64,000 nucleotides of DNA from Trichosphaerium sp. ATCC 40318 (Eukaryota > Protista > Tubulinea): positions 124,001 to 188,000 of the forward strand of contig JALMLS010000411.1 in NCBI GenBank assembly GCA_038496445.1, written 5' to 3'. Shown in pieces: positions 1-64,000 of this stretch. The first letter of the stretch is position 1, and each line of letters opens with the position of its first letter. The position numbers were made by a program, and so were the translations under genes. Under the pieces are notes generated by a model that worked only from the letters and a program-made list of their open reading frames with translations, was not told where the DNA came from and ran no database searches.

Positions 1-33
1 CGTCCCGCGTGGGTTCAAATCCCACAGCTTGCA
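1..33 (+). tRNA. 3' portion of a tRNA, most likely tRNA-Leu (truncated by window edge)
   Basis: GTGGG-TTCAAAT-CCCAC T-arm preceded by the end of a long variable arm (CGTCCCGC) and followed by acceptor strand AGCTTGC plus discriminator A. A T5 run at 38-42 fits a Pol III terminator. Anticodon is outside the window. Confidence 0.75.
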
Positions 34-476
34 TTACTTTTTGCATTTTGCACTTTTATTTAAAGATCGTTAAAAACTTACATTCTTACACACTAAAGAG
101 ACATCCAATCTTGGTAATGAGCGATGTTACAAGCGATCAAACTCAACGTTCAAATGAATATGTGTCGTTTAGACCAAAAGGGCGCTATCACCACTTATTG
201 AAGTGGTAGTACACGACAGCTGTCGCTTACTGTTTATGTGAAAGGGCGAGTCTTTGAATTATTTTGACAGTTGCAAAACGATTTTATGAACATCGTTTCA
301 AGCTATCCAAGTTCCTATCTCGAATGTCAAAAAAAACATACTTAAAACGTCTACAGTTAATTAATTGTCTTTTACACAGCGAAATTCCCTTCGAATTAAG
401 TCTTGCACAGTAGATGGTATCTAAACACTCAGTGGAGAATACTAATCTGTAAGTTTAGGTAATGATCAACAATATT

Positions 477-1161
477 TTACAATGTAGGATCCTTTAATTT
501 CCTTACAACTTTTTTCTTTACTTTCTTTTTCTTTTTTTTTGGTTTTACTTCTGCGTCTTCTGTGCCTTGCTTTCTTGCATATACAACTTGTTCTTCTCCT
601 TCACTTGGCGGTGCTCCTAGTGAAATAGTGGCTTTACCACCCTTATCAAGCTGTTTAGGCTCTTCTTTTTCTTTTTTGAAGTCTAACATCTCGGCTCTTG
701 CATCAGCAGCCCAGTTGGGGTTATTGTTTTGTAAGTATTTAGGATCAGGACATTCTGGAGCCTCACATAACATCCTTGGCAAACCATCCTTTTCTTCCCA
801 AAGTTGATCTCCTCCGTCGAAAGAATGCCCACAGCCGCATTTTATCCACCCAGTTTGTATATTAGCGTATTTGCGGGTAACAACACGAGGTTTGGTATGG
901 TTTACGTTGAGTTTCTTGTTAGGTCGGCTAACACCACTAATAATGGTTAATAAACGGTCTACATCACCTGGAATGGCGTAAAATAGGGTCAAAGGCGCGT
1001 TTTAACTGTAAGTGGCTAAATAAAATAACGTACACTCTAGTACTTCGATATCCGATCTTCAACAGCATTTTCAGCCCTGTGGGCGAAGTTGTAATGTAAT
1101 TAACAGTAACTGCACTTAATACATCCAAAAAGCTCAAGTCAACGGTCCTGACTTGTGACAC
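477..1161 (-). CDS. Hypothetical protein with Cys/His cluster (CxCxH...CxxxxC) and Lys-rich C-terminus; 5' exon structure uncertain
   Basis: 171-aa open 3' exon (477-992) with WIKCGCGHSF...MLCEAPECP and a poly-Lys tail. Upstream ATG at 1161 is followed by a GTACGT donor. Confidence 0.55.
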
Positions 1162-1476
1162 ATTACTGAGTATTCACGTGGTACATGTACAGCGCTATTG
1201 TACGTTTGGATCCACCAACGAAAGATGTATTCTTCAAGACTCCTTCTCATTTCCAACAAAGCCTTGCAAGTGTCACAATGTGTCATTCAAAAAGAGAAGA
1301 ATTACTTTGCCGCCACCACAGTCTCTCACAAAAAAACACGCATTTTGATGTGAATAATAAAGGTGGACAGCGTGCTGTTGTATAATGTACAAGAGTTTCT
1401 TTTTACTACTTACAAAAATATTCCAAAGAAAAAAAGAGTCGACTTCTACCATTTTCTTTTTTCTTTGAAGTAAACT

Positions 1477-4311
1477 TTAGGGCTTCAATGTGAGCTCAGT
1501 CATATTCTCAGATAGATCAATTTCATATTGAACTTCTTTAAATACTTGATTTATTAAAGGCCTAAATCCTACGCCTACAAACAAAGTATAAGAAAACAAC
1601 TCTTAGTGAAACTTTGTAAAAATACAAATAATTATACACAAAAAAAAAAGTGTGAACAAATGACGGCACTTGCTTGCTTTACAGTCAACAATCTTGCAAA
1701 GCAATAAGCGCACGTGGTTTTGTGCGTTTTTTAAAATCTAAGTATATATATACATAATAGTCTGATAGCTCTGAAGGCGCTTGTGTGCCTGGGCTGTCCG
1801 GAATGTGCTCATTAACAAGATCTTTAAGTTTAGCCAACTCAAAGTTTCCTGCTGCTTTAGCATATGCTCTTAGTTTTTTACGGAATAGACCACTTAAAAT
1901 CTTCCTAGATGTGCTCATAGCACGTGTTCTAAACAACAAGTCAATATGACAAAGTCAACACGAAAAAAATCAAAACCAAAGAAATGAATCCAAATCGCTT
2001 CACTTACGGTCTAAACATTAGAGTTAGTAAAACACTTTGTTAATAGTTAGAAGGCTTTGGATTACGTACTTTGTCCATTGTCTTGCTTTATGAAGTTTCT
2101 CTACACGCATGCCAACAGAAGGATTCTCTGGGATTGTAATTGAACGCTCTTCAGATGTAGTTTGAGAAGAGCCTTTAAGTTGATCCATCAAAAGTTGTAT
2201 CTTAGGTGACTCAGTGCGACTGTAGCTATGTGTTAGCATAATTTATGTTATAGTAATATTATACTACTTACTTTTGAGCAAACCTAGCACGCTTACGTCT
2301 CAACGAGACTCCTACAGGCAGCTTAGAGACTTCAACTGGTTCTGATGATTCTTCTGTTAACTCAAGCGTTGAGTCGGCTTTTTTCGTTTTCTTTGGAGAG
2401 GTACTTGACCGAATCTTGTATGTTGGTGCTTTATAGTCAGGCTAGGTTTTTTTTTAACAAATATAAAGAAAGAAAAGTAGTTTTTGTTCCAACAGAAAAG
2501 AGTTTGATTGAATTTCTCTTTTTTTTTTTTTGAAGAATTTTTTTTTATTCGTACCATGTCCTCATCTTGAACGCCCTCTATTGATGCAAAATACTGAAAC
2601 ATATCTGCTATACGCTCAAGTACATGCATTATAGTGTAATCAACAGCGTTAGCACAGCTAGGGAACCAAAAAGGGTGCTCAACCTCTGAAAATTGAATAA
2701 AATCAGTTGCTGCTACTTTATTATTACCAACTCTAAGGAAATACGGTTAAAAAGAGACTTTTGTAAAAACAAAATCAAAGAAAGAAAAAAAATTATATAT
2801 GTCATCATAACTAGCGCATAATGCGCATGGTATGTACCTTAAAAAAGCTGCAGTATTTCCATAGTAATCGCAATAGTTTGGTGCTGAAAATACAGTAATA
2901 ACCATAGGATCAGATCCATCTGTTCTATTCATTGTAGCCATAGTAAATCCTTCTCTTTGAACTTCATGCGCTCTTGAAAAAAAAAAAGTTAGTAATCACA
3001 GAAGTTATAGCTGGTAGTATAACGCCACACAAAATAAATATTTTGAAAAAACGTCATCATTTACAGAGTATAGCGATAGCAAATGAATGAATGTATACAA
3101 TTGTAGTACCTTATGATAGCGAGTATATTATTTTCTTGCAAAAACTTAACAGTGGCAGTATACCCGAAAATATAACCACATCCACGCGTTGGATTCTCTT
3201 CATAAGATACATCATACCACTCACCCATCTCATCTTCTGTTAAACCAACAGCTGTATCATCTTCTAGAGGATCACTCCAAAGTAAATCACTATAACAATT
3301 TAACACGTGAGTAATTCATTTTGTAAAGAAAAAAACGCTGAGTGTAAAATCAAGTCAAGTTTTAAACAGAAAATGTGTACCACAGAGGTCCTTTTGTTGG
3401 AGGCTCGATAAATCTATTAATGTCGTTTACTTGATCTATAGTATGAATACTAGGTGAAAGGCCACCATGAACACAATAATAAGTGCCTTCTTTAACCTTA
3501 AAACAAAGTTAACGCTAAAATAGAAACAAAAAATACACGCGAAAAAAAGGCAAAAAAACATGATCACGTGATAGTAAAGGGGTAAATAGTAATTGCATAA
3601 GACGCGGAGTTTGTTGATAAACACGTACGGTAACTGTTGCAGCGAGAGGTAGTGCATCAAAAGCCTTCATGAACGCCTCAAAGACAGAAGCGTTGAATTT
3701 TTTCAAGCCTAAAACGCAAAAAAGGCGTGTTAGTAATTTATTGTTATTGTAGTAAAAACGCGTACACTCTGCTTTAAAGTTAAAATGAGACGCTAGTAAT
3801 CTACACTCGTGATTACCGCGAATCATCCAGAAGGAAGTTGGGTAGTTAATTTTTAAAGCACAAAGTAGTAATGTAACCTCTAATAGAAGGCCCGTAAGCA
3901 ATACTAAGCGTAAGTGATAACGTGCCACAGCCAAAGTTCCCTCTATCGACGTAATCTCCCAGGAACAAGCACGGGGTATTCCTGACGCGGGTAAGGAAGT
4001 ATCATGAAGTGATAAGTGTCGTACGTTCCAGTTTGCCCCAACATATTTGCCAAGTCGTAAAACTGTCCGTGTATGTCACCAACTATGTTTACCGGACCTT
4101 TGAGCCGCAATACATTAGGTTCTACATCCATCACCTTTTTTGCTTGTGTTAAAATTCGCGTGGCTACCGCAGGCGAAATGCGACCCTCCTTTTTAAAGTG
4201 CTTGAGTAGAAACTCCCAGTCAGGGACGTTACTTTCATCAGGATACAGATCGCATTCGTCTAGTACTTGATAGGCGGGAATGGGCACACTAGACACTGGT
4301 CGATCGTCCAT
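1477..4311 (-). CDS. Calcineurin A-like (PP2B) Ser/Thr phosphatase catalytic subunit, multi-exon
   Basis: Spliced exons give GDIHGQ, GDYVDRG, RGNHE, DLLWSDP, RAHEVQ and FSAPNY PPP motifs. N-terminal DRPVSSVPIP and HFKKEGR, and autoinhibitory-like FELAKLKDLVNEHIP, are calcineurin-type. Last exon(s) uncertain. Confidence 0.9.
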
Positions 4312-4445
4312 TTTCACTACATTTAAATACGTTTTGTGTACTGTACTTTCGTTGACCGCTCGCAATCCGTTTCATTTTAGCCACTCGGTTAGCATATCAA
4401 CTAGTTGCTCGTAGAAATAATATACTACACTACACGCAATACAAA

Positions 4446-6437
4446 ATGCAAGGACTATTTAAAGCTTGCCCGCTCTCAAACATCCCATACACCGAAATAC
4501 TTGCTAGTGGTGATACAAATAGTGATTTTTGCAAAGCTATTAAATTAAAATGCACGGATCGAGCATCAGATGCAATAAGAACCCAATGCAACGCGTGTGC
4601 GAGCGTCTAAACATCATTTTACTTACTACATAAACAGGCTTGCCAGAAAAGCCGTTGAACAACTAAAAGCAAAGGGCGTTACCCCCGACGATATACGAAA
4701 GCATTTCCAAGCCGCTGACTTTGCTTTACACTTGTCAAACGGACGGTGCGCTAAATTTGACATCAACTGGTATCATTAACCTGATAACAGGTTATACACA
4801 TGCGTGGAGATGTTAGAACCACGTTTGTCAATGAAAAATTTAGACACATTTACAGCTTGGCTTGATAGGTGGCTAGAGTACAAAACAGGCGGTGAGGAAT
4901 ATGCCTTTAGCCAGCAATTAAAGATTCGCGCATTATACGCGAAGTATGGGTACGTAACAATCGAAGATTGACCCAAAACAAAGTAATGTTTAACAATAGT
5001 GCTAAAATAGTAGAGTTGGAAGAGAAAGTAGAAAACGCTAAAGTAGCTGTTCAAGGTGACACTTCTTTATGAGAAAGTTATTTATTTTTTTGTAGAATAC
5101 GAAGCGACAATAAAGCAGAATGCTACTCTCTCCTCGCTTATGAAGAAACGTAACGGTGCTCAGAAGGTACTCTATTATAGTTATTATCTATTCTAAGGAA
5201 CAACAAAGGCTATAGACAGCATTCAAGGCCACTACACGAAAGGTTCAAAGAAAGCCCAAAATAAGGGCCACAAATTAGATACACTTTTAAAGCAGAAACA
5301 GGCTTTATTGAGTGAATTAGAAGATAAGATTACTAAAACCAAAAGTCTCCCTGCTTATGCAGAGCTTGACGCTTGTGAGACAACAAAGATTGACTTTGAA
5401 AAAGAAATTGGGTTATTTGATCTTGAAACTGAATTAAAAGCTCATCAGCGGCTTCAAGGAGAAAAGTATGGTACTAAATTCTATGTATAATGGTTAATAG
5501 GTATAGAGGAGGCTTATTAGGATCAAACTTTGAAATGTTATGCGCTCCATATCTAGATAGTATTGTGTTTAAAAATTCTCAACCGGAAATATTTTCTTAC
5601 ACACCAAAAGAAAATGAGGATCTAGTAGTACTACCTAATGTTACATTCACAAAAACACCATGGCCTGAGAAATTGACAGGCGAATTTGATTTTCTTGTTG
5701 TAATAGTTGATAAAACTGACGCTGATAAACCAGTCAAGGTACATTAACAGTTATATCCATAACAAAAATCAACCTGCTTACCAAAAAAAAAACCGTTTAG
5801 GTATTGATGGTCGTTGAATGCAAAAGCTCAAACAGCTATTTACCAGATTATGTGTCTAAGATGAAACATGCAATGAGTTTCGTGACTGGCAACACAGAAA
5901 CAGAAAAAGGTAATGCATAAACGAAGCAAACTTCTTTTTCAAAATTGACTAAAAGTGTGTAGGCAAAAAATTTACTAAAGCAACATTTTCTGATCGATCA
6001 CGTGGAAAGAAATATGTTTTTACTACAGAATCTTTCTCCCTCTTAAACCCAGATTCACTTGAGAGCTATAAGAATCATGTATTATACATGACTAGGCCAG
6101 GTCACATGGTAAACAGTTATCACTAATTGCCTTCCACTAAATGCTTTTTTTCTTCTAGATGTGGCCTGCTAACGCCTCTGGAGTTGTTACGCATTATATC
6201 ATGGATAAATTCCCATCTTTGGATCTTAATGGCGCACCACTGCGAAAGGTATTGAAGGTTAATTCTGTGACACAAAACTTATAAGATTAGGCATTATTTG
6301 AAGAGCTTGAAGAGCATTTCGCTAAATATACAGATCGTTATACATTCGTTCAGGATCTTGTTAACAAAAACCGTGTTTATGTTCTAGATTATGCTTTTTA
6401 CTTTGATCAAATTGGTCTAGGTGGTTTTGAAGAATAA
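4446..6437 (+). CDS. Uncharacterised protein with PD-(D/E)XK (restriction-endonuclease-like) motif set, multi-exon
   Basis: Spliced product contains GSNFEMLCAPYL, TGEFDFLVVIV and VLMVVECKS in the order of PD-(D/E)XK motifs I-III. GT-AG introns keep frame; stop TAA at 6435-6437. Confidence 0.6.
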
Positions 6438-6768
6438 AAGTAAATAGTTCACAGTTTAATCTTTTCTTTATCACTGTTGCTTTGCCTTATCAATGCATCG
6501 CTGCATATGCGATAGTATCCCGCAGAATCAGAGGACCGTATACGTACATACTAGATCTTATTCGAGGCGTACACGTCACGTGTGGCAGGTATTGTACGCC
6601 GATCTCGGTTTTTGAAATTTTCCTTATTAATTGAGTTACTGCGTGCTTGTGCCAAAGAATAAAAATAGTGTGGTTAATGCCACTGAAGCTATACAATTAT
6701 TTTAGTTCGCTCTTGTATAATTAACAGTATTTTTATTGCTTTGGTCTCAAGTAACATTCGTCGTGAGT

Positions 6769-7462
6769 TTAGAAAAATCCTAGCATTTTTGTTGCTAATT
6801 TGCAAGATAGGAACAATAATCCGAGTAATGAAGGGTAAATGAATACAGCGCCTCTGTTTCTCTTTGCTGGATCTAAAAAAATATTGAGAAAAACATTCTT
6901 GGCTGGATTCCTTTTAAAAAGGTGTTTTTACCTCCTGATTGGTATCCTAGAGCGTAAACAATACGTCCCAAACTCCATAAACCTCCAAAAGAAGCTGCCC
7001 ATACCTACGGAAGCGTCAGAAAGGATTTTTAATCGATTATAGCGTACTGGGTTCTGTAGACCTGCAAAACAGAGCAAGGTGATGATTTGATAATGCGATT
7101 CGAGCCTATAGATTGTTAGATACGCGTCTACAGCCATAAAATGATATATTGCGTACATGTTTTGGTGACCACGCTGATAACAGTTAAATGTCTCTTTGCT
7201 CTTATCGGTTGTGTAAAGAGCAGGGTACTAAGGCGTAAACATCAGAATGTGTGTCAATGTTTTGATTCGAAAATTTTTTGATTAACGCACAGGTACTCCA
7301 AATTTTTTCCTAGCGCCTGCTACCATACCTCCAATGACTGTGGCGGTGATAATGGAGCCTACTGCGCTCAAGATGACCTAAGTTTTATTTAATACGCTAT
7401 ACCCTTACAAGTACAAGTACCCATCCGTATTCTGGTTGCAATGTGAATGTAACGCCGCTCAT
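6769..7462 (-). CDS. MGST3: MAPEG family protein (microsomal glutathione S-transferase 3-like)
   Basis: Spliced product includes ARKKFGV, YPALY, FNCYQRGHQNMLE, GRIVYALGYQSG and PAKRNRG, with four hydrophobic segments. Confidence 0.88.
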
Positions 7463-8032
7463 GTTTATTGGTTTGTGTTCTGAATTTATGTGTTTATTTT
7501 TGACTGTATTTAGACTTCCGCTGATTTTTCCGTCTTGCAATCGCACTAATAATAAGGCCGTGGGGCAATTTAATTTGCCGTCTACGTCAGACCAAGTGTC
7601 ACATTTGACACGTACTAAACACATGTCAGGTTGCAAGTCTATTTAGTTCAGCGTGGATGCTCTGTTTGGCAGCATCTCGTTTGATAATTGTTGAACGACT
7701 TGTTTAGTTAGTTATGGTATCACGCTCATATTGACTGTACAAAGCGTATGTTTACGATGCTCTTGCAAAGGCAATACAGCCAAAAATTGGTGTGAGAAAA
7801 GTGTTTACCGTTGTCCAGCCTTTTTTTGAATAGTATAACTACCACAGTGTTAGCAAAGGTATATATACGCGTAACTGCTTTCTTAAAAACCGCGGTGGTC
7901 ATTATTCGATACAGAAATAGTACTTCGATACACAACCTATGGAAGAGAGCGCAAACGCATAAATAATGGTATTTAACCAATAAATAGTCAGTAAACAACC
8001 GCCGAGCATTTTGAGTGATAGACGCATGTATT

Positions 8033-11000
8033 ATGTCTAGGCTCAATCTAGATGTGGAGCTTTATTGTTTATTTTGATTTTCCTTCAGTTGCTTTTAAAT
8101 TTACCCTATTCGTTAGGAGAATCACTGGGAAGCAATAGCGCTTGAGCGCGAACAAAAAATACAACAACTATCCCAGGCAGTAACAAGCTGGAAGGAGCAA
8201 TGGAAAGGGCGTTTTGATGAGCAAATAACGATGAACCAGACGCTGCAAGACGCTCTAGAGGCTGAAAAGTACGGAACAATCAACTGTTTACACTTCGAAT
8301 ACTAATCGCACAAAGGACAAAATCTACTACTTTCTACCAAGAGTATCATCAAATTAAAAATAAATTGGAAAGTGTCGTGGTTATTGTACGCAATCTGAAG
8401 GAAGCAAAGCAAAACTTGGAAGTTCAGCATCAACGCGACGTATCTGTACGTTCAATTGGCGTATAATTGACGTTATTTTGAGAATTTCAAATTTCAAATG
8501 ACTAATTTATTTACGGTCAGGCAATTGCTGATATGGAAATAAACACTACCAAGTTAAAGGCTGCGTTATGTATGTTACGTGGGTACAAAAAAAAAAACTA
8601 ACTTTTTGCAACAGCGAAAATGATTCTAGAAGGAGACAGCAATGCTGGAGCTAATGAGACTGCTCTTATTGAAGAAAATGATGCACTTCGTCAAGAGCTT
8701 GAGACAAACTTATCTCAATTCGCGATGCTCAAAGCTAGGACTAAGGATATGCTAACTAACCTAAAAAACGAGCTTAATAGAGAGAGGTAAAGGACTTTGG
8801 AGTAATTTAAAAACATGACATGCTAATCGTGAATGGTTAATAGAAACAACAGCATTTTGCTTGCACGAGAAGTTGACGAGTTACGACATGCTGATTCTCA
8901 AGTACAAGAGTATAAAGAGATAGTTGCTTCACTTGAACAAGAAATTACTGGCTTAAAGGAGGCATTGACGCGAAGCAAACATCGTAGCAGAGATACTGAA
9001 GCTTTACGTATTGCCATTGAGGAGAAAAATAATGAAATCGCTGAGCTGGTACAGAAATAATAACATTTCTTTATTTTGCTTTTTTTTCGTGTATCATTTT
9101 CGAGTTGGGTCTCGTTAAGTGTTGTTTAGACGAGGGAGAATCAAGAACTACTAGAAGGTGAAGGTTCTATTCAAGAGCGTAAGAACTCTATCAATGAGGC
9201 AGCTGCATTACAAAGAGAGATTGGACAACTTAATGTAAAGATCTCCAAAATGAAAAAAGACTTAAGCAAATCAAAATCTAAGCGAAAGAATCTAGAGGTA
9301 AAATTTAACGCTGTAGTTGAAGAAAATACAGAGTTGAAAGCATCATCTGCAAGTTTAAAAACATTACAAACGAGCGAAAGCGAGGTCAAGAATAGCTTCA
9401 GGCGGTACGAAATACACTGATGCAGTTAGAATTCTAATTTATAAACGCGTAGCGACAATTCATTGTTGAAGAAAAAAGCTGCTTCTTTAAAAACAGAGCT
9501 TGATGCAGCACAACAGAAGATACAAATGCTTGAAGCTCAACTCAAAACACAAGCTTTCCACGTACAAAATTTGTTGAACGAAGGACGTGTTACAAATAGC
9601 ATGAGTGAACCTGCTACTTCGTCAATTAAGGCGTTAAACAAGATGTTAAACGAGGAAGAAATACGCGCATCAAAAACTGAAAAGTTACCAGCTCCAGCTC
9701 AAAAAAGGTAAACGGACACTTACTTAGGCCCTTTTGGTGATTGTTTTTGTTTGAGTCGCGCTTACTGATTTTCAAGGCAATTACCTTCAGCACCAAATAC
9801 TGTATCGCTAAAGAAACCACTACCAAAAGCACCTGGACCTACTAGAATGGTGAGAAAAGTTGATTTCAGTCAAAAAATAGCTTAAAACATTATGTGTTTT
9901 CTTATTGTTTTTTTTTGTTCTTTATTGGCTATGTAACGTACCCTTCTAAGTATTTTTATATAGGGTACTTATGGTGCATTACCTAGTACAGAAAAAAGAA
10001 AATCCAAAGGGCGTAGTGGCGGTAGGAGTGTCAAACGTCGTGCGTCTTCAAAGAGAGCTCAGGTGTGTAATTCTTTTTGTATTTTACTTATTTTTTTTTT
10101 ATTACTGTTGTACAACTACTCTTTGATCTGTTGCTCACTTAAAAATATATAGCGTAATGACAGTTCTTTATCAACACCGGAGAGTGCTCCCTTGAGTACT
10201 TCATGTCCTCCAGGCGTTGGACTGACATGGAAAGCGAGTAATAAAAATTCTGGATATTCAGTTGTGCCAAATGTCAAGGCCACTGACGAAGAAGTTACTT
10301 CAGGTCACTACGGAACTCTTCCTAAAACACCTGGTTTTAAGCGTGCATCCACAAGCAAGGTACACACTATACTGATACAAGAAACAAAAGACTTACACTA
10401 TTTGTCTCAGAATAAAAGAGAAAAGACAAGGCCAGTCAGTATTGGCGCAAACAAGGTGAGTTCTTTTATTGTTTTTATGTGTTTCCCTCTCCTAATGGTT
10501 TTTCTAGACTCAGTCGACTGGACCTAACTCTACACGCACTAGTCTAACTAGTTCTAACAGTGCTTCAAAAATGGGTTTACCAAGAAAAGCTAAAGCAAAG
10601 TTTGATTATACTCCACAACGTAATGAAGAAATGGGATTTTCTGAAGGAGAAATTCTAGTAATATATGATACCAACCATCGTTGGTGGTGCGCTAGATCTG
10701 GAAAACGTGAAGGCATAGTGCCAAGGTTAGTGTGAATTGCACAGCCCCGTTGATTTTGTTGACTGATTATTGTAGCAATTTCTTTGATTGGTGTGAACCA
10801 GAACCCAATCAACCTCCTACGCCTAGACCTATTCGTAATTCGAGTAATCAAGCAAGTACAACTCCAACACCCTCTCAGCCAGCGGTGAAGGGGGATGCAC
10901 CAGGGACATGGGAGAAGAAGCTAAACAAAACAAATTCAGTGCGACAAATAAATGAAGATCGCTCTGTACGCTAGTTGTTTGCGCGTACCATTTGGTTGTT

Positions 11001-12747
11001 GACTTGTGTAATAGGTTGCGTATGAAATTTTGGATAGTGGTGAAAAGCTCATAAAGGGAGGAACACTTTTACGACTAGTAGAGGCTATTGTAATGCCTGG
11101 CAACCACAGTACGACAAAAGCAGTTAAAGATTTAAAACAACTAATCCACTTTTTTTCAAAGAAATGCTTGCTGATTTTTTGCTGACTTATCGATCCTTCT
11201 GCACACCTTTGGAGTTATTGGACTCATTTATTGAGAGGTTTAATACTGAACCATCAACTAAGAATACAGATACCAACCAGACTGTTATGAGATTACGGTA
11301 CTGCAAACAGGCATCTTTTTTAGATTCAAATTGATTTGTTATTTAGTATTTCGGCTGCTGTTAAAAAATGGATTAATGAGTATTGGTGGGACTTTAATGG
11401 GACAACAGATGAGCTAAATCGTCTATATCGTTTTGTTAGAGAAGATTTAAAACGAAGCACACCTTCAGCTGCAGTCCATATCGAAAACTTGATAAAGAGA
11501 CAGGTACCTACCTTTTTTTTTTTTCCTTTAAATCTTTATTTAATTTACTGACCTTGTATGCAGGTTGAACGTGGCTCAGAGCGTAGACCTAATAAACATT
11601 TCTTTGGACCGAATGCCAAGGCACCTGGTACGTTATTATATCCAATGTAATTTGGCTTGTAATTAACGTTGTGCAGTACCTATCCTTCCCAAAATTACAG
11701 ATACAAATTCACCAGATTTTTCGATTATAGATGTTCATCACCGTGAAGTAGCACGTCAGCTAGTGCTCGTATGTGAATGAGTGTTTTTTTTCTGAAAACG
11801 AAGGCTTACATGCTTTTTAGGTAGAGTACAACATTTACAGGCAGATTAAGCCATGGGAGTTACTTCATAAGGCTTGGAGTAAAGATAACTCAGAAGAGAA
11901 GGCTCCTAATGTTATTAAGTTTATTAGACGCTTTAATGAAGTGTCTAACTGGGTTGCTACGGTTATTTTAATGAATAGCCAAGCAAAGAGACGTGTCAAG
12001 GCTCTAATGTGGTTCATTGATGTCGCAAATGTACGTGTGGAATGCTTTGTTTGTTTTTTTTTTGGGTGTCGTGTGGTTTCACTTAAACACTTGTTTAGGA
12101 GCTTCTACAGTTGAATAATTTCAATGGATTGCTAGAAATTATATCTGGCTTGAACCAGAACCATGTATATCGCTTGAGGCCTGACTGGGATGTACGGCAA
12201 TATACTACTTGATGTTTGCAAGTATTAACTTTTTTTTTTCCAAATTAGGATATGGATTCTGCTCATAAAAAGACTTTTGAGCGTTTGAATGAGCTTGTAT
12301 CACGCCACAAGAACTACGAAAAAATGAGAGAGTACTTAAAGTCCACTAACCCGCCATGTGTACCATACCTAGGTACGCAAACAAAAAACAACTAAAAACT
12401 TTTTTTTTTGAAAGTATTTCAGATTATATTCTGTTCCTTTCGCCTACTTCTTTCATTTTTCGGATGAGTGAGTGTCTTGTTTATTAAATATACAATTAGG
12501 TATGTATTTAACGGATCTAACGTTCATTGAAGATGGTAATAAGGATTTTATTACAAAACACAATATGATCAATTTTGACAAGTGCCAGCGCCTTGCTAAG
12601 GTTATCCAGCATGTTGTCAAGTACCAACATCAACCTTACTGCCTTCAAATCGTACCTTTCTTGTTAAAGTACTTGAATAAGCTTGAATTCGAGGAAGAAG
12701 AGAAGCTTTATCAGATATCGTGCGAGTATAAGGCTCCTGCGTTTTAG
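8033..12747 (+). CDS. RasGEF with N-terminal coiled coil, SH3, REM and CDC25 domains
   Basis: SH3: AKAKFDYTPQRNEEMGFSEGEIL...WW...EGIVPSNF. REM: IKGGTLLRLVE...FLLTYRSFCTP. CDC25: VARQL, [34 protein letters not shown], INFDK. Confidence 0.92.
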
Positions 12748-13185
12748 AAAAGGTAGAAATAAGACTAACATCCTCTCCTTATCTTTTTTTGGTTTGCTGG
12801 CTTAGAGGAGAGAATTATTATTACAAAATATTGGTCATGATTGTACTGTAAAATAGTGTAAAAAATCAGATAAAAGTAGAAAAAAAAAATGGTTTTCTTT
12901 TTTTGTGGGTTTAGAAAAGCTAAATATTTATCAACCCATATCGTACTACATTACTTTTAAACAATAACACCTTTCAAATTTCGTTTGATTAAAGAGAACG
13001 CTAATGAGGGTACTAAGTAGGATTTAGTTGGAAACTGTTTATTATGCTAACTTAGGATTTACACTTAAGGCATGTACAAATTTTGACAGCACTAATTGTA
13101 GTCAACCCGTAAAGTTACACAGTGTATTTTGAATGATTGACTAAAAGTTGTTGGGTTTGTTTTTTCAATCACCAGAGTTATTATC

Positions 13186-13300
13186 GTGGCAGAGTGCGCA
13201 CTTGTCCTTGTGGTGAGTGACGTAGCTGCCATCTCTGTTAGCTCACAGAGCCTGTGCTTGCGGCAACGGGTTGATCCCCGTGTACGCGAAGGTTTTGCCC
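13186..13300 (+). ncRNA. Candidate structured non-coding RNA (family not recognised)
   Basis: GC-rich island in AT-rich intergenic DNA with stems GTGGCAG/CTGCCAT, CACTTG/TGAGTG, CTCTGT/ACAGAG and ACGGG/CCCGT. G-U pairs favour the + strand; a T-run follows. Confidence 0.35.
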
Positions 13301-14359
13301 ATTTTATATTTATCAAACAGTTGTATTGCACTGAGATTTATTTTTTCGTGTAACCGACTATTTTGATCAACTGCGCAAGATCCAGCCATCGAATACAACG
13401 GTATGCTATTATCACATACTACAGCCTACCATGTGATGCTTTGGGATGAGACTAGGAGTAGATTGGTTGCGCTCAGCAACTTTTTATTTCATGAAGGGAT
13501 CCATTGCTTGGTTTGGCTTTTACAAATTTTGTTTCTGAGTGTAGCTGAAGCACAGCACTCATAAATAATGTTTGACAGACAGATCCACATTAATACAGCA
13601 TCTGTAGTTCTAAGACTCATTGTTTTCCTGTAACATACTCATGTGGTAGATATTAAAGTGTGGTTACATCACATATACGAAAAGCCATACTGACATTAAA
13701 GACGCATAACCAACTGTTTAAAACTTGAAACAACACTCACGCCAAATGTAGATCAATCTAAATTCGTTAATGGATCAATCTACAATCGATTCTGGCTCGA
13801 AAAGCAGAGTAGACAGTAAGCCCTCCGTTGTATACATAATGTAGGCCTCAAATAAAGTAAATATTGTTTTTCTTTCGTTTATAACGTATGAACATCTCTT
13901 CTAGCTGTATATTTTGTTCCTTGAGCGTAATACTGAACAAACAAACGACTAAATTATTGGCACTAAAATGCGTAAATCAAATTGAACTAATCACGTGGAC
14001 TTGTAAAGCTACATCCGTGATATATTTCAATAGCGCATAGAACACGAATTCATACAGTTCACAAGTTTGATTAGCCTAAGCCGTGTAAAAACTATTTAGA
14101 CTTGCGTTTCCAATGAGGAAAATGCTCCCACAAAGCAAATTGGGACATCCTGTTTTGAAAAATGGGTAATGCCGTATATTTAGCACTTCTTTGAAAGTCG
14201 GAACGCAAATAGCTATTACACGTTTTCGAACTTTCGTATGTAGGTTTACCTTTACATAAAGTTATAGTGGTGTATCACAAAAAACCCATAACAAAGTGCG
14301 AACACATTTTTTGTTTCTAAACACTATTGGTTTCTTATCATATCACAAAAACCTCTGTA

Positions 14360-14824
14360 ATGACAACAACACATCTCGTACTACTCTTAGTCGCTCTGAT
14401 CTGTATCGTCGGTGTCTCTTGTAGCACACCCGCTGTACGTACACCGTTTTTGTTGACAAAAACCCGGCCGTATTCGCTAGCGCAGTACTTGTTGGCTTTT
14501 TACCCAAACGGCACAACTAACCATCAAACTCTTTCTTCGTGTTTGTCTTTGGAAGTATACCTATCGCTAGCTAACTCTATATTGTAGAGTTATACACAGT
14601 GCCGGGCAGCATGCAGTCTTTTCTACGCCGTCTGTTTACACGTAAACTCAGATCCTGCCAATGACCCTGTTGAAAACTGTCCACATAACCTAGCTAATTG
14701 CGAGAACTATTGTTGCGATGTTTTCTTTCCTGCCTGTTGTTCACCAAGTGATAACTGTGGTAATGATGGTGGTAAAAGAACGATAGGTAATCTGTTTGCA
14801 CCTGAGAATACTGTACACCAATAA
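14360..14824 (+). CDS. Small secreted cysteine-rich protein (3 exons)
   Basis: Signal peptide MTTTHLVLLLVALICIVGVSC; two GT-AG introns. Last exon: SYTQCRAACSLFYAVC...NCENYCCDVFFPACCSPSDNCGNDGGKRTIG...HQ*. Confidence 0.75.
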
Positions 14825-15159
14825 ATCAGACGACAAATCTCAGTTCTAGTTTTACTTTGTTTCTTCAACTATACAGGAAGTTAGAAGTCTTTGGAAGCCT
14901 AGAATATCATACTGTCCGTACAGTGAACACTTTATCGTAAAAAAGAAAGTCGAGTCGTCCATCCATGTTCTCTTGTGGTAACAATACTTTTACAATAAAA
15001 CTGGAAGTGTAGAAAAAACAACAAAAATTTAGTTATTTCGCTTTGTGTCAAAGCATCTTGTAACTTTATAGAGGATAGGCTAACGACATAGACAGTGTAC
15101 GAAGAGGCAAAAGCAAAAATGTTAAAGGTGATCACGTGAGGACATTGAAGACTGTATAA

Positions 15160-15333
15160 CGTCCTTGGCTTTCGAGATATGTATCGTTCAGAGAGAAAGA
15201 GTTAAAAAAACCTTTTAATAAACAACGGATTCTTATACAATCATGTATAACCGGATGCAATGGACTTGGAGATCAGATAAAAGGAACAATGACAGCTTTC
15301 TTACAAGCAATACAATTTGAGCGAGCTTTCTTG
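15160..15333 (+). pseudogene. Fragment of a fucosyltransferase-like glycosyltransferase
   Basis: Frame reads RPWLSRY...QSCITGCNGLGDQIKGTMTAFLQAIQFERAFL, resembling the GLG(D/N)R...AF...R start of GT-B fucosyltransferase-like domains. In-frame TAA immediately upstream and no intact continuation. Confidence 0.4.
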
Positions 15334-15342
15334 GTGTGTACT

Positions 15343-15557
15343 AAAATGTAGAGAAAAAAGTCGAAAAAATGTCAAAGTGATATTGAACTGTTCGCCACAA
15401 AGGGAGACAACTGGGTTATGGCGCTCAGTCGCCGCTAGGCTCTGCCCCCCCAAACCCCCCCTGAAAGGGGGGGCTTTCTAAATAGTTCCTATGGCATAAT
15501 ATAGGATAATTAGTGTGCCGAATTTTCGACTTTTTTTTGACAAAGTTCTACATATTT
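15343..15557. mobile_element. Possible short non-autonomous element (MITE-like)
   Basis: 14-bp inverted repeat AAAAAAGTCGAAAA (15354-15367) / TTTTCGACTTTTTT (15523-15536), outer TGTAGA/TCTACA, and an internal GC-rich C7-TGAAA-G8 hairpin. No target-site duplication identified. Confidence 0.3.
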
Positions 15558-15774
15558 GGTTTCCCCGCTTTCTTCATTGACGTCAATTCAATGCCTCATT
15601 GGAGAGCTGTAACTGGTTGGAGATTTAATTGGACTTTAGATGAAAGTAGGTATCCGCAGTATGTTGCGGCGGTTTTTCGGACATAGTCTTGTGCCAAGCC
15701 TAAAATAACTCATATCTCATTTCAACTTGTTTGCAACCACTCCTAAGCCTGAAATACGAAATAAGCCAATTGAA

Positions 15775-17153
15775 ATGGAAAAAGGGGCATCTAACACCAT
15801 AGCTCAAACGTACGTGCAAATTAGTCTATAAACCTAATGTAATCGCTTTATAGTCCGAAAGAAAGCCTTTTAGACCTTCCGGAAGAGATTTTAGCACTTA
15901 TATTACGACAAACGACTAAAGCACGCTTTGCGGCATCACAAACATGTCACCACCTTGCATCTATCGTTCACGATATTATTGGATACAGTAGCGTTCATAT
16001 TTCGACTGCCGAACAAGCAAGAGCAGTTTTAAAACATTCAAGTACTCTACGCCACACAAGAATCATACTGAGCTCATTTGATACCGATGACATTGTCAAA
16101 TTATTATCTGGTGCTCGTTATATTACTCTGTTTAAAGCAAATGTTACAGATGAGGGGATAAAAGCACTTGCCGGAGTTCATACAATTGAACTTTACGATT
16201 GTAGGAAGATAACAGATGAAGGTTTTAAAGCTCTCGCTGGTGTTCATACAATTGATCTAAGAGGCACAGAGATAAGGAATGAAGGCCTCAAAGCACTTGC
16301 TGGTGTTCATAAAATTCAGCTTAACCTTTGTTCAATAACAGATGAAGGGATAAAAGCTCTTGCTGGAGTTCATACAATCAGTCTTAACCTTTGTTCAATA
16401 ACAGATGATGGCATTAAAGCTCTTGCTGGAGTTCATACAATTGATCTTACCTGTTGTATGAAGATTACAGATGAAGGAATAAAAGCTCTTGCTGGTGTTC
16501 ATGACATTAGCCTCTGTAGTACTAACATAACAGATGAAGGTATAAAAGCTTTTGCTGGTATTCATACAATTGCTCTCAGGAGCACATATGCAACGGATGA
16601 AGGGATAAAAGCACTTGCTGGAGTTCATACAATTGATCTTAGTTATTGTAGGACTAACATAACAGATGAAGGTATTAAAGCTCTCGCTGGTGTTCATACA
16701 ATTAATCTTGCCCATTGTAATATTACAGATGAAGGGGTAAAAGCTCTTACTGGTGTTCATAATATTTGTCTCATGGGTTGTAACAAAATTACGGATGAAG
16801 GGATAAAAGCACTTGGTGGAGTTCATACAATTGATCTTAGAAATTGTGAGAACATAACAGATGAAGGTATTAAAGCTCTCGCTGGTGTTCATACAATTGA
16901 TCTAAGAGGCACAAATATAAGAAATGAAGGCCTTAAAGCTCTCGCTGGTGTTCATACAATTAATCTTGCCCATTGTAATATTACAGATGAAGGGATAAAA
17001 GCTCTCGCTGGCGTTCATGAAATTGATCTTAGTTATTGTAAGGAGCTAACAGATGAAGGTATAATAGCTCTTGTTGGCGTTCATAAAATTACCACATTTG
17101 ATGTTAAAGTAAGCACAGAATGTCTTGCAGAAGTACAAAGGAACAGAAACTAA
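15775..17153 (+). CDS. F-box + leucine-rich-repeat protein
   Basis: Short first exon and a GTACGT..TAG intron, then LLDLPEEILALILRQ (F-box) and about 15 tandem 21-23 aa LRRs of type ITDEGIKALAGVHTIxL in one open exon. Confidence 0.88.
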
Positions 17154-17590
17154 TTAGTATTGTCAGCATACTTCTCAGACTCACCAATAAATATCCTTTT
17201 TCTAAATTTGTGTTCATGTCTATGTTAGAATATCAGCTGGTGTCAACTGGAGTGGTAAGAGACTATTTTGTATTTACACTAGAGAGCACGTGATTGAGCT
17301 CTTTAAGCGAAGAAAAAAAAGCATAAAAAGGAGTTGTTTTTTAGGGTCTGGGCCTTGTAATTACTGCAGCTCTAGCTATTACTTACAGCAACGTATATTT
17401 CAACCACAACTGTGGGTGGACCTACAGTTATTTATGCTAACAAATATCCTTAACTTCTTTACAATATTACCCATTGAACAAGTTTTGTTGAACTTCAAGT
17501 TCATCACTCTAAGGTTACAACCACATGAAACAAGCACTTTGACAGATGGAGCGAAGCAAATCGATTTTTATAGTAATCCAAATACAGGGT

Positions 17591-18854
17591 TTAAGAACCA
17601 ATGGTATCTGAGATCCATTTGTTGGCATAAGAAACCCGTCCGTATACGCCATACCTATCTGGAAGGCCACATCCGATACCCCTTGAAAGCTAGTTAGAAA
17701 TCATCATCGAATCCTGTTGAAATGCGTACCATGATACAACACCGACTTGGATCCAAGTACCCTCAGGCTTGATTGCAAGCGGACCACCAGAATCACCGTG
17801 ACAAGAGTCTTTGCATTTTGGTTGATTTGGACCGTCGCATGGGCCTATGATGCCTGCACAGAGCATGGCTTGGGTAATATTGTATTTAGGGTAGTATTTG
17901 CCACACTCAACGTTGCTAAAATCACGTGGTGAGAAACGTCGTTGTAAAAACCCAAACGTCATATTAGTACGTTGTGAGAGGGACGTCTACCCAACGTAAC
18001 AAGTTGGTGCCGTCACCGCTTTCTTTGGTTGCGCCCCATCCTGTTATGAATGCATCAACATTGCCTTCATCCCACTTATTATCAGCTGGTGTAGCCAATT
18101 GAATTGGAAAGCTAAACAGTAGATAAACATCACCAAAGAAAAACCAGTGATGTACGTTACATTGTCCATAGCAATATCTTGGATGATTGGTAGAAGAGCC
18201 ATATCTCCAGAAATGGTGTCAGGGTTCCATCCAGGGAATCTCATAGCAGCGCCAGTGTCGTATCTGATTAGTACGAGTTAGCACATTAACAAAAAAAACT
18301 AAACCAGGAACAACAAATGGATTGTAGAACATACATTTTACCACCTCCGCTGTTAGCACGATTATCAAGTGAACCTAATGAATCATTAATTTTTGTCCGT
18401 AACACGTGGTCAATAGTAGAAAAGGACCAAAATGGCTAAAACAGAAAATTGTTGGGTCAACTGTAAATTTCGCTAGTTGTTTTGAGAGTACGTACCAACT
18501 TTGATTTTGTAACGTCCTCCATTGGTTACACAATGAGCTGCAGTGAGTACCCATTTTGAGTTGATAATAGAGCCACCACAGAATTGTAGGCCAGAATCTG
18601 TTCCAAGTAGAGCTACAGTCCATCCAAAGGTATTTGGCGCCTCTACAGACTCACCACCAACAACACCGACACTGAAAAAAGCGGTTAGCACGCACGTGAA
18701 CCAAAATAAAATTTAAAAAAACATACCTGTTTTTCTTGTACAAGAACGGGTTAACATCCTCGTAGTTAAACTGTTCATGACGGATTTCGTAAGGAAGTTC
18801 CATGGCGATGGCCATGACTATCAGCGCAGCCACTATTTGTAAAACCTTTGTCAT
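17591..18854 (-). CDS. Secreted trypsin-like serine protease (family S1A)
   Basis: Signal peptide and propeptide, VVGG mature N-terminus, [39 protein letters not shown]. Confidence 0.95.
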
Positions 18855-19343
18855 ACCTTGTTGTGCTTGCAAAACTGAATGAGGTTACTACAAGTCAAAC
18901 ATCTTAAAATGCGAAAGAAGTGTCAAAAAAGAATTCACATTCAAAATTTTATTCTCTTGTCCACAAAAAATGTCCCACTGAAAATGAAATCAGACATACA
19001 GTAACCGGAATGTACAATGGACATAGCTAAAACGAACAAAGATGGCTACATAAATTTACAAAGACACCTCAGGCAACTTTATTTCTCGACTGTATTTCAA
19101 CTTCAGAAATACTCGCTATGGTTTACGTAAGTTAGCTCTATCTTTTATCTATATAAGGTCACTATATAGCACTATATCTCGGACTCGCACGGCTATCCCG
19201 CTGAGTCTCGGATCATTAACTGAACATCACTTAGATTGAGTTGCGTAAGTCACGTGTAAGTTCAATACGCCTTAGTCTCTTGCGTATTCAACAAGTTTTT
19301 ACTCTCTACCTTGTTTTGGTTAGGTGTTCTCAAGTGTCAAGAG

Positions 19344-19439
19344 ATGGTTGATGAAACTGGAAAACGCAATGTGTATCCAGGACGAACAGTTCTAAATGAT
19401 GAACTATTCGTCCACTTATGTTCATTTTTAAATTCTTGA
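19344..19439 (+). pseudogene. Possible F-box gene relic
   Basis: MVDETGKRNVYPGRTVLNDELFVHLCSFLNS* resembles the F-box start (LPDEILxxIFSFL) and stops at once. Confidence 0.25.
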
Positions 19440-20080
19440 GAGACCAAGAAAACCATGGACAAGAAATATGAATATTACTTGTATTCACAATGGAAGAACA
19501 TTAGTCAACCTACGTCATTACACATGTTTACGCCATAACAATGGCTGAAAGTTTTAAAGACGTAACAATTAGTTAAAACAACAATTCTACACTACAATAA
19601 TATTCGATAAGTACTACGACGAATTCAATACTAAAACAGCTAAGGCAATTTTCCAAAACAGGCAACAACAAAGCTTTTGTTTTAGTAACCCTACAATTGT
19701 TCAAAACGAGTTTGTATTGTAGTCACTCGAAATAATGATAAAGCCAAATTACTTTTCGGGGTTTTGACACAAAACTCTAAATGTTCGCTAAACTCTCAAA
19801 AAACATGTTTATACGCGTAGGAGTGTATGCTCTTGCGCTCCTACGAATTTGCTCTTCCAAATACTAAAATAAGCCCAAATTAATGTATGTAAGCGCTAAA
19901 TTCCCGTGTGAACGTATTTAATGGACTGGTTCTTTTGCTAGTTATCAAAAGAGGGATTATTCAGTAAACCTAATGTATTTGGAGCTGAAAGTCTACAATA
20001 GGACTGAAATTTCGATATTTTTAGGTTTCGACATACATCCATAACAGTAAGCTTAACAACGGATTTACGATTGTGAGGTC

Positions 20081-22676
20081 ATGTTCAATAAGCCTAGCGT
20101 TGTAATACGTAAATACTTAGTGTATGTCGTTATTATAGCGGCTATCGTTGGTTGTGAAAGCAAGTTCTACTACATGAGACCTGATGGAACAGGTGATGGT
20201 ACATCAGAAGATATGTACGTCAACAAACAAAGTATATAAACTGTCTAATCTATACAGAAGGGCTGCAGGGAAGTTCAATGCAATAAACGGACTACAAGGA
20301 GGTGATACTGTACTTGTATCTGGTGGCAACTATACATCATTTTACAAATGCTCGTATGATGCTGATACAATCCACCCGTTACTCTTTAGGAATTTAACGG
20401 GGTCACCAAGAAACCATGTTATTATCAAAAACAAATTAGGTAATAAGCTATTGCTTCATTGCTAGTACTGACGTTAATGTTGTTAGGCGAGGAACCTTGG
20501 TTTTTTCTTGATTTAGAAGTTGGTTGTTTGCCTAACTTTGGAGACTACGGCGAGAGGAATATTTGGTTCTGGTCAACATTACATTTTGTTGATGTAGCTC
20601 ATGTAACGTTCCAAGGTATAAACGTTGGCTCTGGTATATGTACGTTCATAAGGCTGTAATTTCTGTTTTTTTCTTAATTGTATTGATATTGTTTACTAGC
20701 TCGAGGATTCGGATGTGATAGATGTACAGACGTTTTGTTTGTGGACGCAAAGATGCGTGATTGCGGTGGACATTGTATCAACTTAGCGTTCAGTACAGAT
20801 GTAACCATAGAGAACTTGGATATTGTACCAGGAAGACGTGAGCAAAAGACACCAAAGCAGGTTGCAAACAACTAATGAGGTTTATTTTAGCTCTAGGAAT
20901 AGAAGAACTAGTCTATGGAGGTATGGTAGAGGAGTATACTTGTTTAAGGCGATATTAACAACTTACTTAGGTGTAGGTTCTAGCAATTGCACCCGAACAA
21001 CAGTAAGAAATGTAGCTATTTCAGACGGTGACTTTGGTATTTCTCTTACTGGTACCTTTTCAACAGTACGTACTTGTGTTGTTACGTTGAACCTACGTTT
21101 TGTCTGTAAAACATTGTGCCACGTGCACATTTGTTTTTTTTTTTCAGCTGTTTCCAGTTGTAACTGACAAAAAATAGGTTATACGGGATAGTAGGCTACT
21201 TAATAATACCATTCAAGTTCAACTACGTAACCAAAATGATGACGTGGTCATAAGCAGGTATTGGAGCTTCTTTATATATTACTTTTTCAGTGCTTAAAAG
21301 TTTTTGTAGCAATGTGGTGTCTGGTGGTAACCATACTGTTTTCAATTTTTGTCCTGTCTGGGATCCAATTGACTGTAGCAATGCTACAGCAAACAATTTG
21401 AGGGTCTCAAACAATCTCTTTATTAATGTTGCCAACGTGACAAATCAAACTCTGAAGCCTGTTGGAGGTGGATTTTATTACAATGTATTTCACAACATCT
21501 ACGATCATAACGGTATGTTCCCTGGGTTCTCCTCATGTGTTGAGATACGAAACAATATCTTATCAGGGTACGCCACTCATTCTTATGGCATCAATCCAGT
21601 CACGTGTCTTATGTATTATATAGAGGAACTGTGAACCCCACTCAAGAATTGATGTATCTTCGTATTTGTAATGACGAAATGAGCCATAATAACTTTCACA
21701 AGGAAGACGGAGGCGAAGCCTACAATTCTTCTTTTAATCTTGGCAGCAACTTCAATGTAGATTCAAAATTTAAAACTGAAATCACAGATGATCCTGAGAG
21801 TACACGACTTAGTCTGTCATCACCTTTACTTTATTCCGGGATAAGTGTTAGCGAAAAAACAGATTACGAAGGCAACTCACGTAGAGATAGTGGCACAACA
21901 CTAGGTGTGTAATTACTTCTTTTCGCACTTGTTCACTTACAAAAACTGGGAGCGCTGATGACATGGTAGGGCTTTACAGGGAGTGTTTTAATGTTGTACA
22001 TAATGATGCATGCCTTAAAGTAGGTTCATTCGATATTGAAAGGATATTTAGGCCAATTAATGAAGCTGTTATTAATGGTACTTGGACAACATCCGCTTTG
22101 TTGAATATTTATACTTGCTGTAGGAGTTATCATTATTAACAACGATGCAATACTTTCATTTAACGGTTCCACAATACACGTGTTCACGAATAGCTGCGTT
22201 TCATTACAAGGTAAAAATTGAGAATACTTGCAATTGTTAACTTTGTTCATTCTAGGAACAATTCAAGTTAGCTTTAATAACATTACAGCAAATTCAAACT
22301 ATACTCTTCTTGAATTTCCTAAGACATGCGCCATAAGTACAGATAATATTACAGTAACAAGTGATGAGCCTTGTAGTGAAACAAGTCTTAATGTCATTGG
22401 TAAATAATTTTTTGTTTTTTTTTTGTTGTTAACTGACCTTTTGTGTTAGGCTCTTCGGTTATCTTAGTTTTGGTGCCGAAATCATGTCTATTTGAAACTG
22501 CAGAAAATTTGGAGGTATTCATTATAGGAGGATCAGTTGGAGCACTAATAGTTATTATTGTGTTGATTGCTTTTGTCGTTTTAATTTGGAACATGTGTTC
22601 CAAAAAGGAAAGCAAATTATTTCTGTATCAGAATTCAAGAATTATAGCTCCTAATGGTATTGTCTCTGAAGCATAA
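20081..22676 (+). CDS. Type I membrane protein with right-handed beta-helix (pectin-lyase-like) ectodomain
   Basis: Signal peptide; YYMRPDGTGDGTS and GDTVLVSGGNY at the N-terminus; Asn-rich NN(L/I)F repeats; SPLLYSG...DYEGNSR motif; C-terminal TM helix IIGGSVGALIVIIVLIAFVVLIW. Confidence 0.7.
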
Positions 22677-23115
22677 GTAGGCTTAAGGGGTAGATTGACA
22701 AGAAAAAACATGTACATTAATAAAATAATATTTGTGATCGGCACTAGACACTTTTATCGGAGCTTTTGCTATCCATGTTGGGTACTTTCTACAGTGATTC
22801 CAAAGCAATATTAGAGGGTACAGTCTGTATAATGTCTAAAGAGTCGTGACTTGGTTACTCACGTGATAATTACTTTATATGACTATTGGAAAGACTCTTG
22901 CTTTTACCTATACCATTTGGAAAAGTTTCTAGTACGCTGCTTGTGCTTGTTTGAAGGTACTTCAAAAGTCAACCTTGCCTCAAATGCGTTTAATGTAGAG
23001 AACTCTTCTTACAAGCGAGGATGTTGTTTCTTCCTTGGCCAGTTGAGTGATTTGTACATTTGGTACTCCCAAGACAGCAAGAATTAATCGACGAATTGCC
23101 TCTTTATTTTTGAAT

Positions 23116-24986
23116 TTATTGGAGTACTTTTTTGCCATTCTTCTTCACGCATTGTAGTGTTAGTTTTCCATTTTGATCCCATTCTTTGTACTCACCATTA
23201 TCCAAGTTATTTCTAGTCATACATTGTAGTTTTATTTGCCCATTCTCATACCATTCTTTGTACTCTCCTTCATACTTTGAGTTCACAAAGTAGCATTGTG
23301 TACATAAATTCCCGTTTTGGTACCATTCCTTGTACTCTCCTTCTTTCTTACCTCCCTTGAAGAAGTTCTTAACGTAAATTTGACCACACTTATACCACAT
23401 CCTAGCTAAACCTTCGGCTTTTCCATTGACACGAGTCAAACATCGTTTCATTTGTCCATTGGGATACCATTCTTTTTCTTCTCCATGAGGAATACTGTCC
23501 TTTACATAAAACTGTAAATACAACTGTCCATTCCTGTGCCAACGTTTTACTTCGCCTTGTACTTTATCATCCCATTCATAGAAGCGCTTGTGTAATTGTC
23601 CATTGTCATAGAACTCTTCATACTTTCCTGCCGTTTTGCCATTCCTTGCTGTATACTGTACTTGTAGTTTACCATTTTCATACCATTGCCTACTCTCTCC
23701 ATGTTCTACGCCGTGTTTCCAAAATCGTTGAGTTACCAACTGTCCATTACTGTACCAGCAATTGCGTTCTCCTTCTTTTTTGCCATTGTGAATCGTATAA
23801 ACCTGTTTCATTTGTCCATTTTCATACCATTCTTCCACTAGTCCTTCCATGACGTTATCAACAAAGTGTGCACATACCGACAGTTGTTTATTCTTATGCC
23901 ACTCCTTGTGCTTGCCATTCTGCTTTCCGTTCTTGTACATAGCACTTATAATCTTACGCCCATCTTCATAGATGATGGTCTTGCCATCCGTTACCTCAAC
24001 ACAAGATGTAATTTGGCCATCTTCGTTCCACTGTTTTACAGTGCCGTAAGGCTTACCATTGCAACAGAATTTTTCTAATTTTCTTGTTCCATTTTCGTGG
24101 TAGTACGTTTCTTTTAGACATTGTTTGCCATTGATAATTTTAATGTTACCTTCTTTGATCATTTCTTGGTTATACAAGTCATCTGTGCTATCTTCGAAGA
24201 ACAAACAAGATTTAAGGTTTCCATTCTCAAAATATTCTTTCCTAAACCTCGCCACTTTTTTGCATTGACGAAAGTAGTGTATCTTTAGTTTGCCATTTTC
24301 ATACCACTCTTTCACTTCACCTTCTTTTATTCCATCTGTGGCGCTCATATATGCTTTCATATTACCATTTTCATACCACTTTTGGAGTATTCCTTCCACC
24401 TTGTCGTTTTTTAGCATTCCTTGTACTGCTACCTGTCCGTTTTCGTGCCACTCTTGATGCTTTCCTGTCCCCTTTCCATTTTCAAAGAAGCATTGTTCAG
24501 CAATCTGCCCATTCGAGTGCCACTTCTTTCTCTCACCATGAGTTTTGCCTTGTAAATAGAATGATTGATACTGCAGCTGCCCGTTCTCATACCACTGCAA
24601 TGCCTTTCCATTTGTCTTTCCGTATTTATGATAGTAATGCGCCTGAAGTTGTTCGTTTTTATACCATTGTTTTATCTCGCCAACAGGTAGTTGAATCATG
24701 GCCTTTAACTCTCCTGTTGAAAACCACCGCTTCCAGATACCCTTTTTTCTAAAATCATTCGTAAAGTGAGTGTTTTTAGCAGCTGCAGCAGACAGTAGGT
24801 GATATTTTATGTAAACTTCTTTATCGAGCGAGCATATGTAACGTTGAACATCATTTGGTAATGTCAGCAGACCACGTGATACCGAGCGAGCTAAAGAATA
24901 AAAGTTAGCCGCTAAAAATACGAGAAAGGTTATATCACTTGCTACTACGCACCGTCTAGTCTAATTTGCTTTTGTGAGGTTCGCAT
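23116..24986 (-). CDS. F-box-like + MORN-variant repeat protein, copy A
   Basis: ATG at 24986, short exon MRTSQKQIRLD and a GTGCGT..TAG intron, then LLTLPNDVQRYICSL (F-box-like) and >20 repeats of GxxxxWYENGQ in one exon. Confidence 0.85.
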
Positions 24987-25648
24987 AAGCAGTACCAAGA
25001 ATTGTTCCAACGTGTCAACAAACTCGTTGGTTTGAATTTTTGCACTTACGTAACATATTGGCTATAAGTGTTGTGCACATTTCTTAAACACCCTATCTGC
25101 TGTAGGCCCTAGTCATGCATAAACACCTTATGAGTGCTCTACTCCACTAAAAACGCAATTCTCTAGCGGTAGCACATGTCCTGTTACACAGTTATCCTTT
25201 GCTATTCTTAGAATACATGTATTTAGTTACGCATTCGTCAATCAGAGCTATTTCCTGAAGCTACTTAGACGTTGTACGTTTTTAGAAGAAAAATACTACA
25301 CGTTTCTTCGGAGTTGACTTAAGTCTCACTAATTCACGTGTTCCAATCATTTCGCCTGGGTATAAAACTCCACTGAACTACACTTTCTTAGATTGATTGC
25401 AAGTTGCAATGTGAAATTTGTTGAACACATGTGCCCATTGATATAACCAAAACTCTTAATTGACTTAAAAGAGTGAGATGCTGAGAACTATCCCTAAATG
25501 TTGGACAGAACGCCATTTATTAATGTGGTAGAGTGTACTTGTATTTTTAGTGAGATCTATGTTAGATCATCACAGAGAGCATGGATTGATTGACCCATGG
25601 CACGGGTTTTATTCGCAAGATATTTTTTATGCGAGAAGACGCAGACAC

Positions 25649-25675
25649 ATGTCGTTGGTACAATCTGTACTATTC
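25649..25675 (+). pseudogene. 5' stub of the OAS-like gene carried on the duplication
   Basis: ATGTCGTTGGTACAATCTGTACTATTC (MSLVQSVLF) is nearly identical to the OAS-like start at 52958-52932; homology stops abruptly afterwards. Confidence 0.7.
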
Positions 25676-26055
25676 GAAAGCTTTACACATCTCATTCTAT
25701 CAAATCTGCATCCAAAATACAAGTTCCTACAATTGTAAATGTCTTTGGCATCCAGCCACTTCACTATGCTTACAATATAAATACTAACTCATAGGTTTTT
25801 TGTTTTAGGTATTCTATTCAGTAATAGGAAAGGTGCGAAATGTGTTGAGTAATGGAGAAGAAACATTTGACAGAAGGCAATAAATTTACTTTCACGATTT
25901 CGTGATTTTTTTTTTCTTTGTTCAAATACTTTGTTTGAAACTTGTACAGTGTTACAAAAGTGCTATTCTACAAATACGTGCGTTGGGTTTTTTTTTAGTG
26001 TCAATCAACTCAACAAAAAAGAGTTGGTTTTTTTTCCAGGAATAAAGTGTTTCTA

Positions 26056-29000
26056 CTACACTATGCCATTTAGCCCTGACCTAACATTGGCAACTAGTTT
26101 TCCAACAGATAGAAGTACTCGCCCTTGAAGCGAGTCTAAACCAGCAGAGACTTCGTCTAAACACAAAAAAGTATCAGCAAAAAAATATTGGAAATGCATT
26201 TTGTCAGCAGTAGAAAACATACCGACGCGCATTTTGGCGTTGCTGATTTCGAAAACAAGCAAAGCTTGAGCTATAGCAAGTTTATCAGATGTAATAGGTT
26301 GTACGAATACAGGGAAAGGTTCACAAGGTACAATCTCTTGAGCATTAACAAGCTCCTATTAAAGTTTAAAAAAAGTCAGCTATTTTCTTTCTTCTTTTGT
26401 CAAAGTTAAAGACAAAAAACAACGAACCTTTTTGATCTGTTTTACAGCAGGAATAAGAGACATAAGCTGAGTAGTTTCAGAAGCATTATTAACTTTCTCT
26501 TGTAGTATAACAATACTATGATTAACTTCTTCAATTATCTCTCTAATACGATTCCTAAGCTTAACCTCAGCTGGTGATGGAGCAGCCTTAGCTGCAGCTG
26601 CAGCTCTAGTAGAAGAATGTAAGTAATGTACTTAGTGACATGTCAAATAAACTTGAACGTACTCTTCCTCTTCACGAAGTCGCTGCTCTTCTGCTTCTTT
26701 TTCAGCAGCTTCCTTTTCTTGCCTTTCCCTCTCTTCTTGTTCAAGACGTTCCTTTTCTTCCTGTTCAAGTCTCTCTTTCTCTTCCTGCTCAAGACGTTCC
26801 TTTTCTTCCTGTTCAAGTCTTTCTTGCTCACGTTGTTCCTCTTCACGTTGTTCTTTTTCGATACGTTCACGTTCTATACGCTCACGTTCAATGCGCTCAA
26901 GCTCTTCACGTTCTTCCTGTTCGCGTTGTTCTTTTTCTACACGTTCACGTTCTTCACGTTCCTCACGCTCCTCACGCTCTCGAAGTTCTTTACGCTCTTG
27001 TTCTTCTCGTTCTTCTTTTTCTTTTCGTTCTTGTTCCTCTTTCCAAATACGCTTTCTTTCACGCTCTTGTTCTTCCTCTTGTTCAAGACGTCTACGCTCT
27101 TCAGCTGCTGCTCTCTCAGCTGCTAATGCAGCTTCACGTTCTTTTTGTTCTATTTCAAGTCGTAGAGCTTCCTCTTCTTTTCTAAGAGCTTCTCTTTCAA
27201 TCTCTTCCTCTATTCTGAGTTCTTCGAGTCTCCTTCTTTCTTCCTTAATACGTTCCTCTTCTCTACGTTTAATCTCTTCTTTATGCTTTCTACGCTCTTC
27301 TTCAAGCATCCTTCTCTCTTCTTCAGCAGCACGCCTTGCTGCTTCATGACGTTTTTGTTCCTCAGCTATTTTGCGGCGAAGTTCTTCGAGTTCTTGTTGC
27401 TCTTCCTTTAAATGACGCCTTGTAGATGCAGCACGTTTCCTCGCCTCTACAAGGTTCTAAAATAACACTTATAAGCAACATACTAACAAACATAAAAAGG
27501 CGCTCAGCACATACATTTTGCTCTTCTTCACGTGCTTGTCTTTCGGCCTCTTCTTTTTTACGATTTTCTTCACGAATGAGGTCTTGTTCTATTTGCCTAC
27601 GCTCTTCTTCAGCTTCCCTCTTTTCATCTTCAATCTTGCGTCTTGCAAGCTCTATTTGCCGTTTCTCTTCTTCTATTTTACGTCTCTCTTCAGCACGCTT
27701 AGCTTGTTCCTAAATAATGTCAATCCATTGCTGTCATATGCAAAAAAATAAAGATTGAAAGAAAGATTGAAAGAACTCAACACGTGCCCTACGCCTCTCT
27801 TCTTCGAGTTTTAACTTTTCGATTTCAAGACGCCTTACTGCTTCCTCTTGCTTTTGCTTAGACCTCTCTGCTTCAAGTTTAGCTTTTTCAGCTTCAAGCT
27901 TTGCTTTTCTTTCATCAGCTTGTTTCTGTCTCTTCTCTACTCTTTCTTTTCGAAGCTTTTCTTCCATTTCTTGTTGACGAAGTCTAGCTTCTCTTCGTTC
28001 TTCCTCTCGCTTCCTTTGTGCAGCACGTCTTTGTTCATGCCTACGCTGTACTACCTCTCTTTTCTTCTGTTCTTCCTTCTCTTGCCGCTAAGCAAATTGT
28101 TTGTAAGCACAAGATTATATCAAGTTTATAATTTTTTGTTCTTACTTCACGTTGCCGTTGTTCAGCAAGAACATCCAGTTCCCTGAGCTTTGCTTCTTCT
28201 TCAGCAATAAATCTTGCTAAATCCTCTTCATCTTCAACATTGCAACCAACAGACTCTCTGTTAGGCTAGAAACAAAAAGATGAGCAAACAAGCAACAAAA
28301 CAATAAAACTACCTCCTTTATGCTGAGAGCACTCTTTGCACTGACACTACTTGTGGCACTCACTCCGCTCTTTGTACTCAAAGAGCTAGCAGAGCTAGAT
28401 ACACTACTTTCATCGTCTGAATCTATATCACTTACTTAGTGCTTTCCAAAGGAAGTTACAATTAGCGCTAGTTAACATACCAGACAACGGCGGTAATGCT
28501 CTCCCTGGACGCTTTCCAGGCCGACCAAATCCAAACTTTGCATTTTGTTTACCTTTGCCCATAACACGTCTAGCACTTGATGCTTTCTTGAGACCCTTAG
28601 GTCCCATACGCTTAACACCAGGACTACCACCTGTCCTATTCTTTACATAACCAGGACGCTTTCCCTTTGGAGATCTAGCATCTAAGAAAAAGAGTTACTA
28701 AGCAAACAACCAAAACCTAAAGTCATTGTATAACCTACTTTTAGCTCTAAACATATTTTTCTTGTTTGGTTTCTTAAAAGGCAACTCTGGACCAGATGCC
28801 TTTCTTGAAAGAGGACCAGATCGTTTGCCTTAAGGAAAGTATTAGAAACATACAACTAGGAATATAGCATACCAGCAAAGCCCTTTTTAAGTGGACGAGG
28901 ACCTTTCTTTAAGCTTCTCTCACTATTCTGCCTTACACCAAAGCGTCCTTTAACAGGTGTCTTTGGAGGCATCTTCTTTGGTGTCTTTGTAGGTGTTTTC

Positions 29001-31594
29001 TTTAATGCATTACGTAATCTCTTAGGAGAACTAACTACAGGCATCTTGCCTTTCAAAGCAGCTTTTCTTGGTGCCTTTGTAGGAGCACGTTTAACGCCTA
29101 TGCCTTTACCTTTCCACATTGGTCTTTTTTTACCAAAACCAGCATTAGAAGGGCCACGACCGGCACCAAATTTAGCGCCCTTGCCCTTTGGTCTACCATA
29201 AGGCCTCTTGGCAAACGTTTTCTTTGGACCACCAAACCTTTTCTTTGGTGCAAATGCATATTTTGGTTTTTTACCAACAGGTGCTCTCTGTTTTGAAGGA
29301 ATAAGTGATAAGTTCGTTTATACTAATGACATTTTGTAGTGAGTACTTACTTTACGTTGTCCAAATGGCTTTCGTGTTGGTAAACGTCTCTTAGGACCTT
29401 TAGAACGCCGTGGACGCTTAGCAGTTGGCTAAAATGCAAGGTTAATTATTAGTATAGAGGTTCAAAGACAAAGTTGTACATGTGATAGTTTGGGTGCTGT
29501 AGGTTTTTTGTTAAATTCAGAAACGGCTTCAGAAGCATTTGTAGCTATTCTTTGCCTTTGTGAAACATTCCTACTCTGCCAACTAGTGGAACCTTAAACT
29601 ATGTTAAAACAAGAATTATTTGTTGATAATTAAACTACTTACTCGTTGAAGGAGGTGCTCTTGTAAACGAAGGTGCAGATCTAAAAATAAAGTGACAAGT
29701 TAGGTTCTCATGTTCAAAGATGCAGGTTTTTAAAACATACTTGGAAGTTGTTGAAGCCGTGTCTTTAGGGCTACTAGGTCCGTCACTCTTTTCGTCTTTT
29801 ATAAATTTTTTGAACCCTCTAAGCTTCCTCATCTTGCGTAAAACCATTTTTGTACCAAGTCCTTTGAAGATTGTTAGTATCCCATTTCAAAAAAAAAAAG
29901 TTTGTATTTTTTTACCTTTCTTTTCGCGCTTGGAGAGTGTTGGGGCATCTGAAGCAGGTGTAGACCCAGCAAATTTACCATTTACTGTAAAAACGAATTT
30001 ATCATCAGTAGACATATTTGTTTGAGCCTTTGTGATTAGTGTATGTACATTAAGCTCAATAAGTTCTACAAGAAAAATCCAATTAAAAAAACAAGAATAA
30101 AAAAGGAAAAATACATACGCCCAGCTGGTGTTGTTCTATATATGCTATGACTTGATGTATCCGAGCCACGTTGTTTTGACATCATATAGTCAAGTACACT
30201 CTTTACAGTAGCTGTAGAAAAATCTATAGGTATCATTTTAGATGTACCATCTTGTAAGTACACCTTAAGTGTTCCCTGAAAATAAGTCAGCAAATTATAA
30301 CAAAATAAAACTTGTGCCTTTGTCTTTTGTGTGTGCGGCTCAATATACTGTAGCCACAACTTTTTTAAGGTACTAGAAGCTGCTTTCAGATTATAAGCAC
30401 GTCCTGTGCCAACAGATTGTAACGCAAATGTCCTCTTGAGAAAGTTAAAAATAGTTTAAAATAGCAACTTTTTTTTTTGAGAAATCGATTTTGTGCGCAC
30501 TTCGTTGCTGTAGCCACTGATTAATTTGAAGTTACTTAGAGCTATTTTATCGAGAGATACCACTTTACGCTATAAATAATGAGTATATTTTGTAAAGAAC
30601 ATAAATAAATTACTAAGAAGGGAAAGCGTTGTACCTCAGAAACATAAATAATTAATTCATTATTTTCTTTTGATAGAAAACAATATCTGTCAAGCCAAAT
30701 TCCTGAGTCTTGTACTTTCATTAAACTTCCTTGTACAATATCAACCTCTTTGGTATCTATAGATCCCCCTTTTGATAGTATAAATAAGATAAAACTACGA
30801 GTGTTATAATTCAAAAATGACGTACAAGAAGTTGAGAGTTCACTTTTTGATGACATCTCGGAATTTGTTGAAAAACTCGAGTCAGTTTTACGTAAGCGAC
30901 TTGGTACAGCAGATGCATTTCTAAGAGATCCTGTACTCTCTGAGAGCTTTGATGTTGTTTCACTATCTGTTTGCGACTCAGATTCAGCTTACAAAATAGT
31001 TAGTAAGGCGTAAATAATTCGCAAAAAAAAAGAGCTCAGTCAGTTTATCGAAACTACCAAAAAAAGTGCAAGACAAAAGTTTTCGATAAAAAAAAACCAC
31101 CAACTAAAAGGCGTATTGGCCGAACTTTGCAACGTTCAAGACGGAAGCTAACAGATTACAGATTTAATTTACGTACTATTTAGAAACTCTAACAAGTCAT
31201 TATAACTCTCTCCACCTTCTTCTTTAAGCGGTACAGCATCTAAAAGTTTGTTACTAATAAAATAAAACAAATACGAAAACAGCAACAAATACACGCAATT
31301 TTGTCAAAACAGGAAATACGATGCGTGGTTACCGCTAGTTTGGTATTAAAAGCGTTTTATTTTCTCGTACCATTTGTTGCGGAATCAGGCGCAAGTAAGC
31401 TTGCTGCTATAGAGTCTAGGCACGGTTAGACGCTCGCGGATTAACAAAAACGATTGTTTGTTTTTAGTTTACAAAAACGGATTACTCAAAGCGTTCGAAA
31501 CTGAGTGTGACTCGTAAAACGTACCGAATTCTTCGCCTGCTGCGTCAGTTGAATTCATCAGAGCCTCAAAGTCAGCCACATACGACTGGTCCAT
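26056..31594 (-). CDS. Large protein: PH domain, Ras-association/ubiquitin-like domain, basic low-complexity region, long E/R/K single-alpha-helix/coiled coil
   Basis: PH-like: IVQGSLMKV...WLDRYCFL...YNLKAAS...KLWLQYI. RA-like: TLKVYLQDGTSKMIPID...VKSVLDYM. K/P/G/R-rich exons and >300 aa of ER/K repeats. Confidence 0.75.
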
Positions 31595-32216
31595 ATTTTA
31601 CAGCAAATTGTTGATACAGAGACCTAAATTAAGGTCAGGAGCGCTTTACTTTTAAACCAGCTCAAGATCTTGTCGAATGAATCAAAATACGTCACAATGC
31701 GCTCAAATCGCTCAAAAACACCAGAACAAATATTATGTGATGCGCTAGTAACAGTTTCGGTACAAAAATAAACGTACTCGGCTATAACATGTACAGTAAC
31801 AATTTACAACGCCACCAAGTGTCAACCAACCGAATAGTTAAACTTCTTACAAAAGGAAACTTTTTGACAAAACGAGGTTAAAAAATGATGTTTCGTTTTT
31901 CTCTGGTTTTCAGAAAGTTTCCTAGCTGTGAAGCCAGTCTACCACCAAGAGTAAGACAAAAATACGAAAATACGCGCCTTCGCAACCTTCTGGCGCTCTA
32001 TTGGAGCTCCACAATTGCAAATTGTTTTAGCTGAAAACTAAGTTCTGACAAAATCTTCACACCTAGATCAAGTTTGTATGAGCGCTATAAGCCTTGTGCT
32101 TGCTACATCAATATTGTACTCGCTTAACGTAGCTTTCAGTGACTCAGCGCTAACTGTTAATTTCTCAAAAAAAGTACCACTGTCTACACCAATAAACAAA
32201 AGTAACGCTACAAAGC

Positions 32217-33930
32217 ATGGCAGCTCAACCGTTAAAAAAAGAGCGTATTGAATCAGTTATCCTTGGTTTAGCAGTTGGAGGTACGTTATATATAGCTAAA
32301 ACGCAGAGCTAACGCATAAAGTAGACGCACTAGGCTCCACAAGGTACAAACTCAGCGAAATAATTCGCTAAAATAGCTAACCGAACAAACAGCGAATTTC
32401 AAATACCCTGGGAAGTCCCAAAGCTATTTACAACAGTAAGCATCCCCAACGAATTAAAAATTGTGAATAACATGAAGTAGTACCCTGGATGGCCTCGAAA
32501 GGTACTCTTAGAATACTCAATACTTGTACCAACGTGTACGTAGCAAGTAGGAGGCGGAAAAGGGCGCTGGAAAGTCGGACAAGCCACGGACGATACAGTA
32601 TGTGCTTCCACGTGTTTGCAAGTATTTCTAATCTGTCCAAACAAGATAATGGCAATGTGCATCCTTCGTGCTATTGAGAAGAAACATGGCTTTGATCCTT
32701 CAGAGATAGCCAGCAATTTCGTTAAATGGAAGCAGTCTGGTCCTCCTGATATTGGTATGTTTAAAATCCTATTCAGAACACGTGCTGATATTGTTTTCAA
32801 GGATGTACAACTGCTTTATCACTTCAAGTTGCATCCTCCCATTTACCTGAAGGATGGTTTGAAGGTGGCCTGGATAGGTATAACCATAACAAAAGTGGTG
32901 CAGCAAATGGATCCCTTATGCGGAACGGACCCATCCCAGCACGTTCGTGACTACACTTAGTTGCTTTGTTCTTATTAACGGTATGCTAACGTTTGCAGTT
33001 TACTACCTGGAGCCAATACATGTGCTTATAGAGTACACTGTCAAACATGGCATGATAACACATTGGGGTCCCTTACCTACTTTATGGTAAACACTAGTTT
33101 TCAAAGAAGTTGTAATCGACTAACTTTGTTTTAAATAGTTGTGTCATTCATTCTGTGTTGATAGCTAGTGCTATGACAAAAGATGTCAAAGACTTAAAGC
33201 CTCCAACGCTTAGCGATATTCAAGGTATTCTTGATGGACCTTGGAAAGATTGGAAAGAACAAACTAAAGATCCAATATGCAAAAAGTGGCTTGCAAGCAT
33301 GGGCAAAAGTCTAGGTAACACCTAGTCGGTATTTTATCTTCTCTTATACCTTGGTTAGTAAACAAAGAAATACAGCTGATGAAAGAGTTGAAAGACTTTG
33401 AAAAATACGACCCTTGGCACCAGGTGAACAATTGTTTGAAAACTTTACTTGTTTATTTATTTATTAATATCCTTTAGGACTACCGTGGTAGGTCAGGGTA
33501 TTGTGTTCTTACTTTGAGGATTTCATTGTGGTCGCTTTATTGGAGTTTTCAGGTACAGGATTACTAGTGATGCTTACTAAACTTATACAAGACTACACAT
33601 CCAAAAATTGCCGAATGGCTTCCTGAAGATATTTTCAACGAGCACGGTTTCAACGCAATCATGTGGGTTGTGACTATTGGCGCAGATGCAGATACTTACG
33701 GCGCAACAGCAGGTAGTAATAAATACTGATGTAATGCACTAACTTTCGCTTCAACAAGGTGCTCTCTTAGGTGCATTCCAACCGAACGTTCCATCTAACT
33801 TCACAGACAATCTTGAAGTACTTGACGAGGTTGGTTTACGGAACTTTCTTTTTCAGTTGGTTATCTTAACAACCTTTTTTTTCAGGTGAAAACACTTGTT
33901 CGGAAGATTTTGGGGAACAGCAAAAACTGA
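32217..33930 (+). CDS. ADP-ribosylglycohydrolase (ARH/DraG family)
   Basis: GLAVGDALG, GQATDDT, PPDIG, AANGSLMR and GADADTYGATAGALLGA motifs across many small exons. Confidence 0.92.
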
Positions 33931-34046
33931 ATATTTGAGGCTCGTTTTGGTATATATCATATCACGTGATAAATCATGTGAACAAAATAAATTCAGAAAA
34001 TGGAAACACATTTATTAAACAGTTATTTTTGGTTTTATTTATTTGT

Positions 34047-35444
34047 TTATTCGCATACAGCGCACATACAACGGTCGTTTTGAATAGGACCAAAGCAACC
34101 AAGTGGGTTAACAAATCCGAGTTCATTTAGGATCTCAAGACATTGTTGGTCGTGACAACCGCTTGCGCTTGTAGAATCACGCTCACATGTGCTGTCAGTG
34201 ATATCAGGGTCTTCAGTAACACACATACACTTGCTCATTTCGTTACCTGTTACAACAAATAAGCATCACAAAAACACGTGTTTGTTGAATTTGTTCGAAA
34301 TAAAACGTACCTGCTGCGTCGAATGTAAAGACTTGTTTACAGAAAGTAGACATTAGAGGTGTTCCTCTTTTTTCGCAATTTCTGTCTTCACAGCCGTCTG
34401 GAGTTGCTACACAGCAAGGCTCCTCCTTTGGTCTACTATCACATAGTGTACAATAGCAGTTTTCTTCTGGAGCGTCGGTCTTGCAACATCCGATTGGATC
34501 AGTAACACCGAGCATTGTCAACATTTGAAGACATTGGTTGTCCTTGCATTCTCCAGTACTTTGTTGTAATTTACAAGTGCCTTCTCGTCTATCTGGGTCC
34601 TCTGGCACACAAGCACAAACAGGGTCAAGTCCACCAGTTTCTAAAAAAAAGAACATAAGTTTTGAGTGTACTCAAGAGGAGATTGTAAAACTCAATGCGT
34701 ACCCTCGTTCTTAACGTATTTCTTTATACAGAAGGTTGGCATGCCAATTGAAGCTCCCTTCAATCCACAACCGTCATCGACACATTGGCCTTGAGCAGTT
34801 AGTCTACAACAACCCTCCTCAGGTGTTGGAGGTTTTGTTGGAGGTCTTGTTGGAGGTCTTGTTGGAGCTCTTGTTGGAGCTCTTGTTGTTGGAGGTCTTG
34901 TTGGAGGCCTGGTTGGAGGTCTTGTTGGAGGTCTGGTTGGAGCTCTCGTTGTTGGAGGTTTTGTTGGAGGCCTGGTTGGAGCTCTCGTTGGTGGATCAGT
35001 TTGATCGCAACAACAACAGGCACATTCTACTGACGCTTTGTAAAATATATTATTAGGACAGCACTCTAACTCGAAGCGATCCGTTGTTTTCTTGCATTCG
35101 CCAACTTCAGTTATAGGTTTACCCAAACTAGCACAAATACTGCACACAAAGTTAGAAGGGTATTGTCAAGTAAAACATCGGGCTCCCCGATCTGAAAAAC
35201 AAGAACTTGTGATAATGTTATTACGTACGCTTCGCATTCTGCTTTTGCTGCGTTTTGAGCTGTATCACATGCTTCGTTTTCATCGCAATCGCTATCAACA
35301 TGAACACCTGAGAGGATTGGAATACAAGAGCTTGATATCTAGGAAGAAGTTTTAATAGGTGCGCTTTATGTGGCGTAATATTCGGCGTACCAAGCCTATA
35401 AATGAGAGAGCTATGAGCGACAAAAGAAGTTTTGTGTTGGTCAT
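34047..35444 (-). CDS. Secreted Cys-rich modular protein with Pro/Thr (PTRPPT) mucin-like linker
   Basis: Signal peptide MTNTKLLLSLIALSFIG; duplicated modules CC...GC.D..C...G.....TFC and C.D.QCL..L..LG...P.GC; tandem PTR(A/P)/PTKP repeats at about 34825-34995. Confidence 0.8.
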
Positions 35445-37568
35445 CGGGTAAGTTTAAAAATATGGTTTGTTCTCGCAGCGAAAAGGGTCCGAATTTACAT
35501 TATCTGTACGTTCAATAAACAGAAAAAATTCATGTGAACCGACGTGGAGGTTCGATTTGGTGCCACGTAAGCGAAACTAGAGTACGGAGAGATTTTTAGA
35601 CGAAGTAAAAACTGTGGTTTAATTGTGAGTTGTTACGTAACGCTTTACTGCATCACGTGGCTTGAAAAACTTCTGATTTTCGCGCATAAAACTCATTTTG
35701 CATTGAATATTGAGTCATTTCGTTAGTTTGTGAATCCTTTTTGATGAGGGCCGAAAAAGACTTTTTGAAACAACGTGCTAACCTTTTTTACAAATTGTTC
35801 CAAATTTTTTTTTCTCGCAAAATTCAATAAAAACCCAAACAGAAACGCAAATTCACGTGCTTCACAAATTTTCGCTAGTTTATACTTTGACCTAATTTGC
35901 AGCTTAAAATTTGCGTGGCTTTGTCCAGGACGTCTTTATGATGTGGCATGAAAATTACGAGTTTCCTAGCAAGGCCAACAGTGCGAAATACAAAATTGCG
36001 AGCTATAATTGCAAGGAGCTTCTTGTGTTTGTTGCTGTCGCAACACTCCTGAAAATCACAATACGCTTCAACTTCAGATAAAGTACTTCGTCTCAAGAAA
36101 GCATAGTTTCACTAGCTCGTTGTCAAGCTATTTTAGATGAAAAGGAAGGCATGTCTTTCAATAAAATGAGCTATTGTCGGAGGTTCACACCAGCAAGTGG
36201 TTCATTTAACCAGCTCAAACTGAGGTCACGACAAAGCCTACAATTAATGTCATACTGGTTTTTTCGTGCAAACAGAACAAGTTAGATTCACGCGTTCTTG
36301 TTGATCTACAATACCAGATTGGATAGACTACGTCTCACTCAGCTTCGATCCCCTGGATCACGTAGCCAGAGACCCTTCCATTTATTAAATTGGAGTTATC
36401 TCTTGTACACATACAACAAATTACATAAATCAATTGAAGCATTCAATATTCAATCCATTAACAAAAACTTTTGAATCGTAATCTGCCATTGTATAGAACT
36501 GCTACTTGCTGATGTTGTTTTACGATACTAACGTATTTAAAGAACTACCTCTCACTTATCAAACGCCAGTAAAATACTTATTTATACTGTCATAAATGTA
36601 CAGCATCTGTACCAATAGTTTCTGCTTTTTTTCTTAATACGAACCCATTACGGGCTACTAAAACAGTTAAAGTTCTAACACTCTCATGAGTGTATTAGAT
36701 CAAGAAGATTGTATGACTGTGAGAGTGTATATGTTAATAGGATCTCTTTCTTTCTTCTATCAACTAACCAAGGAACACTAACTATAAACGATGTTGGGGA
36801 AGAAAAAATGTCTTGTGGCGCTGCGATTGAAAAGGAAATTTTAGGGTGGGATGTGGGTGATTGCTGCTCCCCATGTTGTTTATACGCTTTGTAGGGCTGT
36901 TGCTGATTTATACAAAGTCCACTGAAGTTTACCCAAACGTCTGTAGCGGAGTAAAACACGTGTACAGCCATGAGGTTTCACTGTTACTGTTTCATGGAAC
37001 TGATTTTAGTAGGTATGCCAAAGCGTGTATGCTTCCTTACGCTAAAGTAGGATTGCAAATAATACACCACCAGCGAAGGTATTGTCAAGTCACGTCAAGT
37101 TAACGCTATTGCACGTGGTTTTTTTTTGTTGAGTAAGGAACAGTTACAGATTTATGTCAAACTCTGGTACAGGAACCATTTACGCCACACTCGTAACACG
37201 TTGTGCATGTTTACCAGGGTATCGGCTTGTTGAGAGCGGTTTGCATGACGCCTTTCCACGTGGTATAAAGTTACTATATTAAGAAAACCGTTAGCTTGAC
37301 ATGGCTTGACAATCGCTGCCCAGTAGCAGTGGAAAGAGTTCGACAATACGAAACGGCATTTTCTATATTTTTTTCATAAATGGTCAAACAATGATGTTTC
37401 ATTATTTCAGATTAATGCACTTAAAATCGCTAGGCTGCTTTACCACAAGTAGCATGTATCCGTTGTACATATTTTAAGTCGGAAAAATCCCTTGTTTATC
37501 AAAAGGGAAAGGTGTTAAAATTGAATAAAATTACTAAGTTCTAGTAAACTAGAAATTTATGTATTGTT

Positions 37569-37933
37569 TTATTTAGCATATTTTGCAAATGTCAAGTAAG
37601 TTTGTCCGTGGAATACTTCACTTATGAGCTTAAACCCTTGGTTTAAAAAGTATTCAATTAGCAGTGTCGGTAATACGAGCGAGTGCACAGTGCATTTAGC
37701 ACCTTTTAGAACCAATTCACCGTCTGAAGTACTCCATTTTATCTTCTCTTTATTCTTTGTTCCTGATCTCTCTACTATCGCGTCGCGTAGTCCTTCACTA
37801 TACTTCTTGACAGAGTTTGTACAGTGTATGGAACATGATTTAACCGTAATTGCTAGCACAAGTGGTGAGATAAACCGTACTTTCGAAAACAACTTTTGTG
37901 ATTACCTAAACGCATTCGAATTACTTCTGCCAT
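37569..37933 (-). CDS. Small hypothetical protein (weak resemblance to GFRP/KCTD-H1 C-terminus)
   Basis: ATG at 37933 (MAEVIRMRL) and a GTAATC donor, then an open exon ending LIEYFLNQGFKLISEVFHGQTYLTFAKYAK*. Confidence 0.5.
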
Positions 37934-39324
37934 CAGAGGTGTTGTTACGTGTATGTGTTGGTACTTGTTATGTTATTTTAAAATTAGATTAAGTCAATCC
38001 AACAATCACGTGACTATAATTTTCACTCTGCTTTATAAACTACTGTACGTTACATGCTTTCTTGTTTTTCAGGTCTACCTAAAAAAGAAATATCTTGTGT
38101 GAACTGATGGCTTTTGGGTTACCCATTCAACATTACCCATATCAATCAACGCTTTCTATCGTAGCTAGAACTATTGAATTGATATTCTTTGACACTGCGC
38201 AACGCAGTTCTATTCATCAACGGTTTTTTGTCTTCGTTTTGCCAGTAAATACAGATTCAAAGCAACGTACGTACCTTCTAATACTGCCTGCTGTAGCCGT
38301 TTCGCCTGTAACACCACAGCTAATAGATGCTGATTTTACCTATAACAAGCGACACGTACTGACAACAGACAGGGAGCAGTAGTATATTACGTATGGTTTT
38401 GCTATGGTTCCCTTAACAACCCAACTGAGCCTGTAGAGACGTTGTGATTATCTAAAATTCTTTTTGCAAAAAAAGCCAGTTTCTGCCCTATCTGACGGAT
38501 TTGACACTTCTGACAGGTCTTTGCAAATATCATTTTTTAAATATGATAATGAATCCAACCGTTTCAACCCACGTGATTTAACAGACCTCTTGCAAAATTT
38601 TTATTTATATATTTGGACACCTGGCCGCGTTTATAAAACCTACAGTAACACTGGTGGTGTTTTGAGGAGGTTTTAACGGTTTTATTCCTGCCTTGCTGTT
38701 TGGATGCTGCCATAGTGCTTTTGTGTGCGTGGGTAGGCGCTAGCGCTAGTAAGTTATACACGTACGTTTATTTTTTGAAGCATTACATACAGCAAACAGT
38801 GTTTGAGGCATTCATACCGTGTTTGGCGGTAGTGCTATATATTTGTAGTACATCGTACCATTTTTAATTCACTTTTAGCTCATTGAACACTTTTGTGGTA
38901 TGTAAAATACTGCGATGGTTCTATTGAAAACTGACATTGACAAGTTGCTATCACTTAAGGTACGTAAGTCCTACTATGAAGGCAACAAAAATGTCAGATC
39001 TTGCTAGATCTGCTAAAAGCTCTAGACACTCACTTTCTAGAAATAAAACTTGAATGAGCCAGATAATAATTGGTAACATAACTGGCAAGTTGTGTTCCCT
39101 TCTTTTGCCATGCTTTTGAGATGACTAAAATATCATGAGATATTAATAGAGACAAAGCTTGGTGGATGCAGTTATGTCTACTTTCACATTATATCCTCAT
39201 CAGTCCAATTCAACACCTCAACCAACAACAGAACCTACAATGCCAACAGCTCTATTCTTAGACTTTTTCGCCTTATTATTACACGTGCTTTGCCGTCACC
39301 ATTTTTTTGGTACCGCGTTGCATT

Positions 39325-42300
39325 CTATTCTGATTCATTGGCATCATCAATAATAGATACTAAAGCCTTGAAGCTTGGTCTATCTGAAGGAAGAAATGCC
39401 CAACATTTTTTCATCAAGGTTTTCCAGTGAGAATTAACTTGATCATCCAAGTCAGGTGTATGCCCTTCATCTCTTATACGTACTGCCAGATCTAAAAAAT
39501 CTGTAACTTTACCAAAAGGAGTTCTCTTATAAATTAGCTCCCACGTGAGCATTCCAAATGACCATACCTGCATGTATGAGTACTAGAGAGACTTATTTTG
39601 GAATACGTACATCACTTTTAGGTTCATATACCAGTCTCATTGACTCAGGACTCATCCATCGTATTGGACCAACACTAGTCTTTGTTTTGTTCTCTGAACC
39701 TGACATTGCAGATTTTCTAGAACATTATTAGTGGAAGAGAGGAAAATAACGAGGTCAGGCCGTACCTAGACATTCCAAAATCAGATATCTTCACTACATT
39801 GTCACCAGATAGCTAACAAAACAATTGTAAGCCTTTAAACAACTAAGTAAACAGTACCAATATATTCCTGCAAGCTAGATCTCTAAAGGAGTAACGTTGT
39901 TAATGAGATGGAATGTTGTGTATTAGTACCTATGAATGATCCTATTTGCATGAAGAAAAGTCATTCCTGCTGCGATTGAACTCAAATACTGCTTAATTTC
40001 ATCAAAAGTAAAATCAATCTTCTTCTTCTTATACATGTGCCTCAAAGTTCCATTACTCATAAATTCTAATACTAGCATTGGTTTTCCATCCGATAAACAT
40101 ATACCAATTGTTCCAACGATATTAGGATGAGGAGGAAGACTCATATTTACTTCAACCTAACAAAGTCAAAAAAAAGGTAAAACACAATGTACGCCTTAAC
40201 CTCTCTCAAAAAATTCTGGTTTTCCTCAGGACCAAGACTAGATATTTTGACAGCAACATCTTTCCCTTTGTAAGTAGCTTTCATCACAGACCCAAAACTA
40301 CCCTCACCTGAAAGGTACGATAGAGTAAGCAAAAAAACAAGAAAGTTGTTTGTGTTGGTACCAAGTTTTTCACCAAATATTAAGTCTTCTTCTTTCACTA
40401 ATGTAACACTATCTGTAGCAATATCGTCGTAAACAACAGTCGATGAAACAGGCTCCAGCTTATTTAATACAGCACCTGCCTTTTGCACTTCTTTTTTTTT
40501 ATGAACACAAAAGAAATACCAAAGTCCAACACAAATCACAGCAAGGATTATCAATAGTACCGCAACGATAATAGCTATAAGCGCTATCAAAAGAAGTTAG
40601 TTGAGCCTATTTAGGTATTGTGTACCTGTGCTAGATGACTCAGGGCCTCCCGTAATGTTTGTGGTCGTGTTTGAAATTGGCTCTGTAGGTACAACAGTTG
40701 GAGGAAGTGTTGTAGGTGAAAGTGTTGTGGGTGAAAGTGTTGTGGGTGAAAGTGTTGTAGGTGGAAGTGTTGTTGGTATAAGAGGTATAACTTGCTGAAA
40801 ACAGTTAGGATCAGGTTCGTATAGACACTCTGGATTATAGAATGTTTGGTTAGGTGCTTCGGGTATTTCAAAAGGAGCCAAATGCCAACTTGTTACACTT
40901 GAATCATACACCATACAACTGGGTTTCCTTGACTCACAGATCTACAACCAATTATTATGCGACAACTGAAATAGATCTAACATACTTGCGCCATCTCCAC
41001 ACTTGCACAAGCGCCTCTATGGGGTGGAATATAGCTACTTACATCACAATACTCAATAGTAGCAGGTTCTCCTTCTTTGCAACCAAATGCAGGTGATCCA
41101 GGAACTCTCTTTTCAACAACACAAGTTCCAGTTGCTCGGTCACAGTATGAGGGATTACAAATGTCTTCAGAGGTGCAAGTTTCGCTACAAATATTTACTG
41201 GAGCTGATTTACATCCCACATTATCATTGTAAAAGATTTCAGCTAAAGCAACTCAGTTGCAACCAAATTGTATATGACGCACATCCCATACTATAAGCAA
41301 TAGGTGAAGGAATCAGGGCATCGGAATCACATAATGATGGAGAGAAACCTAACAATAAAAAGTTGGGAATTTGATTACTTTGGCGGGTGTACTTACAATG
41401 TACTTGTACAGACTCGGGTGAATTTACGAATATTTCATTTGGTCTATACGAACACCCTTCATCTGGACTGCGACATATATTTGAAGTACAAGGATTTGCA
41501 TCATCACATTTAACGTTATCACATGTACATTCTTGGTCGCAAGTACATTCTCCTTTGCACGTGTTGCCACACAAACTTCGTACTACTATCAAAGAAATAG
41601 GTTTAATACATGTTGTATAGGCCAAGCTTAGTGTATAGAGTGTACCTTGGCATAGATTAGGAGAAATAGCCGGAAGAGCATTGGAAGAGAGGAAAATGCT
41701 GTTAGTAATGTTAACTTCGTTTGGTAGGTAATATAGATTTGTATCTGTTGATCCAATTGACACAGAGTGTATTGAAACTCCCTTTATAGTAATTAGCTGC
41801 GTTTCTTCTTTTTGTTTGTTTTTGCTACTTGTCACACATACCTCAGATTCGAGAGTACTAACAATGTTATCATTTGGATCAAATGCACCACATTTAGGGC
41901 CATGATATTGATTGACAATTAGTACTTTGTTATTTCTCCCTGTTCTTCCATAATTATCAAAATGTTCACGTGCAAGTGAAAGACCTTAACGCAATATTGA
42001 AATTAGAGAATTTTCTTTGTATATAGAACAATGTATCATTAAACAAACTCACCCTTCGTTACATCATGACATCCACCAATGTCGTTGCGAATACGAATAA
42101 TTTCAAGTTGTCGAAGAAAGTACGATTTGTCGTGGCTTCCCAGTGGTAGGACAACTTGAGCTGTGTCTCTATATAGAATAATACCAGTACGGTACCCATA
42201 CTCACCAAGCTTGAGTGGTGTTATAATATCAATAATGAACAGAAAGTATAAGTCCCAATTAAAGTGTATACAACAATCTTCAAATGAAGTTCTGTTGAAA

Positions 42301-43338
42301 GGACCAAACCCTTCACTACATTGGGACGCTTTGTTTGTAAAACATGAGCTTGTGATACACCTAAAGTAGTGGTCATACCTCCGACCTCACATGTTGCAGT
42401 ATTCAACGCATTTTCGGAAGCATCAATAACTATCACAAAATCAGAACCTTATTAATCATTTGAAGCTCACCGAATATCATGTCTGTTGTATCAACGCAAA
42501 GCACATCTGTGCAATTTGTAAGAGTAATACTTTCGAATGGTAAATTTTGAGTATCATGAATGTCAATGATAACACCATCAGAGAAAACAACCCTAGCAGC
42601 TCTTTTGTAAAAAAATAAAACAACAATCAAACTGCGTTTTTGTACCTGACCGGCGTTCTCTTTCCTTCAACAAAATACAACTCTTGAACATCCATAAATG
42701 TGTGAGACAACCCCTGAGGAGGGCTCCTCCAATGTCGAGTCCTATATACACGTGTAAGAAACCACAAATGCGAACACATGTGTTTACGTATTTAATAGCT
42801 TGTATTCCTGTGATTCATCAAAAGGATACTTTGTCCTATGTTTGATTATCACTCCATGTGTTTCTTCTCGATCTATCCAGAAAATAGGATCAAAGGGGTG
42901 TTCCATTGTATCCAGCCTTTCGTTCATTACTCTCTTTTTGCACGTGTTTTCGCAGCCTGTTTTGCTTATCACTTGTTTCTTTGAATTGTTAACAAAGATA
43001 TTAGGAGACATGTATTTTTCTCGGCTGTTACAAACAACACTTACTGAGGCTATGGACCAGGTGTCTACATAATGCTTTACCGCATCGTTTCTAGTGAAAA
43101 AGACCTCTACATTGTCTACTTCGTCGCCTACTGATACCTCGTAGCCGAATTCACCGTATTGTACAGGCTTTGCAGTAAGTTAAACTTTTTATCTTTAAAC
43201 ATTACATACAACGCTTGAAATATTGCCATACATCACTGAGGGCCTTCTGAATATCTCAACACCGGCGCCATTGATAAAAGTAATTATAGAGGTAATAATT
43301 AAGAGCAATAGCTTAGCCTGATCACAGCTGCAAACCAT
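39325..43338 (-). CDS. Receptor tyrosine kinase-like transmembrane kinase
   Basis: Signal peptide, Cys-rich ectodomain (CDDANPCTSNIC), TTLSP stalk repeats and a TM helix. Kinase motifs GEGSFG, VAVK, HRDLACRN, DFGMSR, GPIRWMSPE, SDVWSFG. Joining of the 5' exons is by eye. Confidence 0.85.
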
Positions 43339-43651
43339 ATACGAATATACGTACAACTTTGCACGTGATTATATTTTTCACACGAATGAACACTTAAGTG
43401 TTCGCTGCTAAAATTTAAGGGACTAAATATTTCCACCTTGGGAAACACTTTTGCATAACTTCAAAAGCAAAGAGGAAAGAAAATTGTGGATTTCGCGATA
43501 TTGCGTGATTGAACCGTTGGTTGCGTAGCACTGTTGAGTCACAATGAATTGCCTCCTTCTTAGCGACCAAGCAACGCTAGTACTCTTTAACACGTTACAA
43601 AAGTTGTTTTACCTTTTTTTGCAAAAAGTAATGCTTGTTTCTACACTGTAG

Positions 43652-43892
43652 AGAAGTCACTACTCAGGGGCACCTCGTTGTCACCTACAGGTGTGCAACG
43701 AACACATACTAGACTGATGTTACTAAACCGCCCTCGTACAACCAACCCGTGCTATACAAAGTTGTAAATGTCACGGATCAAACATTTACCGCGGAATTGC
43801 AATGCCAACATGCACCATCACACAGGATCCCCTGCCATCGGAATTAGGCTTTCGCACCGATAACAGATCCAACATGTTGCAAGATGACTCCC
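43652..43892 (-). ncRNA. Candidate ~240-nt structured non-coding RNA (family not recognised)
   Basis: Intergenic GC-richer island with closing stem GGGAGTCAT/GTGACTTCT (minus strand). Internal stems written on the + strand: GGATC/GATCC, ATCGG/CCGAT, GTAAATGT/ACATTTAC, TCGTTG-CACCT/AGGTG-CAACGA. Confidence 0.4.
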
Positions 43893-44444
43893 TTTAGCCT
43901 TGTTAGAAACTAGAATTTTACCATTATCTGATTTAGAGATCAAAGGTAGCAGCGATCGCTGCGGTTAGAAAAACAATTTTCAGAATTTAAATACTCTGGA
44001 TTCTATCCCAAAATTAAATTGTGGTTTTTGTGGATTCTATAACAAAATCACAGTATAGTGTTTATGCGTGCCACGGCGATGGTTGTGAAATTCAGACCGC
44101 TACAACTCTTTTAACGGTTTTGAATTTTTATGAAATTTCACAATTTTTTGCAATGAACCTTAACGAAAATCGCTAGCGACGTGTCTAATGGGAATGTGGC
44201 GCTAGTACAACTATTTTAGCACAGAAGGATCAGATCCAGTGGAAAACGAAAAAGGAATAAAAGTTGACCCTACCGAAACGGCGAACTTGAACGCTTTATT
44301 TACTCACTACGTACGTCTACTTGAAAAATAGCGTCAAATGGCACATTGTATCTCTAAAAATAACTAAACTCGATATTCTCTTGTCTGACAAGTTTATTTA
44401 ACAGTACTACGCAATGTACAACTCAAAAACGAAGAAAGGTGATC

Positions 44445-46869
44445 CTACATGTAAGATGCAATCTTGGCCAGCAAAGTATTACCTTCCTCTACAAAATCAA
44501 GCTCCTTGTATCCAATAAGGTTGCATTTAACGATCTGTTCACCCTTGTACTCTTCTTCGCGTGCACGAAGTACAAGCTCGACGGGTTTAAGCGTAGCTCT
44601 TTCGAAAATATGATTATACTCGCTCTCAGGCATAGTACCAGCTGATTGGCTCTAAAGGTACGCGTAAACAATAACTACGAATGTTTTTCTCATTCTTTTT
44701 CTTGTACCTCTTTGTAGCCTTCAACCTGGTCTGCAGGTAGACCTAGGATCTGGTTTCCTTCACGATCAAAGCATCCGAGCCATTTGTGACCTGTATGATC
44801 GGAACAAAGAAGGGATAGGACATATCTACGCGCGTAAGTAAATTAAACAAGACTAAACTATAAAGCGACTAAACCTACCTCTTTTCGCATGTGTTGTATT
44901 GTTTACCGCATCCACTGCAGTAAAATTGACCATTTGACTCTTCAACCTTTTTGTTGCACTTTTCAGAAGGGCAAGCATCATAGCATAGTTTGGCGTTATC
45001 TCCATGCTTGATCTTAGTGACCATGCCTCTAACTTTGAAATAGTCTGCTTTGCCTACGCCAAGACCTTCGGCACTACAATACGTTAGACAAGTAACGTGT
45101 CGGCTATTTTGCGTGCTCTACAGCGCTTAGTGGTTTTTCTTCAGTGTTTCTGTTGCTACTTCCGCCAGAAAAGCCGCCACTGCGTTGGGAGAGCGTAACA
45201 ATAGACGCCTCAAGTTGTGTTGCATCTAGAAGATAATTAGAATAAAAACCGCGTAAACAAAATCCTCTACGTGCCTGAACTATCCCACCACTGTCTAAGT
45301 GTTGCAGCCTCTGGTATGTTAGGATTGAATTCAATACGTGTAGATCCGATTGTTCCCAACGTTTTGCCTATCAAAGCGATCAGCAGCTAATAAGGAACAC
45401 CCAAAAAACCTCCCTAACCTCTACAGCAACATACCATTAAAGTCTGATACTTTGGCCTCTTTTACAACCATCACATAGCCCACTTGACCCTCGAAATTCT
45501 CGGCAGCATCACGCCATATTGTGAGATCAATAGCTCTAAACACAACGCCGTTAGCTCTCAAGACTAACGCAATATTAACCAGGTAAACCAGTACCTGCTT
45601 GTTTGATCTACAAGAGTAATTGCACGCTTAGAGAACTCTACAAAACCCAAGAATTAACGGCCAGAGAACAAAAGAAAGAAGTAACTAATTTAAATACCTT
45701 GTCCACTCTTTTTACTCGTGATAGTATCAACATCTGAAACGGTTTTGATTATACCAATAACATCACAAAACTACAAAAAAGAAAGATTAACGTTGGATGC
45801 CAAAAAGGATCAAAAAAAAGCGCGTACCTCTCCTTCATTGATGTTTTGTACGCCCTCGATTGGTACGAAGGTGTAATTTTGTGTGGATGTGAGCTCTGCA
45901 GGGTTGACTGACGTATCAGCAGTAACTGTGGACTTGCTGTTAAGTGTGATTTCATATTCATGTTTTGATCGCTTGTATGCCATTCTTAATTTACCACCAG
46001 AAACACAATACACCTATTAAACCAAACGTTAAAACAAAACCAAAACGGACTAAAAGCTAAGTAAATAAAAAACTCGCTACGCACGCCATCTTTTTGGAAA
46101 ATGCTTCCCAATGTGTCGCATTCAGGCTCCCAGAGGTTAAGCCGGATCTCGCCTGATTTATCTGCAATATCAAGGTTCATTATTCTGCAATGCTTGCCGC
46201 TTTTTGCTGTAAATTCGCGTATTGCTCCTTTGTAAACGATTTTACCGCGAATCATCCTAAAACAAGTTGTTTGTACAAACAACAGATGAATTATCAATCA
46301 TACCAATTGTTCTGGAAGTTGTTCAGGCAAGAGATTGGATATACAGTCTGTCCGTCAGGACCAGGTGGCAAAGAATCATTTGAGTCATCCATCTGCATTT
46401 GGCCGCCCGTTTGTCCCTGAGCGCGTTCAATATTAGCAGGAGTACCAATAGCGCCGTCGGTTGGCCCACTGACATTCTCGCATTTGAGAATGATTACAAT
46501 CCTGCGATAAAACATTTAGTTGCTGCTTTGTCGCGTTAGGGACGCGTACTTGTTACTGTGGACTTGATTACACATATATTCATTCAATCTGATCAAACCA
46601 AAGTTCTCAATGGATTTGTTCGTTACCAAAGAGTTTAATTGTGTAGTAAGCATAGCCTGTATGTAGTACTGAGAATCAGAGACGACCAACCTTTATCCGT
46701 TAGAAGAAAAACAATATGTTTTAACGTTTTACCTGTATCTCTCTGTAATTTGACTGCTGCTAGCCGGTTGAAGACGTTTTATATCAACAACTTGTAAAAC
46801 AGGCTGATTTGCTTGCGTGCCGTTGTAAATTTGTTGTACTGAACCTACGGTAAGAAGTTCTTGAGCCAT
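44445..46869 (-). CDS. RPA1: Replication protein A 70-kDa subunit
   Basis: QPVLQVVDIK, RYRLVVSD, AMLTTQLN (N-terminal OB); YPISCLNNFQNNW; DKSGEIR; C-terminal Zn motif YDACPSEKCNKKV...CSGC; DHTGHKWL. Confidence 0.95.
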
Positions 46870-46913
46870 TGTGTTTTAGGAGGTTTAATGAGTTTTTTAT
46901 TCAGTTCCAGGTA

Positions 46914-46926
46914 TTTCCCGCCGAAA
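46914..46926. promoter_or_regulatory. E2F-like site in the RPA1/GINS1 bidirectional promoter
   Basis: TTTCCCGCCGAAA matches TTTSSCGC with an overlapping inverted half-site, centred in the 96-bp gap between two divergent replication genes. Confidence 0.55.
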
Positions 46927-46965
46927 TTCTTCAACTTTCTTCTTGCGAAAGAAACAAAGGCCACA

Positions 46966-47995
46966 ATGGCGCAACATAGAATATACAGCGATAAAGCATA
47001 CAAGCTAGTGTTTGAATTCCGTAAAGCAAACCAATTTCTACCGCGTTATGATGTACTTGTTTGTTTAATCTTTTATCAGTACTGAGATATTCTGACACCC
47101 TGCAGGGTACCAAAATCAGCGATGTTGTTAACGAAACAAACAAAATGTATCAAAAGGCCGGAGCACTAATGATGCGACACCAAGAAGCGAAACAGTGCGT
47201 CAACGATCAATTTGTAAACCCTTTCGCATTGTTAAACGTCAATAGATCAGGCATGGTTAGCAACTACACTGAGTGGATCAAAAACAACCCATCAGAAGGT
47301 AGCTCCAGTATTCTGTTGACAGAATGTATTGGCAAGAACAAGCGTTATGTCCTCGCTTATTTGTACGTCAAACAGGCAACGTTAGTTGCAAGTAATGTAG
47401 CTGTAGAATGGAACGTGTACAAAGGATAAAAAGAGTGAGATGGGAATTCGGCACGTTGTCTCCAGACAATGTAGAGAACATGTCTTCGCAAGAACAAAGA
47501 TTCTTCAAAGGTTACAACAAGCACGTAGATTCTACAAATATCAAGCGCCTCACGTAGATCTAATCTTGTATCTAGACTACTGAGTGATTACATGGACAAC
47601 ATTGATGATTTGGATCTCACAGCTGTACGTGAACCCTCAAGAAAGACTTTAAATTTTTTTAAACAACAACTTGTTTGTTGCCTTTTTGTAAAAGAGCTTC
47701 GCTCTGTTACGCAAGCTACAAGTCTCCAAGTCATTTTAAACTAACTTTTTTGTAGAACTTAACAGAACCGCCAACAGAACTATTTAAACGTGTATGTGTT
47801 ATCAAGGATACTGAGGATATTGTGACGCAAACCGGCGAGCATCATCAATTTCTGCGTAGAGGTAATGGAGTTTTTTTAATTTTCATTTTTATTTGTTTTG
47901 ATTGATTTTTGTATAAAGGTGTTCAAATGAGTATTCCTCGCGTAGATGCTGAGCATTTGATAAAGCAGGGTATTGTCGAGGAAGTATACACATAA
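46966..47995 (+). CDS. GINS1: GINS complex subunit Psf1
   Basis: YSDKAYKLVFE...LPRYD, KNKRYVLAYL..R..RI..VRW, MSSQEQRFFKGY, DLDLT...PP.ELF, DAEHLIKQG. Confidence 0.9.
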
Positions 47996-48192
47996 ATGAA
48001 GGCTATACCATTGTGCTAACCGCACTTCTTTGTACAATAAATAATAACAAGCCCAGTTTATTCCGCGTAGCGTAAACTCCATTTAAAAAAAAAACCCAAA
48101 AAACGTGACAGATAGCACGTAATCCGCCCTGCGCTTTGGTTATTATTGTATCTCTGCCTTGCGTTCGTACATTATCCGACGTAGCAGTCAAT

Positions 48193-48554
48193 CTATCTCT
48201 TTTTCTTAGAGAATTGAATTAAAACGCATGATTCAAACATTTCTAAGCGTAGATCAACCTCTCCAGGCTCCATGACGTAGCCTTCGAAGTGAACTCTTCT
48301 ACAGTCAGGTGATAAGCATGTATGGATACCTAAGAATGTTATAAAGGTAGTTACAAGCGTATTTGATTATGTTACATTTTTGTCGGTCGTGTAAGGCTTC
48401 TGGTAGGCATCTTTCCGCGCAGCGATGTCTCTCTCGCCGATAGCGCATTTTCTAAAGCTGTCAGAAGCGAAATTGCGCTAATACGTACTGTTCGCTTTGA
48501 AACAAGGGCGGAACTGACGACAAGCATTATTACAAGGATAAAAAGCGCCCTCAT
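48193..48554 (-). CDS. Small secreted protein, DUF4787-like
   Basis: Signal peptide; spliced product contains C...C...CIHTCLSPDC...MEPGEVDLR...FESC. Family assignment is recalled from motif pattern, not searched. Confidence 0.65.
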
Positions 48555-48891
48555 GCTTTGCTACGTTTAGAATAGGAGAAGCGCCGTACGACTTAACCAA
48601 AAAGCGGTTGAAGCTACAATGATCAAGGGCAAGCCTCTAAACTTTTCACTAGCTTAGGAGGTATAATTCAGAAAAATGTAAAAAAGACGGCTGTCAGTTA
48701 AAAAATGAACTCGTGAATCTCATTTTTGGCGTAAATTCAAGTCGTAGGGTTTAATCAGCAACTTTGCGAAAGGTGAGAATATGGAACACACTATGAATTT
48801 CTTAGGTAACTCAGAAAACTTGAAAAAATAAATCTAATAAAAACCATAGTTCAAACAACTAAACAACCAACACAACAACAACTAATACAAA

Positions 48892-49884
48892 ATGGCAAAC
48901 TGGATGGTAGCAGTAGACGAATCTGAGTACGTACAATAGAATTTTATTAGGAAAATAATAATAATAAACTGACACGTGACCTTTAGATTCGCCCAATGGG
49001 CATTCAACATTGTAAGTGGGAGAAAGGATTTAAAGTTTTAAACCACCTGTCTATTTTCTAAAGATGTTTAGGCTTTGAGTCTTATGGACGTTAAGAATGA
49101 TACCTTATTCATCTACAGAGCAGCAGAGGATGTAGCTTCAGTGCACGGATATTCTTCTGTGGCATTGTCTTATCTTTCTGAATACAGAGACCAACAAGTA
49201 CGCATTTTTTAACATTTACTGAAGCTCTTGCTTACATTTTCACGCAGAAAGCGCTCTGTAAAAAGACTCTTCGCTTCTTTTACAAAAAAGCTAAAGCTGT
49301 AGGCGTTGTACCTCGCCTAGCTATGGGCTGGAGTAAGCACGTTGGAGAAGGTATCTGTCAAGTAAGTCGGCATAATGCTACAAAAAAATCGAAAATAATA
49401 TTATCTTTTAGGCAGTTATAGAGAAAAAAATCCATCACTTGGTACTTGGAAGACGCGATATGAGCAGTTTCAAACGGTACACAAATCTAAAGAAAGGAAA
49501 TTTTTGATCTAAGTATCCTATTAGCATGTTTGTTGGTTCCACAACAAAGTACTGCTTGGAGCACGCTGATTGCAACGTTATGATCGCTAAGAAGACCTTT
49601 GGTGCTATTGAAGAGCATGGATCATTAAACGAAGTAAAGACACAAGAAGAAAAAGAGAGAGCAAGAAGAGTACGAACCTTTTTTTTTCTTTTGTTTAGGA
49701 TGTTGGTTGTTTATTGTTTTTGTAGATCAAAGAGGACGAAGAGCTCAAAACGGCCGAAGAAACTGAAAGAAAAGCTACCCTTGAAGCAGTCAAGAAGGCC
49801 GAAGAGGAAGAGAGAGCAAGACGTATGCGTGAGGAGAGTCTTGAGGATGGACAAGAAATTCGTGTCCAAATCTACACGTGGTAA
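48892..49884 (+). CDS. Universal stress protein (USP domain) with charged C-terminal extension
   Basis: WMVAVDESE, HLVLGRR, MFVGSTTKYCLEHADCNVMIAK. Confidence 0.9.
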
Positions 49885-50221
49885 AAATTCAATTACACGC
49901 AATGTCTCATAGTCAAATAAAAAAAATTTCTTGCTAGCCTGTAGTCGCAACTTCATAGTTTTTACTCCAATAACTTTCGTTATATGTTTCCTCAGCCTGG
50001 CGTAGCCAAAAAACATAGATGATCGTGTTGTACGCTTTAATGGGATGAGCTGTAGTTCGCAAGATCCTCTTGTATTGTTTATATGTCCTCTTCGTTAAAA
50101 GAAACAATGTGATAAAACCGCAACTATTCATTCACCTAAAATCACGTGCGTAGTTTCTCAGAGCCTTCATGCAAGAAGGAATATTTTGCAACTTTTAAGT
50201 AATTGCTTATTTACTTGTTCT

Positions 50222-51244
50222 TTATGACAACATTTTGATTTCTACTACATCGTATAACCATACATAGAATCTCCAGTCAGCTTTTCTCCTTAATCGCGTA
50301 GTAGCAGTTACATTAGATCCATCACTATCTTTGCAAGGTAAAACCAACTTTAAAGTCATTTGTGTCGAATCCAATTCCATTGATACAACATCGCCATCTC
50401 TAAGCTGGATTCTAGCGTCAATCTGTTCCTCTCCATCATAGAATACTAATCCGTGGCCCCAACCAAAGTCAGGTGTTGGTCTGATATAATCTTCTTCGGG
50501 ATTTTTAGGACAATAGCTGATACCAAACATTAGAGGAAGTGCACTTGTTTGAGTTGTTGTCTTTATAATTTTAAACATCCACGTGTTTTTCTCAAATACA
50601 TTAGCACCAAGGCAAATAACACGTCTGTAAACTGAGGAAATACGAGTATTACATTCAGAAATCTTAGCTTGTCCGTGAACATGAACTGAAGAAAACCAAT
50701 CATTAGTTGATGGAATGAGTCCAAGGAACTTTGTGAATGATCTGAACTCTTTGTCTTTAACACCTTGTTCAAATAATGCTTGGGCTGGAGACTCTTGATT
50801 GAGTGTAGCCAAGCGAAGGTACTTGAGAACAATAGCAAAGAATTGATGGTCATAATCGAGGAAGACATTGTCATCTTTGTCTCTCTTTAAGTTACCATCA
50901 TGTCTGCCGCTGAACATACTGTAAAGCATAGAATCAACAACACAGCATAATGTTCGACGTGTTGTTGACATTATCTCTCCACCAACGTTTAATGTGAAAA
51001 TGTCATCTTGTTTTGTATGTGATGCTCTGAAAGTTGCTTTTTCAGCCTCCCATTGTTGTCTTTCTTCTTTTATTTCCTTTCTTTTTTTTTCGCAATAATC
51101 ACGTGTTTCTGACTTGTATTTGTCTATTTGTAGCTTGTCGTGATTTAATTTGCGTCTTCTATCGTCCAGTTCCGCTGCCAAACTCTCGAGTATGTTACTA
51201 TCATTGGCAGACGCATTTAACCGCTTTGAAGGCGGTTGGCTCAT
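50222..51244 (-). CDS. Coiled-coil + KCTD/T1-type BTB domain protein with beta-rich (SPRY-like) C-terminus, intronless
   Basis: TLNVGGEIMSTTRRTL...SMLYSMFSGR...VFLDYD..FF..VLKYLR. C-terminal W.FKI...FGI...GDVVSMELD. Confidence 0.88.
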   Translation of the reverse strand: MSQPPSKRLNASANDSNILESLAAELDDRRRKLNHDKLQIDKYKSETRDYCEKKRKEIKEERQQWEAEKATFRASHTKQDDIFTLNVGGEIMSTTRRTLCCVVDSMLYSMFSGRHDGNLKRDKDDNVFLDYDHQFFAIVLKYLRLATLNQESPAQALFEQGVKDKEFRSFTKFLGLIPSTNDWFSSVHVHGQAKISECNTRISSVYRRVICLGANVFEKNTWMFKIIKTTTQTSALPLMFGISYCPKNPEEDYIRPTPDFGWGHGLVFYDGEEQIDARIQLRDGDVVSMELDSTQMTLKLVLPCKDSDGSNVTATTRLRRKADWRFYVWLYDVVEIKMLS

Positions 51245-51503
51245 TCCTACGACAATTCAATAAGATTGCTTATACAATTAAGTCATCATTGAACAACAAC
51301 CCGTGTCTGTGCTCCCAGACAATATATGCACTGCTTATTGCTTCGTACTTTAACCTTGTAACAGTGTCATAACCGAAATTAGTTTTTTTAGTAGTTGCTA
51401 GCAAAGTTCTAGCCTGATAGAATGCAGCTACATTTTCAGGTTTTAAAGCGCATTGTAAGGACTCAATTAATTGCAACTGCAATACAAATCTTTATTCATT
51501 TTG

Positions 51504-52958
51504 TCACAAACCATGCGGCTTATGGGTGACAACAAACATAAGTAGGATACAGACAAAAGTGAAGAGAACCACGCAAACTACTTGTAAAGGAGTTGGTATT
51601 ACTTTATCATTCTTTTGTATCCGACAAACAATGTATCGAGTTCCATCCCAACAGTCTTGATGAGTAATCCACACCTTGCCATACAGAAAAGTTCGTTCTA
51701 AATGATTTTCTTTAGTACATTCTTCAAAAGGAATAGCACGTGTGTATTCATCGCCTTTTCTAGGACATAATGAATAGTATTTTTGAAAAATCTTAAAGGC
51801 AACCTCCTTGTTACCTAATATGTTGTTCAGTCCTTGATGTCCAAAAAAAGTAATTGTCTGTACCTACTGACCTCTCTAAGACTTCATCATATCCGTCTTC
51901 ATATCGTTTATATATTTGTACTGGAGGAACGTATACTGGTTTCTGAACAAAAGTTCTTGGTACCGAGGATGGAAAACCTGATTTAATAAGCCGTTTAAGT
52001 CTTTTTATATCTTTAGAGTTGTAACGTTTCATGATGTTATTAAAAGGGTCACCTATGTCTAAAACAAGTGGCCTGTATCGCGTTAACTTTGACGTTTCTA
52101 TCTGACATTGTTGTACCTTTGTTGTGCTGTGGTACTATCAATGAAGTGTTGGTAGTTCGGTTCTTTGTTTAAAATGAAAACGAGTTCATCAGGATTAGAC
52201 AGTTCTCTAAGCACATGACGTGCTAGTTGCTTTAGGTTTGTATCATCGTATTTTATTGCAACTCCAATGGAAAGCAATTCAATGAGGTATGACTTTGGAT
52301 AACCAATAATACGTTTCGTCACCCGTTGTGTTTTAATTGTTCTGATAAACTTTCGTGCTACATGCATGTCTTTCAGTATCTCCCTAACAAACTGAATCCG
52401 TTTTACTGATAGATGTGAAGAGTAGAAAGAGCGTCTTCTTTTCGATTTGTACTGAATTGCCTTCCAAACTTTAACCCAGTGGTAACCGCGATAGGCAATA
52501 CCTGTTATTATTAAAACAAGAGCCTTTTTTCCGTAGTTATCACGTGCCCGGAAGCGCCGCAGTGGGTAATAAATCTATTCTAACGTTTTCCCCGTTGTAC
52601 TTTCCTTCAAGTATTACAGAGTACGGTGTTACTGCCGTAACTTCAACACTAACCCCTGGAATACGTGATGATACGTTGTATATCTTCATAACGTGTTTAT
52701 TTATTTCGTCCTCTGAGAGATTTTCAAAGGGAAATTGATGAAAGTACCTGGTAGGTGTTTAATAAAGAACAACCAAACCTGGTTTAGGTTCGTACAATAC
52801 AAAATCATAATCTGATGTGGGTATATCTGTTTTCTTGCCTCTTGAGCCCGCCTTTGGTGGATTTAATGACTACCAGACCTGTTGATTACTCTTACCTTGA
52901 TTACAGTTGCTTTAAGCTCTTTCGCCAAGTAGAATACTACAGATTGTACCAACGACAT
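51504..52958 (-). CDS. 2'-5' oligoadenylate synthetase (OAS)/CD-NTase-like nucleotidyltransferase with C-terminal TM helix
   Basis: Spliced: VIKAGSRGKKTDIPTSDYDFVLY (GS...DxD), VRIDLLPT (third Asp), FIRTIK, PKSYLIELL, RPLVLDIGDPFNNI. Ends VVCVVLFTFVCILLMFVV-THKPHGL*. Additional 5' exons are possible. Confidence 0.8.
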
Positions 52959-55453
52959 GTCTGCGTCTTAACACCTCGAGTTTAAAAATATCTTGCGAAG
53001 AAATACTAAGCAAAACTTGTACACCAAAGGGTCAATCCATTGCATAGGCTTGCGATGAGCTAACATAGCTCTATCCACAAATTTGAACAATCTACCATTA
53101 ATAAACGGTGTTCCCTACATGATTTAGGAGGATAGTTTTGAGCCTCATCGAGCCAATATCAACACTAAAACAATAGGCAATGTGGTCAACAAATTTCACT
53201 TTGCAACTTGCAATCTAAGAAAGTGTGATGAGCTCAAGTTCAGTGGTTTAATACCAGGCGAAATGACTGGCCCACGTGAATTTGCCAAAAACTTAGTCAA
53301 CTCCGATAAACATGTATTCTAAGAATAGCAAAGGATAACTGTGTAACACAGGACATGTGCTACCGCTAGAGAATTGCGTTTTTAGTGGAGTAGAGCACTC
53401 ATAAGGTGTTTATGCATGACTAGGGCCTACAGCAGATAGGGTGTTTAAGAAATGTGCACAACACTTAGCCAATATGTTACTTAAGTGCAAAAATTCAAAA
53501 CCAACGAGTTTGTTGACACGTTGGAACAATTCTTGGCACTACTTATGCAAACCTCACAAAAGCAAATTAAACTAGCCGGTGCGTAGCAGCAAGTGATATA
53601 ACTTTCTCGTATTTTAGCGGCTAACTTTTATTCTTTAGCTCGCTCGGTATCACGTGGTCTGCTGACATTACCAAACGATATTCAACTTTACATTTGCTCG
53701 CTTGATAAAGAAGTTTACATAAAATATCACCTACTGTCTGCTGCAGCTGCTAAAAACACTCACTTTACGAATGATTTTAGAAAAAAGGGTACCTGGAAGC
53801 AGTGGTATTCAACAGGAGAGTTAAAGGCCATGATTCAACTACCTGTTGGCGAGGCAAAACATTGGTATAAAAACGGACAACTTCAGGCGCATTACTACCA
53901 TAAATACGGAAAGACAAATGGAAAGGCATTGCAGTGGTATGAGAACGGGCAGCTGCAGTATCAATCGTTCTATTTACAAGGCAAAACTCATGGTGAGAGA
54001 AAGAAGTGGCACTCGAATGGGCAGATTGCTGAACAATGCTTCTTTGAAAATGGAAAGGGGACAGGAAAGCATCAAGAGTGGCACGAAAACGGACAGGTAG
54101 CAGTACAAGGAATGCTAAAAAACGACAAGTATGAAGGAATACTCCAAAAGTGGTATGAAAATGGTAATATGAAAGCATATACAAGCGTTAGAGATGGAAT
54201 AAAAGAAGGTGAAGTGAAAGAGTGGTATGAAAATGGCAAACTAAAGATACACTACTTTCGTCAATGCAAAAAAGTGGCGAGGTTTAGGAAAGAATATTTT
54301 GAGAATGGAAACCTTAAATCTTGTTTGTTCTTCGAAGATAGCACAGATGACTTGTATAACCAAGAAATGATCAAAGAAGGTAACATTAAAACTATCGATG
54401 GCAAACAATGTCTAAAAGAAACGCACTACCACGAAAATGGAACAAGAAAATTAGAAAAATTCTGTTGCAATGGTAAGCCTTACGGCACTGCAAAACAGTG
54501 GAATGAAGATGGCCAAATTACAGCTTGTGTTGAGGTAAAGAATGGCATACTGTACGGTAAGAGTGTCATGTACAAAGGTGGGAATAAGATAAAAAGTGCT
54601 ATGTTCAAGAACGGAAAGAAGAATGGTAAATACAAGGAGTGGCATGAAAATACTGAACTTTCGTTGCGTCTATGTTATATTGATGATGTGGTGGAAGGAC
54701 TAGTGGAAGAATGGTATGAAAATGGACAAATGAAACAGATTTATACGATTCACAATGGCAAAAAAGAAGGAGAACGCAAATGCTGGTACAGTAATGGACA
54801 GTTGGAAACTCAACGATTTTGGAAACACGGCTTAGAACATGGAGAGAGTAGGCAATGGTATGAAAATGGTAAATTACAAGTACGGTGTGTAGCAAGGAAT
54901 GGTAAAACGGCAGGAAAGTATGAAGAGTTCTACGACAATGGACAATTACACAAGCGCTTCTATGACTGGGATGATAAAGTACAAGGCGAAGTAAAACGTT
55001 GGCACAGGAATGGACAGTTGTATTTACAGTTTTATGTAAAGGACAGTATTCTTCATGGAGAAGAAAAAGAATGGTATCCCAATGGACAAATGAAGCGATG
55101 TTTGACTCATGTCAATGGAAAAGCTGAAGGTTTAGCTAGGATGTGGTATAAATGTGGTCAAATTCGTTGTGAGCACTCTTCAAAGAGAGGTAAGAAAGAA
55201 GGAGAGTACAAGGAATGGTACCAAAACGGGAATTTATGTACACAATGCTACTTTGTGAACTCGAAGTATGAAGGAGAGTACAAAGAATGGTATGAGAATG
55301 GGCAAATGAAACTACAATGTATGACTAGAAATAACTTGGATAATGGTGAGTACAAAGAATGGGATCAAAATGGGAAACTAAAGCTACAATGTGTGAAGAA
55401 GAATGGCAAAAAAGTACTCCAATAAATAAATAATAAAGAAGCAATTCGTCGAT
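52932..55453 (+). repeat. Copy B of the ~2.5-kb inverted segmental duplication (partner 23087-25675)
   Basis: Direct comparison with copy A; homology ends at ...GCAATTCGTCGAT on the 3' side. Confidence 0.92.
53545..55425 (+). CDS. F-box-like + MORN-variant repeat protein, copy B
   Basis: ATG at 53545, exon MQTSQKQIKLA and a GTGCGT..TAG intron, then LLTLPNDIQLYICSL and a WYENGQ repeat array. Confidence 0.85.
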
Positions 55454-55687
55454 AAATAAACTACCAATTTCTTATGTCAGGAGTGAACCACTACGCTATA
55501 AAACGTATACACTCTATTTAATGGCTATGATGCCGTAAAAATCAACAATTGTGTAGCTGTAGCAAAATTTGTTCTAAGAAAAAAGTTAATCATTCGCTTA
55601 TTCACTGATTGTAAACTGATTTCTTATTGACCACAACTGATATTGAGAGCATTAGTCATCATTACTAATACGCCAGTGGCGATACTA

Positions 55688-55858
55688 TGCTTCCCAGTGC
55701 CTCAAAGCGTTTGTAAAATCGACAGTAACCCTAGCACGAGTTTGTTGCAGCTACCGACAGAGATGTACTAACCGATAAAGTGTCAAAGCGCTTGCAGGTG
55801 TTGATTGCACACACCTTAATAGCACCGTGGTAACTGATGAAGGTAAGAAATCATTGTA
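55688..55858 (+). pseudogene. Decayed F-box/LRR paralogue
   Basis: SLLQLPTEM (F-box start) then VKALAGVDCTHLNSTVVTDEGKKSL*, the same LRR type as 15775-17153, with frameshifts and stops. Confidence 0.55.
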
Positions 55859-56170
55859 ACACTGCCCTACAAAGCTTGGTCAATATAGCACCCTCATAGC
55901 ATAGTTATAATTTGCTCAATGTATGGTTTTATCTTATGTTGTCATGTATACACGAGGTATTGCAAGAAACTTAACTGCAGTTAAGGCAATGTTAGCACTG
56001 TTACAAAGCAGAGCTATACTCACCTATGTTATTACTTACGCACACCAACTCCACTTGCTTCAACAGAAGCGAATCAAGAAAGAAAGTATTGTATCAACCG
56101 ATGACACGGCAACGAACATGATTATTCTTTCAAAGTCAAGCGCAATAAAGCCGTGATTACTTGTAACGTA

Positions 56171-57166
56171 ATGGCTGGTTGTTGTAGTACGTTTTTTGGG
56201 GCATTAGCGCTCGCGTTAGTTGGTAGTTATCTTTATTTCTTAAATATTTACCTAAACGATGTTCCTACGCCCGTAAACACTGATGACATCATCGCTGATG
56301 GTGGAAAATTCCTTAAACTTAAAAATGGCCACGTCCTCGAGTATTTCGAGTTTGGAGACCACGAATCAACTGATACGGTGCTATTCATACACGGATACGG
56401 CCAAACAGGCCGATACATAAAAACACACTCAGAAACGTTCAAAAAAGCAAAACTTCGAGTCATCTCTCCGACTTATCCTGGTTCTGGCTTATCTGAGTTC
56501 TTTCCTTACGAATTCACAGAGTTCCCTAGTATAATGGCTGAACTAATGGATCATGTTGGTATAGAATCATTCTACTGTATGGGTATATCTAATGGAGGAC
56601 CACATGTTATATCTGTTTCTTCTATTCTTGGAAAACGTGTCAAGGATGTTGTTCTGGTTGTACCTCTCTCTGAGACTACAGAGGATAATGATCCTTTTGA
56701 GAATGTACCTGTAGCTTTGAAGGTGTTCATGAAGATACTTATGCTGCCAACATTAAGCGAGATGATGAATTATTATGCAACAGGACCTTCTATAAGAAAA
56801 GATCCACATCATCATTTTTCTGTTATGCTTCCTGAAGAATGGACTGAGTTTCTACAAGTTTGTAGTAAAGAAGTTGTTGATAATTTCGCTTATGATCATT
56901 CAAGAGGTGTTAAGAGAACTGTTGAGAGTTTAGTACATTTGTTCAGGATCAATAATTTGCCTTGGCATTTAGATTATAAAAAAGTAAGTCAAGGAAGAAA
57001 TGTCTATATTTATTCAGGTATTCGAGACACTTTATGCCCTCCTTCTGGTCAAACATACTTGTCAAAGATTATACCAAATAGTCAACTTATTAGAAAGAAT
57101 AGTACTCACACTACAATAATGATGAGTCATCTTCCAGAAATGTTAGAAAAACTAACACAAAAATAA
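56171..57166 (+). CDS. Alpha/beta-hydrolase with N-terminal membrane anchor, intronless
   Basis: FIHGYG oxyanion loop, PGSGLS, nucleophile elbow GISNGG, acid GIRDTLC, His in NSTHTT. Confidence 0.92.
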   Translation: MAGCCSTFFGALALALVGSYLYFLNIYLNDVPTPVNTDDIIADGGKFLKLKNGHVLEYFEFGDHESTDTVLFIHGYGQTGRYIKTHSETFKKAKLRVISPTYPGSGLSEFFPYEFTEFPSIMAELMDHVGIESFYCMGISNGGPHVISVSSILGKRVKDVVLVVPLSETTEDNDPFENVPVALKVFMKILMLPTLSEMMNYYATGPSIRKDPHHHFSVMLPEEWTEFLQVCSKEVVDNFAYDHSRGVKRTVESLVHLFRINNLPWHLDYKKVSQGRNVYIYSGIRDTLCPPSGQTYLSKIIPNSQLIRKNSTHTTIMMSHLPEMLEKLTQK

Positions 57167-57350
57167 ATCGATCTATTGTTCCACCTACCTCTAAGCAACA
57201 CTTATTAACAACTTCTGTCGATTGTTAAAATTACATGCTTTTATCAATTGAAAGCCCCAACAAAATCATTTTGTATGACTTCCTCACCACTCATGTGACG
57301 AGTGCGAAGAAAAAGAGAATGTTTAATTTTTTATTTAACAAGTATTGAGT

Positions 57351-60300
57351 TTAACCACTGTGTAGATCAGCTGACATTAAAGGCATCTCCTTATATGTGC
57401 AGAATGCTACTGTACCATTCTTACAACCAATACCTATACGTCCTCCCTTCACAGCAACACAAGTAGGCTCACGTGGAGAAACCGAAAACTCGCATATTTT
57501 TTCTCCTAAACGGAAAAAAATAAGAAAAAGAAAAGATCAGGTATCTGCATTCGTACCGTTTTCAATATGCCAAACTTGATATGCATCTTTCGATACAGTA
57601 ATAGCTTTTGTTTCATCAGGGAATACAGCAATACTAGCAGTCAAGAAAGTTCTTTCACCGTAGAAAGTGAACAAGTACTCGCCAGTGTCTAAATCGCGAA
57701 TATGAAATTCCCCTTTGCTAAAAAGGACAGTGAGCAACAAAGGGAGAAGAACAATAATAGGTTTTGTTGATTTTATAAGGCACAGTGAAACACGTACTGT
57801 AAGCACATGGCTTTCTTTCCGCTAGGAAACAAGGCGATAGAATCACAAGGGAATTGTGTAATTTCTTCCATAGTTTGAAGATTATACAGAATGCAATTTC
57901 CATACCATCCTGTACAAAACAATTAGTTTTAAATACACTCAGAGCGTCTTATGATAGTAAACAATACACCAAAAATAACCTACCAGAAGTAGAAACAAGT
58001 CTGCTCTTATCTTTGTTGACAGCAACTCTCTCAACGTTGATTCTTGGGTGGAATGTTTTGATGCACTTATTGTTAACAAGATCCCATATCTTGATTGTAC
58101 GATCACATGATGCTACGAGGAAATAAATCAGAAATAAATGTGTCTATAGGTTGTGTATTTCGTACCTGATACTCCTAGTTTACCATCCAGAGATACAGTA
58201 ACACAAATGACTGCATTTTCGTGTTCTCTGAAAGTTTGCAAACATTTTCCTGTTTTTAGACTCCATATACGAACAGTCTTATCTTTACCGCCAGTGATGA
58301 TTCTATCACCTCTAGGGAACAAGCAAGAAACACTATGGCCCTTTTGAAAACGATGTAAGTTACTGCTACAAGTACTATTGTTCGAAAAAAAAAGAAAAAC
58401 AAGCTTACTTCTAAGGTTGAAACGCTCTCGGGTTTGCGCGCATCCCATAGTTTCAAATCCTTTGGACCAGATGTAACAGCGTATTTACCACCGTAAAATA
58501 GCGAAATGTCGGTGACTGGTCCCTGATAAAGATTGTAAGAGAACACTTTCATTCGAACTGTTTTTCCGTTACCTTAAGATGTTGCTTTTTAGGTTCCTTC
58601 CAACGACCAAACTCCCATACGACCATAGGCGAAGCCTGTTCGTATATAGCTCTATTACCTATTACAGAGAAAGCTCCAGTTCTTGTTCGACTATAATGAA
58701 GTTATTAGTTTCTAAAATTTACGATGTATTGGAAGAGCTTTTTTTTTTAAGTCTACCCTTTCCCAAATGCGTTTGGAGCATAAGGGTTAAGAACATTCTT
58801 GTTGTCGGGAACTGGTGTGAACCTAAAATCAAGAGAAGGTACAGGAGGCTGTTTTGTCTCTGTGTGACGTCTACTCTTATGACTGCTAGTAGAACCAGCA
58901 GCGACTGTTTGGCTTCTCTTTGCTCTGCTATTTCTTCTAGCCTTCTTCATCATCGACGATGCTTTTTTCTTCAAAGCAGAGGCTTTAGATCTATCCCGTT
59001 TATGTTTCCTCTTTGGAGGCTTTGGTTGTCCCATAGGTGGACTATAAAGAAAGTGTGTTAAAAATAGAAACAATGAAATCAAATCACGTGATAAATTTCG
59101 AACAAGGTTTTTGATGTTTTTGATTGATTGACAAAAAAAACAACGTACGCTGGTATGTTCTTTACTAATTCTGTTCCTTGAGCCATTTGAGCTTCAATAG
59201 CATCCCATTCACTTTCCTCTTCCTCTTTCTGTTTTTTCCTCTTCTTATCTTCCTCCTCTACTTTCTCTTGAATGATCATTTGACTCTTTCTTCTGTTCAG
59301 ATCATTCTTTTTCAGCTTTTTAACCCTCTTGTTCTTTTTTGGATCTGGCTTGATTGTATCAAAAGGTGTATCTAAGTTTTCTGCTGGTTCAAGCAAAATA
59401 GCTTCACTTTGTTTTCGAGGCATTTCAGGCGTATCAAAGAGGTAGACACCTTGAATTTCGTGATTCTGTGTTACCCTGACAGGATCTTCTTCAAGTAACT
59501 TCAAAGTCTCTTCCAATAAGTTCTGAGAAGCATAACCAAGAGCTCTCTTTTCGTGACTATCTTCACTCATCTCTTCTTCAATCTAAGGAAAGAAACATGT
59601 CAGACACACTAATATTAACTGATGTATGACGCACAGCTCGAAGTGTCTCTTCTAGAAGACCACCACTAGATTTAGACCTTGTTTCACTGCTTTGTTCGCT
59701 AACATCTCCGCTTCCTGAAGTATCCGTTGGAGGATTATCATATTCGTCAGCTGCCGATATCTCTGCTAACAACCTCTTTTCGTCTCGTTTGAAAGAGCCT
59801 TCTTCTTGTTCAATTTGAATTTCTTTCATAACAACAACTGTATGTGCTCCAGCGAGAGCAGCTTCATGCACTTTCAACCTATCTTGGACCTCCTGAAGAG
59901 CTTTTTGAGCTGCTTCTCTTTCTTCTAAGGCCTTCTGATCGTTCTCAGCTGCTTCTTGTGCAATCAAGGCCGCAGCTTCTTCAGCGTCTTTCATAGCTCG
60001 TTTTTGAGCTTCCAACTCTTGTTCAAGACGTTGTCTCTCTTCCTCTGCGATTCTTTCAGCTTCAAGGCGCTCTTCTTCCTCTTTTCTTAACCGCTCTTCT
60101 TCTTCTCGTCGAAGTCTCTCCTCTTCCTCACGTTTAAGACGTTCTTCTTCCTCACGTCGTTTCCTCTCAGCTTCTTCTCGCTTTCTACGTTTCTCTTCTT
60201 TGCGACGCCTTCGCTCTTCCTCCTCACGTTTTTGCTTCTCCTAAAAGAGTCCAGTTAAGAATCTTTGTTCTCAAGTTTCAGCGTGTTACTTACAATCATG

Positions 60301-63300
60301 AGTTGGACAGCTATAGCTCTGTCTCGTCTTCCACGCCATACTTTTTGAAATACTATCGCTGCAGCAACTCTCTTACGCTCTTCTTTGATACGTTTTCTAG
60401 TAAGAAATCCACGAACAGTTTTTTGCATTTTGATGACGTAAGGAAGCATGACTTCACCAAGTTTATCATCAATCTGTTGCATCTATTTCAAAGTTATTTT
60501 TAGATGGAAGGAAAGATTAGATTAATGTACGTACAGTTTCACTTCTTAGGAAGACTTTAGCAGTACCCAACTGACACTGTTTTTTGTCCAAACCCAAGAA
60601 CTCAACAATAGCCTTACATTTTTGTTTTGGTTTTCCTGTTGCTTTAGGTTGCATAATAGAATACCTGTCACGTGTTATGTTAGATATTTCGTATTTATGT
60701 TGTAGGCGTACCTTTCAAGGAAATGAGCGAACTCCAATCGTACAGGGTATCCAGATTGACGGATTTTTATTGTTTCCAATACACCTGAACAATTTAGTTG
60801 TTGAAGTACTTGGCCTCCGTTGAAGACATTAGGCTGTCTCAACAGGTTAGGTTTGATACACCTAAGGTTACATTAATACCTCATCAAAGCAAACTTAAAA
60901 AGCTACCTAATCCAGTGCGGATCAGTCATGTTGATACGTTCCATCAAACTGGTGAGTTGCATCTAAGGATATTAAGTTTAAGCTCTTTAGAATTTTTCTA
61001 ATATCATACCCTGAATTGTGTACCGACTGTCACAGGTTTACCACGGAATACTTTCGCTTTCTGAAGCAGATTTTGGATCATTGGATCCTTACTTTTACGC
61101 ATCATATCAACGAGACTATCTTTTAAGGCGTCCTTGTTCTTATCCAAGAACTTTGTAACAGTGTACATAACCTGTAATACAACATTTTAGTTAAAAAACA
61201 CTTATCGCTACTAGCGTATTCTAAAAATAGATAACAAAAAATATGAAAATAAGCACGTGCTAGATGTATAAAATACCTTTTCTGCGTAATGCTCAATACC
61301 AAATTGTTCTCTACTAATTCTTGGAGAATTGAATGCAGTATGTTTTGAATGTTGATTCTTTATCTTCTGAAGGAAATTCTCATCTGAGCCTTTTGGGAAA
61401 TTACACTCTTCATCAAGGAGTGATAAGATACTCATGCGTTTCTAAGTAGTCATGTTATTAACAAATAACAGCATTATCTAGAATCGTACTCCTCCAATAA
61501 GATCAAGCGTTGACTGATTGTCTTCGAACTCAATTGCTTCATAATCAATTCCTTCCGATGCACAAGCTTCCAACTCCCACTTGAAATTATGTCTATTGTA
61601 ATGCTGTTGGAGTGTTTCATTGGCGTAGTTGATACAAAACTGTTCAAAAAAGTTGTGCTACAGAGTCATTAGATCAAACAACAGTGTGATATTTAAAAAA
61701 GAACAAACCTTGAAGCTTTCAAATCCAAAAATATCCAATAAACTAATAAACAAATCCGCTCTTGGGTCGTTAATAGTGTAGTTAATCTTCTGAACTATCC
61801 AGTCGAATAAAGATCCATATAGAGCCTTTGCAAGAGCATCACGTGTATCTATGGCCTAAAGAGTGTCAGAACACATTTGTTTCATACAAGAACGTACTTG
61901 TGAAACTGTGTAAGGAACAACATAATATTCTTTTGCTATTTTGTTTTTTCTTGTAAGCAAATCATTTGACAGCTTCTCAGCGTCTACTTTTAAGTTGTCC
62001 GCTACAGCTTTTACAACTTTAGGATTATCAATATGAGCTTCATCGCTATTATTAGCTATTATGTTGACATTGCCAAGGAGCAATACAGCATTAACAATAC
62101 GGAATACTGAATCACGTTCTTCGTCGTTTATATCTATCAAAGACATAGACTCAATTACAGCTTTGAGCTCTTTCTAAAGTCCGTTTGAGAACGACTTTGA
62201 TCCCTTATACTATGACGTACTTCCTCATCAAGGCCAACTACACTCGTACAGCCACTCTTGTTCAAGTAGTTATAATGTGAAGGTGATTTAAGGTCATATT
62301 TGGCTCTACAGTTGCGTTAATATTTAAAACAATCCAGTTCCGCCGGAGATTGTGTTATCCTGTCGTACTTTAATTCATCTGAAGATCCTTCTAATAGCAT
62401 ATAGAAGATATGATAATTCCTTTCTCCTTAGCTTGGCTCACTACACGACTCTAATTTAAAGATTAGTGAGGCAACAAATAATAAAACAAGATTCTCCTTT
62501 TACCTTTTCAAGCAAATAGTTATCTATACTTGCTCCAGATAATCTTCCGTTATCATCAAATAGTAATCTAATAAATTTACCCTAAAAGTTAAAATATCAC
62601 GTGAGAAAAAACGTGATTTCTGAATAAAAAAATGAATCAAGAACTTTTTTTTTTTCATTTTCAATAAAAATCGTACAAAACGGCTAGAATTATCGTTTCG
62701 AAGTGTTTTAGCGTTTCCTATCAAACAATAAATGTTAGAAATCCTTATTGTAGTAAAAATAAAAACATACCAAAAGCCTCAAGAATAGGATTTGTTCCTT
62801 GTATTTGAGCACGAATTCTATTACCATGCTCTCCCTTACTACTCAAGTGTGATAAATATTTCATAGCTATCTAAATGTATAACGTCAGCGAATAGGTTAC
62901 ACCTATTGGTATGGCGTCATTACCTTGGCGGTTTCTGTCTACAAGAAAATTAGTTGATGGTTTTATTAGTCAAGAATTACTTACTTTTCCCGCTCCAGAT
63001 TCCCCACTGATCAATATAGACTGGGATTTAGAGTCTACAAATATTAGAGACAGGCTATTATAGATCTTTTGTGACCTCGTAGTAAAGTAGCGTAGCACTC
63101 GTCCGCCATAGCGAAAATATGTGGTGGATTGTCTTCATATTGTTTATTCTTGTACCTAGGCTGTTTTTAGTGCCATCACGTGTCACTTGTTATCAAAAGA
63201 CAATGAGAAAATAGCTAAAGACGTACGAATCCATTAGTTTATCAGTGTATATGTTAAGCTTCTTGAATGGATTGACAGCAATGATAATACGACCAGTGTA

Positions 63301-64000: not shown

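Follow-up and report, generated by a model that had tools for sequence, protein, structure and literature searches.

In the 64,000-nt stretch of Trichosphaerium sp. ATCC 40318 DNA analysed here (contig JALMLS010000411.1; hereafter the window), we delineated a gene on the minus strand that extends from 52958 to 51504, with its start codon at 52958–52956 and its stop codon at 51504–51506. Six exons are separated by five introns of 44–49 nt (Table 1). The spliced coding sequence of 1224 nt specifies 407 amino acids and contains no internal stop codon, and an in-frame TAA is located 12 nt upstream of the ATG. The six-exon, intron-split gene that a first-pass annotation had proposed for 51504–52958 was exact at both its start and its stop. 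Using tblastn with the gene model, we found no second copy within the window. A scan for bacterial promoters and terminators gave results at chance level and is irrelevant to a eukaryotic gene.

The spliced protein matches a single protein, here called P0001, which originates from a marine protist transcriptome. Both proteins align with an E-value of 1e-53 and 37% identity, colinearly over amino acids 1–265; exon 2 is 78% identical to P0001 residues 27–44. Across the first four exon junctions the alignment is free of gaps and supports them independently, including the junction at the 46-nt intron 3. MAFFT, when given short exon pieces, misplaces them relative to P0001.

Table 1 Exons and introns of the spliced gene model, with the evidence for their borders (P0001, protist relative; X1–X3, public sequencing runs).
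Feature	Position	Strand	Content	Basis
Exon 1	52896..52958	-	aa 1-21; start codon; first helix of the nucleotidyltransferase core	Residue 1 aligned with P0001 residue 1; joint 52850/52895 in X2/X3 contigs
Intron 1	52852..52895	-	44 nt, GT-AG	
Exon 2	52796..52851	-	aa 22-40; G23-S24, K27, metal-binding pair D35-x-D37	
Intron 2	52748..52795	-	48 nt, GT-AG; in-frame TAA inside	X2/X3 contigs joined at 52743/52792 (cut +4)
Exon 3	52548..52747	-	aa 40-106; core beta-sheet; third catalytic Asp D98 in RIDLLP	
Intron 3	52502..52547	-	46 nt, read as GC-AG	Seen as a joint in an X2 contig and, with 16 substituted letters, in an X3 contig; required by frame
Exon 4	52117..52501	-	aa 107-235; OAS1_C-type helical lobe	
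Intron 4	52073..52116	-	44 nt, GT-AG	Joints in X2, in X3 and in an X1 contig identical to the window
Exon 5	51864..52072	-	aa 235-305; motif RPLVLDIGDPFNN, final helix of the core, Pro-rich linker	
Intron 5	51815..51863	-	49 nt, GT-AG	Joint 51811/51861, cut +3, in X2/X3
Exon 6	51504..51814	-	aa 305-407 and stop; Cys-containing region, transmembrane helix, tail HKPHGL	

Several other splicing solutions were considered and rejected. A 31-nt intron 2 (CCAG/GTTTGG...CCAG) breaks the reading frame, whereas the 48-nt intron preserves it and agrees with the contig joints; the mature protein across this junction reads ...DYDFVL/YFHQ..., and the stretch YEPKPG is intronic. For intron 3, a GT-AG intron of 106 nt was discarded, as an X2 contig skips 46 nt instead and the 20 residues concerned align with P0001. 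The aligner placed this same 46-nt skip at 52504–52549. An intron 5 of 30 or 31 nt was replaced by the 49-nt intron seen in the contigs. Reading through stop codons with a ciliate genetic code was also dropped, since canonical introns account for every stop.

All five introns appear as splice joints in public contigs from runs X1, X2 and X3. Contigs from X1 cover 564 nt of exons 4–6 and are spliced at intron 4. They are identical to the window at 52116–52359 (exon 4) and at 51926–52071 (exon 5), with a single mismatch at 51618–51774 (exon 6). The window copy itself is therefore transcribed and spliced, as seen at intron 4. The joints of introns 1, 2, 3 and 5 occur only in X2 and X3 contigs, which are 93–97% alike to the window and probably represent close paralogues or another strain; one X2 contig extends to 51503, at the 3′ end of exon 6. 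The joining of the catalytic exons in frame, which the first-pass annotation had singled out for checking, is borne out by these contig joints together with the P0001 alignment. The X2 version differs by in-frame indels only (3 and 12 nt), and an X3 contig carries indels of 22, 11 and 2 nt, the frameshifts among which indicate a decaying copy among the close copies. Seven of the 11 listed substitutions relative to the X2/X3 contigs change an amino acid, so the constraint on the gene may be relaxed.

The first half of the protein carries the motifs of a nucleotidyltransferase. The four stretches quoted in the first-pass annotation were all recovered after splicing, namely AGSRGKKTDIPTSDYDFV at amino acids 22–39, RIDLLP at 96–101, PKSYLIELL at 175–183 and RPLVLDIGDPFNN at 235–247. 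The motif typical of cGAS/DncV-like nucleotidyltransferases (CD-NTases), a G-[GS] loop followed after 9–13 residues by [DE]-h-[DE]-h on the next strand, is represented by G23-S24...D35-Y-D37-F, which aligns through P0001 with GGSSGK...SDADL of OAS1. D98 in RIDLLP, the third catalytic acid, expected on the neighbouring strand, aligns via VKIDLLP of P0001 with the Asp in FDVLP of OAS1 (D147 in the pig enzyme). The catalytic residues G23-S24, D35, D37 and D98 are all intact. In exon 4, R146 and K150 occupy the positions of OAS1 R195 and K199, K163 that of K213, and S177-Y178 those of Q229-Y230; K213 and Y230 are conserved in the spliced protein, and S177 replaces Q229. The core is strongly basic, with 45 Lys and Arg against 25 Asp and Glu residues. 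The protein lacks the N-terminal 45 residues of OAS1, a segment with a share in dsRNA binding.

The assignment to a family proceeds by way of P0001. In a search of 1.84 billion representatives with exon 4, P0001 was the sole match (E-value 2.1e-14), and the window exons searched singly gave nothing significant in Pfam, PADLOC, NCBIfam or PDB. P0001 matches Pfam OAS1_C (PF10421) with 28.7 bits at a cut-off of 19.9, while exon 4 of the window alone does not match this model; across this domain the window protein and P0001 share 37% identity. The only PDB matches of P0001 below 1e-3 were the OAS1 entries 1px5, 4rwn, 4ig8 and 4rwo, residues 13–255 aligning with 46–308. A profile that included exons 2 and 4 of the window again returned OAS1 only (E-value 1.4e-4); a profile of the C-lobe alone matched nothing in PDB. 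Over its full core, P0001 also matches the PADLOC oligonucleotide cyclase model (PDLC00808; E-value 8.6e-11) and NCBIfam CBASS_cyclase_a (NF041116; E-value 1.7e-12), the latter with 47 bits, far below the cut-off of 200. The nearest clusters to exon 4 by protein-language features were SMODS, OAS1_C, DncV_C and CD_NTase_C.

Neither SMODS (PF18144) nor Mab-21 (PF03281) was matched by HMMER in P0001 or in the exons at E-values up to 10, nor did the DncV-like and CD_NTase_C Pfam models give a HMMER match. The OAS superfamily as delimited in PMC10732462 comprises proteins in which OAS1_C (PF10421) reaches the Pfam gathering score and neither SMODS nor Mab-21 matches more strongly. When the whole of P0001 or its residues 1–290 served as the query in word-indexed searches at E-values up to 10, P0001 itself was all that was returned. 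Scans of metagenome and viral contigs for related loci and degenerate motifs found nothing, and tblastn of the P0001 core against plasmids gave no match. An AlphaFold model of the P0001 core from a three-row alignment was unusable (pLDDT 41.9). Taken through the single bridging relative P0001, the matches to OAS1 and CBASS cyclase models and the intact catalytic residues support membership of the predicted protein in the OAS/cGAS-DncV-like superfamily, in line with the first-pass annotation.

Beyond the core, the protein continues with a region of 115 amino acids (266–380) containing Cys residues at 321, 337, 359 and 368. It is followed by a hydrophobic helix of 21 residues (amino acids 381–401, at about 51522–51584; mean Kyte-Doolittle value 3.1) and a tail of six residues, HKPHGL. 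The first-pass annotation had described both elements correctly in kind, but had given their sizes as about 100 and 18 residues. Neither sequence nor protein-feature searches found relatives of exon 6, and a protein-feature search with the C-terminus of P0001 gave no usable match. The Cys-containing region is probably lineage-specific. AlphaFold modelling of exon 6 gave a helix at residues 75–96 of the piece with pLDDT values of 79–96, the remainder being below 55. According to hydropathy, amino acids 381–401 form the sole hydrophobic segment of the 407-residue protein, and at its N-terminus it aligns with P0001, whose own N-terminus is not hydrophobic. A single predicted transmembrane helix less than about 30 residues before the C-terminus, combined with the lack of a signal peptide or any other span, is the arrangement of a tail-anchored protein. 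We predict, as had been proposed, a C-terminal single-pass anchor; the core would face the cytosol.

Judging from its sequence, the gene rather probably encodes an enzyme of 407 amino acids that is tail-anchored and belongs to the OAS branch within the CD-NTase superfamily. Such a protein would be inserted post-translationally into an endomembrane, most likely that of the ER in view of the hydrophobicity of the helix, with the catalytic domain in the cytosol. Its activator would be a nucleic acid, most plausibly double-stranded RNA, bound on the helix in which both basic residues are retained at the positions of OAS1 R195/K199. Once activated, the enzyme would polymerise NTPs into a short 2′-5′-linked or cyclic oligonucleotide acting as a signal. 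The anchor would place sensing at membranes, where many viruses replicate, comparable to human OAS1 p46 and mouse Oas1b. The gene would be one of several recently duplicated copies in the genome. No effector gene is evident within the window.

Four other explanations have to be weighed against this tail-anchored enzyme. The protein might be a membrane-bound pseudo-enzyme or adaptor, in which the OAS fold serves as a binding scaffold and no messenger is made, as in mouse Oas1b, OASL or the mitochondrial proteins MiD49/51. Non-catalytic anchored proteins with an OAS or Mab21 fold do exist, as described for part of them in PMC13372824, and the replacement of OAS1 Q229 by S177, the missing N-terminal dsRNA-contacting segment and the high proportion of amino acid-changing differences from the close copies fit such a role. 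However, neither the window protein nor P0001 has lost any of the three catalytic acids, the G-S loop, K27 or K163. Their retention at only 37% identity is what one would expect of an active enzyme, and we regard a pseudo-enzyme or adaptor as unlikely, if the foremost of these alternatives. Ranking next, and likewise unlikely, is an active CD-NTase of the CBASS type. Its product would be a cyclic di- or trinucleotide, recognised by a STING- or SAVED-like receptor, and not linear 2′-5′ oligoadenylate. P0001 reaches 47 and 40 bits on the CBASS cyclase models against 29 on OAS1_C, but bit scores cannot be compared between full-length and half-length models, and the 47 bits stay far from the NCBIfam cut-off already mentioned. 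By protein-language features, exon 4 lies closest to bacterial SMODS clusters, and the tree given in PMC10732462 nests the OAS superfamily in bacterial clade C, whose members make cyclic tri-AMP. On the other hand, OAS1_C passes its threshold and the SMODS, DncV-like and CD_NTase_C Pfam models do not respond in HMMER; the product itself is not readable from sequence.

It is improbable that the gene, although transcribed, is a decaying or non-functional member of a recently duplicated family and yields no working protein. The indels of the X3 contig and the non-GT donor of intron 3 speak for such decay. Against this stand 407 codons free of stops and frameshifts across five introns, the conserved catalytic residues, spliced contigs identical to the window copy and the purely in-frame indels of the X2 version; moreover, GC-AG is the commonest minor intron class. 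Least probable is that the protein serves as a housekeeping nucleotidyltransferase in RNA modification (poly(A), terminal uridylyl, CCA-adding or Nrap-like) and is membrane-bound by chance. The first-pass annotation had named such enzymes as the competing source of best matches, but P0001 matched OAS1 and CBASS cyclases best, rather than any of the CCA, PAP, TUT or Nrap enzymes. P0001 does show matches to MTPAP-like_central (17 bits, cut-off 27), NTP_transf_2 (13 bits, cut-off 21) and Polbeta, all below threshold and attributable to the shared Pol-beta fold. The helical lobe matches OAS1_C, and no PAP, TUTase, CCA-adding or Nrap enzyme was among the PDB matches of P0001 or of the mixed profile, which were to OAS1 only. 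A single detectable relative among 1.84 billion representatives is also unlike a conserved housekeeping enzyme.

On present evidence, the gene is intact, is transcribed and spliced, and encodes a distant relative of the antiviral enzyme OAS of animals; it extends a known family and does not found a new one. Among the CD-NTases of eukaryotes, OAS-like proteins are the commonest, and to our knowledge there is none from a protist with a known product, activator or effector. The window copy provides an intact, expressed and clonable example that has all catalytic residues and a built-in predicted anchor. It allows asking whether the membrane placement of OAS-type sensors has arisen independently outside animals and which messenger an early-branching OAS makes. 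A wider and rather speculative view is that of a working amoebal innate-immune sensor, belonging to an OAS-like family that swaps its C-terminal modules (an anchor plus Cys domain here, an unrelated 170-aa domain in P0001), duplicates and decays quickly, lies head-to-head with fast-evolving F-box/MORN genes and signals by a nucleotide messenger to a receptor. If true, protists would possess a membrane-sited counterpart of OAS-RNase L or cGAS-STING. We know of no RNase L in the lineage of this amoeba.

Compared with animal OAS1 (1px5, 4ig8, 4rwn), the window protein shares the order of the motifs, from the G-S loop and DxD to the third Asp in hDhLP, and further along the lysine of IRxxK, P-x-x-Y-x-L-E-L-L and RPhhLD..DP, as well as the two basic residues of the dsRNA-binding helix (R195/K199). 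It differs by an identity of about 20–25% at best, reached only through P0001, by lacking the first ~45 residues of OAS1, and by the addition of the 115-aa Cys-containing region and the transmembrane helix. The "undescribed protist innate-immune pathway" of the first-pass annotation was an overstatement, since OAS-superfamily proteins have been catalogued in eight of 12 eukaryotic supergroups, amoebozoans included (Culbertson & Levin 2023, PMC10732462). Amoebozoan OAS-like examples with similar scores are given there for Paramoeba atlantica, Vannella robusta and Filamoeba sp. P0001 resembles the protist CD-NTases of that survey in having OAS1_C as its top Pfam domain with neither SMODS nor Mab-21, but the consulted passages of the survey do not discuss membrane-anchored OAS-like proteins, and the clade of the window protein is isolated, with one relative at E <1e-3. 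P0001 also resembles the bacterial CBASS cyclases by matching both of their models (NF041116, PDLC00808) over the full core, consistent with the published nesting of OAS in clade C (PMC10732462). It falls short of the equivalog cut-off, and the window gene is eukaryotic, has five spliceosomal introns and is not flanked by any operon partner (HORMA/TRIP13, E1/E2 or effector).

MiD49 and MiD51 are Mab21-fold proteins of the cGLR/Mab21 branch that have a one-helix organelle-membrane anchor at the N-terminus and no catalysis. The window protein is predicted to share with them a CD-NTase fold held on a membrane by a single helix; its anchor, however, is C-terminal and Mab-21 is not matched. The membrane anchor had been put forward as a new idea, which goes too far, as human OAS1 p46 is targeted to membranes by prenylation (PMC8357416) and mouse Oas1b has a C-terminal transmembrane domain (PMC13372824, citing Courtney 2012). 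Membrane placement matters for both proteins, and Oas1b is described in PMC13372824 as ER-anchored and not synthesising 2-5A. The predicted protein would resemble Oas1b, OAS1 p46 and OAS2 in holding an OAS core on endomembranes through its end. In contrast to these, its anchor and juxtamembrane region resemble nothing detectable and point to an independent origin, and, whereas Oas1b is catalytically inactive, the catalytic residues of the window protein are intact.

Reading the reverse complement of 52990–51480 and testing the splice combinations yielded one model of the OAS-like gene without stop or frameshift. It has six exons, the number given in the first-pass annotation, and all four strings quoted there are located in the predicted product of 407 amino acids. 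The introns are 44, 48, 46, 44 and 49 nt long (introns 1–5), with GT-AG borders in four of the five and GC-AG at intron 3. An in-frame TAA lies 12 nt 5′ of the ATG. The G+C content of the window is 35–41% all along.

Exons of the OAS-like gene and other annotated features of the window
Feature	Position	Strand	Details
Exon 1	52958-52896	minus	splice model
Exon 2	52851-52796	minus	splice model
Exon 3	52747-52548	minus	splice model
Exon 4	52501-52117	minus	splice model
Exon 5	52072-51864	minus	splice model
Exon 6	51814-51504	minus	splice model
MORN_2-repeat gene	53830-55425 (53485-55425 with upstream exon)	plus	16 repeats, E 2.8e-64
Second MORN_2-repeat ORF	23116-24699	minus	527 aa, E 2.2e-59, paralogue of the MORN_2 gene at 53830
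BTB_2 ORF (T1-type BTB/POZ)	50222-51244	minus	340 aa, E 1.9e-10
Alpha/beta hydrolase ORF	56153-57166	plus	Abhydrolase_1, E 2.4e-11
LRR_6-rich ORF	16458-17153	plus	E 3.3e-37

Searched one by one, the exons gave no convincing match in Pfam, PADLOC, NCBIfam or PDB. In an exhaustive phmmer search of 1.84 billion representative proteins with exon 4 (127 aa) as query, the sole relative was P0001 (E 2.1e-14), a complete ORF of 443 amino acids in the transcriptome of a marine protist (MMETSP). Over residues 1–265 it can be aligned to the spliced model with 37% identity (E 1e-53), and no gap falls at exon junctions 1–4. This gap-free alignment from residue 1 confirms the model and a complete N-terminus, and over the third junction it rules out an alternative intron 3 of 106 nt.

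Intron-less contigs over the gene, hence derived from spliced RNA, are present in three public sequencing runs. X1 provides three contigs (51618–51774, 51926–52211 and 52195–52359, with 1, 0 and 0 mismatches, respectively), the second of which skips from 52071 to 52116, corresponding to intron 4. X2 and X3, two runs from the same single sample, provide one contig each of 1.0–1.1 kb, together spanning 51503–53143. Introns 1, 2, 4 and 5 are joints in both, and intron 3 is a 46-nt skip in X2 and an equal skip with substituted letters in X3. These contigs are 93–97% alike to the OAS-like gene, compared with 99.7–100% for the same runs on the adjoining MORN gene. All indels in the X2 contig are in frame (a 3-nt deletion at 51576, a 12-nt insertion at 51960), while those in X3 break the frame (22 nt at 52384, 11 nt at 51960, 2 nt at 52653). 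We read both contigs as transcripts of close paralogues; therefore, expression of this exact copy is seen in X1 alone, with 564 nt covered. The exon check by RNA that the first-pass annotation had called for thus holds on an exact-copy contig for intron 4, but for introns 1, 2, 3 and 5 on the diverged contigs only, where homologous joints and the protein alignment to P0001 back their positions. Two diverged versions expressed in one sample suggest a recent duplication with one copy decaying. In a small, selected sample, 7 of the 11 listed substitutions relative to the X2 and X3 contigs alter an amino acid, a hint that the copies have been evolving in a relaxed or diversifying mode.

Evidence on the family of the window protein itself is transitive via P0001 or comes from exons searched apart. 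P0001 matched Pfam OAS1_C with 28.7 bits (gathering score 19.9), whereas MTPAP-like, Polbeta and NTP_transf_2 all stayed under their Pfam thresholds, and SMODS and Mab-21 gave no match at all in this Pfam search. Housekeeping nucleotidyltransferases, which the first-pass annotation had named as best matches that would speak against its reading, are accordingly not what P0001 resembles most. Pig and human OAS1 were the sole solved structures to score below 1e-3 (residues 13–255 against 46–308), and with window exons 2 and 4 included in the profile, OAS1 was again the sole match (E 1.4e-4). Through P0001 and its OAS1_C match, the window protein would be classed, by sequence, in the OAS superfamily under the operational rule of Culbertson & Levin, which assigns OAS1_C to the OAS superfamily, Mab-21 to cGLRs and SMODS to eSMODS (PMC10732462). 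P0001 also matched bacterial CBASS cyclases over the whole core, by a PADLOC model (E 8.6e-11) and by NCBIfam NF041116 (E 1.7e-12; 47 bits, far under the equivalog cut-off of 200). These matches would fit the tree published there, in which the OAS superfamily is nested in bacterial clade C (PMC10732462). As a lead only, the clusters closest to exon 4 in protein-language features bear SMODS, OAS1_C, DncV_C and CD_NTase_C domains.

OAS1 positions were mapped via two alignments, P0001 to OAS1 and the window protein to P0001. All three catalytic acids are kept (D35 and D37, which bind metal, and D98), as are the G-S loop (G23-S24), K27 and D240/D243 of the LD..DP motif. K163 and Y178 occupy the positions of OAS1 K213 and Y230, with Q229 replaced by S177, and R146 and K150 those of R195 and K199 in the dsRNA-binding helix. 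The first ~45 residues of OAS1, in contrast, have no counterpart. The core (residues 1–265) carries a strong excess of basic residues (45 K+R, 25 D+E). The kept positions and the basic core speak for an active enzyme that binds nucleic acid; they say nothing about its product.

The C-terminal part comprises a post-core region (residues 266–380) with cysteines at 321, 337, 359 and 368, and the sole strongly hydrophobic segment of the protein (mean Kyte-Doolittle 3.1), followed by a tail of six residues, HKPHGL. Both the Cys region and the hydrophobic helix noted in the first-pass annotation are there, but the helix has 21 residues (381–401), not 18. AlphaFold without alignment predicted a helix at residues 380–401 (pLDDT 79–96), the remainder of this part being uncertain. 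Having a single helix that stops six residues short of its C-terminus and lacking a signal peptide, the window protein fits, by prediction, the definition of a tail-anchored protein, and its catalytic domain would face the cytosol. High helix hydrophobicity in tail-anchored proteins usually means ER targeting, and the ER is the probable membrane here. Residues 306–407 had no similar sequence in the atlas or a word-indexed search. A sub-threshold Pfam Caveolin match on residues 333–401 (51507–51812, minus strand; E 0.0031, 17.9 bits, cut-off 25), overlapping the transmembrane helix and the residues next to the membrane, may be compositional. P0001 ends in an unrelated C-terminal region of ~170 amino acids (residues 273–443) with no hydrophobic segment and no match in Pfam or the atlas. 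Since the two C-terminal regions have no similarity to each other, the same OAS-like core is combined with different C-terminal modules.

The MORN_2-repeat gene lies head-to-head with the OAS-like gene. It has an upstream exon and a 60-nt GT-AG intron (53578–53637) that shows up in an X2 contig; its repeats are preceded by an F-box-like LPxxI motif (LLTLPNDIQLYI). Its paralogue has no adjoining OAS-like gene by tblastn in the window. The BTB_2 gene, covered by X3 contigs, shares the strand of the OAS-like gene and follows 260 nt beyond its stop. No contig bridging the OAS-like gene and its neighbours was found in X1–X3, and the window gave no sign that the MORN_2, BTB_2 and hydrolase genes form a functional island with it.

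The gene is intact and expressed, and its product joins OAS-superfamily homology and an intact catalytic set to a tail anchor recognized by sequence. In the mechanism we propose, the protein would be inserted post-translationally into an endomembrane and activated by nucleic acid, probably dsRNA; it might then polymerise NTPs into a short 2′-5′ or cyclic oligonucleotide, which could signal to a putative receptor.

OAS-like proteins are reported from 8 of 12 eukaryotic supergroups and inferred to be ancient, and the supplementary table of the same study includes amoebozoan entries whose OAS1_C scores resemble that of P0001 (PMC10732462). Two OAS1_C proteins of Vannella robusta in that study (S25 file, CD-NTase sheet) carry a weak, high-bias match to PspB, a small membrane protein, at residues 313–346 near their C-termini, which may reflect a hydrophobic helix like that of the window protein. 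A literature search combining "oligoadenylate synthetase" and "tail-anchored" found no paper on such a protist protein. Membrane attachment recurs among animal OAS proteins: human OAS1 p46 is prenylated (PMC8357416), mouse Oas1b is located to the ER by a C-terminal transmembrane domain, and OAS2 depends on membrane association (both PMC13372824). Because OAS-like proteins and their membrane attachment are already published, we rate the window protein not as a new class but as representing an OAS-like clade that is divergent and isolated in sequence and bears an anchor and a juxtamembrane module of its own.
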